From contig OX597818.1 in NCBI GenBank assembly GCA_951406725.2, forward strand, positions 145,948,001-146,012,000: a stretch of 64,000 bases of DNA. Direction: 5' to 3'. Position numbers and translations under genes: made by a program. Shown one piece after another: positions 1 to 64,000 of this stretch; positions within the stretch are counted from its first letter, which is position 1, and each line of letters opens with the position of its first letter. The DNA is from Octopus vulgaris. Its lineage: Eukaryota. Below the pieces are notes generated by a model. It ran no database searches, was not told the DNA's origin, and saw only the letters and a program-made list of their open reading frames with translations.

Positions 1-391
1 TGTATGAATGTATGTATGTATGTATGTATGTATGTATGTATGTATGTATGTATGTATGTATGTATGTATGCATGCATGCATGTATGTATGTATGTATGTA
101 TGTATGTATGTATGTATGTATGTATGTATGATGTATGCATGTATGTATGTATGTATGTATGTATGTATGTATGTATGATGTATGTATGTATGTATGTATG
201 TATGTATGTATGTATGTATGTATGTATGTATGTATGTATGTTTGTATGTATGTATGTATGTATGTATGTATGTATGTATGTATGTTTGTATGTATGTATG
301 TATGTATGTATGTATGTATGTATGTATGTATGTATGTATGTATGTATGTATGTATGTATGTATGATGTATGTATGTATGAATGTATGCATG

Positions 392-425
<34 letters not shown>

Positions 426-565
426 TGTATGTATGTATGTATGTATGTATGTATGTATGTATGTATGTTTGTATGTATGTATGTATGTATGTATGTATGT
501 ATGTATGTATGATGTATGTATGTATGTATGTATGTATGATGTATGTATGTATGAATGTATGCATG

Positions 566-597
<32 letters not shown>

Positions 598-716
598 CAT
601 GTATATATGTATGAATGTATGTATGTATGTATGTATGTATGTATGTATGATGTATGTATGTATGTATGTATGTATGATGTATGTATGTATGTATGTATGA
701 TGTATGTATGTATGTA
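1..716. repeat. (TATG)n microsatellite, truncated by the window start
   Basis: Directly visible; source of the MYVC ORFs. Confidence 0.99.
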
Positions 717-975
717 TAATGCTTAAAGACTTAACAAACTTTTTCCTTTTTTCCTTTACTTTTTCCTCCTGTCTATTTTCCTCCGATAAGCTCCAAATCA
801 TTCTGACAATGCTTGTTAAATGGAGCAAGATAAGTGCAAATTTACTTCAAAAATAACAAACTGAAACAGCTGTAAACGTTTTTTTTTTAACTGCAATTAA
901 ACTATGATTAATAACAATGATTAACTTCTACTCATTAATTGTTATTCCATTTCTTTTCTTATCCATATATAAGTA

Positions 976-1385
976 GGCACAGGAGTGGCAGTGTGGTAAG
1001 TAGTTTGCTTACCAACCACATGGCCCTGGGTTCAGTCCCACTGCATGGCATCTTGAGCAAGTGTCTTCTACTAAGGCCTCAGCTGACCAAAGCCTTGTGA
1101 GTGGATTTGGTAGATGGAAACTGGAAGAAGCCCATCGCATATGTATATACATGTATATGTATGTGTGTGTATATGTATGTGTGTCTGTGTTTGTCCTCCC
1201 AACATCGCTTGACAACCAATGCTGGTGTGTTTACATCCCTGTAACTTAGAAGTTTGCCAAAAGAGACTGATAGAATAAGTACTAGGCTTACAAAGAATAA
1301 GCTCTGGGGTTGATTTGCTCAACTAATGGTGGTGCTCCAACATGGCCACAGTCAAATAACTGAAAGAAGTAAGAGTAAAGAGTAT
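976..1385 (+). mobile_element. tRNA-headed SINE, family 1
   Basis: A box TGGCAGTGTGG, B box GGTTCAGTCCC, body CTTGAGCAAGTGTCTTCTA. Full copy at 42739-43110; partial copies at about 1935-2120(-), 13600-13920(-), 14110-14280(-), 25795-25950, 33120-33250, 33700-33870(-), 37895-38050, 41810-41925(-), 53140-53280(-). Confidence 0.85.
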
Positions 1386-1670
1386 ATATATATGTATGTA
1401 TGTATAAAATTCCTCTTAATACTCCTGCATACCATTTTTAAATGTCACCAACTCTGTCAGTGCTTTATAAACTAATTTTGTCTTTTTGTTTTACATATTA
1501 ACTTAGCAGAAACTACTCCCAGGAAAATCAATTCCTCAGGTATAACAGCATTGAAGATAATCTTTCAAATAAACAAGAACATGTTGTATATAAAAGAACT
1601 ATCCTTCCATTTATGGTAAAGAGATAATAGAAAATAATTTGCATGTAAAAAAACATAGGTGACGTGAAAC

Positions 1671-1706
<36 letters not shown>

Positions 1707-1726
1707 ATATATATATATATATATAC

Positions 1727-1767
<41 letters not shown>

Positions 1768-3961
1768 TATAGATATATATGAATGATGCATGCATACACA
1801 CATACACACACAATACATTGATTTTCACGTGTATGTAATCATGTATGTGTGTGTGTATATATATATATATATATGCTCACATCAGAAGATGACATCATTT
1901 GAAAGCTACAACAATGTGAGAAAGTGCATTGTGGCTTCTTCTTTCAGTTTCCATCTACTATCAAATCCACTCACAAGGTTTTGGTCAGCCCAAGGCTATA
2001 GTAGAAGACACTTGCCCAAGGTGCCATGCAGAGACTGAGTCCAGAACCATGTGGTTGGGAAGCAAACTTCTTGCCACACAGCCACACCTGTACCTTTATT
2101 TCCACACACCTATGCCTGCACCTATATATCCAGTTTCTAATTTTTTCATTGATAAAATCAGAGGTTGCAATGAAAACAATGGCATACACTAAAAGTATGA
2201 CCCCCATTTCGCCTCCCCAATTTCACAGAATTTATTTCATTCATACAGGGTCTCCAATTTGTTTTTTCTTTTTGTACTCTTGTCTTGAATTTTTTAAGAA
2301 TTACAAATATTTGTACCATGCCAATCACCAGAAATAGCATTTTCTATGATATTTCCTCTTTTTATGTCCATAATTGTTTTGTTTAGTGGTTCTGTAAAAT
2401 GGTTGGCATTAAGAAGAGCATCCAGCCGTAGAAACCATACCAAAGCAGACAGTAGAACTTTGCACAGTTTTCTAATTTGCCAGCGCTTGTCAAACTGTCC
2501 AGCCCTTGCCAGCATGGAACAAGCATGTTAAATGATGAGTAAGAGGAGGGTGAGGATGACATTCCATCTGACTCTTGCAACCAGCCATTTTGTTTGTATT
2601 CTAAGTAGATTCTTTATGAATGAGAGAAACTAATATATAATGAGGAAATGTTCTCTGTTCTCTTCATTTTCTTCAGTGAGAAAAGGTTACCTATATATTA
2701 CAGTTACCATGGTCTCTTAATCCTGAATTCTTCTTTAAGATCTTAACTGGGTTTCATTTAAAAAGAGATTTAATAAATATTCTCAAAGAATTAATTTTAA
2801 ATATATTAATACAAGACATATGTCTAATATTTCCATCAAGTTTGTTCCGATGGGCTGCAATTATACAATTATCTTCAAATTTCCAACTATGTGTTCCAAT
2901 CATTGTTTATCATTTTCTGTATCACTTCACTTTGAATTCCTTGAAGTATGATTATATGCTAAAACAGTGATTCTTAAGAGATATATCTAATGGAAAACTG
3001 GTTTATAGAAATGTGCTGCATTGTATATTGAAGTAGTTTGGAGCAAGAGATAAGAAATATAATTCTGTTAAGGCATTCTTTGCATTGGAAAATAGTTTTT
3101 GGCACTATGCTGTGTTGGCTTACAATAAAAGTTTTCATTTTAAAAGATTTGATAAAGATTAGGCTACAAAGGAATGAGAAAAATCATTGTAATGTTTGGC
3201 TACGATACAAGTTATCTGAATATTGGTATAACTCAAAATGTGTAGATTCTTGGGAAATTATTCAAGAGGCAGTGTAACATTTACCTTAATAGCTCAAAAT
3301 GTTCGATATAAAGGCCAAAGAGAGATAGGCATGGAACAAGATAAACAGATTGGTTGATAGATCTCATTCAATATCACCATTGATAAAATGAATATCCTCT
3401 GAGAAGGAAACTGAAAAAAGATTAGCAACGACATAAGTAAGCAAGCTAGACATGAAGCAAAAGAGAATTCATGCATTAATGGACTCAGTTTTCAAGAGCT
3501 TCAATTATTATTACTCTGCCAGATTCTTCACAGATTTATACCAGACAACACAGCCAGGATTTTTACATTTTCATATTTAAAAATCAATTAATTATGGAAA
3601 TTTCCATCTTCCCTTCTCTATGCTACAATTAACCATCCATCTGTAAGTACAATTGGATATTCAATGGAAAAAATTCATCTATTGTATTTCTTTCTCAGGT
3701 GGAAATGAAGAGTTGTTGTCTGTCCACAGAAGACTTGGTTCATTCATTCATTCATTTAGTACAAAAATATAGACTATTTTTAATAAGTCATTTATCTTCT
3801 GAAATCAATGCATATATTCAGTGCGCACGGACACACAGACACACATAATGTATAAGAATATAATGTATATATGTATGTGTGTATATATATATACATACAA
3901 ACATATACACACATATATTTATAAATACATTTACATATAAATATTTATACATACACACACA

Positions 3962-4043
<82 letters not shown>

Positions 4044-5569
4044 CACACAAATACATACACACATACATATATATACATATGTATACATATATGTGTTATG
4101 TATATACTACATATATATAATATATATGTATCAATTTATGTATCTTGTCATCATAATCATCATCATTATATAACCTTATTTAGATTGTTGATATTAAGAT
4201 CTAAGTTGCTTTTGATCAAAAGCATTCCAGTGACAACTGCATTATCCAATATGTCCTTCTTTAACGTGTGATTTAAGAGAGATTTGGTTGTTATTGTGGT
4301 GGTGGTGGTGGTGGTACTGGTGCTGGTGCTGGTGCTGGTGTTAGTGGTGGTGGTGATGTACTCCCATAAATACTGAACCCAACAAAAATAATAGAATACT
4401 TTTGACTGAAATGTCTTTGATCATATTGTTATATTTAGGGATGGTAATTGTTTGTTTTTTCTGCCAAATAACCACATACACTATATACTCATTCTTCACT
4501 TCAGGTTTAATGTTATTCTTATTTTAGTGTCCTTTGTCTGAAATATTTTGTCACACATCCAGTGACCTCTTCAGCAACTCTCCATTCCATGTGTTCTGTT
4601 TAGTCCATTCTTTTGATCATAAGTATGCTCAGTCAAGGCTGACCTGAGCTAAACTACTACAACTACTAATACTAGAAGAGGTGAACACAAATGATGATGA
4701 TGATGAGGAGGAGGAGGAGGGGGGGACTACACTATACTCCTTTCAAAAAAATGAATACTTAATAATACACTTAATAAACTCACAATTCTCAATTTCGCAG
4801 AAATTCCAGATTTCAGGATTTCAGTGAGAAATTGGAGGATTCTTGTGGGAAAATTATTTTAGGCTCAAAAAAGTTTTTTTTATCATTATTTACATTACTT
4901 TTCTCGATTATTTTTCCTTAATGTTGATTTTTAAGGATGCTAATTTCCATTTAATAAATAGTGGTTAATGTTATGTAATATATTGTTTTGTATTCAGGAA
5001 TAATTTTTATTATCACTTGTGAAGGCAAATTAGGATGGTGAAGAGGGAGAAATATAGAAAAAGTTAAGAAGCACTGCTCTAAACAATGCAAAGTTCTATT
5101 GAATTTAATTGGATTAATACAGACTCGACTTGACAATTCAATAATCGTCTTTAGAAAGCTGTCACTAAGTGTCTTTTGTCACTTACAGTTGAAGTAAAAT
5201 TTCTTTTAAAATGCTTTTCTTTAAACATAATATTTCTTATAATTCCCTCAAGTCTACTATATTATTCTTAAAATTCTGACATCTAAAAATACAGCTTTTT
5301 CAATTTTTTTTATCTGTCATTCTCACTCTATAATATATGTATATCAGTATTGTGTACATTGATTTATATCAGATAAAAGCATATACATGAACACACAGAT
5401 CATAGGAAAATAGAAAATGAAAGAACGGAATTTGCTTCTCACTTAGCTCTCATATATTTTTTCTGACTCATTGTGTTTGTATAAATATTTTTATTTCTTT
5501 TGTAAACATACGTAGATTTAAAGATGTAAAAGATACAAAAGACAATATAAATATAGATATTAATATATT

Positions 5570-5606
<37 letters not shown>

Positions 5607-7288
5607 ATGATGATGATGATATATGATTGCTTTAGGACATAGCTGTGTTTTATAAACAAATTTATATATATATATATATGAGTAGTTAAAGTAAGTTATT
5701 TGAAGTTTTAAGCATTTAATAATAGTTTGATTCAGCTTCATATTACATCATGTTTTGTAGGTGCCGAACATGTACACATCCCCAGATGTACAGAGTGAGA
5801 GCAGAGAGAACATGATGAAATTTTAAAATGGCTTCTGAATGAGAATATTTCTGTCCCCATTGGTTTGTTCAGGTCATGTGGATACTTCAGTTAATTAGAG
5901 GCAGCTATTCTTTCATTATATGCTCCATGTGGTAAAGCAAACAGAATGTTGGTGTTAGTTATTCTGTGGGAAATGACATCTCAGTATCTGTAGCAACTAC
6001 ACATGTTTTTCTAAATTTATGACATTTTCTAAAATGAAATCATTTATAATGTTCAGACAATTCCCATACTTGAATTTTTTTTTAAATGTGCCCCCTTCAG
6101 TTGTATAAAACCTCTTCTTTCTGGTATTTTGTTGTATGATTCAATTGTTCTAGGGTCCTCTATTTCATGCTGTAACCAGCATTCTACTGCCCTAATTTCA
6201 AGATGTAGAGCAGAGTCACAGAATTCCTCACCTCATGCATCTGAAAGATATGCTATGGCTACAAAATCTCTTTTTTTTGTATTGTTGTGAGTGTTATGAT
6301 GGTAATCATGGAGGATGGGTAGCTACTATTGTTGTTGTTGGTAAATGAAAATGTATTTCTTGGACTGTGTAAAGAAGTAACTAATAACTCTCACAAACAA
6401 CTATCGGAAAGAGAGTATTGTAGTTCGCTTGAAGCATTGTGTATCGTTTGTAAAGAATAAAAGGTTTTGAATGGTACAACAATGCATTATAATACAGGCA
6501 ATGGGCTGAGTATACCTGTTGTAATTTAGTCATCCATAGTCTGATATGATATTTCAGAATAATTTTCTTTCTTCAGATATTCTTAGATGGAGTCGCTGCT
6601 GAAGATTTTGCTACTGCTCATAGTGTTTTCTGTGAGGGTCTTTTACAAATACCAACAGAAATAATTACATAGTGGGAAAGACATACTGCTTAGGATTTAG
6701 GACAAGTTAACTGAAATAGCAATCTGTGGCTGGCCCATCACAACTGGAAAATAATTGCACTATATTTATGACATTGAGAATTCTTGTCTATTATCTCCCA
6801 TCTATCTTAATTGGTTGAATGTGGTGATGACAATGAAGACATCGTGTAGCTGTCTCAAAATTCTGCAATTACCACCAAAACCCGTCTTTATATAGGGCAC
6901 AAAGAGAAAGTTCTAGAAAATCAAATCATGCAATGGATTGACATTGATTGGTTATTTAATAGACTGATCGCATAAAAATACTGTGGTTTGATTATGATGT
7001 CTGCTCAGCTACCTAGCAATTCTGTTTTGAATCATCTCTACTATATTTACCTTCAACCATACCTATGTAATGATTCTTTGTAGCTGACTGAAGTTAACTT
7101 CAGCTTCATGCATAATCAGTTTTGTCAATACCTGGCCTAGGTGGCAATGTTGGAATGCTATATGATAAACCAAGTTTCTTATGTTTGATAGGTTCACTGG
7201 CCATGAGTGCTCTCATGTTAGAGCCACAACGGTAGCTGATTCAAGCTCCTCTAAGAATTGATTAATTTTTACCATTTGAAAATTATCT

Positions 7289-7334
<46 letters not shown>

Positions 7335-8937
7335 ACACACACACACACTCACACACACTCACACAATATATATATAAATTATATATATGTTTATATACAA
7401 ACAAGAGGAAGTCAAAACTTATCTGCACTTTCACCAAAACTTCCTTTAGGTTAACTTCACAGACTTCAGTTCTCACATGCTAAAAGGTGGTACTCTTGTG
7501 ATTATCTAACAAAGGTTTGATCTTCATCATTCCAGTTTTCTTTCTTGTGTTTCTGAGTAAACATTGATACTCTGCTGCCAATGTGCATCAAAGACAAAAA
7601 AAATCAGATATCTGAATTTCCTGGTCTGAAGGTGTGTTAGGGGCTGAAATTCATCACAGTTTCCATGGGTGGTGAAGTTAAGATGGTAACTATGTTTATC
7701 ATTGATAAACATCTTAGAAAGAAAAACCCCATAAAACTAAGGAGACAATGGCTTTGAAATAAATGTGTTGAATGACTAGACACATAAATTTGTATCCAGG
7801 TGATTATTTGGCTGACAAAACAGCAGGTTTCTTTGCTAGTTTATAGATGAGTGGTTTGTAGTAAAGAGAGCAGAGTTATAAAAATATTTATTCTGTCCCA
7901 GCAGTGAACATGTGTCCAACTTCAGAAGAAGGAGAACATTTCTTTTCACGCCAGAATGGAAAATGGCTGTAAAACAGTTTTTTAAGGTTATTTGTATATC
8001 AGCCTATGCATTTGTTTAAAAGAAAGGAAACTAATTTATTATATAATAATACATTATTTATTATAGAATAGGCTAATCTATTATGGATTATGTGATTTTC
8101 CAAGTATTCCATTGTTTGTCTACGAATTATTTTCACACAAGTTTAAACACATGAACAGAAATTATCACTTCACTGAAAACAGTACTTAAGAGTTTCAGAT
8201 AGCTGTTGCATGTAATGTTTGAAGGAATACCATTATTATAAATTCATATTATTTTAGCACATTTCCACTCTACTGGGAGAATATGCTGGAAGTAGTATAA
8301 TTAAATTACTAAAACAACTTGGCCAATTAAGCAACCAATTTCAGCAAAAATCTCTACAGAATATAATCAGAGCTAGGCAGATCGAACATAAATTCTATAC
8401 ATTCATACTCAACATGTACTATAAACCACAGTAAAAGTACTTTAAACTCTTTTACATTATTTTATCAATCTCAAATTTTCTGTTCTTATTATTCAGTAAA
8501 GGAGCAATTAGATGGAACTTTGATCTAGTGATAGATAACATTTAAATTGAATTTATAGAAAAAAAAACCACAAGAAAATAATAACAGATCACGAGTAGAT
8601 CAATAATGAAATTAGATATTAAAATTTATTTTCCCATTATAATTAGTTCATACGATTTTCCTCTGAGCCAGAAAACACTTCAGTTCTGAAAAGTTTCTAA
8701 TCCAATAGAAATAAAAAATAAAACCCTAAATCTAATGTATTGCTTATATGCTTGGGATGAAATATCTACTACATACACTAATGTTTCTATACGACATTAA
8801 AAAAAATGTTTGTTAAGCAGGCTTTCGATATCTAGTATGCCACAATCACTGATCCTCTGTCCCCTCTGCTTCTTACGCCACAAAAGTTATCTGCTCTACT
8901 TTATGCATTGAGTACTTTTTTTCATTTATCACACCCA

Positions 8938-8939
8938 TG

Positions 8940-9000
<61 letters not shown>

Positions 9001-9007
9001 ATTTATC

Positions 9008-9063
<56 letters not shown>
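8938..9063. repeat. (TCTA)n microsatellite
   Basis: Directly visible. Confidence 0.98.
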
Positions 9064-9618
9064 ATCACACACAGACAAACATAACATTGTGTATGTGTGT
9101 GTTTCATTGGATACTAAATTCTGCTTGCGAAGACCTGTTGAGGCAAGTGAAATTGAAATCACATTCACTGATGTGGCCGATGACAACACTGCCTGACTAG
9201 CATATGTGCCAGTGGAACATTATGAGCACCATCTGAGTGTGATCATCGCCAAGGCTAGTGGCTGGCTCCCATGCTGGTAGCACGGAAAAACTACCATTCG
9301 AGTGTGATCGTTACCAGTGTCGCGTTACTAGCACATGAAGAACAACATTTGAGCAGGGTCGTTGCCAGTGACACTAGAGTGGCTCCTGTGCAGGTGACAC
9401 ATAAAAAACACCTTTTGAGTGTGACTGTTGCCAGAACCACCTAACAGGCCCTCGGGCTGGTGGCACGTAAAAGCACCCACTACACTCTTGGAGTGGTTGG
9501 CATTAGGAAGGGCATTCAGCTGTAGAAACTCTGCCAGATTAGATGGGAGCCTGGTGCAGCCATCTGGCTCACCAGTCCTCAGTCAAACCATCCAACCCAT
9601 CAAAAGCGGACGTTAAAA

Positions 9619-9650
<32 letters not shown>

Positions 9651-9698
9651 GGATGATGAGGATGAGGATGAGGATGATGGTGATGATGATGATAATGC

Positions 9699-10057
9699 AG
9701 GAAAATAAGACAAGGTAGAAAATGCTAAAATAATTTTATCATGAAGAACATTTTAGTACCGGTTTCAAACTTTGCAACTTTTTCAACTTAGAGTAAAGCA
9801 TGAAAAACAATTAAATTGTGGAAAAATTAAATGAAATGTTCTTTTAAAATATTGCCATAGTTTTCAAATGCAAGAGACATTTTCCTTTTTGAAAACTATG
9901 GAAATATTTTTTTTAAATACTTCATTTCATTTTTCCTTAATTTAATTGTTTTTCATGCTTTACTCTAAGTTGAAAAAGTCACAAAGGCTGAAACCGGCAC
10001 TAAAATGTTCTTCATGATAAAATTATTTTAGCATTTTCTACCTTGTCTTATTTTCCT
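9699..10057. repeat. Fold-back inverted repeat (~170-bp arms) with degenerate hammerhead-like motif
   Basis: AGGAAAATAAGACAAGGTAGAAAATGC... mirrors ...GCATTTTCTACCTTGTCTTATTTTCCT. Confidence 0.9.
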
Positions 10058-10089
10058 TATATATATCAACTCATGTGTTCCTTTTCAAC

Positions 10090-10136
<47 letters not shown>

Positions 10137-10219
10137 TAATAATAAATATTAGGGAATAAATCCAAATTTACAGGGAAAAATCAGATTTAGGATTGAATCC
10201 AATTTTATAGTAAAATATT

Positions 10220-10638
10220 ATATTGTATTAAATTAGAGACAAAACCACTATTATGCAAATCAAACAAAGAAAGACTTAAGCCAATACATAAAATAATTTA
10301 TAGAAATTTAGAAATTTAACAATTATAAATAACCACTACGATTGTTTCATGTCTTATTTCAGCACATCTTTGAGACATTCTTCATGTGGTTTCAAAACCT
10401 TCTTGGCGAGTTTTAAACTCACCAAGAAGGTTTTGAAACCACCTGAAGAAACTCGCCAAGAAGGTTTTGAAACCACCTGAAGAATGTCTCAAAGATGTGC
10501 TGAAATAAGACATGAAACGATCGTAGTGGTTATTTATAATTGTTAAATTTCTAAATTTATATAAATTATTTTATGTATTGGCTTAAGTCTTTGTTTGATT
10601 TGCATAATAGTGGTTTTGTCTCTAATTTAATATAATAT
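10220..10638. repeat. Fold-back inverted repeat (~195-bp arms) with a hammerhead in each arm, between (TA)n tracts
   Basis: Arms near-identical around a centre at ~10414; 34-bp tandem duplication at 10415-10482. Confidence 0.92.
10471..10531 (+). ncRNA. Type I hammerhead ribozyme motif, intact core
   Basis: AACCAC-CTGAAGA-ATGTCT[18 nt loop]AGACAT-GAAAC-GATC-GTA-GTGGTT: 6-bp stem I, 6-bp stem II, palindromic stem III ACGATCGT, GUA site. Confidence 0.8.
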
Positions 10639-10974
10639 ATATATATATATGCATGTAACATTATAAAAATAGTGTATACACACCCACACAAACATACATA
10701 TACATACATATATATATATAAAAGAAGAAAAGAAAACGGAGATTATAAAGTTATTAAAAGTTAATAAAGAAGTGAAGATGACCAATTTGTTGTTAATGAT
10801 AAAGAATTATCTTCATAAACTCCATTTTCTTTTCTTTTAAATGAATATAAACTATATACTTTATATATACCTATTGTTTTAAAGGAATTTCATTCCCCCA
10901 AAATACTCGGTATTGAACCACAGTATTCCCTTGGATGCAACCATCCCTTCATGGGGTTAACATATCCTCTAATT

Positions 10975-11105
<131 letters not shown>

Positions 11106-11205
11106 AATCTAAAATGAGGGTGAGAAATTGGATATTAATTCAATTAACATCAATTTAACACCAGTGGTCTAGCATATTAAAATCTAAAGGTTCAGTTAAT
11201 TGTAT

Positions 11206-11352
11206 TATATACATATGAGACGGATGACCACTATGTGTTCTGGTGTTTGCTAAATTTTTTCTTGAGAACATTCCTTAGTGGTAAGACCATAGCGGACCTA
11301 CTTCTAGCATAAGGGTTGTCCACATAGTGGTCATCCCTCTCATATGTATATA
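11206..11352. repeat. Inverted repeat (~32-bp arms)
   Basis: TATATACATATGAGACGGATGACCACTATGTG / CACATAGTGGTCATCCCTCTCATATGTATATA. Confidence 0.85.
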
Positions 11353-12401
11353 GTACATACATACATATATATATATATAAAGCTGTGAACATTTGTATTT
11401 AACATGTTTGCGCATACAGTGAAATTTGTGTAAAATCACACTGATTTGTGATCTGAATGACATCCTCATACTGAAAGGCATGTATTTCTGTGATGTTAAT
11501 CTTCATCAGTTACAGACATTGCTTCATTCATACATAACTCACTAAGAACAACCGTTCCAAATTTCAAAGAGCAAAAAGTATATTCATGATGTGCCATGCT
11601 TCATCAAACAAAAAATAATCTATTATATGCAGAAATATGTCTTACAGATAACATTATTCAGATCCCAGCTCAATATTTTTTTTACTCATGAAGTCTATAA
11701 GGAGAATATTTTCTCAAATTACTGTGTTGATCATCTTTCCTCATTTGAGTGTCCTTGAGCATGATAAATATAAATTTACAGAGCTTTATTTTAATCATTG
11801 TTACTTAGTGCATACATAATTTGTATATACATACATATATGTGTGCTTTTGTTCATGAATGTATATATATATATATATATATATATCACTGATTCCTTTG
11901 GGAAATGCATAACTGTTACACAATCTCATTTTTCACTTTCTTATAAATTCAAAACCACAAGTCTATATAAGAAAAAAATATTCAACTATGCATTTAACAA
12001 TTGTTGTGTGGTTTAGAAATTTGCTCCACAAAATGTATGTAGTTTTGAATTCAATCCCACTCCACACCAGCTTGGGCGTTCTTCCATAGCCTCAGGTTTT
12101 GAGAAAAAAAAATTAGTAGTTAGAAATTGTATGGAAGCCTATTAGTGACATGGTTTGTTCTTGGGAGCTAGATTTAATGTACCACCCAGTTTAACAGCAG
12201 CATTGTCTGGTCCTTGACTGCTTTTAGAAGAGTTAATTCTATTGTAAGCAGCCAGGCCAGATCTTTGCGCAGAGGATAACATATTCCCTTTATTCCATCA
12301 GCCTCAAAACCCTGGGTAAAGTCAAAATCACTGCAGCTGCTGCTCTGATTGAGACAAAAAAAAAAATGAAAAGCTTTTAATTGTTTTTCCAAAGCCAAAA
12401 G

Positions 12402-12608
12402 AAGCAATTTATAAAAATAAAACAGGCTGATAGCTTTACCTGATATTTCAATATTGCATGGTCAGAACTCCTACCTCAGGAAATCTTTGAAGAAAAGGTT
12501 AACAAATAACAACTAATCTCCAAAGATTTTCAGAGGAATGGATTCTAATCCTGAAATATCAAAATGCCAGCTAAAACTATTAACCTGTTTTATTTTTATA
12601 AATTGCTT
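12402..12608. repeat. Degenerate fold-back inverted repeat
   Basis: AAGCAATTTATAAAAATAAAACAGG / CCTGTTTTATTTTTATAAATTGCTT, plus inner AAATCTTTG/CAAAGATTT. Confidence 0.8.
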
Positions 12609-14730
12609 TGACTTTGAAAAAATATAACTAAAAACATTTACATATATGAGACTTCATAGAAACTATAGATCAATAACAAAAAAAAAAATGAAGCAAAATA
12701 ATAGAAATAAGAAATACAGCCCAGATGTATTTCTTATATCAAAAGTGTTTATTTTATCAAGCTTCTAATCATTATCAACCCATCATTATTATTGTTGATC
12801 CAAAGTTTGTTTAGCATCTTGGCATAGAGTGAAAAACTTAATAAAAAAACCTTCTCTCCAGGCAACCTTATCTCTAGCCATGGTTGCAGTCATGTTTAAG
12901 TCTTTGTTTTTGATCTAATGAAGCAGATTGGAAAAGATAAAGTTTGAGGACATGAGTGCTGTGTGTAGGTGTGTATGTGAACATGGCCTTGTGTGTGTGC
13001 ATGTATATGTGTGTATATGTGCATGTGTTTGTGTATGTGTGTGTAGTGGGAATATTCAACAGTCAGATCATTACACTTGATGTCACAATTCATTAGAATA
13101 TTACCCATATGATAAAAAAAATTGTGACCAATAATAACTGTCTGGAACTGGCTCCAGCAACAATTCCATCTTTATGCTCCTTTTTCTCTGAGCCTATCGA
13201 GCACTATGAATTCAGCACACCATAGCTACTTGATGGAGGGCACTGAGAGACACCAGGTGGAAGTAGACTGCTGCTGACTCAAATTGACAGCAGCTAAACA
13301 AAGATGAATGTCAACAGCAACACTGGCACCAGTTAACCATTCTGTGACTGCTGCTGTAATTACACAAAGAACAATAGCGTTCAAACTTCTTCAATTTTTT
13401 GTTGTCTGTGGTAGTGACAGCATTTGTTTATTTTGCAGTTTTATCTTCATGCAAATGGTGATCCAAACACTTGAAGAATATTTCACAACCACATCTTCAA
13501 ATATACGGTACATATGTATGTATAACTTTAATTTTTTACCTGTTTTGGTCAGTGAACTGCAGTCACCCTGGGACACTGCCTTGATGAGCAAATTGAACCC
13601 ATTGCTTATGTTTCATTTTAAGTCTAGCACTTCTATCAAACACTTTTGCTGACCCACGAAGTTATAGGGACATAAACAAACCAACAGTTGTCAAGCAGTG
13701 GTAGAGTGCGACAAATACAAAAGCACTCACATTTATATACATTAGCATGTGTGTATGTGTATGTGTGTGTATACATGTGTGTGATGAGCTTCCACACAGT
13801 TTCAGCCCACCAAATTCACTCACAAGGCATTGGTCAGCTTGGAGCTATGTAGTAGAAGACGCTTGCCCAAAGTGCTGCACCACAGGGTTGCAAAGTGAGT
13901 TTCTTAACCATACACACATTTTCACACACAAGCAGAATTTCTATAGCCAGATGCCCTTCTTGTGTCCAACTCTCAGCTATTTCTCAGTAAGGTATTATCT
14001 CATGATGAGAGAGAAGATTGAAAACAAGACACCACTTGCATGACAGTGATGCTCATTTACAACTACCATATATCAAGATAAATAGAGAAACACAGGTGCG
14101 CACACACACACACATATGACAAGTTTCTTTTAGATTCCATCTACCACATATATTCACAAGGCTTTGGTCAACCTAGAGATGTAGTAGAAGACACTCACCC
14201 AAGGTACCATGCAATCAGATTAAACCCTAAACTGTGTGGTAGGGAAACAATTTTCTCAACTGAACATACATGCCAGCACCTGAAAGCCATGCCAGCACAC
14301 CATTATCATTCAACATTCACTTTGCATGCTTGCATGGATCAGATGGAATTACGCAGATTTTTCTACAACTGGATCTCTTCCTGTTACCAACTCTTACCTG
14401 TTTTCAAGTGAGGTATTATTTTCCTGTAGCAGATATGTTTTTCACTGAAGACTGGAAACAAGGGATATTGCTTGTATTATATATTGGTCATTTACAACCA
14501 TCATTTGATGTTCAAACAAGGATACGCACATACAAACACAGATATATCGGTATCACATGTTTGTATGAGCATATGGACAGAGAGAGGTGATGGAGAAAAC
14601 TTAAATGCTACAATGGATTTCTATTGGTAAACTCCAAATTAAAAAAAAATATATAATCAAATAAATATAAGTTCTTGCTATACATATTCTTACAGACATC
14701 TCAAAGGTAGACACATCTCATATATATATA

Positions 14731-15022
14731 TCACGTGATCACGTGACCGACCAGTCCATCAGATGTAGTTACACATCACTGGTCACAATGCGTTCGCATT
14801 GTTTTAGCCTTCGAATGATGCCACCCCGCTGGCTAAGCGAGCAGGCCAACAGAAGAAAGAGTGATGAAAGAGTACAGAAGGGATCACCACCCCTGCCGGA
14901 GCCTCGTGGAGCTTTTAGGTGTTTTAGCTCAATAAACACTCACAACGCCTGGTCTGGGAATCGAAACTGCGATCCAACGACCGCGAGTCCGCTGCCCTAA
15001 CCAATGGGCCATTGCACCTCTA
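14731..15022 (-). mobile_element. tRNA-headed SINE, family 3
   Basis: Minus-strand head GGTGCAATGGCCCATTGGTTAGGGCAGCGGACTCGCGG...GTTTCGATTCCC between TA tracts; related heads or bodies at ~50613-50900(+), 39590-39680(-), 63800-64000(-). Confidence 0.7.
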
Positions 15023-15405
15023 CATATATATATATATGTTAAAATTTTAAATTAAAAAATAAAAAATTTACATGTTGGCTGTGTCCCTAGTTGTAGGCTG
15101 ATAAAGCACAATCACTGCCTATGGCCACCTGGTGCTACGCATGGTAATTTCACACTCTTTGTTGAATCTATCTCAGGAATTCTTCAGCATATGTTGAGTA
15201 TAATGGAAACGAGAGATGTGATGCTTCTGCACCATGGGATGCACCGAAATTAATCATAGTTTCCCATCGATGAGGAAATAATGCAGGAGGTGTCAAAATG
15301 ATTTTTGTGGTCAATAAAGTTTCTTATATATTACATTTTCCATCTCAATCATTTCTGTAATATATATATATACACACACATGTATATATATAACACACAT
15401 TTTAT

Positions 15406-15592
15406 TTGTAGATTAACAAGGCAACCAATGGTTTCATGTAAAGAGATCTTCACAACTGTTTGTGCCTGCTACATGAAAGGGTTGGTATTCATCTCCATTT
15501 AGGAGACAAGTACCAACACTTTCATGTAGCAGGCTCGAACAATTGTGAAGATCACTTCAAGTGAAACAATTGGTTGCCTTGTTAACCCACAA
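15406..15592. repeat. Fold-back inverted repeat (~90-bp arms)
   Basis: TTAACAAGGCAACCAAT...GCCTGCTACATGAAAG mirrored by CTTTCATGTAGCAGGC...ATTGGTTGCCTTGTTAA. Confidence 0.88.
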
Positions 15593-15989
15593 CTAAAGAA
15601 CATTTATCCACCAATAGAGTTGAGCACTCACTCTCACTGTTCATATTGTGTGTGTGCATAGATGTGTAGATAGCTTGATTGCATATATATGTGTGTGTGT
15701 GTGTGTGTGTGTTTATTTCTTCTATCAGTCATCAACAACAGCACTGTAAATATGTATATTACAGCTATCATGTGTCAAATAATTGCCATAACCACCACAC
15801 CTATTAACGCACGAAATACTGCTGTTGATGAGTTACTTCAGCCAAGTCAAGAAACAAAGTAGATTAGACAATTCAGTTGACCACTATGATCCCACCCTTA
15901 CCATTCACACACAGCAGAGCAAACTCCAAGGAGTGCAGAGTAACTATCGCTATGATGACAAATACCTGCCCCGATACGGATGCTGAATT

Positions 15990-17040
15990 TTAGCACAGAC
16001 CCTCAGTGCTCAACTGGTACTTATTTGAACGTAAAAAGTTGAAAGGTAAAGTTGGTTCAGAATGCATTTTTTTTCAGCATTTTAATGATTCTGCCAGCTC
16101 ACCTCCTTACTAATAAAAGTAATAATCATTTTTTTTTCAAAGTTACGCACAAAGCCAGCAATTTCAGTACATGGGGTTTAGTCACAAAGCACTTGACATG
16201 TACTTATTGAGCTCAAGAGATGAAAAGCAAAGTTGGCCTTAGAAGAATTTGAACTCAGAATGTAAAGAGCTGGAATAATTACAATAATGGTTTCTAATTT
16301 AGATATAAGGCCAGTAAATTTTGAGGGATCAGGCATTAGTCAATGTTTAACTGGTATTTTATTTTATTGAACCCCAAAAGGATGAATGGCAAAGCCACCT
16401 TGGTGAGACTTGAGTTTAGAATGTAAAGAGCAAGAATAAATATTGCAAGGTATTTTTTCCAAAGCTCCAATGATTCTGCTAATTTAACAAAGACATCATA
16501 TTTGTTCCTAATTTTAACACAAGGCCAACAATTTTGGAGGAGAGTCTCTCATATCAACTTCTATCCTAAACTGGCATTTTATTTTATCAACTTTGAAAAG
16601 ATGAAAGGTAAAGTTGACCTTATTCAGAACTTGAACTCAACAGTATCATGACAAATATTGCAAGGCATTTCTCTCATTTATTTATAATTCTGCCAATCCA
16701 CCACCTAAAAATTCTTTCTACTATAGGTACAAGGCCTAAAATTTTGTGGGAATGGGGTAGTTGGTTACACGAACCCCAGTGTTCAACTGGTACTTATTTT
16801 ATTGATCACCAAAAGAATGAAAGGCAAATTTTTGGCACAAGGTCAGCAATTTTGAGAGAAAGGGAAGTCAACTAGATTCCCCCCAGTACTTGACTGGTAC
16901 TTTATTTTATCGATTCTAGAGGGATGAAAGGCAAAACTGACCTTGGTAGGTATTGAACTCAGAATGTAAAGAACTAGCTGAAATGCTGCTGAACAGTTTA
17001 TCTGATGGGCTAATTACTCTGCCAGCTTGATACCTAAAAG
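15990..17040 (-). repeat. Head-to-tail array of decayed family 2 SINEs
   Basis: About 6 recurrences of CTGGTACTTATTTT..GATGAAAGGCAAAGTTGACC..TTTGAACTCAGAA at ~150-210-bp spacing. Confidence 0.75.
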
Positions 17041-17149
17041 AATATTAACGATGATGATGAACATCCTTATGCAGACATGTCAATCTTGTCTCTTTCAACA
17101 GTAAAAACACAAACAACTTATATCAAGAAACCATCGCTGCACCAGTCTC

Positions 17150-17430
17150 CACTTCATCAGTACAAAACTAGAGCCATCATAATCATTTCAAATGTTGGGC
17201 CTCACTATCACAAAAGATCTGACCAGGTCCTTTGTGTACATCCTTAACATAGCTCAGACCATATCCTAAAGACTGGCCTCACTTTTCTATAAGGCCAGGC
17301 AATATATCAACACATAATAATTACTTACACTCTACAAAGCTCAGGTGGGGCTCATAATGAAGTATTATTACTTTCACATGTGGATCAGTGCCACTGCTCC
17401 ACACACAGGCATCTTAGACCAGACCTTATT
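17150..17430 (+). mobile_element. Highly decayed CR1/L2-like LINE C-terminal fragment
   Basis: Reads ..FYKARQY..LLTLYKAQV.L.MKY..HMW.SA, resembling the LYKA.VRP.LEY motif; a similar remnant lies at ~40480-40680. Confidence 0.45.
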
Positions 17431-18199
17431 TAAGAAAAAGCCCCTTAACTGACTAGGAATAGTGATAAAAAAGTTGCCCTAGTAATAATATCAATAATAA
17501 ATATGAAGAGAAAGAAATTTTATAAAGCTGTTTCATTACTTCAATATATTATTTAATAAAAAAAACGTTCAAATTTTACTCCAGCATTTGCTTATATGAA
17601 ACGCCAAATACAAATACATTATTTTATTTTATTTTTAAAAATCTGCTAAAAAAATTACACAATTTCATCTCAACTGAATTTGAATAGTCTCCACCTTGAA
17701 GTGAAGTTTGCACTCTATTCAACTAGTTGTATTCTACAACTATCATTTATTTCAATGATTACACAAGTCCAGTCTTGAATACATTTTTCAAAACATTTCT
17801 CCATCAACATTTTGTACCTTAAAATCTCAGCTGAAGAAGAAAAAATGTCATGTTAATTTACTGAAAAACATTTAAAACATTTAATTAAATACCTTGTACT
17901 TTTTAATTTCATCAACCAGGGAGTAATTGGCTGTTTTTCCTTCTTATAGAGTTATTAAAATAAAGTACCAGTCACATAAGTGATTTAAATCCTGCTCTTT
18001 CCCATAAATTTTGTGGCCTTGAGCCTATGTTAGACGGCATTATTTACTCTTATCTCTCTAAATTATAAATTTCAAATCTTCTAGGGTGGGCTTTGCACTT
18101 TGCTTTTCTCCCACTGGAACCTGAAGAAACAAAAGCAAATACTCTACATTTAAATCTAATGCCAGACAGTATGAGACTCTAGGCACAAAGATACAAATT

Positions 18200-19480
18200 T
18201 GTTGTTATACTGACACTCCATATTTGAAAGGTAAATTATTTCATAAGCCCTGGCCGGATAAAAGGGTCAGTTAACTTGATGGGAATGTAAAGGGACATAA
18301 CTAAATACAGCAAGGAATCTTGATCTGTCAATTCAGCCATTAGCTGCCTGTCCTTGTACCTATGTTTCTAACATAGGTACAAGAACAGAAACTTGGGGTA
18401 GAGGGTTAGTGGATTACGTAAACTTCAGTACTTAACTGGTACTTGATTTGTCGTCCTTGGAGGAATGGAAAACAAAGCTGACTTGAGTAAGATTTGAATC
18501 CAAAATGTAAACAAAATGCAGAGTTTGAAGATATACAATAAGGCATTTTGTCCAACAATTTTGCTAATCCACCACTCTTTTTAATAATTTCAAATTTAAG
18601 CAGAAAGCCTGCTATCTGACATCAGGGAGCTAATTGATTAAATTGACCCTGTACTAGACTGGTACTTTATTTTATCAATCACCTGGGGAATGAATGGCAA
18701 AGTTGACCTCAGCAAGGTTTGAACTCAGACTACAAAGAGCTGAAAGAAATACAGCAACGGTTTTTGTTTCACACTTTAGCAATTCTACAAATTCAAGCTT
18801 TTTATAATAATGACTTATTACATTAGCAGAAAGCCAGATAATTGTTGGGGATGGAAAGGGTGAATGTGTTTAACCTGGTAACCTGACCTAAGTGGGTTTG
18901 AACTTAAAATTTAGTGGAAGAGAACAAAATAAATGTTAAGGGTAATCAGTCCGATCGTTTTTCCTAGTAATAATCATTTCTAACATAGGCAGGGAGGGAC
19001 ACAGCCATAAATTTAAGAGGTAGGGGTTAGTCAAGTAAATTTACTTGACGGTACTTATTTCATTGATCTGAGAAGGATGAGTAGCAAATTTGACTTCAGC
19101 AGGAATTGAACTCAGAACACAAAGAGTGAAACAAATATTGCAAGCATTTTGTTCAATGCCATTCCCCTGCAACTTTTTCCATTTTTAATTATTTAAGAAA
19201 ACATTATTATCATTTCCATTATCATCATCATCATCATCATAATAATAATAATAATACAAATAATGGTTCTGTACACTGGCAGAGGATCACAGACTTTTGG
19301 AGGAGAGTAGAATTGAGTGAACTGACCCACCCACATTCTTGCTTTGTAATTATTTCATCAATCCTGGAAGAATAAACTACTAAGTCAAATCCAGTATGAC
19401 TTAAAATTAGAATATAAATGAATGTAATTAAATAATGCAACATATCTTGTCCAGCACTTCACCAATTTTGTCATCCCAAA
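18200..19480 (-). repeat. Second head-to-tail array of decayed family 2 SINEs
   Basis: About 5-6 same-orientation recurrences of the same motifs. Confidence 0.72.
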
Positions 19481-20924
19481 ATACTTGTTTTTACTGACAC
19501 CCACTTTCAACCATGAAATATAGATCAATACAAAATCAATAATAAAAAAAACAATTTAGAAAGTGTCTGACTACCGTAACATATTCTCATTAAAAGTGCT
19601 TCTCTTTTTTTTTCTTTATTGTCAGTATACTTTATATACATAGAAGACAATTTGAGAGACTAAAGAGCAAAAAAGAAAAAAACTTATATATAAAATAACT
19701 AGATCTACTACTTATCAAATGATTTATTTGGCATAAAGCCAAATATTGAAAGGAATAAAGTATAGTTAATTCCTGTATACTATCAGAGCTGTTTTGTTGA
19801 CTTGAAGGGATAAAAATGAAAAGTCAGAGTTTACTTTGTTGTAATCTGAACTTGGAACTGTGAAAGATGAAACTTAAGTAGAGTACGTCCTGCATTTTAG
19901 TCTGTCCTCTTTTTGTCTCAGCCATCTTCACTTCATTTGCTGCTGATCAAATAAGGAAAGATTTATGGAATTGGTTTGAGTCTTGCAAGATGTGGCTTGA
20001 ACATGTCTAATGATGACCAGTCAAAGGACTTTATTTATCCACTCAAATAAACATGAAATTTTAACTTCAATCCTTGAAGTGCAAACTTAAAACATAAAAT
20101 ATGCAACTGTGCAACTAAGCCCCAATCCCTAAAATTACTGGTCTTGTGCCATAATTTGAAACCATTATTATTATTATTATTAGTTCAATACAATTTGTTG
20201 TAACATCATTATTAGCTCTGTAAGAGTGATACAGATGGCAACGCACTGATCTGTAATAAATTTCGTTGATAAATGATTGAGTTCAAATTCAGCCAATCAG
20301 CATTGAGATTGCATTTTATCCCAGTTTCTGGAAATATTTACTATAATAGACAACGACTGCTCCAACACATCATCATCATTTAACGTCCATTTTCCATGCT
20401 AGCATGGGTTGGATGGGTTTGACTGAGGGCTGGCAACCAGATGGCTGCACCAGGCTCCAGTCTTGATCTGGCAGAGTTTCTACAGCTGGATGCCCTTCCT
20501 AACACCAACCACTCCGAGAGTGTATATGTATATGTTACGCAATAGAAATTCATATAGGGTCAAGGAGTTACCAACTGACCAGAGCATGCCAAAACCCAAG
20601 TAGTGAAGAAGACAAAGACGACGACGACAACAAAAGGACTTTTCACTTCGTATATAGGATTAAATAGGAATTTAGAAATATTTTGCAGACTAAATAAATC
20701 AATCTTTACCACTTATAAAATAATGAAAGATTAAATATTTGGAAATATTTCACAGGGTAAATATATATCAACCATATTTTGGAATTTTGTTGATTTGCTT
20801 TTTTAAATTACAAATTCTCAAATCAATATAAAATGTAATACAAATTTTTTAAAAAAAGACATTTCTTAAATATCATTTTATACCATCCATCACCACCACA
20901 ACCAAAAAAAAAAAAACTAAAACA

Positions 20925-20930
20925 TTTATT
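20925..20930 (-). promoter_or_regulatory. Candidate twinfilin polyadenylation signal AATAAA
   Basis: About 490 nt after the stop, followed on the minus strand by a U-rich then GU-rich tract. Other AATAAA exist (e.g. 21342-21347). Confidence 0.4.
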
Positions 20931-21417
20931 TCAAATTTATATATAAAAATCAGTTACAAATTGTGTGTGTTTTTTTTAATGAAATTTCAAACCTCATCAT
21001 CTTTTACATCAATCATACAACATACCTCTTGTCAATCAAACAAAATTTATCAAATGTTCAATAATTATATTGAATCAAGGATTATCAAAGGTTCAATAAT
21101 TATAAATAGAAATTTCTTTTTTCAATAAAAAAAATGGAAGAAAAACATTGAAAATACAAAAAATATATTTTACTAACTCCATTTTATGGAGGAAAGACAG
21201 AGAAAAGGGCATAAAGAACATGGTATGTTAATTAAAAATGCCTTATGAGCTGGGAAGAGGAGGAGAAAGAGAATATACAAGATTTTGTCAATTAATTATT
21301 CTCTCAGTTATGGTTCTTGCTGTTTTTTTTTTACTTTTATATTTATTTTTTAATTTCTTTCCTTTGAATAGCACTTTGTTACCAATATGAGGTTCAATGG
21401 TTACTTCATCAACCGAC

Positions 21418-21582
21418 TCAGTTAACTGCAGATGAATCTGAAGTGGGTCTGATCATTCGCTTTGGTCCTCGATTTGAAGGGCCTTTTGGTTTAGCAAATG
21501 CTTGCCGAGCAATATTTTTCTTTGGATGAAGTTCATCCTGCAGGAACTCCTCAGTTAATTCAGCACCCTCAGAAATTTCAAC
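21418..21582 (-). CDS. TWF: Twinfilin last coding exon (VEISEGAELTEEFLQDELHPKKNIARQAFAKPKGPSNRGPKRMIRPTSDSSAVN*)
   Basis: Poly-T CTAG acceptor, FAKPKGP tail motif (capping-protein binding), TGA stop at 21420-21418. Confidence 0.96.
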   Translation of the reverse strand, partial: VEISEGAELTEEFLQDELHPKKNIARQAFAKPKGPSNRGPKRMIRPTSDSSAVN

Positions 21583-22552
21583 CTAGAAGGAAAAAAAAAA
21601 AAGTACTTTAAAACATAAAATAAAGTAAAAACAAAAGTTGCTCAGCTCCTGATCAGCCCTGATCAAGCAAGCTTATGTTCAAGCAGTGAGTAACCCATCT
21701 TTCTGTATATATATATATAGGACTATTTATATAATTCAGAACATTTAAGTCCCACAGTGTGTGTGTGTGTGCGTGTATGTGTATGCACATGCACACACAT
21801 ACACTCAAAAAGGCATAGAGAAAGAGGAGATAACAAGCTTGTGTGCTGGACATTGGAGTGTGTTCAATGATTTCATGCAAATCATTTGACTGAGTTTTGG
21901 AGAGATGTGTGCAAGTGTTGCAATAGTAATGTCCTAGATGTAGGTGTTGTACTCCATTGGGAGCCTCACCTGAGCTTTGTAAAACATTGGCAGCGACTAA
22001 GGGGCTCAAGCATCTTCTGGTCTTGTAAGGGATAACCCGTGTTTGTCATCCATGTGTTTCCTTCCCTCTTTTTTTAGTGCTTTAACACAGAAGAGCAAAT
22101 CTGGCTACCATTTCCAGCAGATCTGGCAACCATGTAAAGTTTTAATACCTTGATATTTAAATCAATAATATCAGGCAGTCATAAATAACACTGCTTGTTA
22201 AAAACTAGACATAATTAGCTCCACCAAAGATGCATTTAACAGCAGGAACCCTACAACCAAGAAATAAGGCAGAAACTCATGGAGTGTCTTACAGTCATTA
22301 TTGCATCAGTTTTATATGAATTCAATATCGTTTAACATCATTAATAGAGGAAAGAGAAACTTAAAACAAATATTCTACTCAACATGCATCATCTATATAT
22401 AATACTAAAAATGTTTAAATTTATATCTGTCTACCCATGTGATATACCTGTTTTACAGGGATAGATGATCATAGATCTCCACACCAAAGCCTGAAAATTA
22501 ATGATTTTTCTTGGGAAATATACAAAGAGTGATAATACTAAGACATTCTTAG

Positions 22553-23818
22553 TATGAGGTAGTATCATAAAGTTGCCAGACTAGTTATGTTTAATAAAAA
22601 AATCAACTTATTTACCTAATTTTAAACATCATCTCCTTTGAAATAGTCACCTGGTGCAGTAATACACCAGTCCCAGCATTCCTACCACTTTTGGAATCGA
22701 GCCTGTGAGTCGTTTCCCAGAAGTGAGTTTAGGACCTTCTGCAAATCACTCTTGATCTCAACAATGATGTTAAAACAGTAACCTTTGAGCTGCATTTTTT
22801 ATCTTGGGGAAGAGATGGAAATTGGCAGAGTGGGTGCAGAAGTGATACCATGTTGTTTTTGGTAAGAAATTCATAAGTGAGCAGAGCTTGGTGACAGGGT
22901 GGTACATTGTGATCATGAAGAATCCAATTCTTCACACTCCACAGATCCAGTCGCTTTGCCAAATGACCCACCTCAAATGCTCCAAAATGTCGCAGTAGAA
23001 CTCTCGATTGACAGTCTGGCCCAGGGGAATGAATTCTCAATACTGCAGGTGTCGAAAAAAATGATGAGCATTCTCTGCAGCTCTGTCATGCCGTCTTCAG
23101 TCACGGAGATAAAGGGCTCTTCCATTGTGACAACTGCTGCTTCATCTCAGGGTCATACCCATAGACCCAAGTCTTGTCACTGGTGATGATCCTTGACATG
23201 AAAGATGGGTCACCAGTGGCACTCTGACAGACTTCAGCGTGATGTTCTTTCTACGCAGTGGTCAGCAGGTGGGGTACAAACTTGGCAGAAATGTGTTGCA
23301 TTTTTAATTCAGACATTAGGATTGCCTGCACAGATCCATATGATAGACCAAACAACATCAGTAATGTTCTTGATTGCTCTCCAACGATCCTCATGCACAA
23401 ACTGATGAATTTTCTCCACATTTCCAGAGGGGATGCTCATGGCAGGTATTCCAGGCACATTCTTCCTCTTTTGAAGTGCCCATGCCACTTGAAACATTGC
23501 TTACAAACCAACGCTTCATCACTGTAAGCTTACTGAAGCATGCTTAATGTCTCTGTTGCAGACTTTCAAAATGTAATGCAAAATTTCATGTTGGCTCTTT
23601 ATTCCAACTTCCTGTCCATGACAAAAATCACAGACAACAGCAGACACATGGGATCACAAAAACACGAATTTCACAACTTGCAAAGTAAACACAACAATGC
23701 CACTCAGCACACTGCCTCATGAAGGTCACTGCTAGCTCTCACTGCACATGCCACTGTGTGCTGCCATCTGTTGGCATGCTACAGAACTAATCCAGGAACT
23801 TTTTTATACTACTTTGTA
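22553..23818 (-). mobile_element. Decayed full-length mariner DNA transposon
   Basis: TA-flanked TIRs TATGAGGTAGTATCATAAAGTTGCCAGACTAGTT / AACTAATCCAGGAACTTTTTTATACTACTTTGTA. Fragments WILHDHNVPPCH..EFLTKNNMVSLLHP resemble mariner LHHDNAP..HPPYSPD. Frameshifted. Confidence 0.85.
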
Positions 23819-24279
23819 TCATCAAAAATAAAGATAAATAAAGACTCCATAATCTTCAACAGGGCACCAATGCTTAACTCTGGATTTAAATATGCCAGAG
23901 AAATGAACCTCTATTCTGTGGTGAGCTATTAGTCTATATCAGTTTTACATTCCTTCATAGATTAACTGCGGAAAGCTGGATTAAGTGCTTGGCCCAAAAA
24001 GATAAACAGTAGGTGAAAATCCACAACCTTTATGTAGCTAGTTCAGTATCTTATCTAGTTGGCCAATATTTTTTAAAATATATTAGTTTGATCTGGAGGG
24101 AGGGAATGTGCCCATGGCTTATAAGATCAATGCATTTAATGTTCTGTTTTCAATAGTCACAAGGTCATAGGTGAGGAGAGGATTTTCTAGAGATATACTG
24201 GGAAGAATGGACTGGGTATAGTAAATTAGTATTAAGGTTTATATATACATGGTGTGTATATAGAGCAGTGTAAGTCAAA

Positions 24280-24980
24280 CAATAAGGTATTTGTTCATTC
24301 TTAATATGTTCTGGCAGATTAGAATGTGTCTGTCAGATTGTAGTATTTTTTCATGCCTGGAGATGGCTTCCTCTCTTTAGGCAATGTGTGTTCATCACAC
24401 ACGATTTACTGGTTCACCAGTGTAAGAGGTACTCTGAGACATTATAGTATGTTGACCTCAAGTGTCTCCACAGTTAAAGCCACCCTATGAGCTTTTGTTT
24501 ATAGTAACCAGCAAGTAAGCTATTGGCTGATGCGTGTGAAAGTCTGCCAAACAGGTAATAATTCAAAGGATGCATGCAGAACAGCAAGAATCCAAAGAAT
24601 AACATATCTATTCATCCTTAATATGTTCTGGCAGATTGGAATATGAATATTAAAAGGGGGTTATTTTTTGCCACCAGAGAATACCTCCTCTCTTTAGGTG
24701 ATTGTATTCACCATGTAATTTCTATACACAAGAGTTCATGCTCTCGTAAGATTCATCAGTCAGGCCATGGGGTAACTTTGACTGAGAAGACACAAAGAGG
24801 TCGAAACACTGCAGTGTCTTGAAGTCCCTTAACAGTAATGAACCAGTGAAACACAAGTGTAACAAACACTCATCAACTTAAGGGAGGATGCATTCTCTGA
24901 TGGCAGAAAAGAAAAAAACAACAGGATCAGACGATCTTCGAATCTATCAGAATGTATTAAGAATGGGTATGTTATTTTTG
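24280..24980. repeat. Tandem plus inverted triplication of a hammerhead-bearing unit (pseudo-LTR-like)
   Basis: 24280-24490 and 24598-24720 are direct copies (CTTAATATGTTCTGGCAGATT); 24765-24980 is their reverse complement. Confidence 0.75.
24775..24825 (+). ncRNA. Type I hammerhead motif with one core mismatch (G8A)
   Basis: ACTTTGA-CTGAGAA-GAC[ACAAAGAG]GTC-GAAAC-ACTGCAGT-GTC-TTGAAGT; palindrome ACACTGCAGTGT; GUC site. Confidence 0.7.
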
Positions 24981-25589
24981 TGTGTATGTGTGTGTGCGTG
25001 CATGTATGTGTACATATATATATTGTTCATCCACTACACTCACGGAGTGGTTGGCATTAGGAAGGGCATCCAGCTGTTGAAACACTGCCAGATCAGACTG
25101 GAGCCTGGTGCAGCTTCCTAGCTTCCCAGACCCAGGTCAAACCGTCTAACCCATGCTAGCATGGAAAATACATGTTAAACGATGATGAGGAGGAGGATGA
25201 TGATGATGAATGTAGTATATGTTAGGCTTTGTTTATTGACTGACTCACATTTCAATTGTCTGTTATTGTTGATGTCATCATTTGTCTTTATATTATTGTT
25301 ATTGTGTTTGTGGCTAAGAAGCAGTTTTTCATAACATTACAATCAATTTTTATTACAAACTTAGCTTTTAAATAGAGGACAAAAATTAAAAAAAACAAGA
25401 GACTCACCTATGCCTTCCAACACCTTTATCCCCGCTATCCATACAAAATCCTGACCTCTGCCTAGGGACAGTATCATTCACATTGAGAAAACACAACTAA
25501 AATCTCTTAAAGGTAGTGCCCCAACATAACAATAGTCCAAATGAGCGGAACCAAAAGAGTTATAGGTAAGACCAATACACCAAACTCAC

Positions 25590-25711
25590 CTTCTTGACAA
25601 TTTCCATTCCCATATTCTGTTCAACATAACTGAGAAAACAAGATTTACAGCTTGAATAAAGCATTCTTTCTTTCACTGGAATACTATAACCAGGAGTAGA
25701 ATATATGAATA
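25590..25711 (-). CDS. TWF: Twinfilin coding exon (122 bp; (V)FIYSTPGYSIPVKERMLYSSCKSCFLSYVEQNMGMEIVKK)
   Basis: GCAG acceptor, GTGAGT donor, FIYS.PGY...ERMLYSSCK motif. Confidence 0.96.
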
Positions 25712-25980
25712 CTGCAAAGAAAACAAGAAAATGACGCAAAAAAATATATTATTTTTGTCTATATACCATTTAAAAAAAAACAAAATGAAAGGCAAAAAGC
25801 ACAGGAATGGTTGTGTGGTTCACTTGATAACTGCTTAGTTTAGGGCTTGCTCTTACTGTGTGGTACTGTTGGCTGATGTCTTCCACTATGCCTGAGAGCT
25901 AACCAATTCCTTGTGATTAGGCAGATGGAAACTGTATAAAGTACATCATATGTGTGTGCATGTACATGAGAGAGAGAGGG

Positions 25981-26012
<32 letters not shown>

Positions 26013-26308
26013 AGTGTGTATGTGTGTGAGCTTGTGTTTATGTCCTCTTTGTCATGTTTGCACACCGATTAAAAACAAAATCACTGTTCATACAAAAAGT
26101 ATCACTGTTTACAATCTTTTACGGAAACATGCCCGGCAATTGAGCTGTTTATTGTACAAAGGACAAGAAAGAGGAAATATTATTTTGCTTGGAAACAAGT
26201 GAAGGCTGGCAGCAGGAAGAGCATCCAGCCAGTGAAAATCTGTCTCAACAAGTTTTGCCTGAAGCAGGACATTAGAATGATAATGAAAAGGAAGACAAAA
26301 AAACTGTT

Positions 26309-26714
26309 TTAACTTTTTAGCATTTAAACCGGCCATACCAGGTCCAAATAGTCTCTGTTTTATATTCAAACTGGTGAGATCTAGCTTCTCACACCCTAAC
26401 TTAGAATGTCATTTTAAAAATAAACAATGCCATCATTGAAATCTCAAAGCTATGTGATAGTGCATGATTAATTCAAAGCAATGTGAATAAAGAAGTCTTA
26501 TACAGAGAGATGTGACAGGGTGATGCCATAGTAGGATGGTGAGACGGTGGGGTGCTATGCTACGAGAAGTAAAGTTGAGCTAGAAGGAAAGAATGAACAG
26601 GTAGAAGGAGGGGGTGATACTTGGGGAAGGGATGTAGCAGTTTCTCGATGGGGAAACCAATGTGAATAAATAAGCATTAAATTTGGCAGAATAATCTGAA
26701 CGCTAAAGAGTTAA
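26309..26714 (+). mobile_element. Family A MITE interrupted by a 162-bp insertion
   Basis: Matches 31955-32173 except for 26496-26657, which is bracketed by a 17-bp direct repeat. Confidence 0.75.
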
Positions 26715-26729
26715 AAACAATCTTGCCAG

Positions 26730-27435
26730 TTGTGTGAAAAAGTGCCACACCCTAACGGTTGAGGGAACCTGTGGAAGAGGTAGACCCAGGAAAACCTGGG
26801 ACGAGGTGGTGAAGCATGACCTTCGCTCTTCCGAGACCTTTGGAAGTATGCTGTGCGTGAGAAGACCCGGCAGGACAAGTGAGGCCATAACCCGTGGCCC
26901 CTACCTGGGACGTAGTCAGTCCACCTGTGCATACCTTCCTTCTTGGGACACATAACTCTACTTGTGAAGACCTGTTGAGGCAAATGAAAATCAAAGAATC
27001 AAAGAATCAAATCAAAATCGAAATCAATCAACATCAATGGAATTTGTAGTGTGGTACAAGTGCCGGTGGCACATAAGAGAACCATCCGAACGTGGCCGTA
27101 GCCAGCACTGCATCGACTGGCCTCCGTGCTGGTGGCACGTAACAAAGACCATCCGATCATGGCCGTTGCCAGCCTTGCCTGGCTTCCATGCCGGTGGCAC
27201 GTAAAAAGCACCATCCGAGTGTGGCCGTTCGCCAGCCTTGTCTGGCACCTGTGTCAGTGGCACATAAAAATCACCCACTACACTCTCGGAGTGGTTGGCG
27301 TTAGGAAGGGCATCCAGCTGTAGAAACACTGCCAGATCTGACTGGCCTGGTGCAGCCTTCGGGCTTCCCAGACCCCAGTTGAACCGTCCAACCCATGCTA
27401 GCATGGAAAGCGGACGTTAAACGATGATGATGATG
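26730..27435 (+). mobile_element. Well-preserved 3' end of an RTE-like LINE: ORF C-terminus, subrepeat 3'UTR, (GAT)n tail
   Basis: KKCHTLTVEGTCGRGRPRKTWDEVVKHDLR, then GTGGCAC subrepeats and CATGGAAAGCGGACGTTAAACGATGATG. Confidence 0.8.
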
Positions 27436-27859
27436 AAAGAATAATGCATATAGAACATCGTAATTTCTTTAATGATTTAATATATTTAAACAGACGAAAT
27501 GTAGCCAGCAAAAGAAGAATACGATTCATTCAAATCCATTAAACAAGCCAATGCTGATGTATTACTCAAAGTTAAAATACACAGAAAATTACATCTTGGA
27601 TTCTTTCATAGATTCACCAGTTTGATATGAACGCATTGGCCGTGGCTATGTAGTTAAACCTGAAAATGTCATGGATGCAATTCCTTACATCTAATTAAAC
27701 TGCTAAATAAGGGCTCAATATTTACAACTCTTATCTTGTCACTTGCTAATAGGTACAGTTATCCAGACACAGCTCACTCGTGGGTCAAAGTCATTTCTTA
27801 TTGGGAGCCATTGCATTCACAGACCAACGCATGTACATGTCATCTTTTTTTTGCTTTCT

Positions 27860-30220
27860 ACAATAGGATCCCCTTCCTATCTGCAACCATTCTAAAGCCA
27901 TGTAATCATCAGTCTGGTGTGCACTCAAGCCAGACTGACAACATTCTCACCAGAAACAGCGATAGACAGATGCTCATAACTGCAAAGTTCTTTCGCAGTG
28001 AGGAACATACAACTCAACATAAGTTAGTGGTTAGCGATTTCAGACTTAAGGCTAGATGGAACCAGAGATGCAAACCAGTTTGGAAAAGGAAATTATGAAA
28101 CCTACAAGATCCATCAAGGAGTCAGAGATTTAGAGACATTCTGATTAAAGCATTTGATAAGAAAGTGGAGGAGGTTGTGACATATAACATAGAGGACAAC
28201 TGGAAATTCTTACAAGACAATCTTCTGAAGCCTACAGACTAAATTTATGGCTGAGGCAAAGAGTGGTAAGGTGGTGGAACAGTGAGATAGATAAGGTCAT
28301 AAAAGCAAAGAGACAGGCTTGGAAAGATTGGAGAAATAGAGACAGCAAAGGGCTATAGCAAGTAGACTAGGCAATAGGTTGATCTAGCAAGGACAGAAGC
28401 AGAACAGAAGAGATTTGCTAATGTCTTACAGAGTGAAAATCAGAGGCTTGAGGAGTTCCAGATTGCTAGAAAGTGTGTCAGAGACAATAGAGGTGTTGTG
28501 GGAGAGAAGTGTGTATGGATGATGGTATGCTTGCACTTAGTGACTCTGGGAAGTACTACTATGAAAGGCAATCAAATGTGGAGAGTGAATGGGAGAAAGG
28601 GAGTCTTACCTATAGGAACCTGACAGGGGTAACAGCTATTCAAGTTGACAGCAGTATGACAGATAAGGTAATAAGAAGACAGGGGAAGCCCCTGGTTTAT
28701 TGGGAGTCAGCACGGAGATGCTTAAAATATCTGATGGAGTAGGATACAATCTGGTCACCTGTACAGTTAATAAAGTTGTTCAGGAAAGTGTCATCTCCAA
28801 TAATTGATGTAGCAGCATTATAGTCAGCTGCTACAAGAGTAAGGGAGATGTCTGAGAGAGAAGTAATTACAGAGACATCAAATAGCTGGACCATGGTCAT
28901 CAAGGTTATGAAAAGAGTTATAGCCCAATCAATTAGGAACAGAATCAGATTAGTTGAAATGCAGTTTGAATTTGTGCCAAGGAGAAGCACTACTGATGTT
29001 ATTCTAAAAGTCAGACAACTTCAGAAGTATTTAACAAAGAATAAACCATTGGACTAGGCTTTTCTTGACTTGGAGAAAGCCTTTGACAGAGTACTCCATT
29101 GTGTGATATGGTGGGCTCTGAGGAAGCTAAAGGTAGACAAGTGGCCTGTGAAAGATGTATAGGCCATGTTCAGAGGGTCTATCAGTAAAGTGACAGTAAG
29201 GTGAGAGTTAAACAGGAATATAGTGATGAAATTAAGGTTTGGTTCTCAGTCCCCTCCTTTTCATCATTGTCCTCCAGGCCTGTTCAAGACCAGCCAGCTG
29301 CCCCTGGGAACTGCTCTATGCCAATGATCTTGCTTTCATAGCAGATTCTGCAACAGAACTAGAAAAGAAATTCCAGACATGGAAACAAAACCTGGAATCA
29401 AAAGGCATTGAGGTTAACTTAGCAAAGACCAAGGTTCTAATAAACAAGAAAACAGACAGAATCCAACCCACTTCAGGTAAATGACCCAGTTTGATATGTA
29501 GGAAGAGTGTATGCAGGAATTTCATATGGTGTACCCAGTACAAACTATGGACACACAAGAGGCATAGTGGAATAATAAGAAGGTTAACAGAGAAAGAAGT
29601 GCTTGTATGTGGAAGATGCACAGGAGGAATAAAGTCTACAGAGACACAGGAAATTGATTTTTTCTCAAATACCCCAGAGAGTTTGTGGATAATTTCTGCT
29701 AATTAGTTCCCAGGGAACCTAATTAGCAGTGGAGGAGGATGTATGGAAAGTGTAATTGCTTGAATACGAATAGGATGGAGAAAATTCAGAGAACTTTTAC
29801 TTCTGTCAGCAACCAAATTTATAGAAACTCCAATGCTACATGGTAGTGAGATGTGGGCTGTGAATGCAGACAACATGTGAAGACTAGAAAAGAATAAAGT
29901 TAGTAGGCTCCGTTGGATGTGCAATGTCAGTGTACACACGTGACAGAGGACTAGGATATTGTGAGTTAGTGTAGGAGGAATTAGATGCATATGTGCAAGA
30001 GAGAAGACTACACTGGTTTGGTCATATGATGCATATGAACGTGGACAGTTGCATAAAGTGCCAATCACTTAAAAGTAAAGGGAACTTGTGGAAGAGGGAG
30101 ACCCAGGAGGATATGAGACAAAGTATTGCAGGCTGATCAAGACACTGAGCCTTACAAACCTACAAAGATGACAAATAACCGAGATACCTGGCATCTTGCT
30201 ATACTCAAGGCTACCACAGC
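27860..30220 (+). mobile_element. Decayed RTE-like non-LTR retrotransposon (endonuclease end, RT, Cys-rich region)
   Basis: QHKLVVSDF, QFEFVPRRSTTD, FLDLEKAFDRV (~29060-29093), LSPLLFIIVL, LLYANDL, VNLAKTKVL, terminal GRGRP; many stops. Confidence 0.88.
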
Positions 30221-31954
30221 AAAATTGATGTCCTAAAACTCACCTTGGTAATGTTTATCTGTGAGGGGCTCTGCCCCACACATACTTGCATCCTCTCTGC
30301 TCTGTCAACCATTCTCCCCTCATTTCATCCCCTAACACTCATCACTTCTCTATCACCTGAGAGCAGAAACAGCATATACTACATCCTCCTGCTTTCTCCA
30401 CTTACTCACCTTTCCACACCTGAAACACTTCTATTTCCCATTATCTTTCCCTGCCTACTCTGCCAATCAACTCCTTTCTATGCCTTCTCTCCCTTGTGTT
30501 ATTAACACTCTTGCCTATCTGTTCTCACTCCCAATGCCCTCCCATATCTACAGCACCCCACCCCTGACCCTGATCCTCTCCTATATTTACTCCACTATCA
30601 CCTGTCTCAACACATCTTCACCACCATCACTAACTATCTCTCTTTATTTTACAATCTAACTAGCCTACTCTCTTTATCTTACTCTCTAACTCACTATCCT
30701 TTCTTTTCCAACTGGAATATCCATGTATTTCTCTACAGCAAGACACCTATCCTTGTCCATCTATACCTCTAATTTCTCATCAACTGGCACAAAGTATAAA
30801 TCCCATCACTACAATTGCAGCATGGAAGATGCTTGTAAGCCGTTTAAGAACACACAAAAATCTGTTAGTTTCACTTCAACATTTAAACATAATTTGTGTC
30901 AAATTATTTTTGTCACTTAGAAACCACGACCTGTTCCCTCACAAAACTTTGTGGTGCATTATCATTATCATTATGATTATGATTATGATTATTATTATTA
31001 TCATTATTAAGGCAGCAAGCTTGCAGACTCATTAGCATCCCAGGTGAAATGCCTGGCAGCATTTCAGCCATTGCTATGTTCTGAGTTCCAATTCCGCCGA
31101 GGTCAACTTTACCTTTCATCCTTTCAGGTTCAATTAAATAAGTACCAGTTACATACTGGGATCGATGTAATCGACTTAATCCCTTCCCCCAAATTTGAGG
31201 CTTTGTGTTTCCAGTAGAAAGGATTATTACTATTATTATTGAGTGAGAGAGCAGTGCATGCCATCAAAGTGACACTGGGGTAAAATATACGAAGCTCAGT
31301 ATACCCATCATGACTACCTGTCTGATAAGGGTACACCTGACAAGCAAATCTGTGGTATTGAGCAGAATATTTGTGGCAACCCATCTTTTATACCAAGACA
31401 AAACAATGTACATGATGACACTTCCAATCAGTTAAGATCAGAAGCCATGGGAACCACTGTCTGGTACTGCATCAGATTATTATTATTATTAATATTACTA
31501 CTACTACTACTACTACTACGATGACGACAACGACGAAGAAGAAGAATGAGGAGGAGGAGGACTTTTCCCTAGATGAAAACCACAGCTTCTGGTGTTTCAA
31601 CTACACACATTAAATATGTTACATTTTAGTTTTTACTATAGAACTGCTTTCATTGCATAATACAAATTTATTCTGCTTATGCAGTGCAATTACAAACCAG
31701 TGTGTAGTTTATACACTCTCTGTATATACATCATTCTAGGTGATTCAATTTTATTGCAGAAGTGACATGCCCACATGACATTACTAAAGCACAATAATAA
31801 GAAAACATGTGTCTGTCAGTCTTGCAATCACATCACAGGTGATTTTTGTTTCACCTAGTTCTGAAGTTTACTGTGTTTTTGAACACAATTCCCTGTAAAG
31901 AGTCTTTCCTTGGATGAAGACCACAGCTTCAAGTGTTTCAACTACATGCATGCA

Positions 31955-32173
31955 TTAACCCTTTATCATTTAAACCAGCCTTATCTAACCCAAATATTAT
32001 ATATGTTTTATGTTCAAAGTAGCCATATCATACTGCTCACACTTATGCTACAATGTTATTCTAAAGATAAACAATCACATCATTGAATCTTGAAGTTACA
32101 AGATAATCCCTGATCAATTCAAAAGAATGTGAATAAATTAGCATTACATTTGACAAAATAAATTGAGGGTTAA
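31955..32173 (+). mobile_element. TTAA-flanked MITE, family A
   Basis: TTAACCCTTTATCATTTAAACC...GGGTTAA; copies at 26309-26714 (interrupted), 47587-47780 and ~47986-48213(-). Confidence 0.78.
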
Positions 32174-32302
32174 AAGGGCTAAGTTAGTTATATTGATTTT
32201 GGGTTGAATATATATGTGTGTGTGTTTATACAAACATCATACAGACACAGTTACACTTATACAAAGAAAGAACAAAAAAAGGGGAAAAAAAGGCATACAA
32301 AC

Positions 32303-32453
32303 CAATGCTCTCTATAAAGTCTCCTTCATGGGTATGTTTGAATATAAAGAAGTGATACCGGGCATGGTTATCAGGCACTTTCATTGGTAATGAACTGACG
32401 TCTATGTCGGCTTCAGTTTCTAAGCAAATTCTTTCTCTTTCAATATCAATACT
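32303..32453 (-). CDS. TWF: Twinfilin coding exon (151 bp; SIDIERERICLETEADIDVSSLPMKVPDNHARYHFFIFKHTHEGDFIESI(V))
   Basis: Within ORF 32226..32483(-). CAG acceptor, GTTTGT donor, ARYHFF.FKH.HEGD motif of the second ADF-H domain. Confidence 0.95.
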
Positions 32454-34010
32454 CTGAAGATAAGAAACAAAACCAATGATCAAGATTTATGCCCAAGGCT
32501 CATGGAATGTAGGGAAACAATAGAATGATGGAATGAGGTAGCTCTTAGCCTGTTACTGTCACTAGATTTTTAAAGCATGTTAGGGTTGTTATAGTGAACA
32601 GTTGGGCATACTTACACATGTGTGCCAGACTGACTTTGTTTCCTCATAACTTCCAGAAAAATAGATATTTTTGATGAAATTTTCTACAAATACCTTTGAG
32701 ATGGTGTAGATTATGATTAGATCAGAATTTAAGGATGAAAAATAAATATTGGTGGTCACGCATTCATACATACTGACACACATCACACACATATATATAT
32801 ATATACAAAAGAAAACTTGAAATTTTGTAAGAATTATGTTATGTGTGTTAGTATGTATGTGTGTGTGCTGACCATTTATTTCTTTTATTTTTCACTTTAA
32901 ATTCTGATATGATCAGAATGTATTCCATCTGAAAGATATTTGCAGAAAACTTTATTAACCAAAATATTCATTTTCCTGAAAATTTTAAGGGAACCCAGTC
33001 AGGGATCAGGTGGTGGGGGTGGGGGGCACACATGTGTAGATACACCAACAGGTTGACCTTTGCTTATCTGCTTCTAACTGAAAAACAGCTTAATTTGAAA
33101 TTATATTTCATGGCATAGCAGTAAAGATTTCAGGTTCAATCCCACTATGTGGCACCTTGGGCAAGTAATTTCTATTTTACCCTCAGGTTGACCATTGCTT
33201 TAGGAGTGCAATTTTGTAAACAGAAACTATACAGAAACACATTGTGTGTGTGTGTTTGTTATCATTATCATTTAAATATACACTGTATGTGTGTGTATGT
33301 GTGTGTGTATAAACATGTTTATGAGAAAAACATAAGCATTGAGACATAAAAAGATATTCATTGCTTGACACTCTGTGTTGATGGATTGTTAATCAGAACA
33401 ATCTCCACAGCCAATGGCTTTCTTCGTTTCATTTTTTTATCAGTATCAGCTTGGATTCATATAATCAGGTGTAAGAAGAAATACCCTAAAGATAGGTCAA
33501 AATGGCATTTGTTAAACAGATTTTCTACAGTTGGGTGCTATTCCTGTCATCAACTTTCTTCTGTTTCCAAGCAAGATAATATTCCCCCCATGGTCAGACA
33601 TATTTTAAATGGAACACTAGAAACAAACAACACTGCTGGTATGACAGTGATGCTTGTTTACAACCATGATGTCAAGACAAGGCTTCACACACACACACAC
33701 ACACACACTCATATGGGTTTCTTCCAGTTTCAATCTACTAAACATATTCGCAAGGCTTTGGTCAGCCTGGAGCTATACAGATAACACTTGTCTAAGATGC
33801 TGAACAGTGGGACTGAACTTGAGATTATGCGATTGGGAAGCAAGCTTCTCAACCACACAGCCATGCCTGATTACCATGTTTGTTGTTTTGTTTTTTCCTA
33901 AAGATCTCTAATAATGAGATTAGTATTAGAAAAAGCAAAATCTATGGGTTCTTTTTTTTTTCAATGAATGCTTTGTTTTAAAACAAAATATATTGCAAAA
34001 AACAACAATG

Positions 34011-35160
34011 ACGAGGTCATCCCATAAGTAATGTGGTCTTTCTGTAGTAGGCTTTGAAAAAATAAAAAAGGCAAGTGAGGTACCAATTTAATCAACAATA
34101 TATTCCCCATCTGAATCAATATCCTTCCAATGCTATAAAAAAGTTTTTTATGCCATTCCTATAGAAATCAGCTGGCTTAGAAGAGAACATCTCTTGAAGG
34201 TCCGTTTCAAGTGCCTCTAAAGAATTGTATTCTTTTCCATCAATAAAATTTTGCAAACTTTGGAATAAATAATAATCCAAAGGATATGGAAACCTTTCCC
34301 AACTTAGCTCCCCAATCTTGGTACATGTAATTCTTGCCCTATGAGGTCTGGCATTGTCATGATGGTAAATGATACACATTCAATTGAATAGGAAGCATCT
34401 TTTTTCTGCAAGTTTTTCATTGTCTACCAATTTGTTCACAGTACACTTCAACTGTAATTGTCTGGTTTTGTGGTGGCAAAGTTCCAAAGTGTATTACACC
34501 AAACATGTTCCAGTAAACTTTCTGAGGATGATCTTTTTTTTTTAGATGGGGTCCTACTTGTTCTCCTAGTTGAACCCATTGACATTGGTGATTAACATTA
34601 TTATAGAGTATCCCCTTTTCAAAAATGGAGGCTTTTTTCTCACATGAATAAAGAGCAGTGCAGATATTGACATGTTCTCTTTGATTGTTTTCACTCAGTT
34701 CATCTGGAACCCACTTTCAAAGCTTAGACACAATTCCAAGTTTTTGCATATGGCGATAGATAGTTGTATATGGACTTCTTCCAGTAATAGCTTTCAATAC
34801 ATCATTATCAAAACAGTCAGGGCACCCAGAACGGCAAACCGTTTATAGAACCACCATTGGCACTTGCAATTATTCAAAACACTTTCATTATACACTTCTT
34901 GCACATTTTTTACAATTCTTGCATTGTTGCCTTTTTTATGCTCGTAAAGCATGATGAGTCTAATGTGCTCTTCTGTAGCCTCCATTCTCATGAGGGTAAT
35001 TAAAGCAACAAATTATTACTTGTGTGTCTGCAAGCCAGAATCTCTCTAATTGAAGCTTTCCTTAGCTCTGTGGTGTTTATGCACCCATGAAAAAATATTG
35101 TTTAAATATGTTAGAGCACGTTTCACCAAGTACAGTCTGATAAACAACATTACTTATATA
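34011..35160 (-). mobile_element. Decayed mariner transposon (second family)
   Basis: ORF pieces EEHIRLIMLYEHKKGNNA (HTH) and HHDNARPH...DYYLFQSLQNF...FYRNGI; partial TIR ATAAGTAATG / CATTACTTAT. Confidence 0.88.
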
Positions 35161-35205
35161 TAAACAACATTACTTATATATATATATAAACAATATATAT
35201 ATATA

Positions 35206-35423
35206 GGCGAGCTGGCAGCATCGTTAGCACGTCGGGCGAAATGCGTAGCCGTATTTCGTCTGCCGTTACGTGTTCTGGGTTCAAATTCCGCCAAAGTCGA
35301 CTTTGCCTTTCATCCTTTCGGGGTCGATAAAATAAGTACCAGTTACGTTCTGGGGTCGAAGTAATCGACTTAATCCCTTTGTTTGTCCCCTCTATGTTTA
35401 GCCCCTTGTGGGTAGTAAAGAAA
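35206..35423 (+). mobile_element. tRNA-headed SINE, family 2 (Meta-domain-like core), CpG-intact copy
   Basis: GGCGAGCTGGCAGCATCG...GGTTCAAATTCC, then GTCGACTTTGCCTTTCATCCTTTCGGGGTCGATAAAATAAGTACCAG; second copy at ~31010-31230. Confidence 0.8.
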
Positions 35424-35439
35424 TATATATATATATATG

Positions 35440-35479
<40 letters not shown>

Positions 35480-36148
35480 GAGGGATGAGGTGGTGAAGCA
35501 TGATCTACGAACTTTGGCTTCATGGAGGCAATGACTAGTGACCGAGACATTTGGCGATATGCTGTGCTTGAGAAGACCTGACAAACCAAGTGAAATCGCA
35601 GCCGTGGCTGATGCTGGCACCACATAACGAGCACCCATGCAGGTGAAACATAAAAAGCACCTTTCAAGCATTGACACTCATGGAAGAAAAGTGGTTGAGT
35701 TCCTTTCAAATGTTGGGCTTCACAAAGGCAATGACCTTTGGCATTATGTTGGGCTTCAAGCATTGGACCTCACAGAGGCAATGACAGAGTCCATTTGGCA
35801 CTATGCCGTGCTTGAATCGTGGCAGATACCAGTGTCACACAAATGGTACCCATGTCGGTGGCACGTAAAAGCACCCATTACACTCTTGGAGTGGTTAACA
35901 TTAGGAAGGGTATCAAGCTGTAGAAACCATATCAAAACAGACTAGAGTCTGGTGCAGCATTCAAGCTTGCTAGCCCCGGTCAAACCATCCAGCTCATGCC
36001 AGCATGGACAACAGACTTTAAATGATGATGTTGACAGGCCAAAAGAAACTATGCTCAGCCACTTATGGTAAACAACTCAAAGAAAAGTCTGGGAGTGAAT
36101 AAACACTTAATCTATAATTGTCAGTCAGACAAATGACTATGGACTAAA

Positions 36149-36279
36149 TGTCTGTGTGTGTGTGTGTGTGTGTGTGTGCAAATATATATATATACATATA
36201 TATATATATACCCATATATATACATATATACATATATACACATATATATACATATATACATACATATATATACATATAT

Positions 36280-36336
<57 letters not shown>
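36149..36336. repeat. Compound (TG)n/(TA)n/(CATA)n microsatellite next to a twinfilin donor site
   Basis: Directly visible. Similar compound tracts at 1671-1880, 3860-4130, 7290-7390. Confidence 0.95.
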
Positions 36337-36337
<1 letters not shown>

Positions 36338-36381
36338 GTATGGTGTATGGTGTTGGTAATAATGGTAAATGAAATACTTAC

Positions 36382-36507
36382 AATCTGGACATAAGTTATT
36401 AAACCATTCCTCAGGCGCTCCAAAGCCGCAACACAATCATTTGCTATAGGGAATGCTAGACCTTGCATAGTTTGATTCTTTGTATCAATGTTCACATCAG
36501 TATTCAC
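36382..36507 (-). CDS. TWF: Twinfilin coding exon (126 bp; [42 protein letters not shown])
   Basis: 5' part of ORF 36121..36507(-). Poly-T AG acceptor, GTAAGT donor, DTK.QT.QG.AFPI motif. Confidence 0.96.
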
Positions 36508-39500
36508 CTAAAAAAAAAAAGAAAACAGACATATATAATATGTATGTATTTACATGTATACAATACTGATTCTATATGGTAATTCAACATGTTAGTAATA
36601 GCAACCAAATCTTTTAGAAATCCCACCCTAATATCTTAAAAAAGTGAAAGAACATGATGAACAATGTAGGTAATTCTAGATATACGTCATCATAGGACTT
36701 CTTCTTCAGAGCAGCACTGAAGTTAAACAATAACTGGTATAGTCAACACTCTGTTCAGGGCAATGAAAGTGAAGAAAGACTAAGCACAATACCAGATTAA
36801 ATGCCGTACAATATTTAGTTTTGTTCCTCTATGTTCAGAGTTCAAACTCCTACATGAATCAACTGAGGTTTTTTTTTCTTTTACATGACTTAACCTGAAG
36901 GGAAGGGCCTTTTTTCTGTGGTAACTGAGATTGGTTGAAAGTAGGGACTAAGTTCTCATCAGACCGAAGACTTTCACTGAATGCTTGCAATTGAGTGGAT
37001 TCAGCAAGAAACATCAAGTCCTGGTAAACCAGTAAGATGGATTATGTCCACCAAACCAAACGCAAGGGCAGTTCTTCATCCACCGAGTTTCCAGACAATT
37101 TCTACCTACCAAATGTGAGTTACAAGGCTTTGGTAGGAGACCATGCAATGGAATCAAACTGAAAACCACATAGTTGCAAAGCAAACTTCTTCACTACACA
37201 ACCAAGCCTGCTCTTCGTGCTAACAAGATCAATAAAAAAGAAATATCAGTCATGTACCAGGGTTGATTAAATCAAATATACTTCCTCTTAGTTCCAAGAT
37301 CTTGCGCCAAAGTTAGAAATTGTTATTACTGTAGGGGCTGTTGACGTGTTTTAGTGAGATGTCAACCTCAATAATATGTGTATAATTAAAAAGAAATATG
37401 AGCTAAGGGAAATAACTCAAAAGCAAGAGTTCAGCCAACCTCAAAATGACATTTATTCATGTTATTTTGCCTATCTATATGTCTTTACATTTGAGAGGAT
37501 TTGCCAAATACATGCCACTCGATTTACTAGAATTAGTAGCCAAATCGCCTGCTTTTCACACCTTACAGTCTTAAAACAAGATGGATTGGGTAGGGTTCCT
37601 GAGAGTATTGTACCTGAGTAAAATAAGGAATGATCACAATTTGAATGTTGGTAATCACAGGTCTGCTCAAAGGCCAAGTAACAACATATCTTTGGATCAT
37701 ATCTCATCAGCAGTACCATACTACATACCAGACTTGACTTTGCCTACAGTTTCTCCATGTTCAACAAAGCAAGTAACAGTAATACACTGAGATCAATTTA
37801 ATCAACAATATCCCCAGGTTTATAAGAATTAACCTTGTTACTTGTCAAATGAAATTGAGATTTGATATGATATAACTATTTAATGCTTAGGTTAAGGCAG
37901 TTGTGTAATTAAGAAGCTTGCTTTGCAATTGCAGGGTTTCAAGTTGAATCTCGCTGTGCAGCATCTTGGACAAGCATCTTCTATTGCATTCTTGAGCCAA
38001 CCAATGCTTTGTGAGTAAAATTGGTAAACAGAAAATATGAGGAAGCCTACTACCATATACATTCAAAAATGTATGTATGTATGTTGTGTGTGTATGTATA
38101 TATATATATATATAAAAGTGAGTTTGGAGGGATATAATATCTGGGCAGATACCATATTAGCTCTTAGTTGAGTTCCAGTTAATAGTGTCTAATGACTGTG
38201 ATTACAATTAGCTGTTAGTTGCTCTGTGGACTCTTCCAATGGGTAATTCTGTGTACTCTTCGCAAGATGGTACAAATCGTCTGGAGTATATATTAATATC
38301 CATCATCATCATCATTCTTTAACATCCGCTTTCCATGCTAGCATGGGTTGGATAATTTGACTGAGGACTGGCGAACCAGATGGCTGCGCCAAAGAGTTCT
38401 CCATCCACAAAATTTATTTCATACTTATATACAGCGTATTATAATGACCTGCATGAGTTTCTGCAACAGCAACTACTCACTGCTGAAAATGCAGCCTTGG
38501 TGCAGCTACATCGGGGTATATCCATTTGGTCGTCCTCATGTGTGTGTGTGTGAGTGTGTGTGAGCATAAATGTTGATTCAGCATGTCATCATTAGCATCA
38601 TCTAAGTGAAAGACGATGACATCGTTTACTATCTTCGGTGAACAAATCTTCCCAAAGTGTATCAGAGACATGATGGTCAGTGGAATGAGAAAAAAATAAA
38701 ATACATAATTTGAAAAGCAAGTAAGGGTTTGGTGTCAAGAACATCTGGACAGAAAATCTGCTTCATTAAAACAACAATGATGATGAAGATTTAATATCCA
38801 ATATGTGATGTTGTTATTCCAGCTGTAACCATCCTATTGTTTTAGGTATAGTACAGATAAGACTACAATATCCAATGTTATTTTAGCCAGAGAGGTGAAA
38901 TTTGAGAGAGATCTGGCTACTATTTCTAATAGGTGATTTATTGCATAGAAATCTCATTTGAATAGCAAATGCTGTAGTGTGAAGAAAAACAGGTATAAAA
39001 TATCACCTTAACAGTCCAGAGGGATGAAAGGGAACAGCTGAGCATTAAAGACAACAGCCAATGTGCAATAATTCTGCTGGTACATCAATGACCTTTTCCC
39101 CATCACCTACAACATCCACTCCTCTACAGATGATCTCCTCACTTCATTCCTCCCTAACTTTTCATATTCAAACTTCATTCACCAGCAATGCACTGGCATG
39201 CACCAAAGTTGTTGCACCTATCTTGTCTCCTTCAATAGTGAAAGAACATAATCACTACACACACACAAAAAAACTCATTGCACATCTCCCACAAACACAA
39301 GCAGCATGTAGTGGTAGTAGTAGTATGGGTTCATGCACTGCAGCAGTGCATTACAGCAACAGAGCATCACTGCAAAAGTGCATCACTGCATCCACCATTT
39401 GTTGGCAATTCCCTACACCTTTGCACTACTCAGGTAATAACCCTTCAATAATTGGGTAGTCGTTGCTGATAAGGATTTTATGAGGTCAAAATGCAAACCC

Positions 39501-39883
39501 TTCCTCAACCTCTTTTAGCTGCTCTTTACAAAACACAGAGGAAATGTTGGGTCTCTTCTTTGATATGCTGGTCGCCACACTAAACTAGAGCAGGAACACA
39601 ACACACCAACCAGTCCAGGAAATGAACCCACAATAGCCAGATCATGAGTGCAACACCCTAACCATTAGGTCATACACCTTTACACAGCATGTAACAAAAG
39701 AAAATTCCCATCCATGCTGGCAAGAAAAAAATATATAAATAAAATAATGAAAAATAAGAAAAATAATTTTAAAAAGTTTAAAGAAAAAAAAAACCAACAC
39801 TGAAAATATGAAGAAGCCAAAGATATGAAAAGAGACAGTAAGAAACAAACTGCCTGACAATGCTAAAGATGAAAAATACTTAC

Positions 39884-39988
39884 TTCAGTTTTCCTAATAA
39901 TTTCTAGCTCTTCCTCAGCAAACGTTAGTGGAGCAGGTGCCTTTTGGAATTCTATGTGTTTGAGAAAGCCATTCAGAGAGATATCCTC
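39884..39988 (-). CDS. TWF: Twinfilin coding exon (105 bp; EDISLNGFLKHIEFQKAPAPLTFAEEELEIIRKTE)
   Basis: TTTTTAG acceptor, GTAAGT donor, PAPLT.AEEEL linker motif. Confidence 0.96.
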
Positions 39989-42358
39989 CTAAAAATATTA
40001 AAGTATGTAAAGTTGATAAGTATTTGATCCCAGGCTGGATTTACATAACAAAATGACAAGAGAGGAAGAGAAATGCTAAGGGGTGGTGAAATAATCTGTG
40101 GAGACACCAAAGATGGAGGAGCTTGATAAGTGAGGCTGAAGAGACTACTGACTATGGTGAGAAGGAATCAACAATAGTGAGGTGACAGAGAGATATGGTT
40201 AAGGGGAAACACTGACAACAGTTGGATAGGAGATAGACAGGCACAACTGGGATATGGGAAGAGACAGTGACATCAAAGGGTAGGAGATTAAGACAATAGT
40301 GGGATGGGAGAGAGACTGTGATAATAGTGAGGTAGGAGAGAGAGATTGTAACAACTACAGGTTAGAAGAGAAAGACTATTATAAAAGTGGTGTAGAACTA
40401 GAGCCCTTAAAATCATATTAAATACTAAGTCTTAGTATCACTAATGACCTACCTTGGTAGTCTTCCTCACATCTACAAGAAAAAAACTGCATCCCAAAGA
40501 CTGACCTGGCTCTACTATACCCACATCTGAAACAATGCAGCTACTGCACATACGAAAATCCAAGACTACCCAAAAGAAAGTCATCAAACTGATTGGCAAG
40601 GTCCCACTCTATCAGAATTATTATAACTGCTAACCCACAGACATGCAGTATCTTCACTCTGCCTCTGAATTTCATGAAAAGTAGTAGCATGGCACTTTCA
40701 GAAAATAATGGACATTAGAAAGTAACCTAAAAAAACAATATATATACATATATATATATCATCATCATTATCATCATCGCTTAATGTCCGCCTTCCATGC
40801 TGGCATGGGTTGGACAGTTTGACAGGAGCCAGCCAGGTAGAAGACTATAACATACTTCTGTGTCTGTTTTGGCATGGTTTTTATGGCTGGATGCCCTTCC
40901 TAACACCAACCACCCCACAGAGTAGACCAAATGCTTTTTATGTGGCATCAGCACAGGTGAGGTCAGTTTTGGCATGGTTTTTATAGCGGATGCCCTTTCA
41001 AATGCCAACCACTTCAGTGTGGACTGGAAGCTTTTTATGTGGCACCAGTACCAGCAGGGTCGCCAAGTAACCTGCAAGTCAAGGAATTTTGAGAGGAGAG
41101 GAGGCATTGGAGGTGGTGATCTTGTGTTAGATGATGAAAGTATAGAGTGTGACAGTGAGACAGAAACAGGTGTCTTGCTATAGAGGTATGGTCATGTGCT
41201 GCAAGAGAGCTGTGTGAAGAAGTGTCCCTCCCTAACAGTGGAATCATCAGGCAACACACAGTACTTGAGGAGACCTATTGAGTCGAGTAAAATCAAAAAT
41301 CAAACCATAATCAAATGGAAATTGTAGTTGTGGCCAATGCCAGTGCCACCCAACTGGCTCCCATGCTAGTGGCACGCAATAAGCACCATTCATGTGTGGG
41401 TCGTTGCCAGTGCCCACCTGACTGGCTCCCCATGCCAGTGGCACATAAAAAGCACCTACTACACTTTCAGAGTAGTTGGTGTTAGGAAGAGCATCCAGCT
41501 GTAGAAACACTGCCAGATCAGATTGGAGCCTGGTGCGGCCTCCTGGCTTGCCAGTCCCCAGTCAAACTGTCCAACCCATGCCAGCACAGAAAACGGACGT
41601 TAAATGATGATGATGATGATAATATAAATACAAGTACAACATCAATTTTGAGGAACAGTTGGTTCTGAAGCCTTTCTAGTTGAAAGTTTTTTTTGAAACC
41701 AGACCTTAAATCAAATTTACTTAAATAATTAAATAAGATACAGGTAACTGTTCCCTCTCTCTCTCTTTCGGAGAGGCACTGAGCAGCTATACGCACACAC
41801 ACACACACGGCAGTAACTCCTGCCTACCGAATTCAATCACAAAGCTCCAGTCGGCTCGGGGCTATAGTGGAAGACACCTACCCAAAGTGCCACACAGTGG
41901 AACTGAACCCGAAACCATGTAGTTCATTAGTGAAAATTAGTGTGGATCATAAAAGGTTCCAGACCATCAGTGACTAGAAAGTTGGTGTTGTACCTGAATA
42001 TAAGCATTGTTTGCAGGTGGTTTCTAATGTACTTAGTTGATAATTTAATAGGATTCTGACCATTAAAAAATAAGATTTTCAAGTAGGAAATAGTGAAAAT
42101 TAACAAATAGTAGCAGTAACCCTGAAAAATAGCAAAACCCATCACTTTTAGCTGAACCTGGCAGCATTTATTGACTTGTAGCAGTTAAAGTTGAAAATGA
42201 ACACCAAAATAACAGGTGTAGAGAATGTACAACAGTTATGGGACAGCTTCTTCCACCTGGCTAAAGTTGAAAGAGAAGAGATAACAACAGGGGGAGTGAA
42301 AGAGAGACTATGACAATAACGGTGGTGGATTTTATTTCCATAAAAAATTGTGACTTAC

Positions 42359-42454
42359 TTCAACTGTGCCAAATAATTCTTCTTTTATTGCACCTCCGCC
42401 AAACTCAGATTTCAAGGTTGCCCTTGTAGCAGCGTATACCATTTTCTCGCGCAC
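42359..42454 (-). CDS. TWF: Twinfilin coding exon (96 bp; [32 protein letters not shown])
   Basis: TAG acceptor, GTAAGT donor, diagnostic [16 protein letters not shown] motif. Confidence 0.96.
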
Positions 42455-42738
42455 CTAGATGAGAAGGAAGTCATCAAAACAAAAGTGAAAAAAAAAAAAG
42501 GAATAGAAACCTCAATAGTAAACATTTATGAAATGTTTATGGGAAAACCATAAAGTAATATTTATTTGTCTTCGAGAAAGGGGACCAAAATTACTTATAC
42601 AGAATGGATCCCTTTTAGAACTGTCGTGATAGAAACGATTATATAAGGCTGTGATTATAAGAGTATCTCTTATGCCACAGTCCCATTGAAAGATTTGAAC
42701 TCAGCACAGCAAAATCATTTGTCAACATCAGTTAATTA

Positions 42739-43110
42739 GGTGTAGGAGTGGCTGTGTGGTAAGTAGCTTGCTTACCAACCACATGGTTCAGTCCCACTGC
42801 GTAGCATCTTGGGCAACTGTCTTCTACTATAGCCTCAGGCCAACCAAAGCCTTGTGAGTGGATTTGGTAGACGGAAACTGAAAGAAGCCTGTTGTATATA
42901 TATGTGTGTGTGTGTGTCTGTGTTTGTCCCCCCAACATTGCTTGACAACTGATGCTGGTGTGTTTACATGCCCGTAACTTAGCAGTTCAGCAAAAGAGAC
43001 CGATAGAATAAGTACTAGGCTTTCAAAGAATAAGTCCTGGGGTCGATTTGCTCGATAAAGGCAGTGCTCCAGCATGGCCGCAGTCAAATGACCGAAACAA
43101 GCAAAAGAGT
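42739..43110 (+). mobile_element. tRNA-headed SINE, family 1
   Basis: Colinear with 976-1385, including the tail GCTCCAGCATGGCCGCAGTCAAATGACCGAAACAAG. Confidence 0.85.
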
Positions 43111-43744
43111 GTTTGCTACTGATGAAAACTGTTAGCAATAATCTACTCATGATTCTTGTCTTTAATAATTCTACCAAACCACTATCATAATGATGATGAT
43201 GGTTTCTAATTTAGGCACAAGGCCAGCAGTTTAGGGTTAGGGTTATAATGAAGCAACCCCAGTACTGGGGTTTTATTTATCAACTCCAGAAGAATGAAAA
43301 ACAAAGTTGAGTTCAGTGAGATTTGAATTCAGAACATTAAAGAGCTGGAATAAATACTTCAAGACATATTGTTTGGTGTTCTGACAATTCTGCCAAATAA
43401 TAACTTCTTACATAAATACAAAGCCAGAAATTTTGCAGAGAGAGAACAGTCAATAATATTGACCTTGGCAAAATTTGAACACAGAACATAAAAATCATTG
43501 GTACTCTCTTTGATGCTCTAATGATTCTACCAATCCATCACCTTGGCAAAAGACTACTAATTTGGTAAGGAAGAGAGACAGATTTTTAAATCAACCCTTC
43601 TTTATTACTTGTAGTCATTTTATCATCACTGAAGGTATCAAATGCTAAAGGTGACTTCAGGGAAATTTGAACCCTGAACAGAAACAAAGAATGAAGAAAA
43701 AAAAAATTCAGTAAAATATTTAATCTGAAAATAATAATACTTAC

Positions 43745-43872
43745 CGGTGAAAAGTCCGGAGACCAAGCAATAAAGAGCCATTCATATCCAAGGTTATTTT
43801 TTGTATCCAAGCGATATAGTAAGTAAGAAGGTTTCTTATCATCCAAATTGGCAAGGACCATTTTATCATAAT
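43745..43872 (-). CDS. TWF: Twinfilin coding exon 3b (128 bp; (D)[42 protein letters not shown])
   Basis: Lies in ORF 43586..43912(-). ADF-H motif [14 protein letters not shown] acceptor preceded by TCCTTAAC; GTAAGT donor at 43744. Confidence 0.93.
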
Positions 43873-44597
43873 GTGAAAGATCTGTTAAGGATATTATATA
43901 TGTCTGTGGCATCTGTTAGTCACATAAAATCATAGATCCATAACCAGGAAGTATTGATTCATAAACAACACACACACATACAGAGAGAGAGACGGGGGAG
44001 AGACAGACAGACAGACAATGAAAATGAGCTGAGAGAAGTGAGTGGCATGAATCTGGGCTACAAAGACGTAAGTTAAATGACATCCATAATAAATTCTTGA
44101 TTTTAATGAAATTATATCTTCACTTCAAGCAAAGATAAAACAAACACCTAGTGGCAACTGCAACAAACTCTGAACAAAGAAGGGAGATAATCTCAAGGAA
44201 TCATTAATTACCCAGAATTGACAAGATGGTATAATATCATTACCATCAACAACATTTTAATACCACTTTCCGTGCTAGTATATACTGGACAGAACATCGC
44301 AGACCAAGTCGTTTCTTTTTGGGAACCATCATTCCCATTGACTGGTGTGCTCACACATACTATTTCGGTTAGTTTCTATGGCTGGATGCAATTCCAATCA
44401 CCGACTGCATTACAGAGTATACTGGATACATTTTCTCAAGGTACCAATATCAGAGAGGTTGAGTAGTCCTTGGCAAAACAGGAATAAAAGGACCTCACAG
44501 AACGACACCTTCTCTGCTTATTTACCAAAGACTCTACAGTGTATACTGGCTGCATTTACCATGGCACCAACACTAAAGACACTGCCTTGTTCATATA

Positions 44598-45420
44598 TAC
44601 ATGGGTTGGACAAAATAATGGAAACACCTAGCATCATAGCATCATAATTTTGAAATATCTATAAAACCATCAAAAGCTTGTTTATTTTTATGTATTTTCA
44701 TTTATTATTAGTGTTGCTTAATATGTTTTGCTAAAATTGCTGTTTCTTTTCAGATATCACCAGAAAAAGGTAATTAAAATTCATTAAAATGACAGATCTA
44801 TCGGACTTTCAAAGAGGTCAAATTGTTGGTGCTCATATGGCAGGCGCTAGTGTAACGAAAACAGCCAAAATGTTTGGTGTATCAAGAAGTACTGTCTTGA
44901 AAGTAATGACAGCATTTGAGAAAGAGGGAAAACCTCCTTGTCAAAGCAAAACTCCGGAAGAAAACCAAAACTTTCAGATAGGGACCGTCGGAATTTTACA
45001 CGAATTGTTAGAAAGGATCACAAAAGTACAGCTCCAAAATTACTGCAGAGCTTAATGACCACCTCAAGAACCCAGTTTCCACAAAAACTGTTTGCCAGAA
45101 GTTGCACAAAGCCAGATTTCACAGGAAGGCTTCAATCAGAAAACCATACTTTCAAAAACAAACGTTGCAAAGTGTTTAGAGTGGAGTAAAAACCTACAGA
45201 ATTGGTCCTTAGAGTAGTGGAAGAATGTTATTTTCTTGGACAAGTCATTCCTTTACCATATTTCTGACAATTGGCTGGGTATACATGTGGAGACAACCAA
45301 AAGAAGCATCTGACCCAGACTGCCTTCTTCCAACTGTTAAACATGGAGGATCTGTGATGATCGGGTGTGGGGGGGGGGGGCTATATCTTGGAAATCCACC
45401 AGTCCAATGGTTTCTCTTCA
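44598..45420 (+). mobile_element. 3'-truncated, frameshifted Tc1-like transposon inside the U12 intron
   Basis: Left end TACATGGGTTGGACAAAATAATGGAAACACC; MTDLSDFQRGQIVGAHMAGASVTKTAKMFGVSRSTV (HTH), SGRKPKLSDRDRR, PTVKHGGSVM. Confidence 0.88.
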
Positions 45421-46101
45421 TGCCATTTCTAGCATGTCAAGTCATGTTTATTGGTTCATCTGTCAGGAGCTATTAAAGAGATATCTGCACCCATAAGTCC
45501 AAGCTCAAGAAAAGTTTCCTTCACAGTATTGTCACCACACTAAATAATATTCTTGTCAGGCTGTAAGAAATAGCAGTCAAATCTTCCCTCAAACCACACT
45601 CTACCATCTTCAATAAGGAAGGGTCAGACTGGCCAATAGAATCCTAGATATGTTCATTCATTTATTTTGCATCCATTTTTCTTACTTGCATCTGACAGAA
45701 GAATCTTATTTGAAACCGTTTTACAGCTGGATGACTTTTTAATGCCATCTCTTATCCGTTTCCTAAGTAATAGGTCTCTAATTCAACATGGATTCCAAGG
45801 CACAACGTAACCGGATAATTTATTGACAGGAGAAACTAACACCACCTGTTGCTCTTTCGTATAAGCAATTTCAGATGTAAAAAAAACTACATCGATAAAT
45901 ACACACACACCATCATCATGTAACATCCACTTTTCTATGCTTCTTTAGGTCAGATGGAATTTGCAAAGCAGATTTTCAACAGCCAAATGCCCTTCCTGTC
46001 ATCAACCTTCACCTGTTTCTAAACAAAGTAATATACCCCATACCCAGATATGGTTTTTAAGGAAGACTGGATTACTCTGTACTTTTATAGAGTACAAATG
46101 C

Positions 46102-46241
46102 ATTATTCTTATACCAGAATATTGTTGACAGTGACCTCAAAGTTTCAGCTAGCTAAACCATCATCAAACAGCAGTCTAACAATGACTTAGCTGGCTGAAA
46201 TTCCAAAGTCACTGGCAATAGCATTCTTGTATAAGAATAAT
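46102..46241. repeat. Fold-back inverted repeat with degenerate hammerheads in both arms
   Basis: ATTATTCTTATAC / GTATAAGAATAAT ends; cores TTGATGA..GAAAC..GTC (-) and CTAACAA..GAAA..GTC (+). Confidence 0.8.
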
Positions 46242-47085
46242 AAATGCGTGTATGTGTGAGGGAGAGAGAACTTTTGTCAAGACATCACATGATGGTCGTA
46301 AATAAGCATCAACATCATGCAAGTGAGGTTGTTTCCAGATTTCTGTGGAAAACATGTCTTGCTGTGGGAAAATATTAACTTGCTTCAAAAAAGTTGGGCG
46401 TTAGCAAACTGAAAGGGTATTTGGGCACAGAAAATTTGTCTCAATAAATTCTGATTGACCCATGTAAGCATGGAAAGTGGATATTAAATGATGATTTTGC
46501 AGATGTGTGTGTGTGTGTGCATATATAAATACACACACACACATAGAGAGAGAGTTACATATAACATAGCATTAGCTACTTCTTATTTCATGTGAAAGTT
46601 AGTATTTAGATACAGCTGGTGATATTGAAGTTTTAATTTGTGAATAAACTAATACCATAAGGAATAGTATTTTTATTTTGTCAGTCTTTCATTAAATTTC
46701 TATCTCGAGTATATCATTGATACACATGCATACACACACACACACACATGCACACATACATGCAAACAAATATGATTATAGACATACAAATACACACATA
46801 CAAAGAGGTGCAGATATACACACACACACACACACACACAAGTGCATATAGGACAAATGGTAGATACATACACCATGTCTGTGTGTGTGACACACATACA
46901 AACACACTCAATCACCAAAGTACTGACAGACAAGAAGACAATTACATAAATACACTCGCACCACACAGTTACATTTCTTGAGATATTACAATACTTCTCA
47001 CATCAAAATACCTGACAAAGAAAATACTACAAGGTCCATCATGAACTCAATATATATACCATTATATAAATGCAGATAAGGATAT

Positions 47086-47136
47086 CACTTTTCCAGTCAC
47101 CCTTTGGCAACAAATGTTTCTCTAAAACTAGCTCTT
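47086..47136 (-). CDS. TWF: Twinfilin coding exon 3a (51 bp; EELVLEKHLLPKGDWKS(D))
   Basis: GCAG acceptor after a pyrimidine tract. Exon ends at a U12-type donor ATATCCTT. Peptide matches twinfilin EQLV...W.KDYD. Confidence 0.88.
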
Positions 47137-47586
47137 CTGCAATAGAGAATGAAAAAAGAAAAAAAAAATGAAAAGAAATAAAATTGGAAGATTTTTTAAT
47201 AATTTTTTTAAATGATATTGATTATTAAAAAGAATGGTTTAATTTTTCAATAATAATGAATTTTTTAATACTAATGATTTTTTTAAATAATACTATTTTT
47301 AAAATAACAAAATATTTTTTAATATAATGATTGTTTTTTTTTCAAAATTAAAAATGGTCTTTTTAGATAATAATTTTAATAATAATTTTTGTAAATAATG
47401 AGAACTTAAATCATCTATTTTTAATAATGACTTTTGAAAACTGATTTTTTTAGATGATAATTTTTTTTTTATATAATGATTTATTTAAAGCAAAACAATA
47501 AAAATAGGTTAAAAGCACTCTTAGAGAAAAATGAACATTTTATACAAAATTACAAAGAATAAATGCAAATACATCAGTTATGAAGC

Positions 47587-48213
47587 TTAACCCAATAGCA
47601 TTTAAACAGGCCATATCCGGCTCAAATATTGCACCTGTTTTATGTACAGACTGGCCAAATTCAACCTCTCAAACCTACCCTACAATGTCATACTAAAAAT
47701 AAAGAAGCATATCATCGAAATCTCAACACAAAAAGATAATGCATGGTTAATTCAAAATAATCTGAATGCTAAAGAGTCAAAGTGCACAACTACTGACTAT
47801 ATGGTCAGGATTTCAAACTAAATGATTTTTTTCCTAGTTACTATGGGTGTCATTGTAATTAAAACATTTTTGGCTCACAGCATCAAGTGTCTTTGCATCC
47901 ACTTTACTATTTGTATTTTATGCAGCAGGCGTTCCTGGATTCTTCCTAAAATTTTTCACATCATAGTTTCTTTGCTGACCAATAGATTCTTTGCTAACAT
48001 TCAGATTACTCTGCCAAATGTAATGTTTATTTATTCACATTGTTCTGAATTAATTATGTATTATCTCAAAACTTTGAGATTTCAATGATGTGATTGTTTA
48101 CTTTCAGAATGACATTGTAGGATGATGTGAAAGGCTGAATCTGGCCAGTTCGAACATAAAACAATGTAGAATATTTGGATCGGTTGTGGCTGGGTTAAAC
48201 GTTAAAGGGTTAA
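47587..48213. mobile_element. Two family A MITEs in inverted orientation with ~200-bp spacer
   Basis: 47587-47780(+) and ~47986-48213(-), e.g. CCTACAATGTCATACTAAAA / TTTCAGAATGACATTGTAGG. Confidence 0.78.
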
Positions 48214-49212
48214 GCGCCTAACTCAGAGTCATATTAATTCACTTGTTTGACATCCTCTACATAAATCATGTAAACAAATACAATTCTTAATTTACAAACT
48301 GAGCACAGCTGAATAGACATTCAAAGACAAAATCATCTGCTTCAACAATATGCATGTTTTTAATAATATTTACCCACATTTATTTTTATTCAAAGATAGA
48401 TATGAGAAAATGTCAGTTATCATGGCAGTAAGTATTTAAATAAAATGTAAAAGACACCCTGTACACTTTATGGAGTGGTTGGTATTAGGAAGGGCATCCA
48501 ACCATAGAAACCAAGCCAAAACAGTCTAGAGCCTGGTGCAGCTCTCTGGCTTACCAGTTCCAGTCAAAGTGTCTAACCCACACCAGCATGGAAAATGGAT
48601 GCTAAATAATAATAATAATGATGATGATGACGATGACGACGGTGGCGAAACTGGAGACCTGGCCTGAATGCTGACAAGGGGAACTGAACTCAGCTAAAGG
48701 TAAAGAACCAGATGTTGTCAACTAAGGTCAAGTTCACAGATTAAGTCTACCAACCAAGAACTCAGAACACCAAGATCAGTGAACAAATACAGCAAACCAT
48801 CATGCTTGATACTATAATAATCTTACTAATCCAGTGAGATTTGGACTAGTATTTTATTCTTTTAAGCCCAAAAGAATGGAAGTTAACACTAACTTCAGTT
48901 GGATTTGAACTTAGAGAGCAAAGAATCAAAACAAGAACTAAAATGTCCTTTGCTTTAACAAAACTGCCAAAACAGCTTACCACTCAACCATCCTGGCTTA
49001 GTCTCCTCTTCTCTAAACTATTTTCCTCGTATTTCTTCTCATTTCCTCATTACTTGAACTCCTCACCTTTATTTTTGCCGGACTTTCTCTCTCCAATCTT
49101 TAGCCTCCCTCATTTCATTCACGTTCCACCCCAGACATTTGAACTTATTACTCTAACTCTTCCTCCACCTCCTCTTCATCACTCTTTTAACTTGAATTCC
49201 TTCATCATTTAC

Positions 49213-49434
49213 TTAACCCTTTCATTACTGTATTTATTTTGAGATGCTCTGTGTTTCTTTCAATTACTATAACAAAGTATTTAGTAAAATAACTTAGTCA
49301 TTATTAAGCTAGTGTTAGGAACATAAATTATGACTAAGGTTTGGTGGAAGATTTTAATTCAAAACTTATGAAAACAAGACATTTGTACTCAGAGCCAGAA
49401 CCAGTTTCAGCCGAGTTGGTAACAAAAGGGTTAA
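49213..49434 (+). mobile_element. TTAA-flanked MITE, family B (piggyBac-like ends)
   Basis: TTAA-CCCTTTCATTAC...GTAACAAAAGGG-TTAA; second copy at 62759-62986. Confidence 0.8.
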
Positions 49435-50138
49435 ATACAAGCAGTAACAATACCACTCTCTCTCTCTCACCCACTGCCACACACACACACACACACACAC
49501 ACTAAGACAAAGAGTAAAAGCCCTGTATGCTAGATTTTACATTCCTCTTCATGGCAATTTAACCATTCTTATATCCTAATTGTTGTAAAAGCAAGAAGAC
49601 TATCACCACCTTCCTGAAACTATACATTTTACCTTATAACCAAGTGCATTACTGGTATATACTTTACTGACCCACAGAAACAGAAAGCACTGATGCTATC
49701 ATTACTGATACATAGTAATAAGAATATTGTCGACAGTTTTATATACTTACACAAATACGCATTCATACACTGACATACACAAGCATGCATATATATATAC
49801 ATGTAAATACATACATCCGTACACATCCATAATGCTTATACATGCATACATACATGTATATAGAAACATGCAAGCAAAGTAGTGTCCAGTATGGCTGAGG
49901 CAAAACTAAAAAAACATGAATGTGTATGTAGATGTATGTGTATATATATATATATGGTGTGTGTGTGCATATATACATACACTCACATACATGGGTCAAC
50001 AGACAGACAGATATTGAAATGGGCAGTACTGAAATAACTTCATTTTCCAGGAGAAAAAAACATGAAAAAGAAAAATATCAATTCAAAAATATTAACATTT
50101 CAAGAGGAACACTGAAAATGCTACGGAGGTCAACTTAC

Positions 50139-50216
50139 CATTTTCAATACTCAACTTCATAAACCGTACACCATCACTTTTAGCCTTACCAAAAAAGACT
50201 TTTAATTCCGGAGAAG
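50139..50216 (-). CDS. TWF: Twinfilin coding exon 2 (78 bp; (A)SPELKVFFGKAKSDGVRFMKLSIEN)
   Basis: AG acceptor at 50217-50218, GTAAG donor at 50138. Peptide aligns with the twinfilin N-terminus ([26 protein letters not shown] in human, from memory). Phase 1/1. Confidence 0.92.
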
Positions 50217-51367
50217 CTGGGGACGAAATAAAACAAATATATTAGGAAAAAAGGAGGAAAGAATTTTAAAATATTTCAAATTAGAGATTGCATTTTTCAT
50301 TTAATAGAATCATTATTTTTGTTTTCTATTTCTACTATTAGATTTCTTAAGATATTCCTCAATATCATATACATGTCAATATGTCCAATTCTTTGTAGTA
50401 ATTAATGATATTAAGAAAAATTGAACTCCTGAATGTAGACTACTAAAATACTTTGCTAGAGTAGAGGTTAAGTTCAGTTGTTTAGATAACACTGTATCCT
50501 TTTATTTTTTTCTCTTTTGCAGCTTCTAGTCATACTAGGACACTGCCTTCTGGAGTTTAGTTGAGCATAATGACCATAGTTATATATATATGTGTGTGTG
50601 TGTGTGTATATGAGGGCACATGGCTTAGTGGTTAGGGTGTTGCACTCACAATCTAACAATCATGATTTCAATTCCCAGACTGGGCTGTGCATTGTGTTCT
50701 TGATCAAAGCACTTCATCTCACATTGATCTGCAACCACTTTGACACCTGACATGGTACACCATCCACCTGTTCAGACAACACCGATTTGATGGAAAGACT
50801 GAGCTAATGAGCAGCAGAAACATTTGATCACAATAAACAAATCATTTGCGCAGGTCATTCGACAAAAACTGAACACTCATACGTCGTCTTCAATGAGAGA
50901 GTTTACCCATATAAAAGTGACCATGCAGCACCACGTAAAAGTGCCATGTGACGTCACATAAAAGCGCTTGTGCGGTGTCGCATAAAAGTGCTTGTGCAGT
51001 GCCATGTAAAAGAACTCAGCACACTCTATAAAATGGCTGGCATTAGGAAGGGCATCCAGCTGTAGAAACCATGCCAAATGAGGCTGGAATCTGGTGCAAC
51101 TCCACAGCTAGCCAGCTCTGGTCAAACCATCCAACTCATGCCAGCATGGACAACAGACATTAATGATGAAGATGATGATGATATATATATATATATATAT
51201 TAATTCCAAGAAAGTTAGAGGTTGTGAATCCAACCAATATATTTTGTATGTAAAGCATAATATGTTATACATGTATGTATATTCTTGTAATTGTCATTTT
51301 AGTAAATAAATAAATAAGTCGTCTAAAAGTTGATGAACCACCTATTGATCCCCTCATTTTCTTATTG

Positions 51368-51424
<57 letters not shown>

Positions 51425-51425
<1 letters not shown>

Positions 51426-51952
51426 ATGAAAATCAAAATCAAATCAAATCAAATCAAAATAGATGAACATCAATGGAATTTGTATCTTTGTGGTACCAGT
51501 GCCGGTGGCATACAAGAAAACCATCCGAACGTGGCCGTAGCCAGTACCGCATCGACTGGCCTCCGTGCTGTGGGCACGTAACAAACACCAACCGATCGTG
51601 GCCGTTCGCCAGCCTCATCTGGCACCTGTGTCGGTGACACATAAAAACACCATCCGAGCATGGCCGTCTGCCAGCCTCGTCTGGCACCTGTGTCGGTGGC
51701 ACATAAAAAAAAAAAAAAAAAACACCATCCGAGTGTGGCCGTTCGCCAGCCTCGTCTGGCACCTGTGTCGGTGGCACATAAAATCACCCACTACACTCTC
51801 GGAGTGGTTGGCGTTAGGAAGGGCATCCAGCTGTAGAAACACTGCCAGATCTGAGTGGCCTGGTGCAGCCTTCGGGCTCCCCAGACCCCAGTTGAACCGT
51901 CCAACCCATGCTAGCATGGAAAGCGGACGTTAAATGATGATGATGATGATGA
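51425..51952 (+). mobile_element. 5'-truncated copy of the (GAT)n-tailed retroelement 3' end, inserted in a (TA)n tract
   Basis: Near-identical to 26990-27435. Other copies at about 2390-2560, 9120-9695, 20370-20522(-), 25030-25210, 35483-36030, 38300-38390(-), 40760-41080(-), 41220-41620, 48455-48640, 50900-51183. Confidence 0.85.
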
Positions 51953-52077
51953 TATATATATAGTGTTACACTAAGTGGTGCACAATATCAGGAATTTTGA
52001 CTCGAGTCAAATATAATATTACGGAGATGTACTTGCATAGCAAGTGATTTGATCTGAGATCGTGTGCTGAAACGAAA

Positions 52078-52323
52078 ACAATGGCAGCGTGGAAGGTGTT
52101 TGTAAGCCATTTAAGAAACACACAAAGCCATTCGATTCACTTCAACATTTAAGTTGTCAAAATATTTTCGTTGCTTTAAGGCCGTGACCTGTTTACTGAC
52201 AACAGGTCGCGGCCTTAAAGTGACGAAAATATTTTGACAAATTAAACTTAAATGTTGAAGTGAATCGAACGGCTTTTGTGTGTTTCTTAAATGGCTTACA
52301 AACACCTTCCACGCTGCAATTGT
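52078..52323. repeat. Near-perfect fold-back inverted repeat (~120-bp arms)
   Basis: GCAGCGTGGAAGGTGTTTGTAAGCCATTTAAGAAACACAC mirrored at 52278-52317; a single-arm copy lies at ~30811-30947. Confidence 0.92.
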
Positions 52324-55300
52324 CAAATATAATAAATTACTTCAAATCATTGCAAGAAAATCTGTGTAAGTAGAATCTGAACTGACTGGTTTTGAAATCC
52401 TATAATACAAGCATATTGAATGATTTCAAAATATCACTATTTGGTTTGAATTCATTATTATGAGTGAGAGAGAGGTAAGAATAAAATGAATGGGTATTTT
52501 ACAGTTACTACACAGGTTTTCAAAGCACATTTATTCAAAAGCACAAGTACAGTATGTAACTTGATGTGCAACATTACGTAACGCTATGCAAGCCCACGTC
52601 ATCATAAAGCACTACTTTATCAAGTAATACACTTCAGTAATACACTTTAGGTGATATGTCACCAGATATATTTATGACCTTAAAGAATAAAATGTAATCT
52701 CCATAACTGGTCAAAGTCTACTTATAAGAATTATGTCTAGAATGCCTTTGACCATAGGTTTCTTGGTGCAAGGCCTACCCAAGTTTAATGAAATGTCTTC
52801 GATAATAGGTCTCCTATTGCAGAGCTGATCAGGCTTCAAGCAAAACACCTTCAATCATAGTTTTCCTGATGCAGGGATTACTTATGTTTAAACAATATCA
52901 ACAGTCAGTTTTTATATTAAACATATTACCCATTTACGATATGGTCAAATCACTATCAGTTATCAACACTAAAATAATATATCAAACTAGCAATGCACCC
53001 CCAGCGTTGTGGTGTTATGACCTACAGCCACATTTGTATTATTTGTTCCTTTCTTATGGGCAGAATCGGCACACAAGGAGTATGGAGCAAGCAACTCTTC
53101 TTTATAAACATGTGTTTTGGTAATTTTCTGATGAACAATGCTGCAGTTTCTGGCTACCAAATTCAGTCACAAGTCTGTGGTTGGCCTAGGGCTATAGTAG
53201 AAAACACTTGCCCAAGGTACCATGCAGAAGGACTAAAAGTGGAACCATGTGGTTGGGAAGCAAACTTCTCAACCACAACAGTCATTCTTGTATCTAGTAT
53301 GTGTGTGTGTTTACATTTGTTGTTAAATCGAGTATTGTGTCTCACTATGTCTGAAAGTTAGCAGTTCATCAAGCAGAGATCTATAAAATAAATGCCAGAT
53401 TGAAATACATACTGAGGTCAGTATAATCAATTAAATTTTCGAAAGTGATACTTCATCCTGATGATAGTCAAAAGACTAAACCCAGTAAAATAATGTTTAA
53501 AGACTTAATGGTTTCAAATTTAAGGTAATGGATTACTAACCACAAGATAATGAGTTAAAAACTTTGTATTGAATTTCCACTTTATACAATAACAGTATAT
53601 GTACATCTCAGTCTACTTGACTTCCAACAATTAACAATTGTAATTTGAAGTTGAATGGTTAGCAGTAAGAAAAATATCCAGATTTCTTAAAAAATTATAG
53701 TGCAAAATATTCCAAGAAAAAGTATTTCATAACAACAAAACACACACACACACACACTACACTATTTCAAGTAAAAACAAATTTACTGACCTAATCTAGA
53801 ATAAAGACTACCACCAAGATAGTTTTTATATTCAGTACTAAAGATGAGCAAATTTTTGTTAACTTCACAAGCCATTTTATAGGCTGGAATATAAAGGGTT
53901 TTGTTTTTGTTTAGATTTTTTTTATTGTTTAGTCAGAGGAAGTTAACTGAGATGACCTCATTCCAGGACTTCTAAGATTGGAAGGAGGAAGGGGGGAAGT
54001 TATCCTGTGTCCAGACACCTAATCTGAATGTTTAAATTCCACAAAAGACCTAAAGACCAGGTTGTGATATTAAACCAGGAAACATTAAATCTACCACCCA
54101 AGTAAGAGAATGGTCCCTCTGAAGGGCTTCCACACAGTTTCTGCATACCAAATTCCATTCAAAAGACTTTGGTCAATTTGACATTAAGGAAGGAAATGCA
54201 AGCTGAAGGTACCACACAGTAGGATCAAACCTGAAACTACAGCAATGCAAGGTAAACTTCATAACTACCTGCACCCATGGCTTTGGTAGATCTGTGACTA
54301 TGGGAAAAAACAAAGCCAGGATACCATGCAATGCAACTGGACCAAAAACTACATTGTTATGAAGCAAACTTCTTAACCACAGTCATAGCTGCATCCACAG
54401 CTAGAAAGCACAAGTCTGAGCTGGTGTGGAGAAGGATCGAACCTGAAGCCATGTAGTTACAATGTACTCTTAACCCCACAGCCATGTGTGTCTCTTATAA
54501 ACAATCAACGATAAAATAAAGACTAGAGGTTCAGCTAACCAAATTGAATCCATTTACAAGAATAAATATTGTAATTCTTGTAATTGACAATCAGGAGATT
54601 CAGATGCAACCACCAATCTTCTTTCCTTCATTGCCTCTTCAAGTCCTCTCTGAGATGAAAAGGGTTGGTGGGCTTGAGTTCTCTTCAGACCTGATTTATT
54701 CCCTAAATCTATGTCTCTTTACAAATACTCAACAGGCAGTGAGGGCTTATATTTAGGAATTGTCCTCCTGCTAGACTGGCTGCCTTCCAAGGTTGCTGTG
54801 TCCAGACAACTTACCTGTTTATATGGCCTGTGAGATGTGGAGACAGTAGTGCCATCTTCTTGAGATATGATTTAACAAAAGCCAAGGGGTGCCTTCTTCT
54901 CAATAGTCTTACAACACACCAGGCATTAATCAGGAATTTCTAAGTTTCTGCACTATTTCTAGATAGCTGTTCACCCTACACTGAGTTCAACCATCCTTTA
55001 GACTGGTATTGTTTTTGTCCTGCTGGGTGTCTAGCTACCTTCTTCAAGCTTTGAGGCAAGTTTTGTAGAGCAGCCAGTTTAGTAACAGACCACCCAATAA
55101 GTTGTCAAAGACTTAAATGTTACCAGTAGCACTTGATGGTAGGTGAAACATTTGGAGGATATTGACAGGTTTTAAACATGTACCTATTGTCATTGTTTAG
55201 CCGTGGCTCAGTCCCTAATCCAGCAAACAAAATCAAATGCATTTCAGCATAAATGTCCCATCTCTTTTCCAGACATATCTAGGATTTCATTATCCAATGT

Positions 55301-58300
55301 GTCATCCTTTGTATAGATGATATACAGAGTGAGATTTGAGGGAGATTTAGCTCTAATTTTTAAGAGGTTTACTGATTTTACCTGCTTTCAATTTAATCCT
55401 TAATTCACAAATATACTGTTTCATCTCATTGCCTGCAGCTACCCCTGTTTCAAACTAACTGCACATCTTCTTTAAGAATCACCTATCCAACCAGTAAACT
55501 TTCCTTCCCATCACTTTTACTGTGTCTCCCCATCCAGACAGTCCAGTGCTTCCTACCAAGAACTGTACCCTTTGTGGTAGAGTCATGTATTAGAAGAGAG
55601 TGACGGATGTATGATAGTGAAACTGCTTAAGCAGAGAATGTGGAGGATCTGCATTAAGTCCGAGAAAGAGATAAGTTGAATATAAGAAAGTAGAAGATCA
55701 AAAGTACGAACTCAAAACTGAGACTGAATGTATTCAGAGTGACTGGTATACGAAAATCATTAGTGTCCGGAAGTCATTGATGCAATATCTTGGAACATTT
55801 GGTTGTTCAGATCAATGAATCCTAGTTTTGCCTCGCAACTTCTGCACATCACCGGAGAAAGATCTTGCTGTTAAAAATGGATGCAATGAGCAAGCTTGAC
55901 ACAACGATATATTCACTGCATATTTGAAACATAGATATCAAAAAGTGGCAAATTTATTAAATATATTTGAAATTTTGCATGCGTACACACACACACTCTC
56001 TCTCTCTCTGTCTCACACACACACGCAGAATAATGTCAACAACAACCAGACAAGCTAAGCTCCTTGGACATTGCTAAGGAAAACAGCAACTAGCTAAATC
56101 AATAAGACACCAGCCTATCTGCATCTCATTTGTAGTATTGCACATAAATCAATGGCTAAGTTTAACTGTCTATAAATATACATCATGGGGCAGCACAGTT
56201 TATCACTAGAAGTAACAAGGCATTAAGTAATGTGTGATTTTAGTTTTTAGTTGAGTGTCAATCTCATAAACCTCTTATGGACCAGGAAATGTCAAGAGGA
56301 AACCACTTTGGGTGCAATGCTTTTGTATGGTGATGTAAGTTTTGTTTTTCATTCACTAACTGTGTGTGTGTAGCATAATATGACAGTCAAACTACAAAGT
56401 CAATTTTTGTATAAGTTCATCTTGAGCCAGCTGGATCCTATAACCTACATGTAATATTCAAGTAAGTTACAGAACACTGTCTACAATAAATGAACTTCTA
56501 TAAAAATTTATACAATAGTTTGACTGTTATAAATGCATCGCTCAGACAGAAAGTGAAAAGCACAAACATTACATTATCACAAAACATGACCAAGGAAACT
56601 GATCAAAACTTCATCCGACACTTGGAGTTATTATTATATGAGCCATGTATAAAATGTTAACCTTCATATTTAGATATAGTCTGTAATGATATTTTTAACT
56701 TAACAGACAACAAATATGAAAATTTTGAATATTTTTAAAGCTTTAATGGCTAATTTTTAGAGCAGAATATTAAGTAATAGGTGTGTTGATTCATTACAAA
56801 TGATAATGATCACTTCACTTATCCAGTATTAAGTTTAAATTGTCTGAGAGTCATATGTGTAGGTCTGAAGTTATTACTACTAAAATATGCATGCTTTAGT
56901 ATTCCTCTATTGCTAAATGACTTAGAAAGAGATGATGATAAAGTGACTTTAAAATGAGAAAGAGTTGTTCAGTTGATGGACTACTTTCTTACCCTACTTC
57001 AGGATAAAAGTCAAGATGGTTAAGAGATGAAGTCCAGTGAATATCTAAAATGCTTTAGATTTTGTTTTCTTTTGTATACTCCATGTTTTATTGCTCGTAA
57101 TTGCGTTCCAGCCAGCTGAACTAATCTAAGATTTCCTCCACAAGGTCCATACAAATAGTGTTCTCCTAACACCATTGGTGAGCTGGCAGAGTTATTAGAG
57201 TGATGGAGAAAATACTTTGTGGTATTTGTCTTGATTCAGTTTCAATCCTGCCAAAGCCAACTTTACCTTTTGTCCTTTTAAGGTTGATAATGAAGCACCA
57301 ATGTAGGGAGGTGGATTGACTGAAGTGTTGACAGGTAGGGCAAGATGCCTCTGTAGTATCTATTCTCAATCTTAGAGTTCTATCAACAACATCTGCAATG
57401 GCACTGGTGCCAAATTGTATCAACCCAAGTCTGTAGCCTTTCCCTATTGTTTCCTGTACCACTAATGTTTATTGGAATAAACATTAGGGGTCCAGACAGG
57501 GAAACTTGCATGCAACAGCTGGTCTTCTCCAACAATATCTTACTCAGGCTTACACATGCATGTGCAGACACAAAGTAAACAGTGATTGAGAGAATTCCAA
57601 ACTAAAATGTAAACAAGACATAATCCATGTATCATGGCTTCATCCCTATACCAGCTGTCTCAGAGACCTCACATAAAAAGTCAAAGGGTGATATCTCTCA
57701 TTCATTGACAATGCCCTTAATAAAAGTAAATCCACAAAGGATTGAAACATAAAATTGTACGATACCAAAGCCAAAACTGAAGATTGAAGACTAGGCCTTC
57801 TCTTCAGAGTTTGAAACTACTTCAATTCTGAGCACTTGGTAATTACAAAGCACAAATATGTCCCACACCAGATTATGGTTCATATATGAGGAACATAATA
57901 GCTGCTACCTACACAGAACATTATAAATACTAAACAGAAATCCAGCTGAATGACACTAAAACCTTTGCTCACCAATAACAATTGGCATTTTGGCATGTAT
58001 TATCCTCCTTTTGTGTCTTTCACCACTAACATGACAGTTTTTGTTCCATCCAACTGACAAGCTCTGCACTAACCTCAACACACTTCTGTCATCGTTAATT
58101 CTTTTCACTCCTAAACAAAGCAATCAACAAATTTTCCTCAAAACTTCAACTCCCTCCACTATTTCAATACCTGCATCTTTCCCACAGGCATCAACCAACA
58201 CTAGTACAAGATGAAGAACAATCACATTGGAGGGAGGAACATAATAAGTGGCTGAAAACATCTGAGAGAATAAAATTGAAACACTGACTAAAAAGCAATA

Positions 58301-59899
58301 AGTTCATCAATTTACTACCTCGACTCTTTTGCTTTTAAACTCGCTGGGTTCATCATATTGTTCCTCCAACTATGCTACCTCATCTACGAAATTCACTGAT
58401 CTTCTATTCCAACTCTGCTACCCTCAAATTGTTAAACTTCATGTTGCTACCCTAATTTTGTTATTCTTAAACTACCAAAGTTCAATGTATTGCTACCTTA
58501 ACTCAAGAGCCTGTCATTTATCCAAACATTTTTTGTTTTAAATATTAAAGTTTAAAAAAATGCACAACTACGACTTGAAAACATTTCAGTGAAATATGAT
58601 ATATTTATAAATGAAAACTTGCTTCACTAATTAAGACAGAAATTTATCTTAATTTGCAGCACCATTCCATTTTCCCATACAGACACTAAATAAGGGATTG
58701 TCAGAATGGAAACTGGTAATAATTATTAGATTAACAAAGGAGCCAATTAACTGACAAACTCAGAGAAGGGAAAAACACGAAAAAAAACTACTTCAGTTTA
58801 AGTCTGCTTATAAAACATGTCATCACCAATGTTAATCATACAAAATAAACCAAGCAGAAAGGGTGTGGGGTGGGAGATAAAGAGATCTATAAACTAACAA
58901 ATAAAATAAATAAAATTTGAAATGAAAACAAAAAAATAAACACCATGTCAACAGTTGATCTAGTTTTTTATAATTAGTCTTTTTACAACTGTATTTGAAG
59001 AAAACCTGCAATTGATACTAATAATACATAGTGAATAGTAGAGTGTTACAATTGTTTCTCACCAAAAAGACTCATTAACTTCCTCTAATCATATCAATCA
59101 ACAACACACTTCATTCTGAGGTTGTTTGGCATTCCATTTCAGCATGTGTATGCGTGGGAGTGTGTGTGGGGATGTATGTATGTGTCTGTGTGTGTGTGTG
59201 TATTTCTATATGTATGTATGTTTGTGTAGGTGTGTAGATGTAATTAAAACATGAGTTTTTGTTTTCTTCTTATGATTTTCTGTTTTCCTTCATCTGACTC
59301 TTAGTAATATCCAATTTGTGAAAAACTAAGTCATTTCCTCTCAATTCTTCTTCTACTGCTTTTTGCCGCAGCTGCTACCACTGCCACCACCACCATCCTC
59401 ATTATCATTAAATCATCATCAAAATAGAAAGCTGATAGAAACAACACTGTCATAGAGTATTTTTTCATGCTTTGAAATATTTTTCATGCTCTCTATGTTC
59501 CAAGTTCAGATCTCACCGAGGTCAACTTTTGTGCTCAACAAAATAAAGTACCAGTCAAAATTCAAGGCTACTGGATAATAACTAACCCCGTTCTCTCAAA
59601 ATTGCTAGCCTTGTACCGAAATTAGAAACCATATTTAGAGTGGCATATTGGCTGAATCATTATAACATCAGAAAAAATATCCAGCAATCTTCTGGCACTT
59701 TATGTACTGAGTTCACACAGTATTGTGGTTATCTTTGCTTTTCATCTATAAAATATCAACTTGTCAAAAAATGGATTCAATATGATTAACTAATACCCCT
59801 TCCTCTAAAAATTGTTGGTTTTCTGCCTAAATTAGAAATGATTATTATCAAGGTGGTATACTCATAGAATTGTGATAAAATTGCAGTATTTGTTTAGAT

Positions 59900-60160
59900 C
59901 CGTGGTTTTCAACCTTTTTTTTTTTTTGCCTATGGACCCCTCTGATTCCTATTTTCATTTACGGTACCCTAATAAACATTTGATGTGTATAAAAAAAAAT
60001 CCTACTCTATTTTTATAATAAAATATTATAAGGAATTATATATTTAAAAAAATGTAATATTTTGTGTATTATAGAAGTATAACCAATTTATTGCACAAAA
60101 ATTTTAACAAGAAAATATTATATGGACTGCCAAGGGTCATATGGACCCCTGGTTTAAACT
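59900..60160. mobile_element. Probable hAT-type MITE remnant
   Basis: Ends CCGTGGTTTTCAACC ... GGACCCCTGGTTTAAAC resemble CAGTGGTTCTCAACC/GGTTGAGAAC termini; internal ATGGACCCC repeated. Confidence 0.45.
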
Positions 60161-62183
60161 CTTTACATTTTAAGTTCAAGTCCTATTGAGGTTGAATTTC
60201 ATTTCATCCTTTATGGATTTATGGTATCAACTAAACACCCTCTCCAAAAAATTGCTAACATAAGAGGAAAAATACTGACAAAATGAAATAAAAAAGAAAT
60301 AATTTTATTAGCAAAAATAACAACATGCAGTCACAAGCATTTTCCAGTGTTGCCAGTTACAAAGAAAGATGAGTAAGTTATCAGAGGGAAGAGCAGAATG
60401 GCAAAGCTGAGTAACCAAGGAGGGTGCTATTCTTCCTGACCACATTATTAAATAACAGGAAAGAAAAAGAAATCATGTATATTTGTCTTGCTAGGGACTT
60501 TGAGACTTCCTTTGAAATGAAGCAACAATTGTATGTAGCACTGGACAATATGTTGAAGAACATTTCCCCAGTTGGCTGGGGTAAAGCACACGGGTCTATA
60601 AGTATAGTTTACAGGAATGGGGATTAAGCAGGAAACAAGACAGGTAGGTTCAATACACACCTACAAGTACACTTGTGCCACAGTATTTGGGGGAATGAAA
60701 CAGGTAAGTCAGGATCAAGGATGTTGGTAATGATTCTAGGTACATTTGTGATGTAGTAGGGTGCTGAGATCATAAAGAATGACATAGTCTCATGGAGTCT
60801 CAATGATCATCTAAGTTTTTATAGGTCCTGTCTACCACAGCCATTCCAGAACTGCTTTCATTTATAAGTGCAAAGAGAAGGCTGATGAAACTAGAAGTGC
60901 AGAGCAAGAAACTGAGTTGCTACACAAGTTGTGGCAAAAACCACTTGAGGGCTTTCTGCCCATAGGGACAGTAAAACAGAAAAGGAAATCAGCAGAAACA
61001 ATGACACCAAATTTCAGAAAATGCTGTTGTTTTCAGAGTCCTTGTAGTCAAAACTCTAAAATCAGCAGATCAGCCTGCTCTCAGTGCCAAGTGGCCAAAG
61101 GGCCCTCCCTAGGCCATGGCCAGTAATGCCAGAGAGAGTGTGATGGGAGAGAAGAGTGATCAACAGCAGTAATAACAGCCAGTAGCATTTAGTCCAACAC
61201 TGTAAGGGGCTGGAAAACTAATCTCTTCAGTCTCGGTAACCAAAAAGTAGAAACCTTCCCCTCCTACAAACAGCAACACCTTGACATCTTGTGACAATGG
61301 GGACATTAAGGAAGCTAGAGATGAATGGAAAATTACCAGCAAAAACAGAAGAACATACAAGCAAAGAAAACAAGGTGAAGCTAACACAAAGCATGTAAGA
61401 TGCAACAAAAGAATAACATGACAAAAGTTTCAAATTCTCAGTAGTTTGATGTGCAAACCATCAGTTTCTAGACCAAGCAAATGAGATGGAGAATGTAAAA
61501 TGAAATAGTAAACAAAATACTGACTGGATAGAAAGAAATAGGACCAGAATACAGGAAACACTTGGAAGAGAGACAATTGGCAAAAAAGCTACAAAGCCAC
61601 AAGTACTTATATCAAACCAGGAATACTCACTCAACACTATTCTATGCAAAAGATGCAACTTTTACCAGAAAAGGCAATGACAGGAGGACAGAAATATAAT
61701 GGTTGCTTTTACCCAACCTTACTAGTAAATTTTCACATAAATGTACATTTTTAAATGAAATTTTGCTTCATTTATTGTTTCTTTCTTGGTAGTTATGCAA
61801 ATGATACATGTGAAAGCAAATTAAAAATGTGTAATTTCAATGTTTATATTATGACTCCCTTCTGATCCTCTGTTATATGACATTTTTGTATACACCCATA
61901 TTTAGTTTAAAATATATAAACATGCATTACTTGCTTAATCCTAAAAGTCCTTACAATAATTATATAAATAAATCTGTATTTATAGATATGTAAATAAAAT
62001 AATGATACAACACTAATAAAGTATTTCTTTGTCTATCACCACACAAATATTCTTTTGCTTATATGTTCATTCTTTTTAAGTTCACATATCAATATTAATT
62101 AAAATGCTTAAAAATAATCATTTCAAATTTCTTATTTTAAGACTGTTGTAGTTTGCTTGAAGCATTGTAATATTGAAGAAGGT

Positions 62184-62345
62184 AAAAATAGAGACAATAG
62201 AAAGCTTCTGACAATGCAGAAAATTTAACCTGCATAAACAGACATATCCCAGACTGTTTTCCTTCTGAAGATGGGCTTTTGCACCTGAAATATAAAGGTC
62301 TTATAAAACTTTCCACTCTGTCAGAAGCTTTCTATTTTCTCTTTT
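62184..62345. repeat. Inverted repeat enclosing a hammerhead motif
   Basis: AATAGAAAGCTTCTGACA / TGTCAGAAGCTTTCTATT. Confidence 0.8.
62261..62298 (+). ncRNA. Minimal type I hammerhead motif
   Basis: CCTT-CTGAAGA-TGGG[CTTTTGCA]CCT-GAAA-TATA-AAGG, inside an inverted repeat; stem II is weak. Confidence 0.55.
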
Positions 62346-62758
62346 TATCTCCTTCTAATTTTAGTTTTCAGTTTATCCATTTTTACACATAAAAAATTTT
62401 TTCTTATTATTTTTATACCCAAATATGGGCATAGAGAAAAATAGATTATATATTTCAAATATTTGAAAGTATATGCTTTAATGAGCTGATTGCAGGTTTT
62501 ACAGCCTCCCATTTGGTGCTTTGCAATTCTGAGTTCAAATCCTATGAAGGCTGACTTATGCTGTTCATCTGTTTGCAAGATATCAGTGACATATTGGAAT
62601 TAAAGGTATCAGACAGTACCCTTTATTCTTTATGTTAGCTTCACCTTGCATCAGAAAAAAAACAATCATTTACATCAGTATTAATTAAAGCTCATTAGAA
62701 CAGAAATAAATGATTGAATGGCTCTTTTATGGTTCCCAGAAATTCAAGTTCCAGTTAC

Positions 62759-62986
62759 TTAACCCTTTCGTTACTGTATTTATTTTGAGATGCTCTCTGC
62801 TTCTTTCAATTACTTTAAATATAACAAAGAATTTAGTAAAATAACTTCGTTATCATTCAGCTAGTGTTAGGAACATAAATTGTGACTAAGGTTTGGTGGA
62901 AGATTTTAATTCAAAACTTATGAAAAGAAGACATTTGTACTCAGAACCAGAGCCAGTTTCAGCCAGGCTGGTAATGAAAGGGTTAA
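62759..62986 (+). mobile_element. TTAA-flanked MITE, family B
   Basis: TTAA-CCCTTTCGTTAC...GTAATGAAAGGG-TTAA; highly similar to 49213-49434. Confidence 0.8.
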
Positions 62987-63738
62987 TCAAAAGAATTGTT
63001 TGTACATTGTATTTATAGGAGCTTCCACTAGTCAAGGCTGACCATATATCTCCAAATGTGTGTATAGGCAAGGGCATGATTTTTTTGTGGAAGATTAGCA
63101 GTTGCTCAAGCATGCAAATCTCCTTTCTCCACACAAAAGATGTTTATCTAAGAGAAAGACTGCTGACTTGAGCTAATGCAGCTTAGCACCAGTATCGTCA
63201 CAGGTATTGCTATCAGTTTCTGAACTGCATGCACATACAGAGGCTGGCCTGAAAGGATGAGCAACATAAGTGCCCACTGACATAAAATGAAAACCATATC
63301 ATGCAGTCTAGTTGGTGCGCCAGCAGCTTGGAGTAACACAAGATTACAATAGAGCAGCAGTTTCAACATGGAACCATATTTCAAACAAGATGCAAATTAC
63401 TCTGCCAGGCTTGGCTGATGCACAGTCATCAAGACCAAATTTTCAGAAGTTTCAAATTGCAAGCTAATTTGAGTCATTCTACAACTTTAACTTGAACTGC
63501 AACATGGAACCATACTTTTATTGGGGCAGCAGTAACAGCAACATACACAATCAATGATTAAGCTAAAATGTATAAATGTTGAAAGGAATTGTTATTTTTT
63601 TTAAATGTAGGGAAAATATATAAGAAATGTTACTAAATAGGGATTTGCATCATTCCATCCATACAAGCTTATAATCAATGATTCATCAATAGTAGATAAA
63701 ACAGGAAATTGCTAAAAAGTCACATGGACTATCCATTC

Positions 63739-63776
<38 letters not shown>

Positions 63777-64000
63777 TGGGTGTGTGTTTATTATTATGTG
63801 CACTTATTAATGAATTATTTTATTTTATTTATGCGCCCTTTTCAAACCTAGCCAGGCTCTTGGGCCCGGTTTCCCGGTTTCTGTGGCATATGTGTTCCTC
63901 CGAGCTGGACGGGACACCAGTCCATCACTGCATTACTCAAGAAACAGGAAGAAAGAGTGGAAGAAAGTTGGGGTGAAAGAGTACAACAGGGGTCACCACC

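What the first reader, a model, noticed from the sequence alone, without database searches (positions are those of the whole stretch)
43873..47085. AT-AC minor-spliceosome intron in twinfilin, hidden behind GT/AG decoys
Seen: exon 3a ends ...TGG AAA AGT G|ATATCCTTAT and the intron ends ...TCCTTAAC AGATCTTTCAC|AT TAT GAT AAA. Established: RTATCCTT, a TCCTTAAC branch ~10-20 nt from the end, and terminal AC define U12 AT-AC introns, a very rare class. The join gives WKSDYDKM, gap-free against twinfilin WDKDYDSF. The exons total 51+128=179 bp, the size I recall for the single human TWF1/2 exon 3, so vertebrates may lack this intron (inference: lost there or gained here). A GT 3 nt upstream and an AG 9 nt upstream give a wrong in-frame GT-AG model (WKNLSHYDK) that predictors could adopt.
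Basis: partly seen in the sequence, partly recalled or inferred. Interest (0 to 1): 0.85.

Follow-up and report, generated by a model that had tools for sequence, protein, structure and literature searches.

The report
Minor AT-AC intron in octopus twinfilin
An octopus gene for the actin-regulating protein twinfilin has a 3.2-kb intron with rare AT-AC ends that is cut out exactly in transcripts and is likely removed by the minor spliceosome; one public gene model splices it wrongly, and other animals have a minor-type intron, an ordinary intron or no intron at the same spot.

Summary
Confirmed. The minus-strand intron 47085-43873 (3,213 nt, phase 1) of Octopus twinfilin has donor ATATCCTT, branch TCCTTAAC 12 nt from the end, and terminal AC. 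Contigs of three spliced-RNA runs (three studies) skip exactly 3,213 nt at the depth of the next junction; the GT-AG decoy join was not seen. The ten exons translate to RefSeq O. sinensis twinfilin, while a deposited O. vulgaris model carries exactly the decoy join WKNLSHYDK. The genome encodes U11, U12, U4atac and U6atac. The intron is not an octopus gain: of 11 genomic homologs that span the site, 3 (annelid-like) are AT-AC minor type, 3 (two bryozoan-like, one unplaced) are GT-AG major type at the same base, and 5 (arthropod-like) lack it; published mouse guides indicate no intron there. Best reading: an old minor intron, kept, converted or lost by lineage; a gain within lophotrochozoans is not excluded. 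It is an ordinary member of a known class (about 400 in O. bimaculoides), not found in print, probably already in bulk catalogues, and not noted earlier by this scan. Minor-spliceosome dependence is inferred, not tested.

The parts
43873..47085 (-). AT-AC intron (intron 3 of twinfilin), 3,213 nt, phase 1, inside the Asp52 codon
   Evidence: skipped exactly in RNA contigs X1, X2, X11
47076..47085 (-). U12-type 5' splice site ATATCCTTAT (+5 is C)
   Evidence: +4..+8 TCCTT is complementary to this genome's U6atac AAGGA and U11 AAGGG (read by eye)
43884..43891 (-). U12-type branch site TCCTTAAC; likely branch A at -13 (43885) or -14
   Evidence: complementary to GTAAGGA of this genome's U12 with one bulged A
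43873..43874 (-). terminal AC (3' splice site)
47087..47088 (-). decoy GT inside the Ser51 codon of exon 3a
   Evidence: matches the join in deposited model P0011; no such joint among those listed
43882..43883 (-). decoy AG directly behind the branch motif, 9 nt before the true end
   Evidence: matches P0011; no RNA contig depth left over for 43871-43900
47086..47136 (-). twinfilin exon 3a (51 nt)
43745..43872 (-). twinfilin exon 3b (128 nt)
50139..50216 (-). twinfilin exon 2 (78 nt); the 25-nt first coding exon lies 7.4 kb beyond the window's end
42359..42454 (-). next coding exon (96 nt); its GT-AG junction with exon 3b is the control joint
39884..39988 (-). coding exon (105 nt)
36382..36507 (-). 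coding exon (126 nt)
32303..32453 (-). coding exon (151 nt)
25590..25711 (-). coding exon (122 nt)
21418..21582 (-). last coding exon to the stop codon (165 nt)
44774..45473 (+). broken Tc1-like transposon remnant inside the AT-AC intron; far from the splice signals
   Evidence: HTH domains (HTH_23 over its cut-off, HTH_SB under it) in 44774-45052; the two downstream frames hit nothing; repeat-level depth

Best explanation
The octopus twinfilin gene has a 3,213-nt AT-AC intron that is removed exactly in transcripts, likely by the minor (U12) spliceosome, and it is likely an old minor intron that other animal lineages kept, converted to an ordinary GT-AG intron or lost. Mechanism. Shown: junction, motifs, spacing, snRNA genes. 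Inferred from the known pathway: U11/U12 binds ATATCCTT and TCCTTAAC together, U6atac replaces U11, the branch A at -13 attacks the first A, and the AC 11 nt behind the branch motif is chosen. The AG directly behind the branch motif is likely too close to it and has no pyrimidine tract, and GTGATA is a poor U1 site, so the GT-AG decoy traps gene predictors rather than the cell. History (inferred): AT-AC kept in octopus and annelid-like genes, turned into GT-AG major type in bryozoan-like genes and L052, probably through a GT-AG minor stage, and deleted in vertebrates and in the arthropods sampled. No special regulatory role is claimed.
For: RNA contigs of X1, X2, X11 (3 studies, 2 species labels) skip 3,213 nt at depths 241.8, 334.8 and 102.8, the same as the next GT-AG joint; DNA run X20 has neither joint. 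Ten exons give a protein identical to XP_029636633.1. All 148 of 148 aligned twinfilins (320-365 aa plus 20 transcript ORFs; P0011 left out on purpose) have five residues from W49 to Y53, and the site lies in predicted helix 49-60. U12, U11, U6atac and U4atac score over Rfam cut-offs. Branch spacing fits the 11-13 nt optimum (PMC3584512). Same position with ATATCTTT donor, CCTTGAC branch and AC in L058, L059, L074, and with GT-AG in L052, L055, L066. Published surveys find very little de novo creation of minor introns and take conversion to run from minor to major (PMC10639083; PMC2831892).
Against: No experiment shows minor-spliceosome dependence, and intronIC could not be run. Contigs drop rare forms, and only 15 of 429 joints were printed, so low-level use of the decoy is not excluded. 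Every locus that has the intron could be lophotrochozoan (L052 is unplaced), and both outgroups sampled lack it, so one gain is more parsimonious by count than two losses. No cnidarian, chelicerate or invertebrate deuterostome gene was obtained. AT-AC minor introns with major-type orthologs are rare (5 of 79 clusters, PMC2831892), and no GT-AG minor intermediate was found among the 11 loci. Olthof 2024 infers a major origin for 15-20% of human minor introns.
Confidence: 0.72

Rival explanations
1. Same splicing, younger history: the minor intron arose after the bilaterian split, in the lophotrochozoan stem, either by insertion or by conversion of a GT-AG major intron to AT-AC minor type; vertebrates and arthropods never had the minor form.
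For: In the sample, AT-AC occurs only in octopus and annelid-like genes; bryozoan-like genes and L052 have GT-AG; arthropod-like genes and mouse have nothing. Occasional gain is argued in PMC11347168 and shown once in PMC2831892 (dURP).
Against: The arthropod-like loci have lost other shared introns too (L034 keeps 4 of the 9 octopus positions), so their lack says little. Major to AT-AC minor needs changes at both ends plus a new branch site. No outgroup gene was seen.
Confidence: 0.2
2. Twintron: the GT at 47088 and the AG at 43882 are used by the major spliceosome as a real alternative, giving a twinfilin two residues longer, as in the Drosophila prospero intron.
For: The alternative is in frame and is deposited as CAI9723658.1. 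A GACTAAC resembling a major branch site lies about 45 nt before the end.
Against: No such joint among the printed ones, and depth in bin 43776-43939 is fully explained without any contig on 43871-43900 (141.45, 193.94, 59.55 computed against 141.4, 193.9, 59.5 listed). None of 148 aligned homologs has the insertion. It would fall in a predicted helix. Argonauta has Thr at 51, so the GT of the Ser codon cannot be there.
Confidence: 0.04
3. The GT-AG model is the main form and the AT-AC signals are chance (the deposited O. vulgaris model is right).
For: Only the deposited model P0011.
Against: Three RNA runs skip 3,213 nt, not 3,207; RefSeq proteins of two Octopus species and a transcript-derived protein have WKSDYDK.
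Confidence: 0.01
4. The AT-AC intron is removed by the major spliceosome, like the U2-type AT-AC introns of sodium-channel genes.
For: AT-AC ends alone do not fix the class (PMC2831892); a GACTAAC lies upstream of the end.
Against: Those introns have G at +5; here +5 is C, the donor and branch are full U12 consensus, and there is no extended pyrimidine tract.
Confidence: 0.03

Closest known systems
U12-type (minor) AT-AC introns of animals (PMC3584512; about 26% of human minor introns are AT-AC, PMC10639083)
   Same: Donor, branch site, branch-to-end spacing, AT-AC ends, non-zero phase, 5' half of the gene, minor snRNA genes present.
   Different: The host gene: TWF1 and TWF2 are absent from the human and mouse minor-intron gene tables of PMC6717393 (PTEN and ACTR10 found as controls), and no paper on a twinfilin minor intron was found.
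Orthologous intron clusters with both U12 and U2 members (class conversion; PMC2831892, PMC7367187)
   Same: One codon position and phase, minor type in some lineages, GT-AG major type in others, absent in others.
   Different: It belongs to the rare AT-AC group (5 of 79 in U12DB), is invisible to human-centred catalogues if vertebrates lack it, and its direction is not fixed by the present sample.
U12/U2 twintrons (Drosophila prospero, dURP; PMC2831892)
   Same: In-frame GT and AG lie next to the AT-AC sites.
   Different: No RNA support for use of the GT-AG pair; here the pair explains an annotation error.
RefSeq twinfilin-1 of Octopus sinensis (XP_029636633.1) and O. bimaculoides (XP_014775634.1)
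   Same: Protein identical to, or with the same join as, the AT-AC splice product, so the junction is already implied in RefSeq.
   Different: Only the proteins were seen, not the gene models or any class label; GenBank CAI9723658.1 (O. vulgaris) has the decoy join.

Membership tests
U12-type AT-AC intron | 5' splice site RTATCCTT with C, not G, at +5 | tested here: met
   ATATCCTTAT at 47085
U12-type AT-AC intron | branch site TCCTTAAC-like | tested here: met
   TCCTTAAC at 43891-43884
U12-type AT-AC intron | branch site 11-13 nt from the 3' end | tested here: met
   motif ends at -12, likely branch A at -13; optimum from PMC3584512
U12-type AT-AC intron | these ends are the ones used in spliced RNA | tested here: met
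   3,213-nt skip in 3 of 3 RNA runs laid; 2-nt register ambiguity gives the same mRNA
U12-type AT-AC intron | no distinct polypyrimidine tract | tested here: inconclusive
   only a 6-nt pyrimidine run between branch and AC, against long tracts at several of the gene's GT-AG introns; read by eye, not scored
U12-type AT-AC intron | minor snRNAs in the genome, complementary to the sites | tested here: met
   U12 125.2, U11 94.5, U6atac 96.9, U4atac 83.8 bits, all over cut-off; pairing read
U12-type AT-AC intron | intronIC or PWM score over threshold | not testable with these tools
   no intronIC or matrices on hand
U12-type AT-AC intron | splicing depends on the minor spliceosome | not testable with these tools
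   needs knockdown or an in vitro assay
U12/U2 twintron | both splice-site pairs used in transcripts | tested here: not met
   GT-AG join not seen in 3 RNA runs; contigs drop rare forms and the joint table was cut
U2-type AT-AC intron | G at +5 and U2-like donor | tested here: not met
   +5 is C; criterion from PMC2831892
Twinfilin | two ADF-H domains and a C-terminal tail | tested here: met
   PF00241 in 2 stretches, E 6e-41; PDB twinfilin hits; model with two folded domains and a low-confidence tail

The most novel reading that the evidence does not exclude
A minor AT-AC intron born inside animals: it arose in the lophotrochozoan stem, by insertion or by conversion of a major intron, and is now found in both classes at one position (AT-AC in cephalopods and annelid-like worms, GT-AG in bryozoans). 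That would be one of very few documented minor-intron gains outside Physarum, and a tractable case of class switching.
Probability: 0.2. Interest if true: 0.6.

Novelty: new member of a known kind. Interest (0 to 1): 0.27.

Why it matters
Practically, the deposited O. vulgaris twinfilin CAI9723658.1 (also in UniRef) very likely has a wrong two-residue insertion in a helix of the first ADF-H domain; the same trap, an AG right behind the minor branch site, may affect other AT-AC introns in predictor-based annotations. For intron evolution, the position shows three states across animals (AT-AC minor, GT-AG major, absent) and belongs to the rare AT-AC group of class switches that human-centred lists miss. 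A look at a dozen public genomes would tell ancestral loss from a rare gain. As biology of the window it is ordinary: one of some 400 minor introns in an octopus genome.

Tried and rejected
Outgroup genes: scans of genome contigs and viral contigs with alignment A1 found no twinfilin. Of 80 metagenome loci kept (86 found), 27 were transcript-like; 51 of the 53 genomic ones were spliced-aligned (L038 and L082 skipped as near-duplicates), and 40 of these 51 do not span the site. An AT-AC call at residue 162 of L070 was rejected as an alignment artefact (donor ATTCCC, no branch motif). L052 could not be placed: two quick trees, one careful tree and a search with one of its exons gave no close relative; its GGGHIK motif, shared with vertebrates, is too slight to use. 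Naming the unnamed annelid-like clade through cluster members failed. Other ATATCCTT and GTATCCTT hits in the window are at chance level. The ATATCCTT that overlaps the branch site (43894) was considered as a recursive splice site and rejected, since no AC precedes it. Low-depth intronic contigs in the RNA runs (depth 3-6) cannot measure retention. No listed run is on record as RNA; the three used show spliced joints. Truncated gastropod models that start inside exon 3b (P0010, P0018, P0019) were not used as evidence, because transcript-derived proteins start there too. Literature: 'twinfilin'+'minor intron' (1 paper), 'twinfilin'+'U12' (5), 'minor spliceosome'+'octopus'+'U12' (3), 'minor intron'+'major-to-minor'+'conversion' (0) gave no report of this intron, judged from titles and abstract starts. 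Supplements of PMC10639083, PMC3291851, PMC11347168, PMC7367187 and PMC6717393 have no twinfilin or TWF entry, but only the last is known to hold full gene lists. Three look-ups of earlier scan notes found nothing on this DNA.

Full report
Observation. On the minus strand a 51-nt exon (47136-47086) is followed by ATATCCTTAT; the intron runs 3,213 nt to TCCTTAACAGATCTTTCAC (43873); a 128-nt exon follows. The join reads WKSDYDKM. Using the GT at 47088 and the AG ending at 43882 gives WKNLSHYDK. The motifs are not enriched in the window (ATATCCTT 4 against 4.15 expected; branch plus AC 2 against 0.55; 60 shuffles), but their placement at both exon ends has a rough joint chance of 2e-8.

Gene. Exon 3b matches twinfilins in the protein collection and in PDB and occurs once in the genome. 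Ten exons, the first lying 7.4 kb beyond the window, translate to a 348-aa protein identical to RefSeq O. sinensis twinfilin-1; the other eight introns are GT-AG. O. bimaculoides RefSeq and a transcript-derived protein have the same join, and Argonauta has WKTDY. The O. vulgaris GenBank protein CAI9723658.1 (350 aa) differs from the O. sinensis one only at this junction, where it reads WKNLSHYDK: the decoy model is in the public record. All 148 of 148 aligned twinfilins (P0011 left out) have five residues from W49 to Y53, and the site lies in predicted helix 49-60, in blocks of pLDDT 92.

RNA. Four of 24 listed runs were laid on 42300-47200. X1, X2 and X11 (three studies, two species labels; 'RNA' is the tool's guess, but they show spliced joints) each have a contig that skips 3,213 nt (43870 to 47084, two letters fitting either side, which includes 43873-47085), at the same depth as the neighbouring GT-AG joint (241.8, 334.8, 102.8). 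The DNA run X20, of another species label, shows neither joint. The decoy would skip 3,207 nt; it is not among the 15 of 429 joints printed, and the mean depth of bin 43776-43939 is reproduced without any contig on 43871-43900. Contigs drop rare variants, so this shows the main form, not the absence of a minor one. In X20 the listed differences flank the branch and acceptor (43852, 43902) with none between, but only 40 of 449 rows were shown and the donor side was not visible.

Machinery and mechanism. The genome has U12 (125.2 bits), U11 (94.5), U6atac (96.9; 43 hits) and U4atac (83.8) over Rfam cut-offs. The U12 copy has GTAAGGA, which pairs with TCCTTAAC leaving one A bulged; U11 AAGGG and U6atac AAGGA pair with TCCTT at +4..+8 (read by eye). 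The branch lies at the reported 11-13 nt optimum from the 3' end (PMC3584512, passages). +5 is C, which sets it apart from U2-type AT-AC introns (PMC2831892, passages). Removal by the minor spliceosome is therefore very likely (about 0.95) but inferred. The decoy AG sits directly behind the branch motif and has no pyrimidine tract before it; that it is unusable for this reason is inference.

Other animals. A scan of metagenome contigs gave 80 loci. I aligned 51 of the 53 genomic ones with a spliced aligner of my own that allows GT-AG, GC-AG and AT-AC; 11 span the site. L058 and L059 (near-identical) and L074 have an intron at the same base with donor ATATCTTT, branch CCTTGAC and AC end (979 and 790 nt); the same donor and branch forms occur in the human minor intron of ACTR10. 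L052, L055 and L066 have a GT-AG intron at the same base with major-type donors (GTACGT, GTATGT, GTAAGA) and no U12 branch motif by eye. L034 and L035 (near-identical), L043, L048 and L049 have none. In the careful tree (37 rows) L055 and L066 group with the bryozoan Watersipora (100/100), L058 and L074 with the annelid Lamellibrachia (89/92, not starred), L034, L043 and L048 with arthropods (100/98); L052 is unplaced; L049 joins L048 in the quick tree. For mouse, a preprint (10.1101/864769, passages) calls both of its Twf1 guides 'exon 3'; they translate to SPPSDS, before W49, and LEDKQP, after Y53, and its Twf2 guide runs across the Asp52 codon. This indicates no intron there, indirectly. 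TWF1 and TWF2 are absent from human and mouse minor-intron tables (PMC6717393, supplements searched, controls found).

History. The intron is not an octopus invention. The standard reading is an ancestral minor intron with conversion and loss: surveys report very little de novo creation (PMC10639083, abstract, passages and sections 8, 21, 24, 26, 27, 38), conversion from minor to major (PMC7367187, passages), and AT-AC introns converting rarely, probably through a GT-AG minor stage. The arthropod-like loci have lost other introns as well. Against this, all carriers may be lophotrochozoans, both outgroups sampled lack it, no intermediate was found, and PMC11347168 (passages) infers a major origin for 15-20% of human minor introns. 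I put ancestry with losses at about 0.75 and a later origin at about 0.2.

Novelty. The class is well known; O. bimaculoides has 401 minor introns (PMC11347168 Table S4) and molluscs are relatively enriched. O. sinensis was among the genomes run through intronIC in PMC10639083 and its RefSeq protein has the right join, so this intron is probably in the introns.info catalogue, which I could not see and which bears on both novelty and history. Four text searches and five supplement searches found no twinfilin minor intron (30, 31, 33, 49, 52; for PMC3291851 only the listing and the supplement search were seen). The scan's earlier notes hold nothing on this DNA. Verdict: real, correctly read, a new member of a known kind; its added value is a documented annotation error and a three-state intron position. 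Interest 0.27.

Noticed in passing
G000 genome-wide, L009-L012: 43 U6atac-like copies over the Rfam cut-off, many ending in a T run next to repeats, probably retrocopies. The expansion is already tabulated for O. bimaculoides (45 high-confidence copies, PMC11347168 Table S7).
   Followed up: partly
window 43894-43884 (-): The branch region reads ATATCCTTAAC, so a perfect U12 donor 8-mer overlaps the branch site 22 nt before the intron's end; no AC precedes it.
   Followed up: partly
window 43921-43904 (-): A GACTAAC resembling a major branch site, followed by two AG dinucleotides (43913 and 43904); either would shift the frame if used with the decoy GT. No RNA support seen.
   Followed up: partly
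L043, L048, L049, L081, L084: Arthropod-like twinfilins lack the Asp52 intron where tested; L043, L048 and L049 have a different GT-AG intron at residue 72 (phase 2), and these and L081/L084 have one at 206 instead of 204.
   Followed up: no
L055, L066: The bryozoan-like genes lack the intron at residue 162 that octopus, L052 and the annelid-like genes share.
   Followed up: no
L052:523-4147 (-): A DEAD-box helicase gene that looks like DDX20/Gemin3 (named from recall of its motifs) lies head to head with twinfilin, about 300 nt apart.
   Followed up: no
window 34119-35012 (-) and 26707-29703 (+): Broken mariner transposase (Transposase_1, HTH_48) and LINE-like reverse transcriptase (RVT_1) remnants inside other twinfilin introns.
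   Followed up: partly
window 1-730: Long TATG/CATA microsatellite array that gives spurious open frames.
   Followed up: no
L093 (7.4 kb beyond the window's end): The first coding exon (25 nt) is separated from exon 2 by a 21,204-nt intron.
   Followed up: yes
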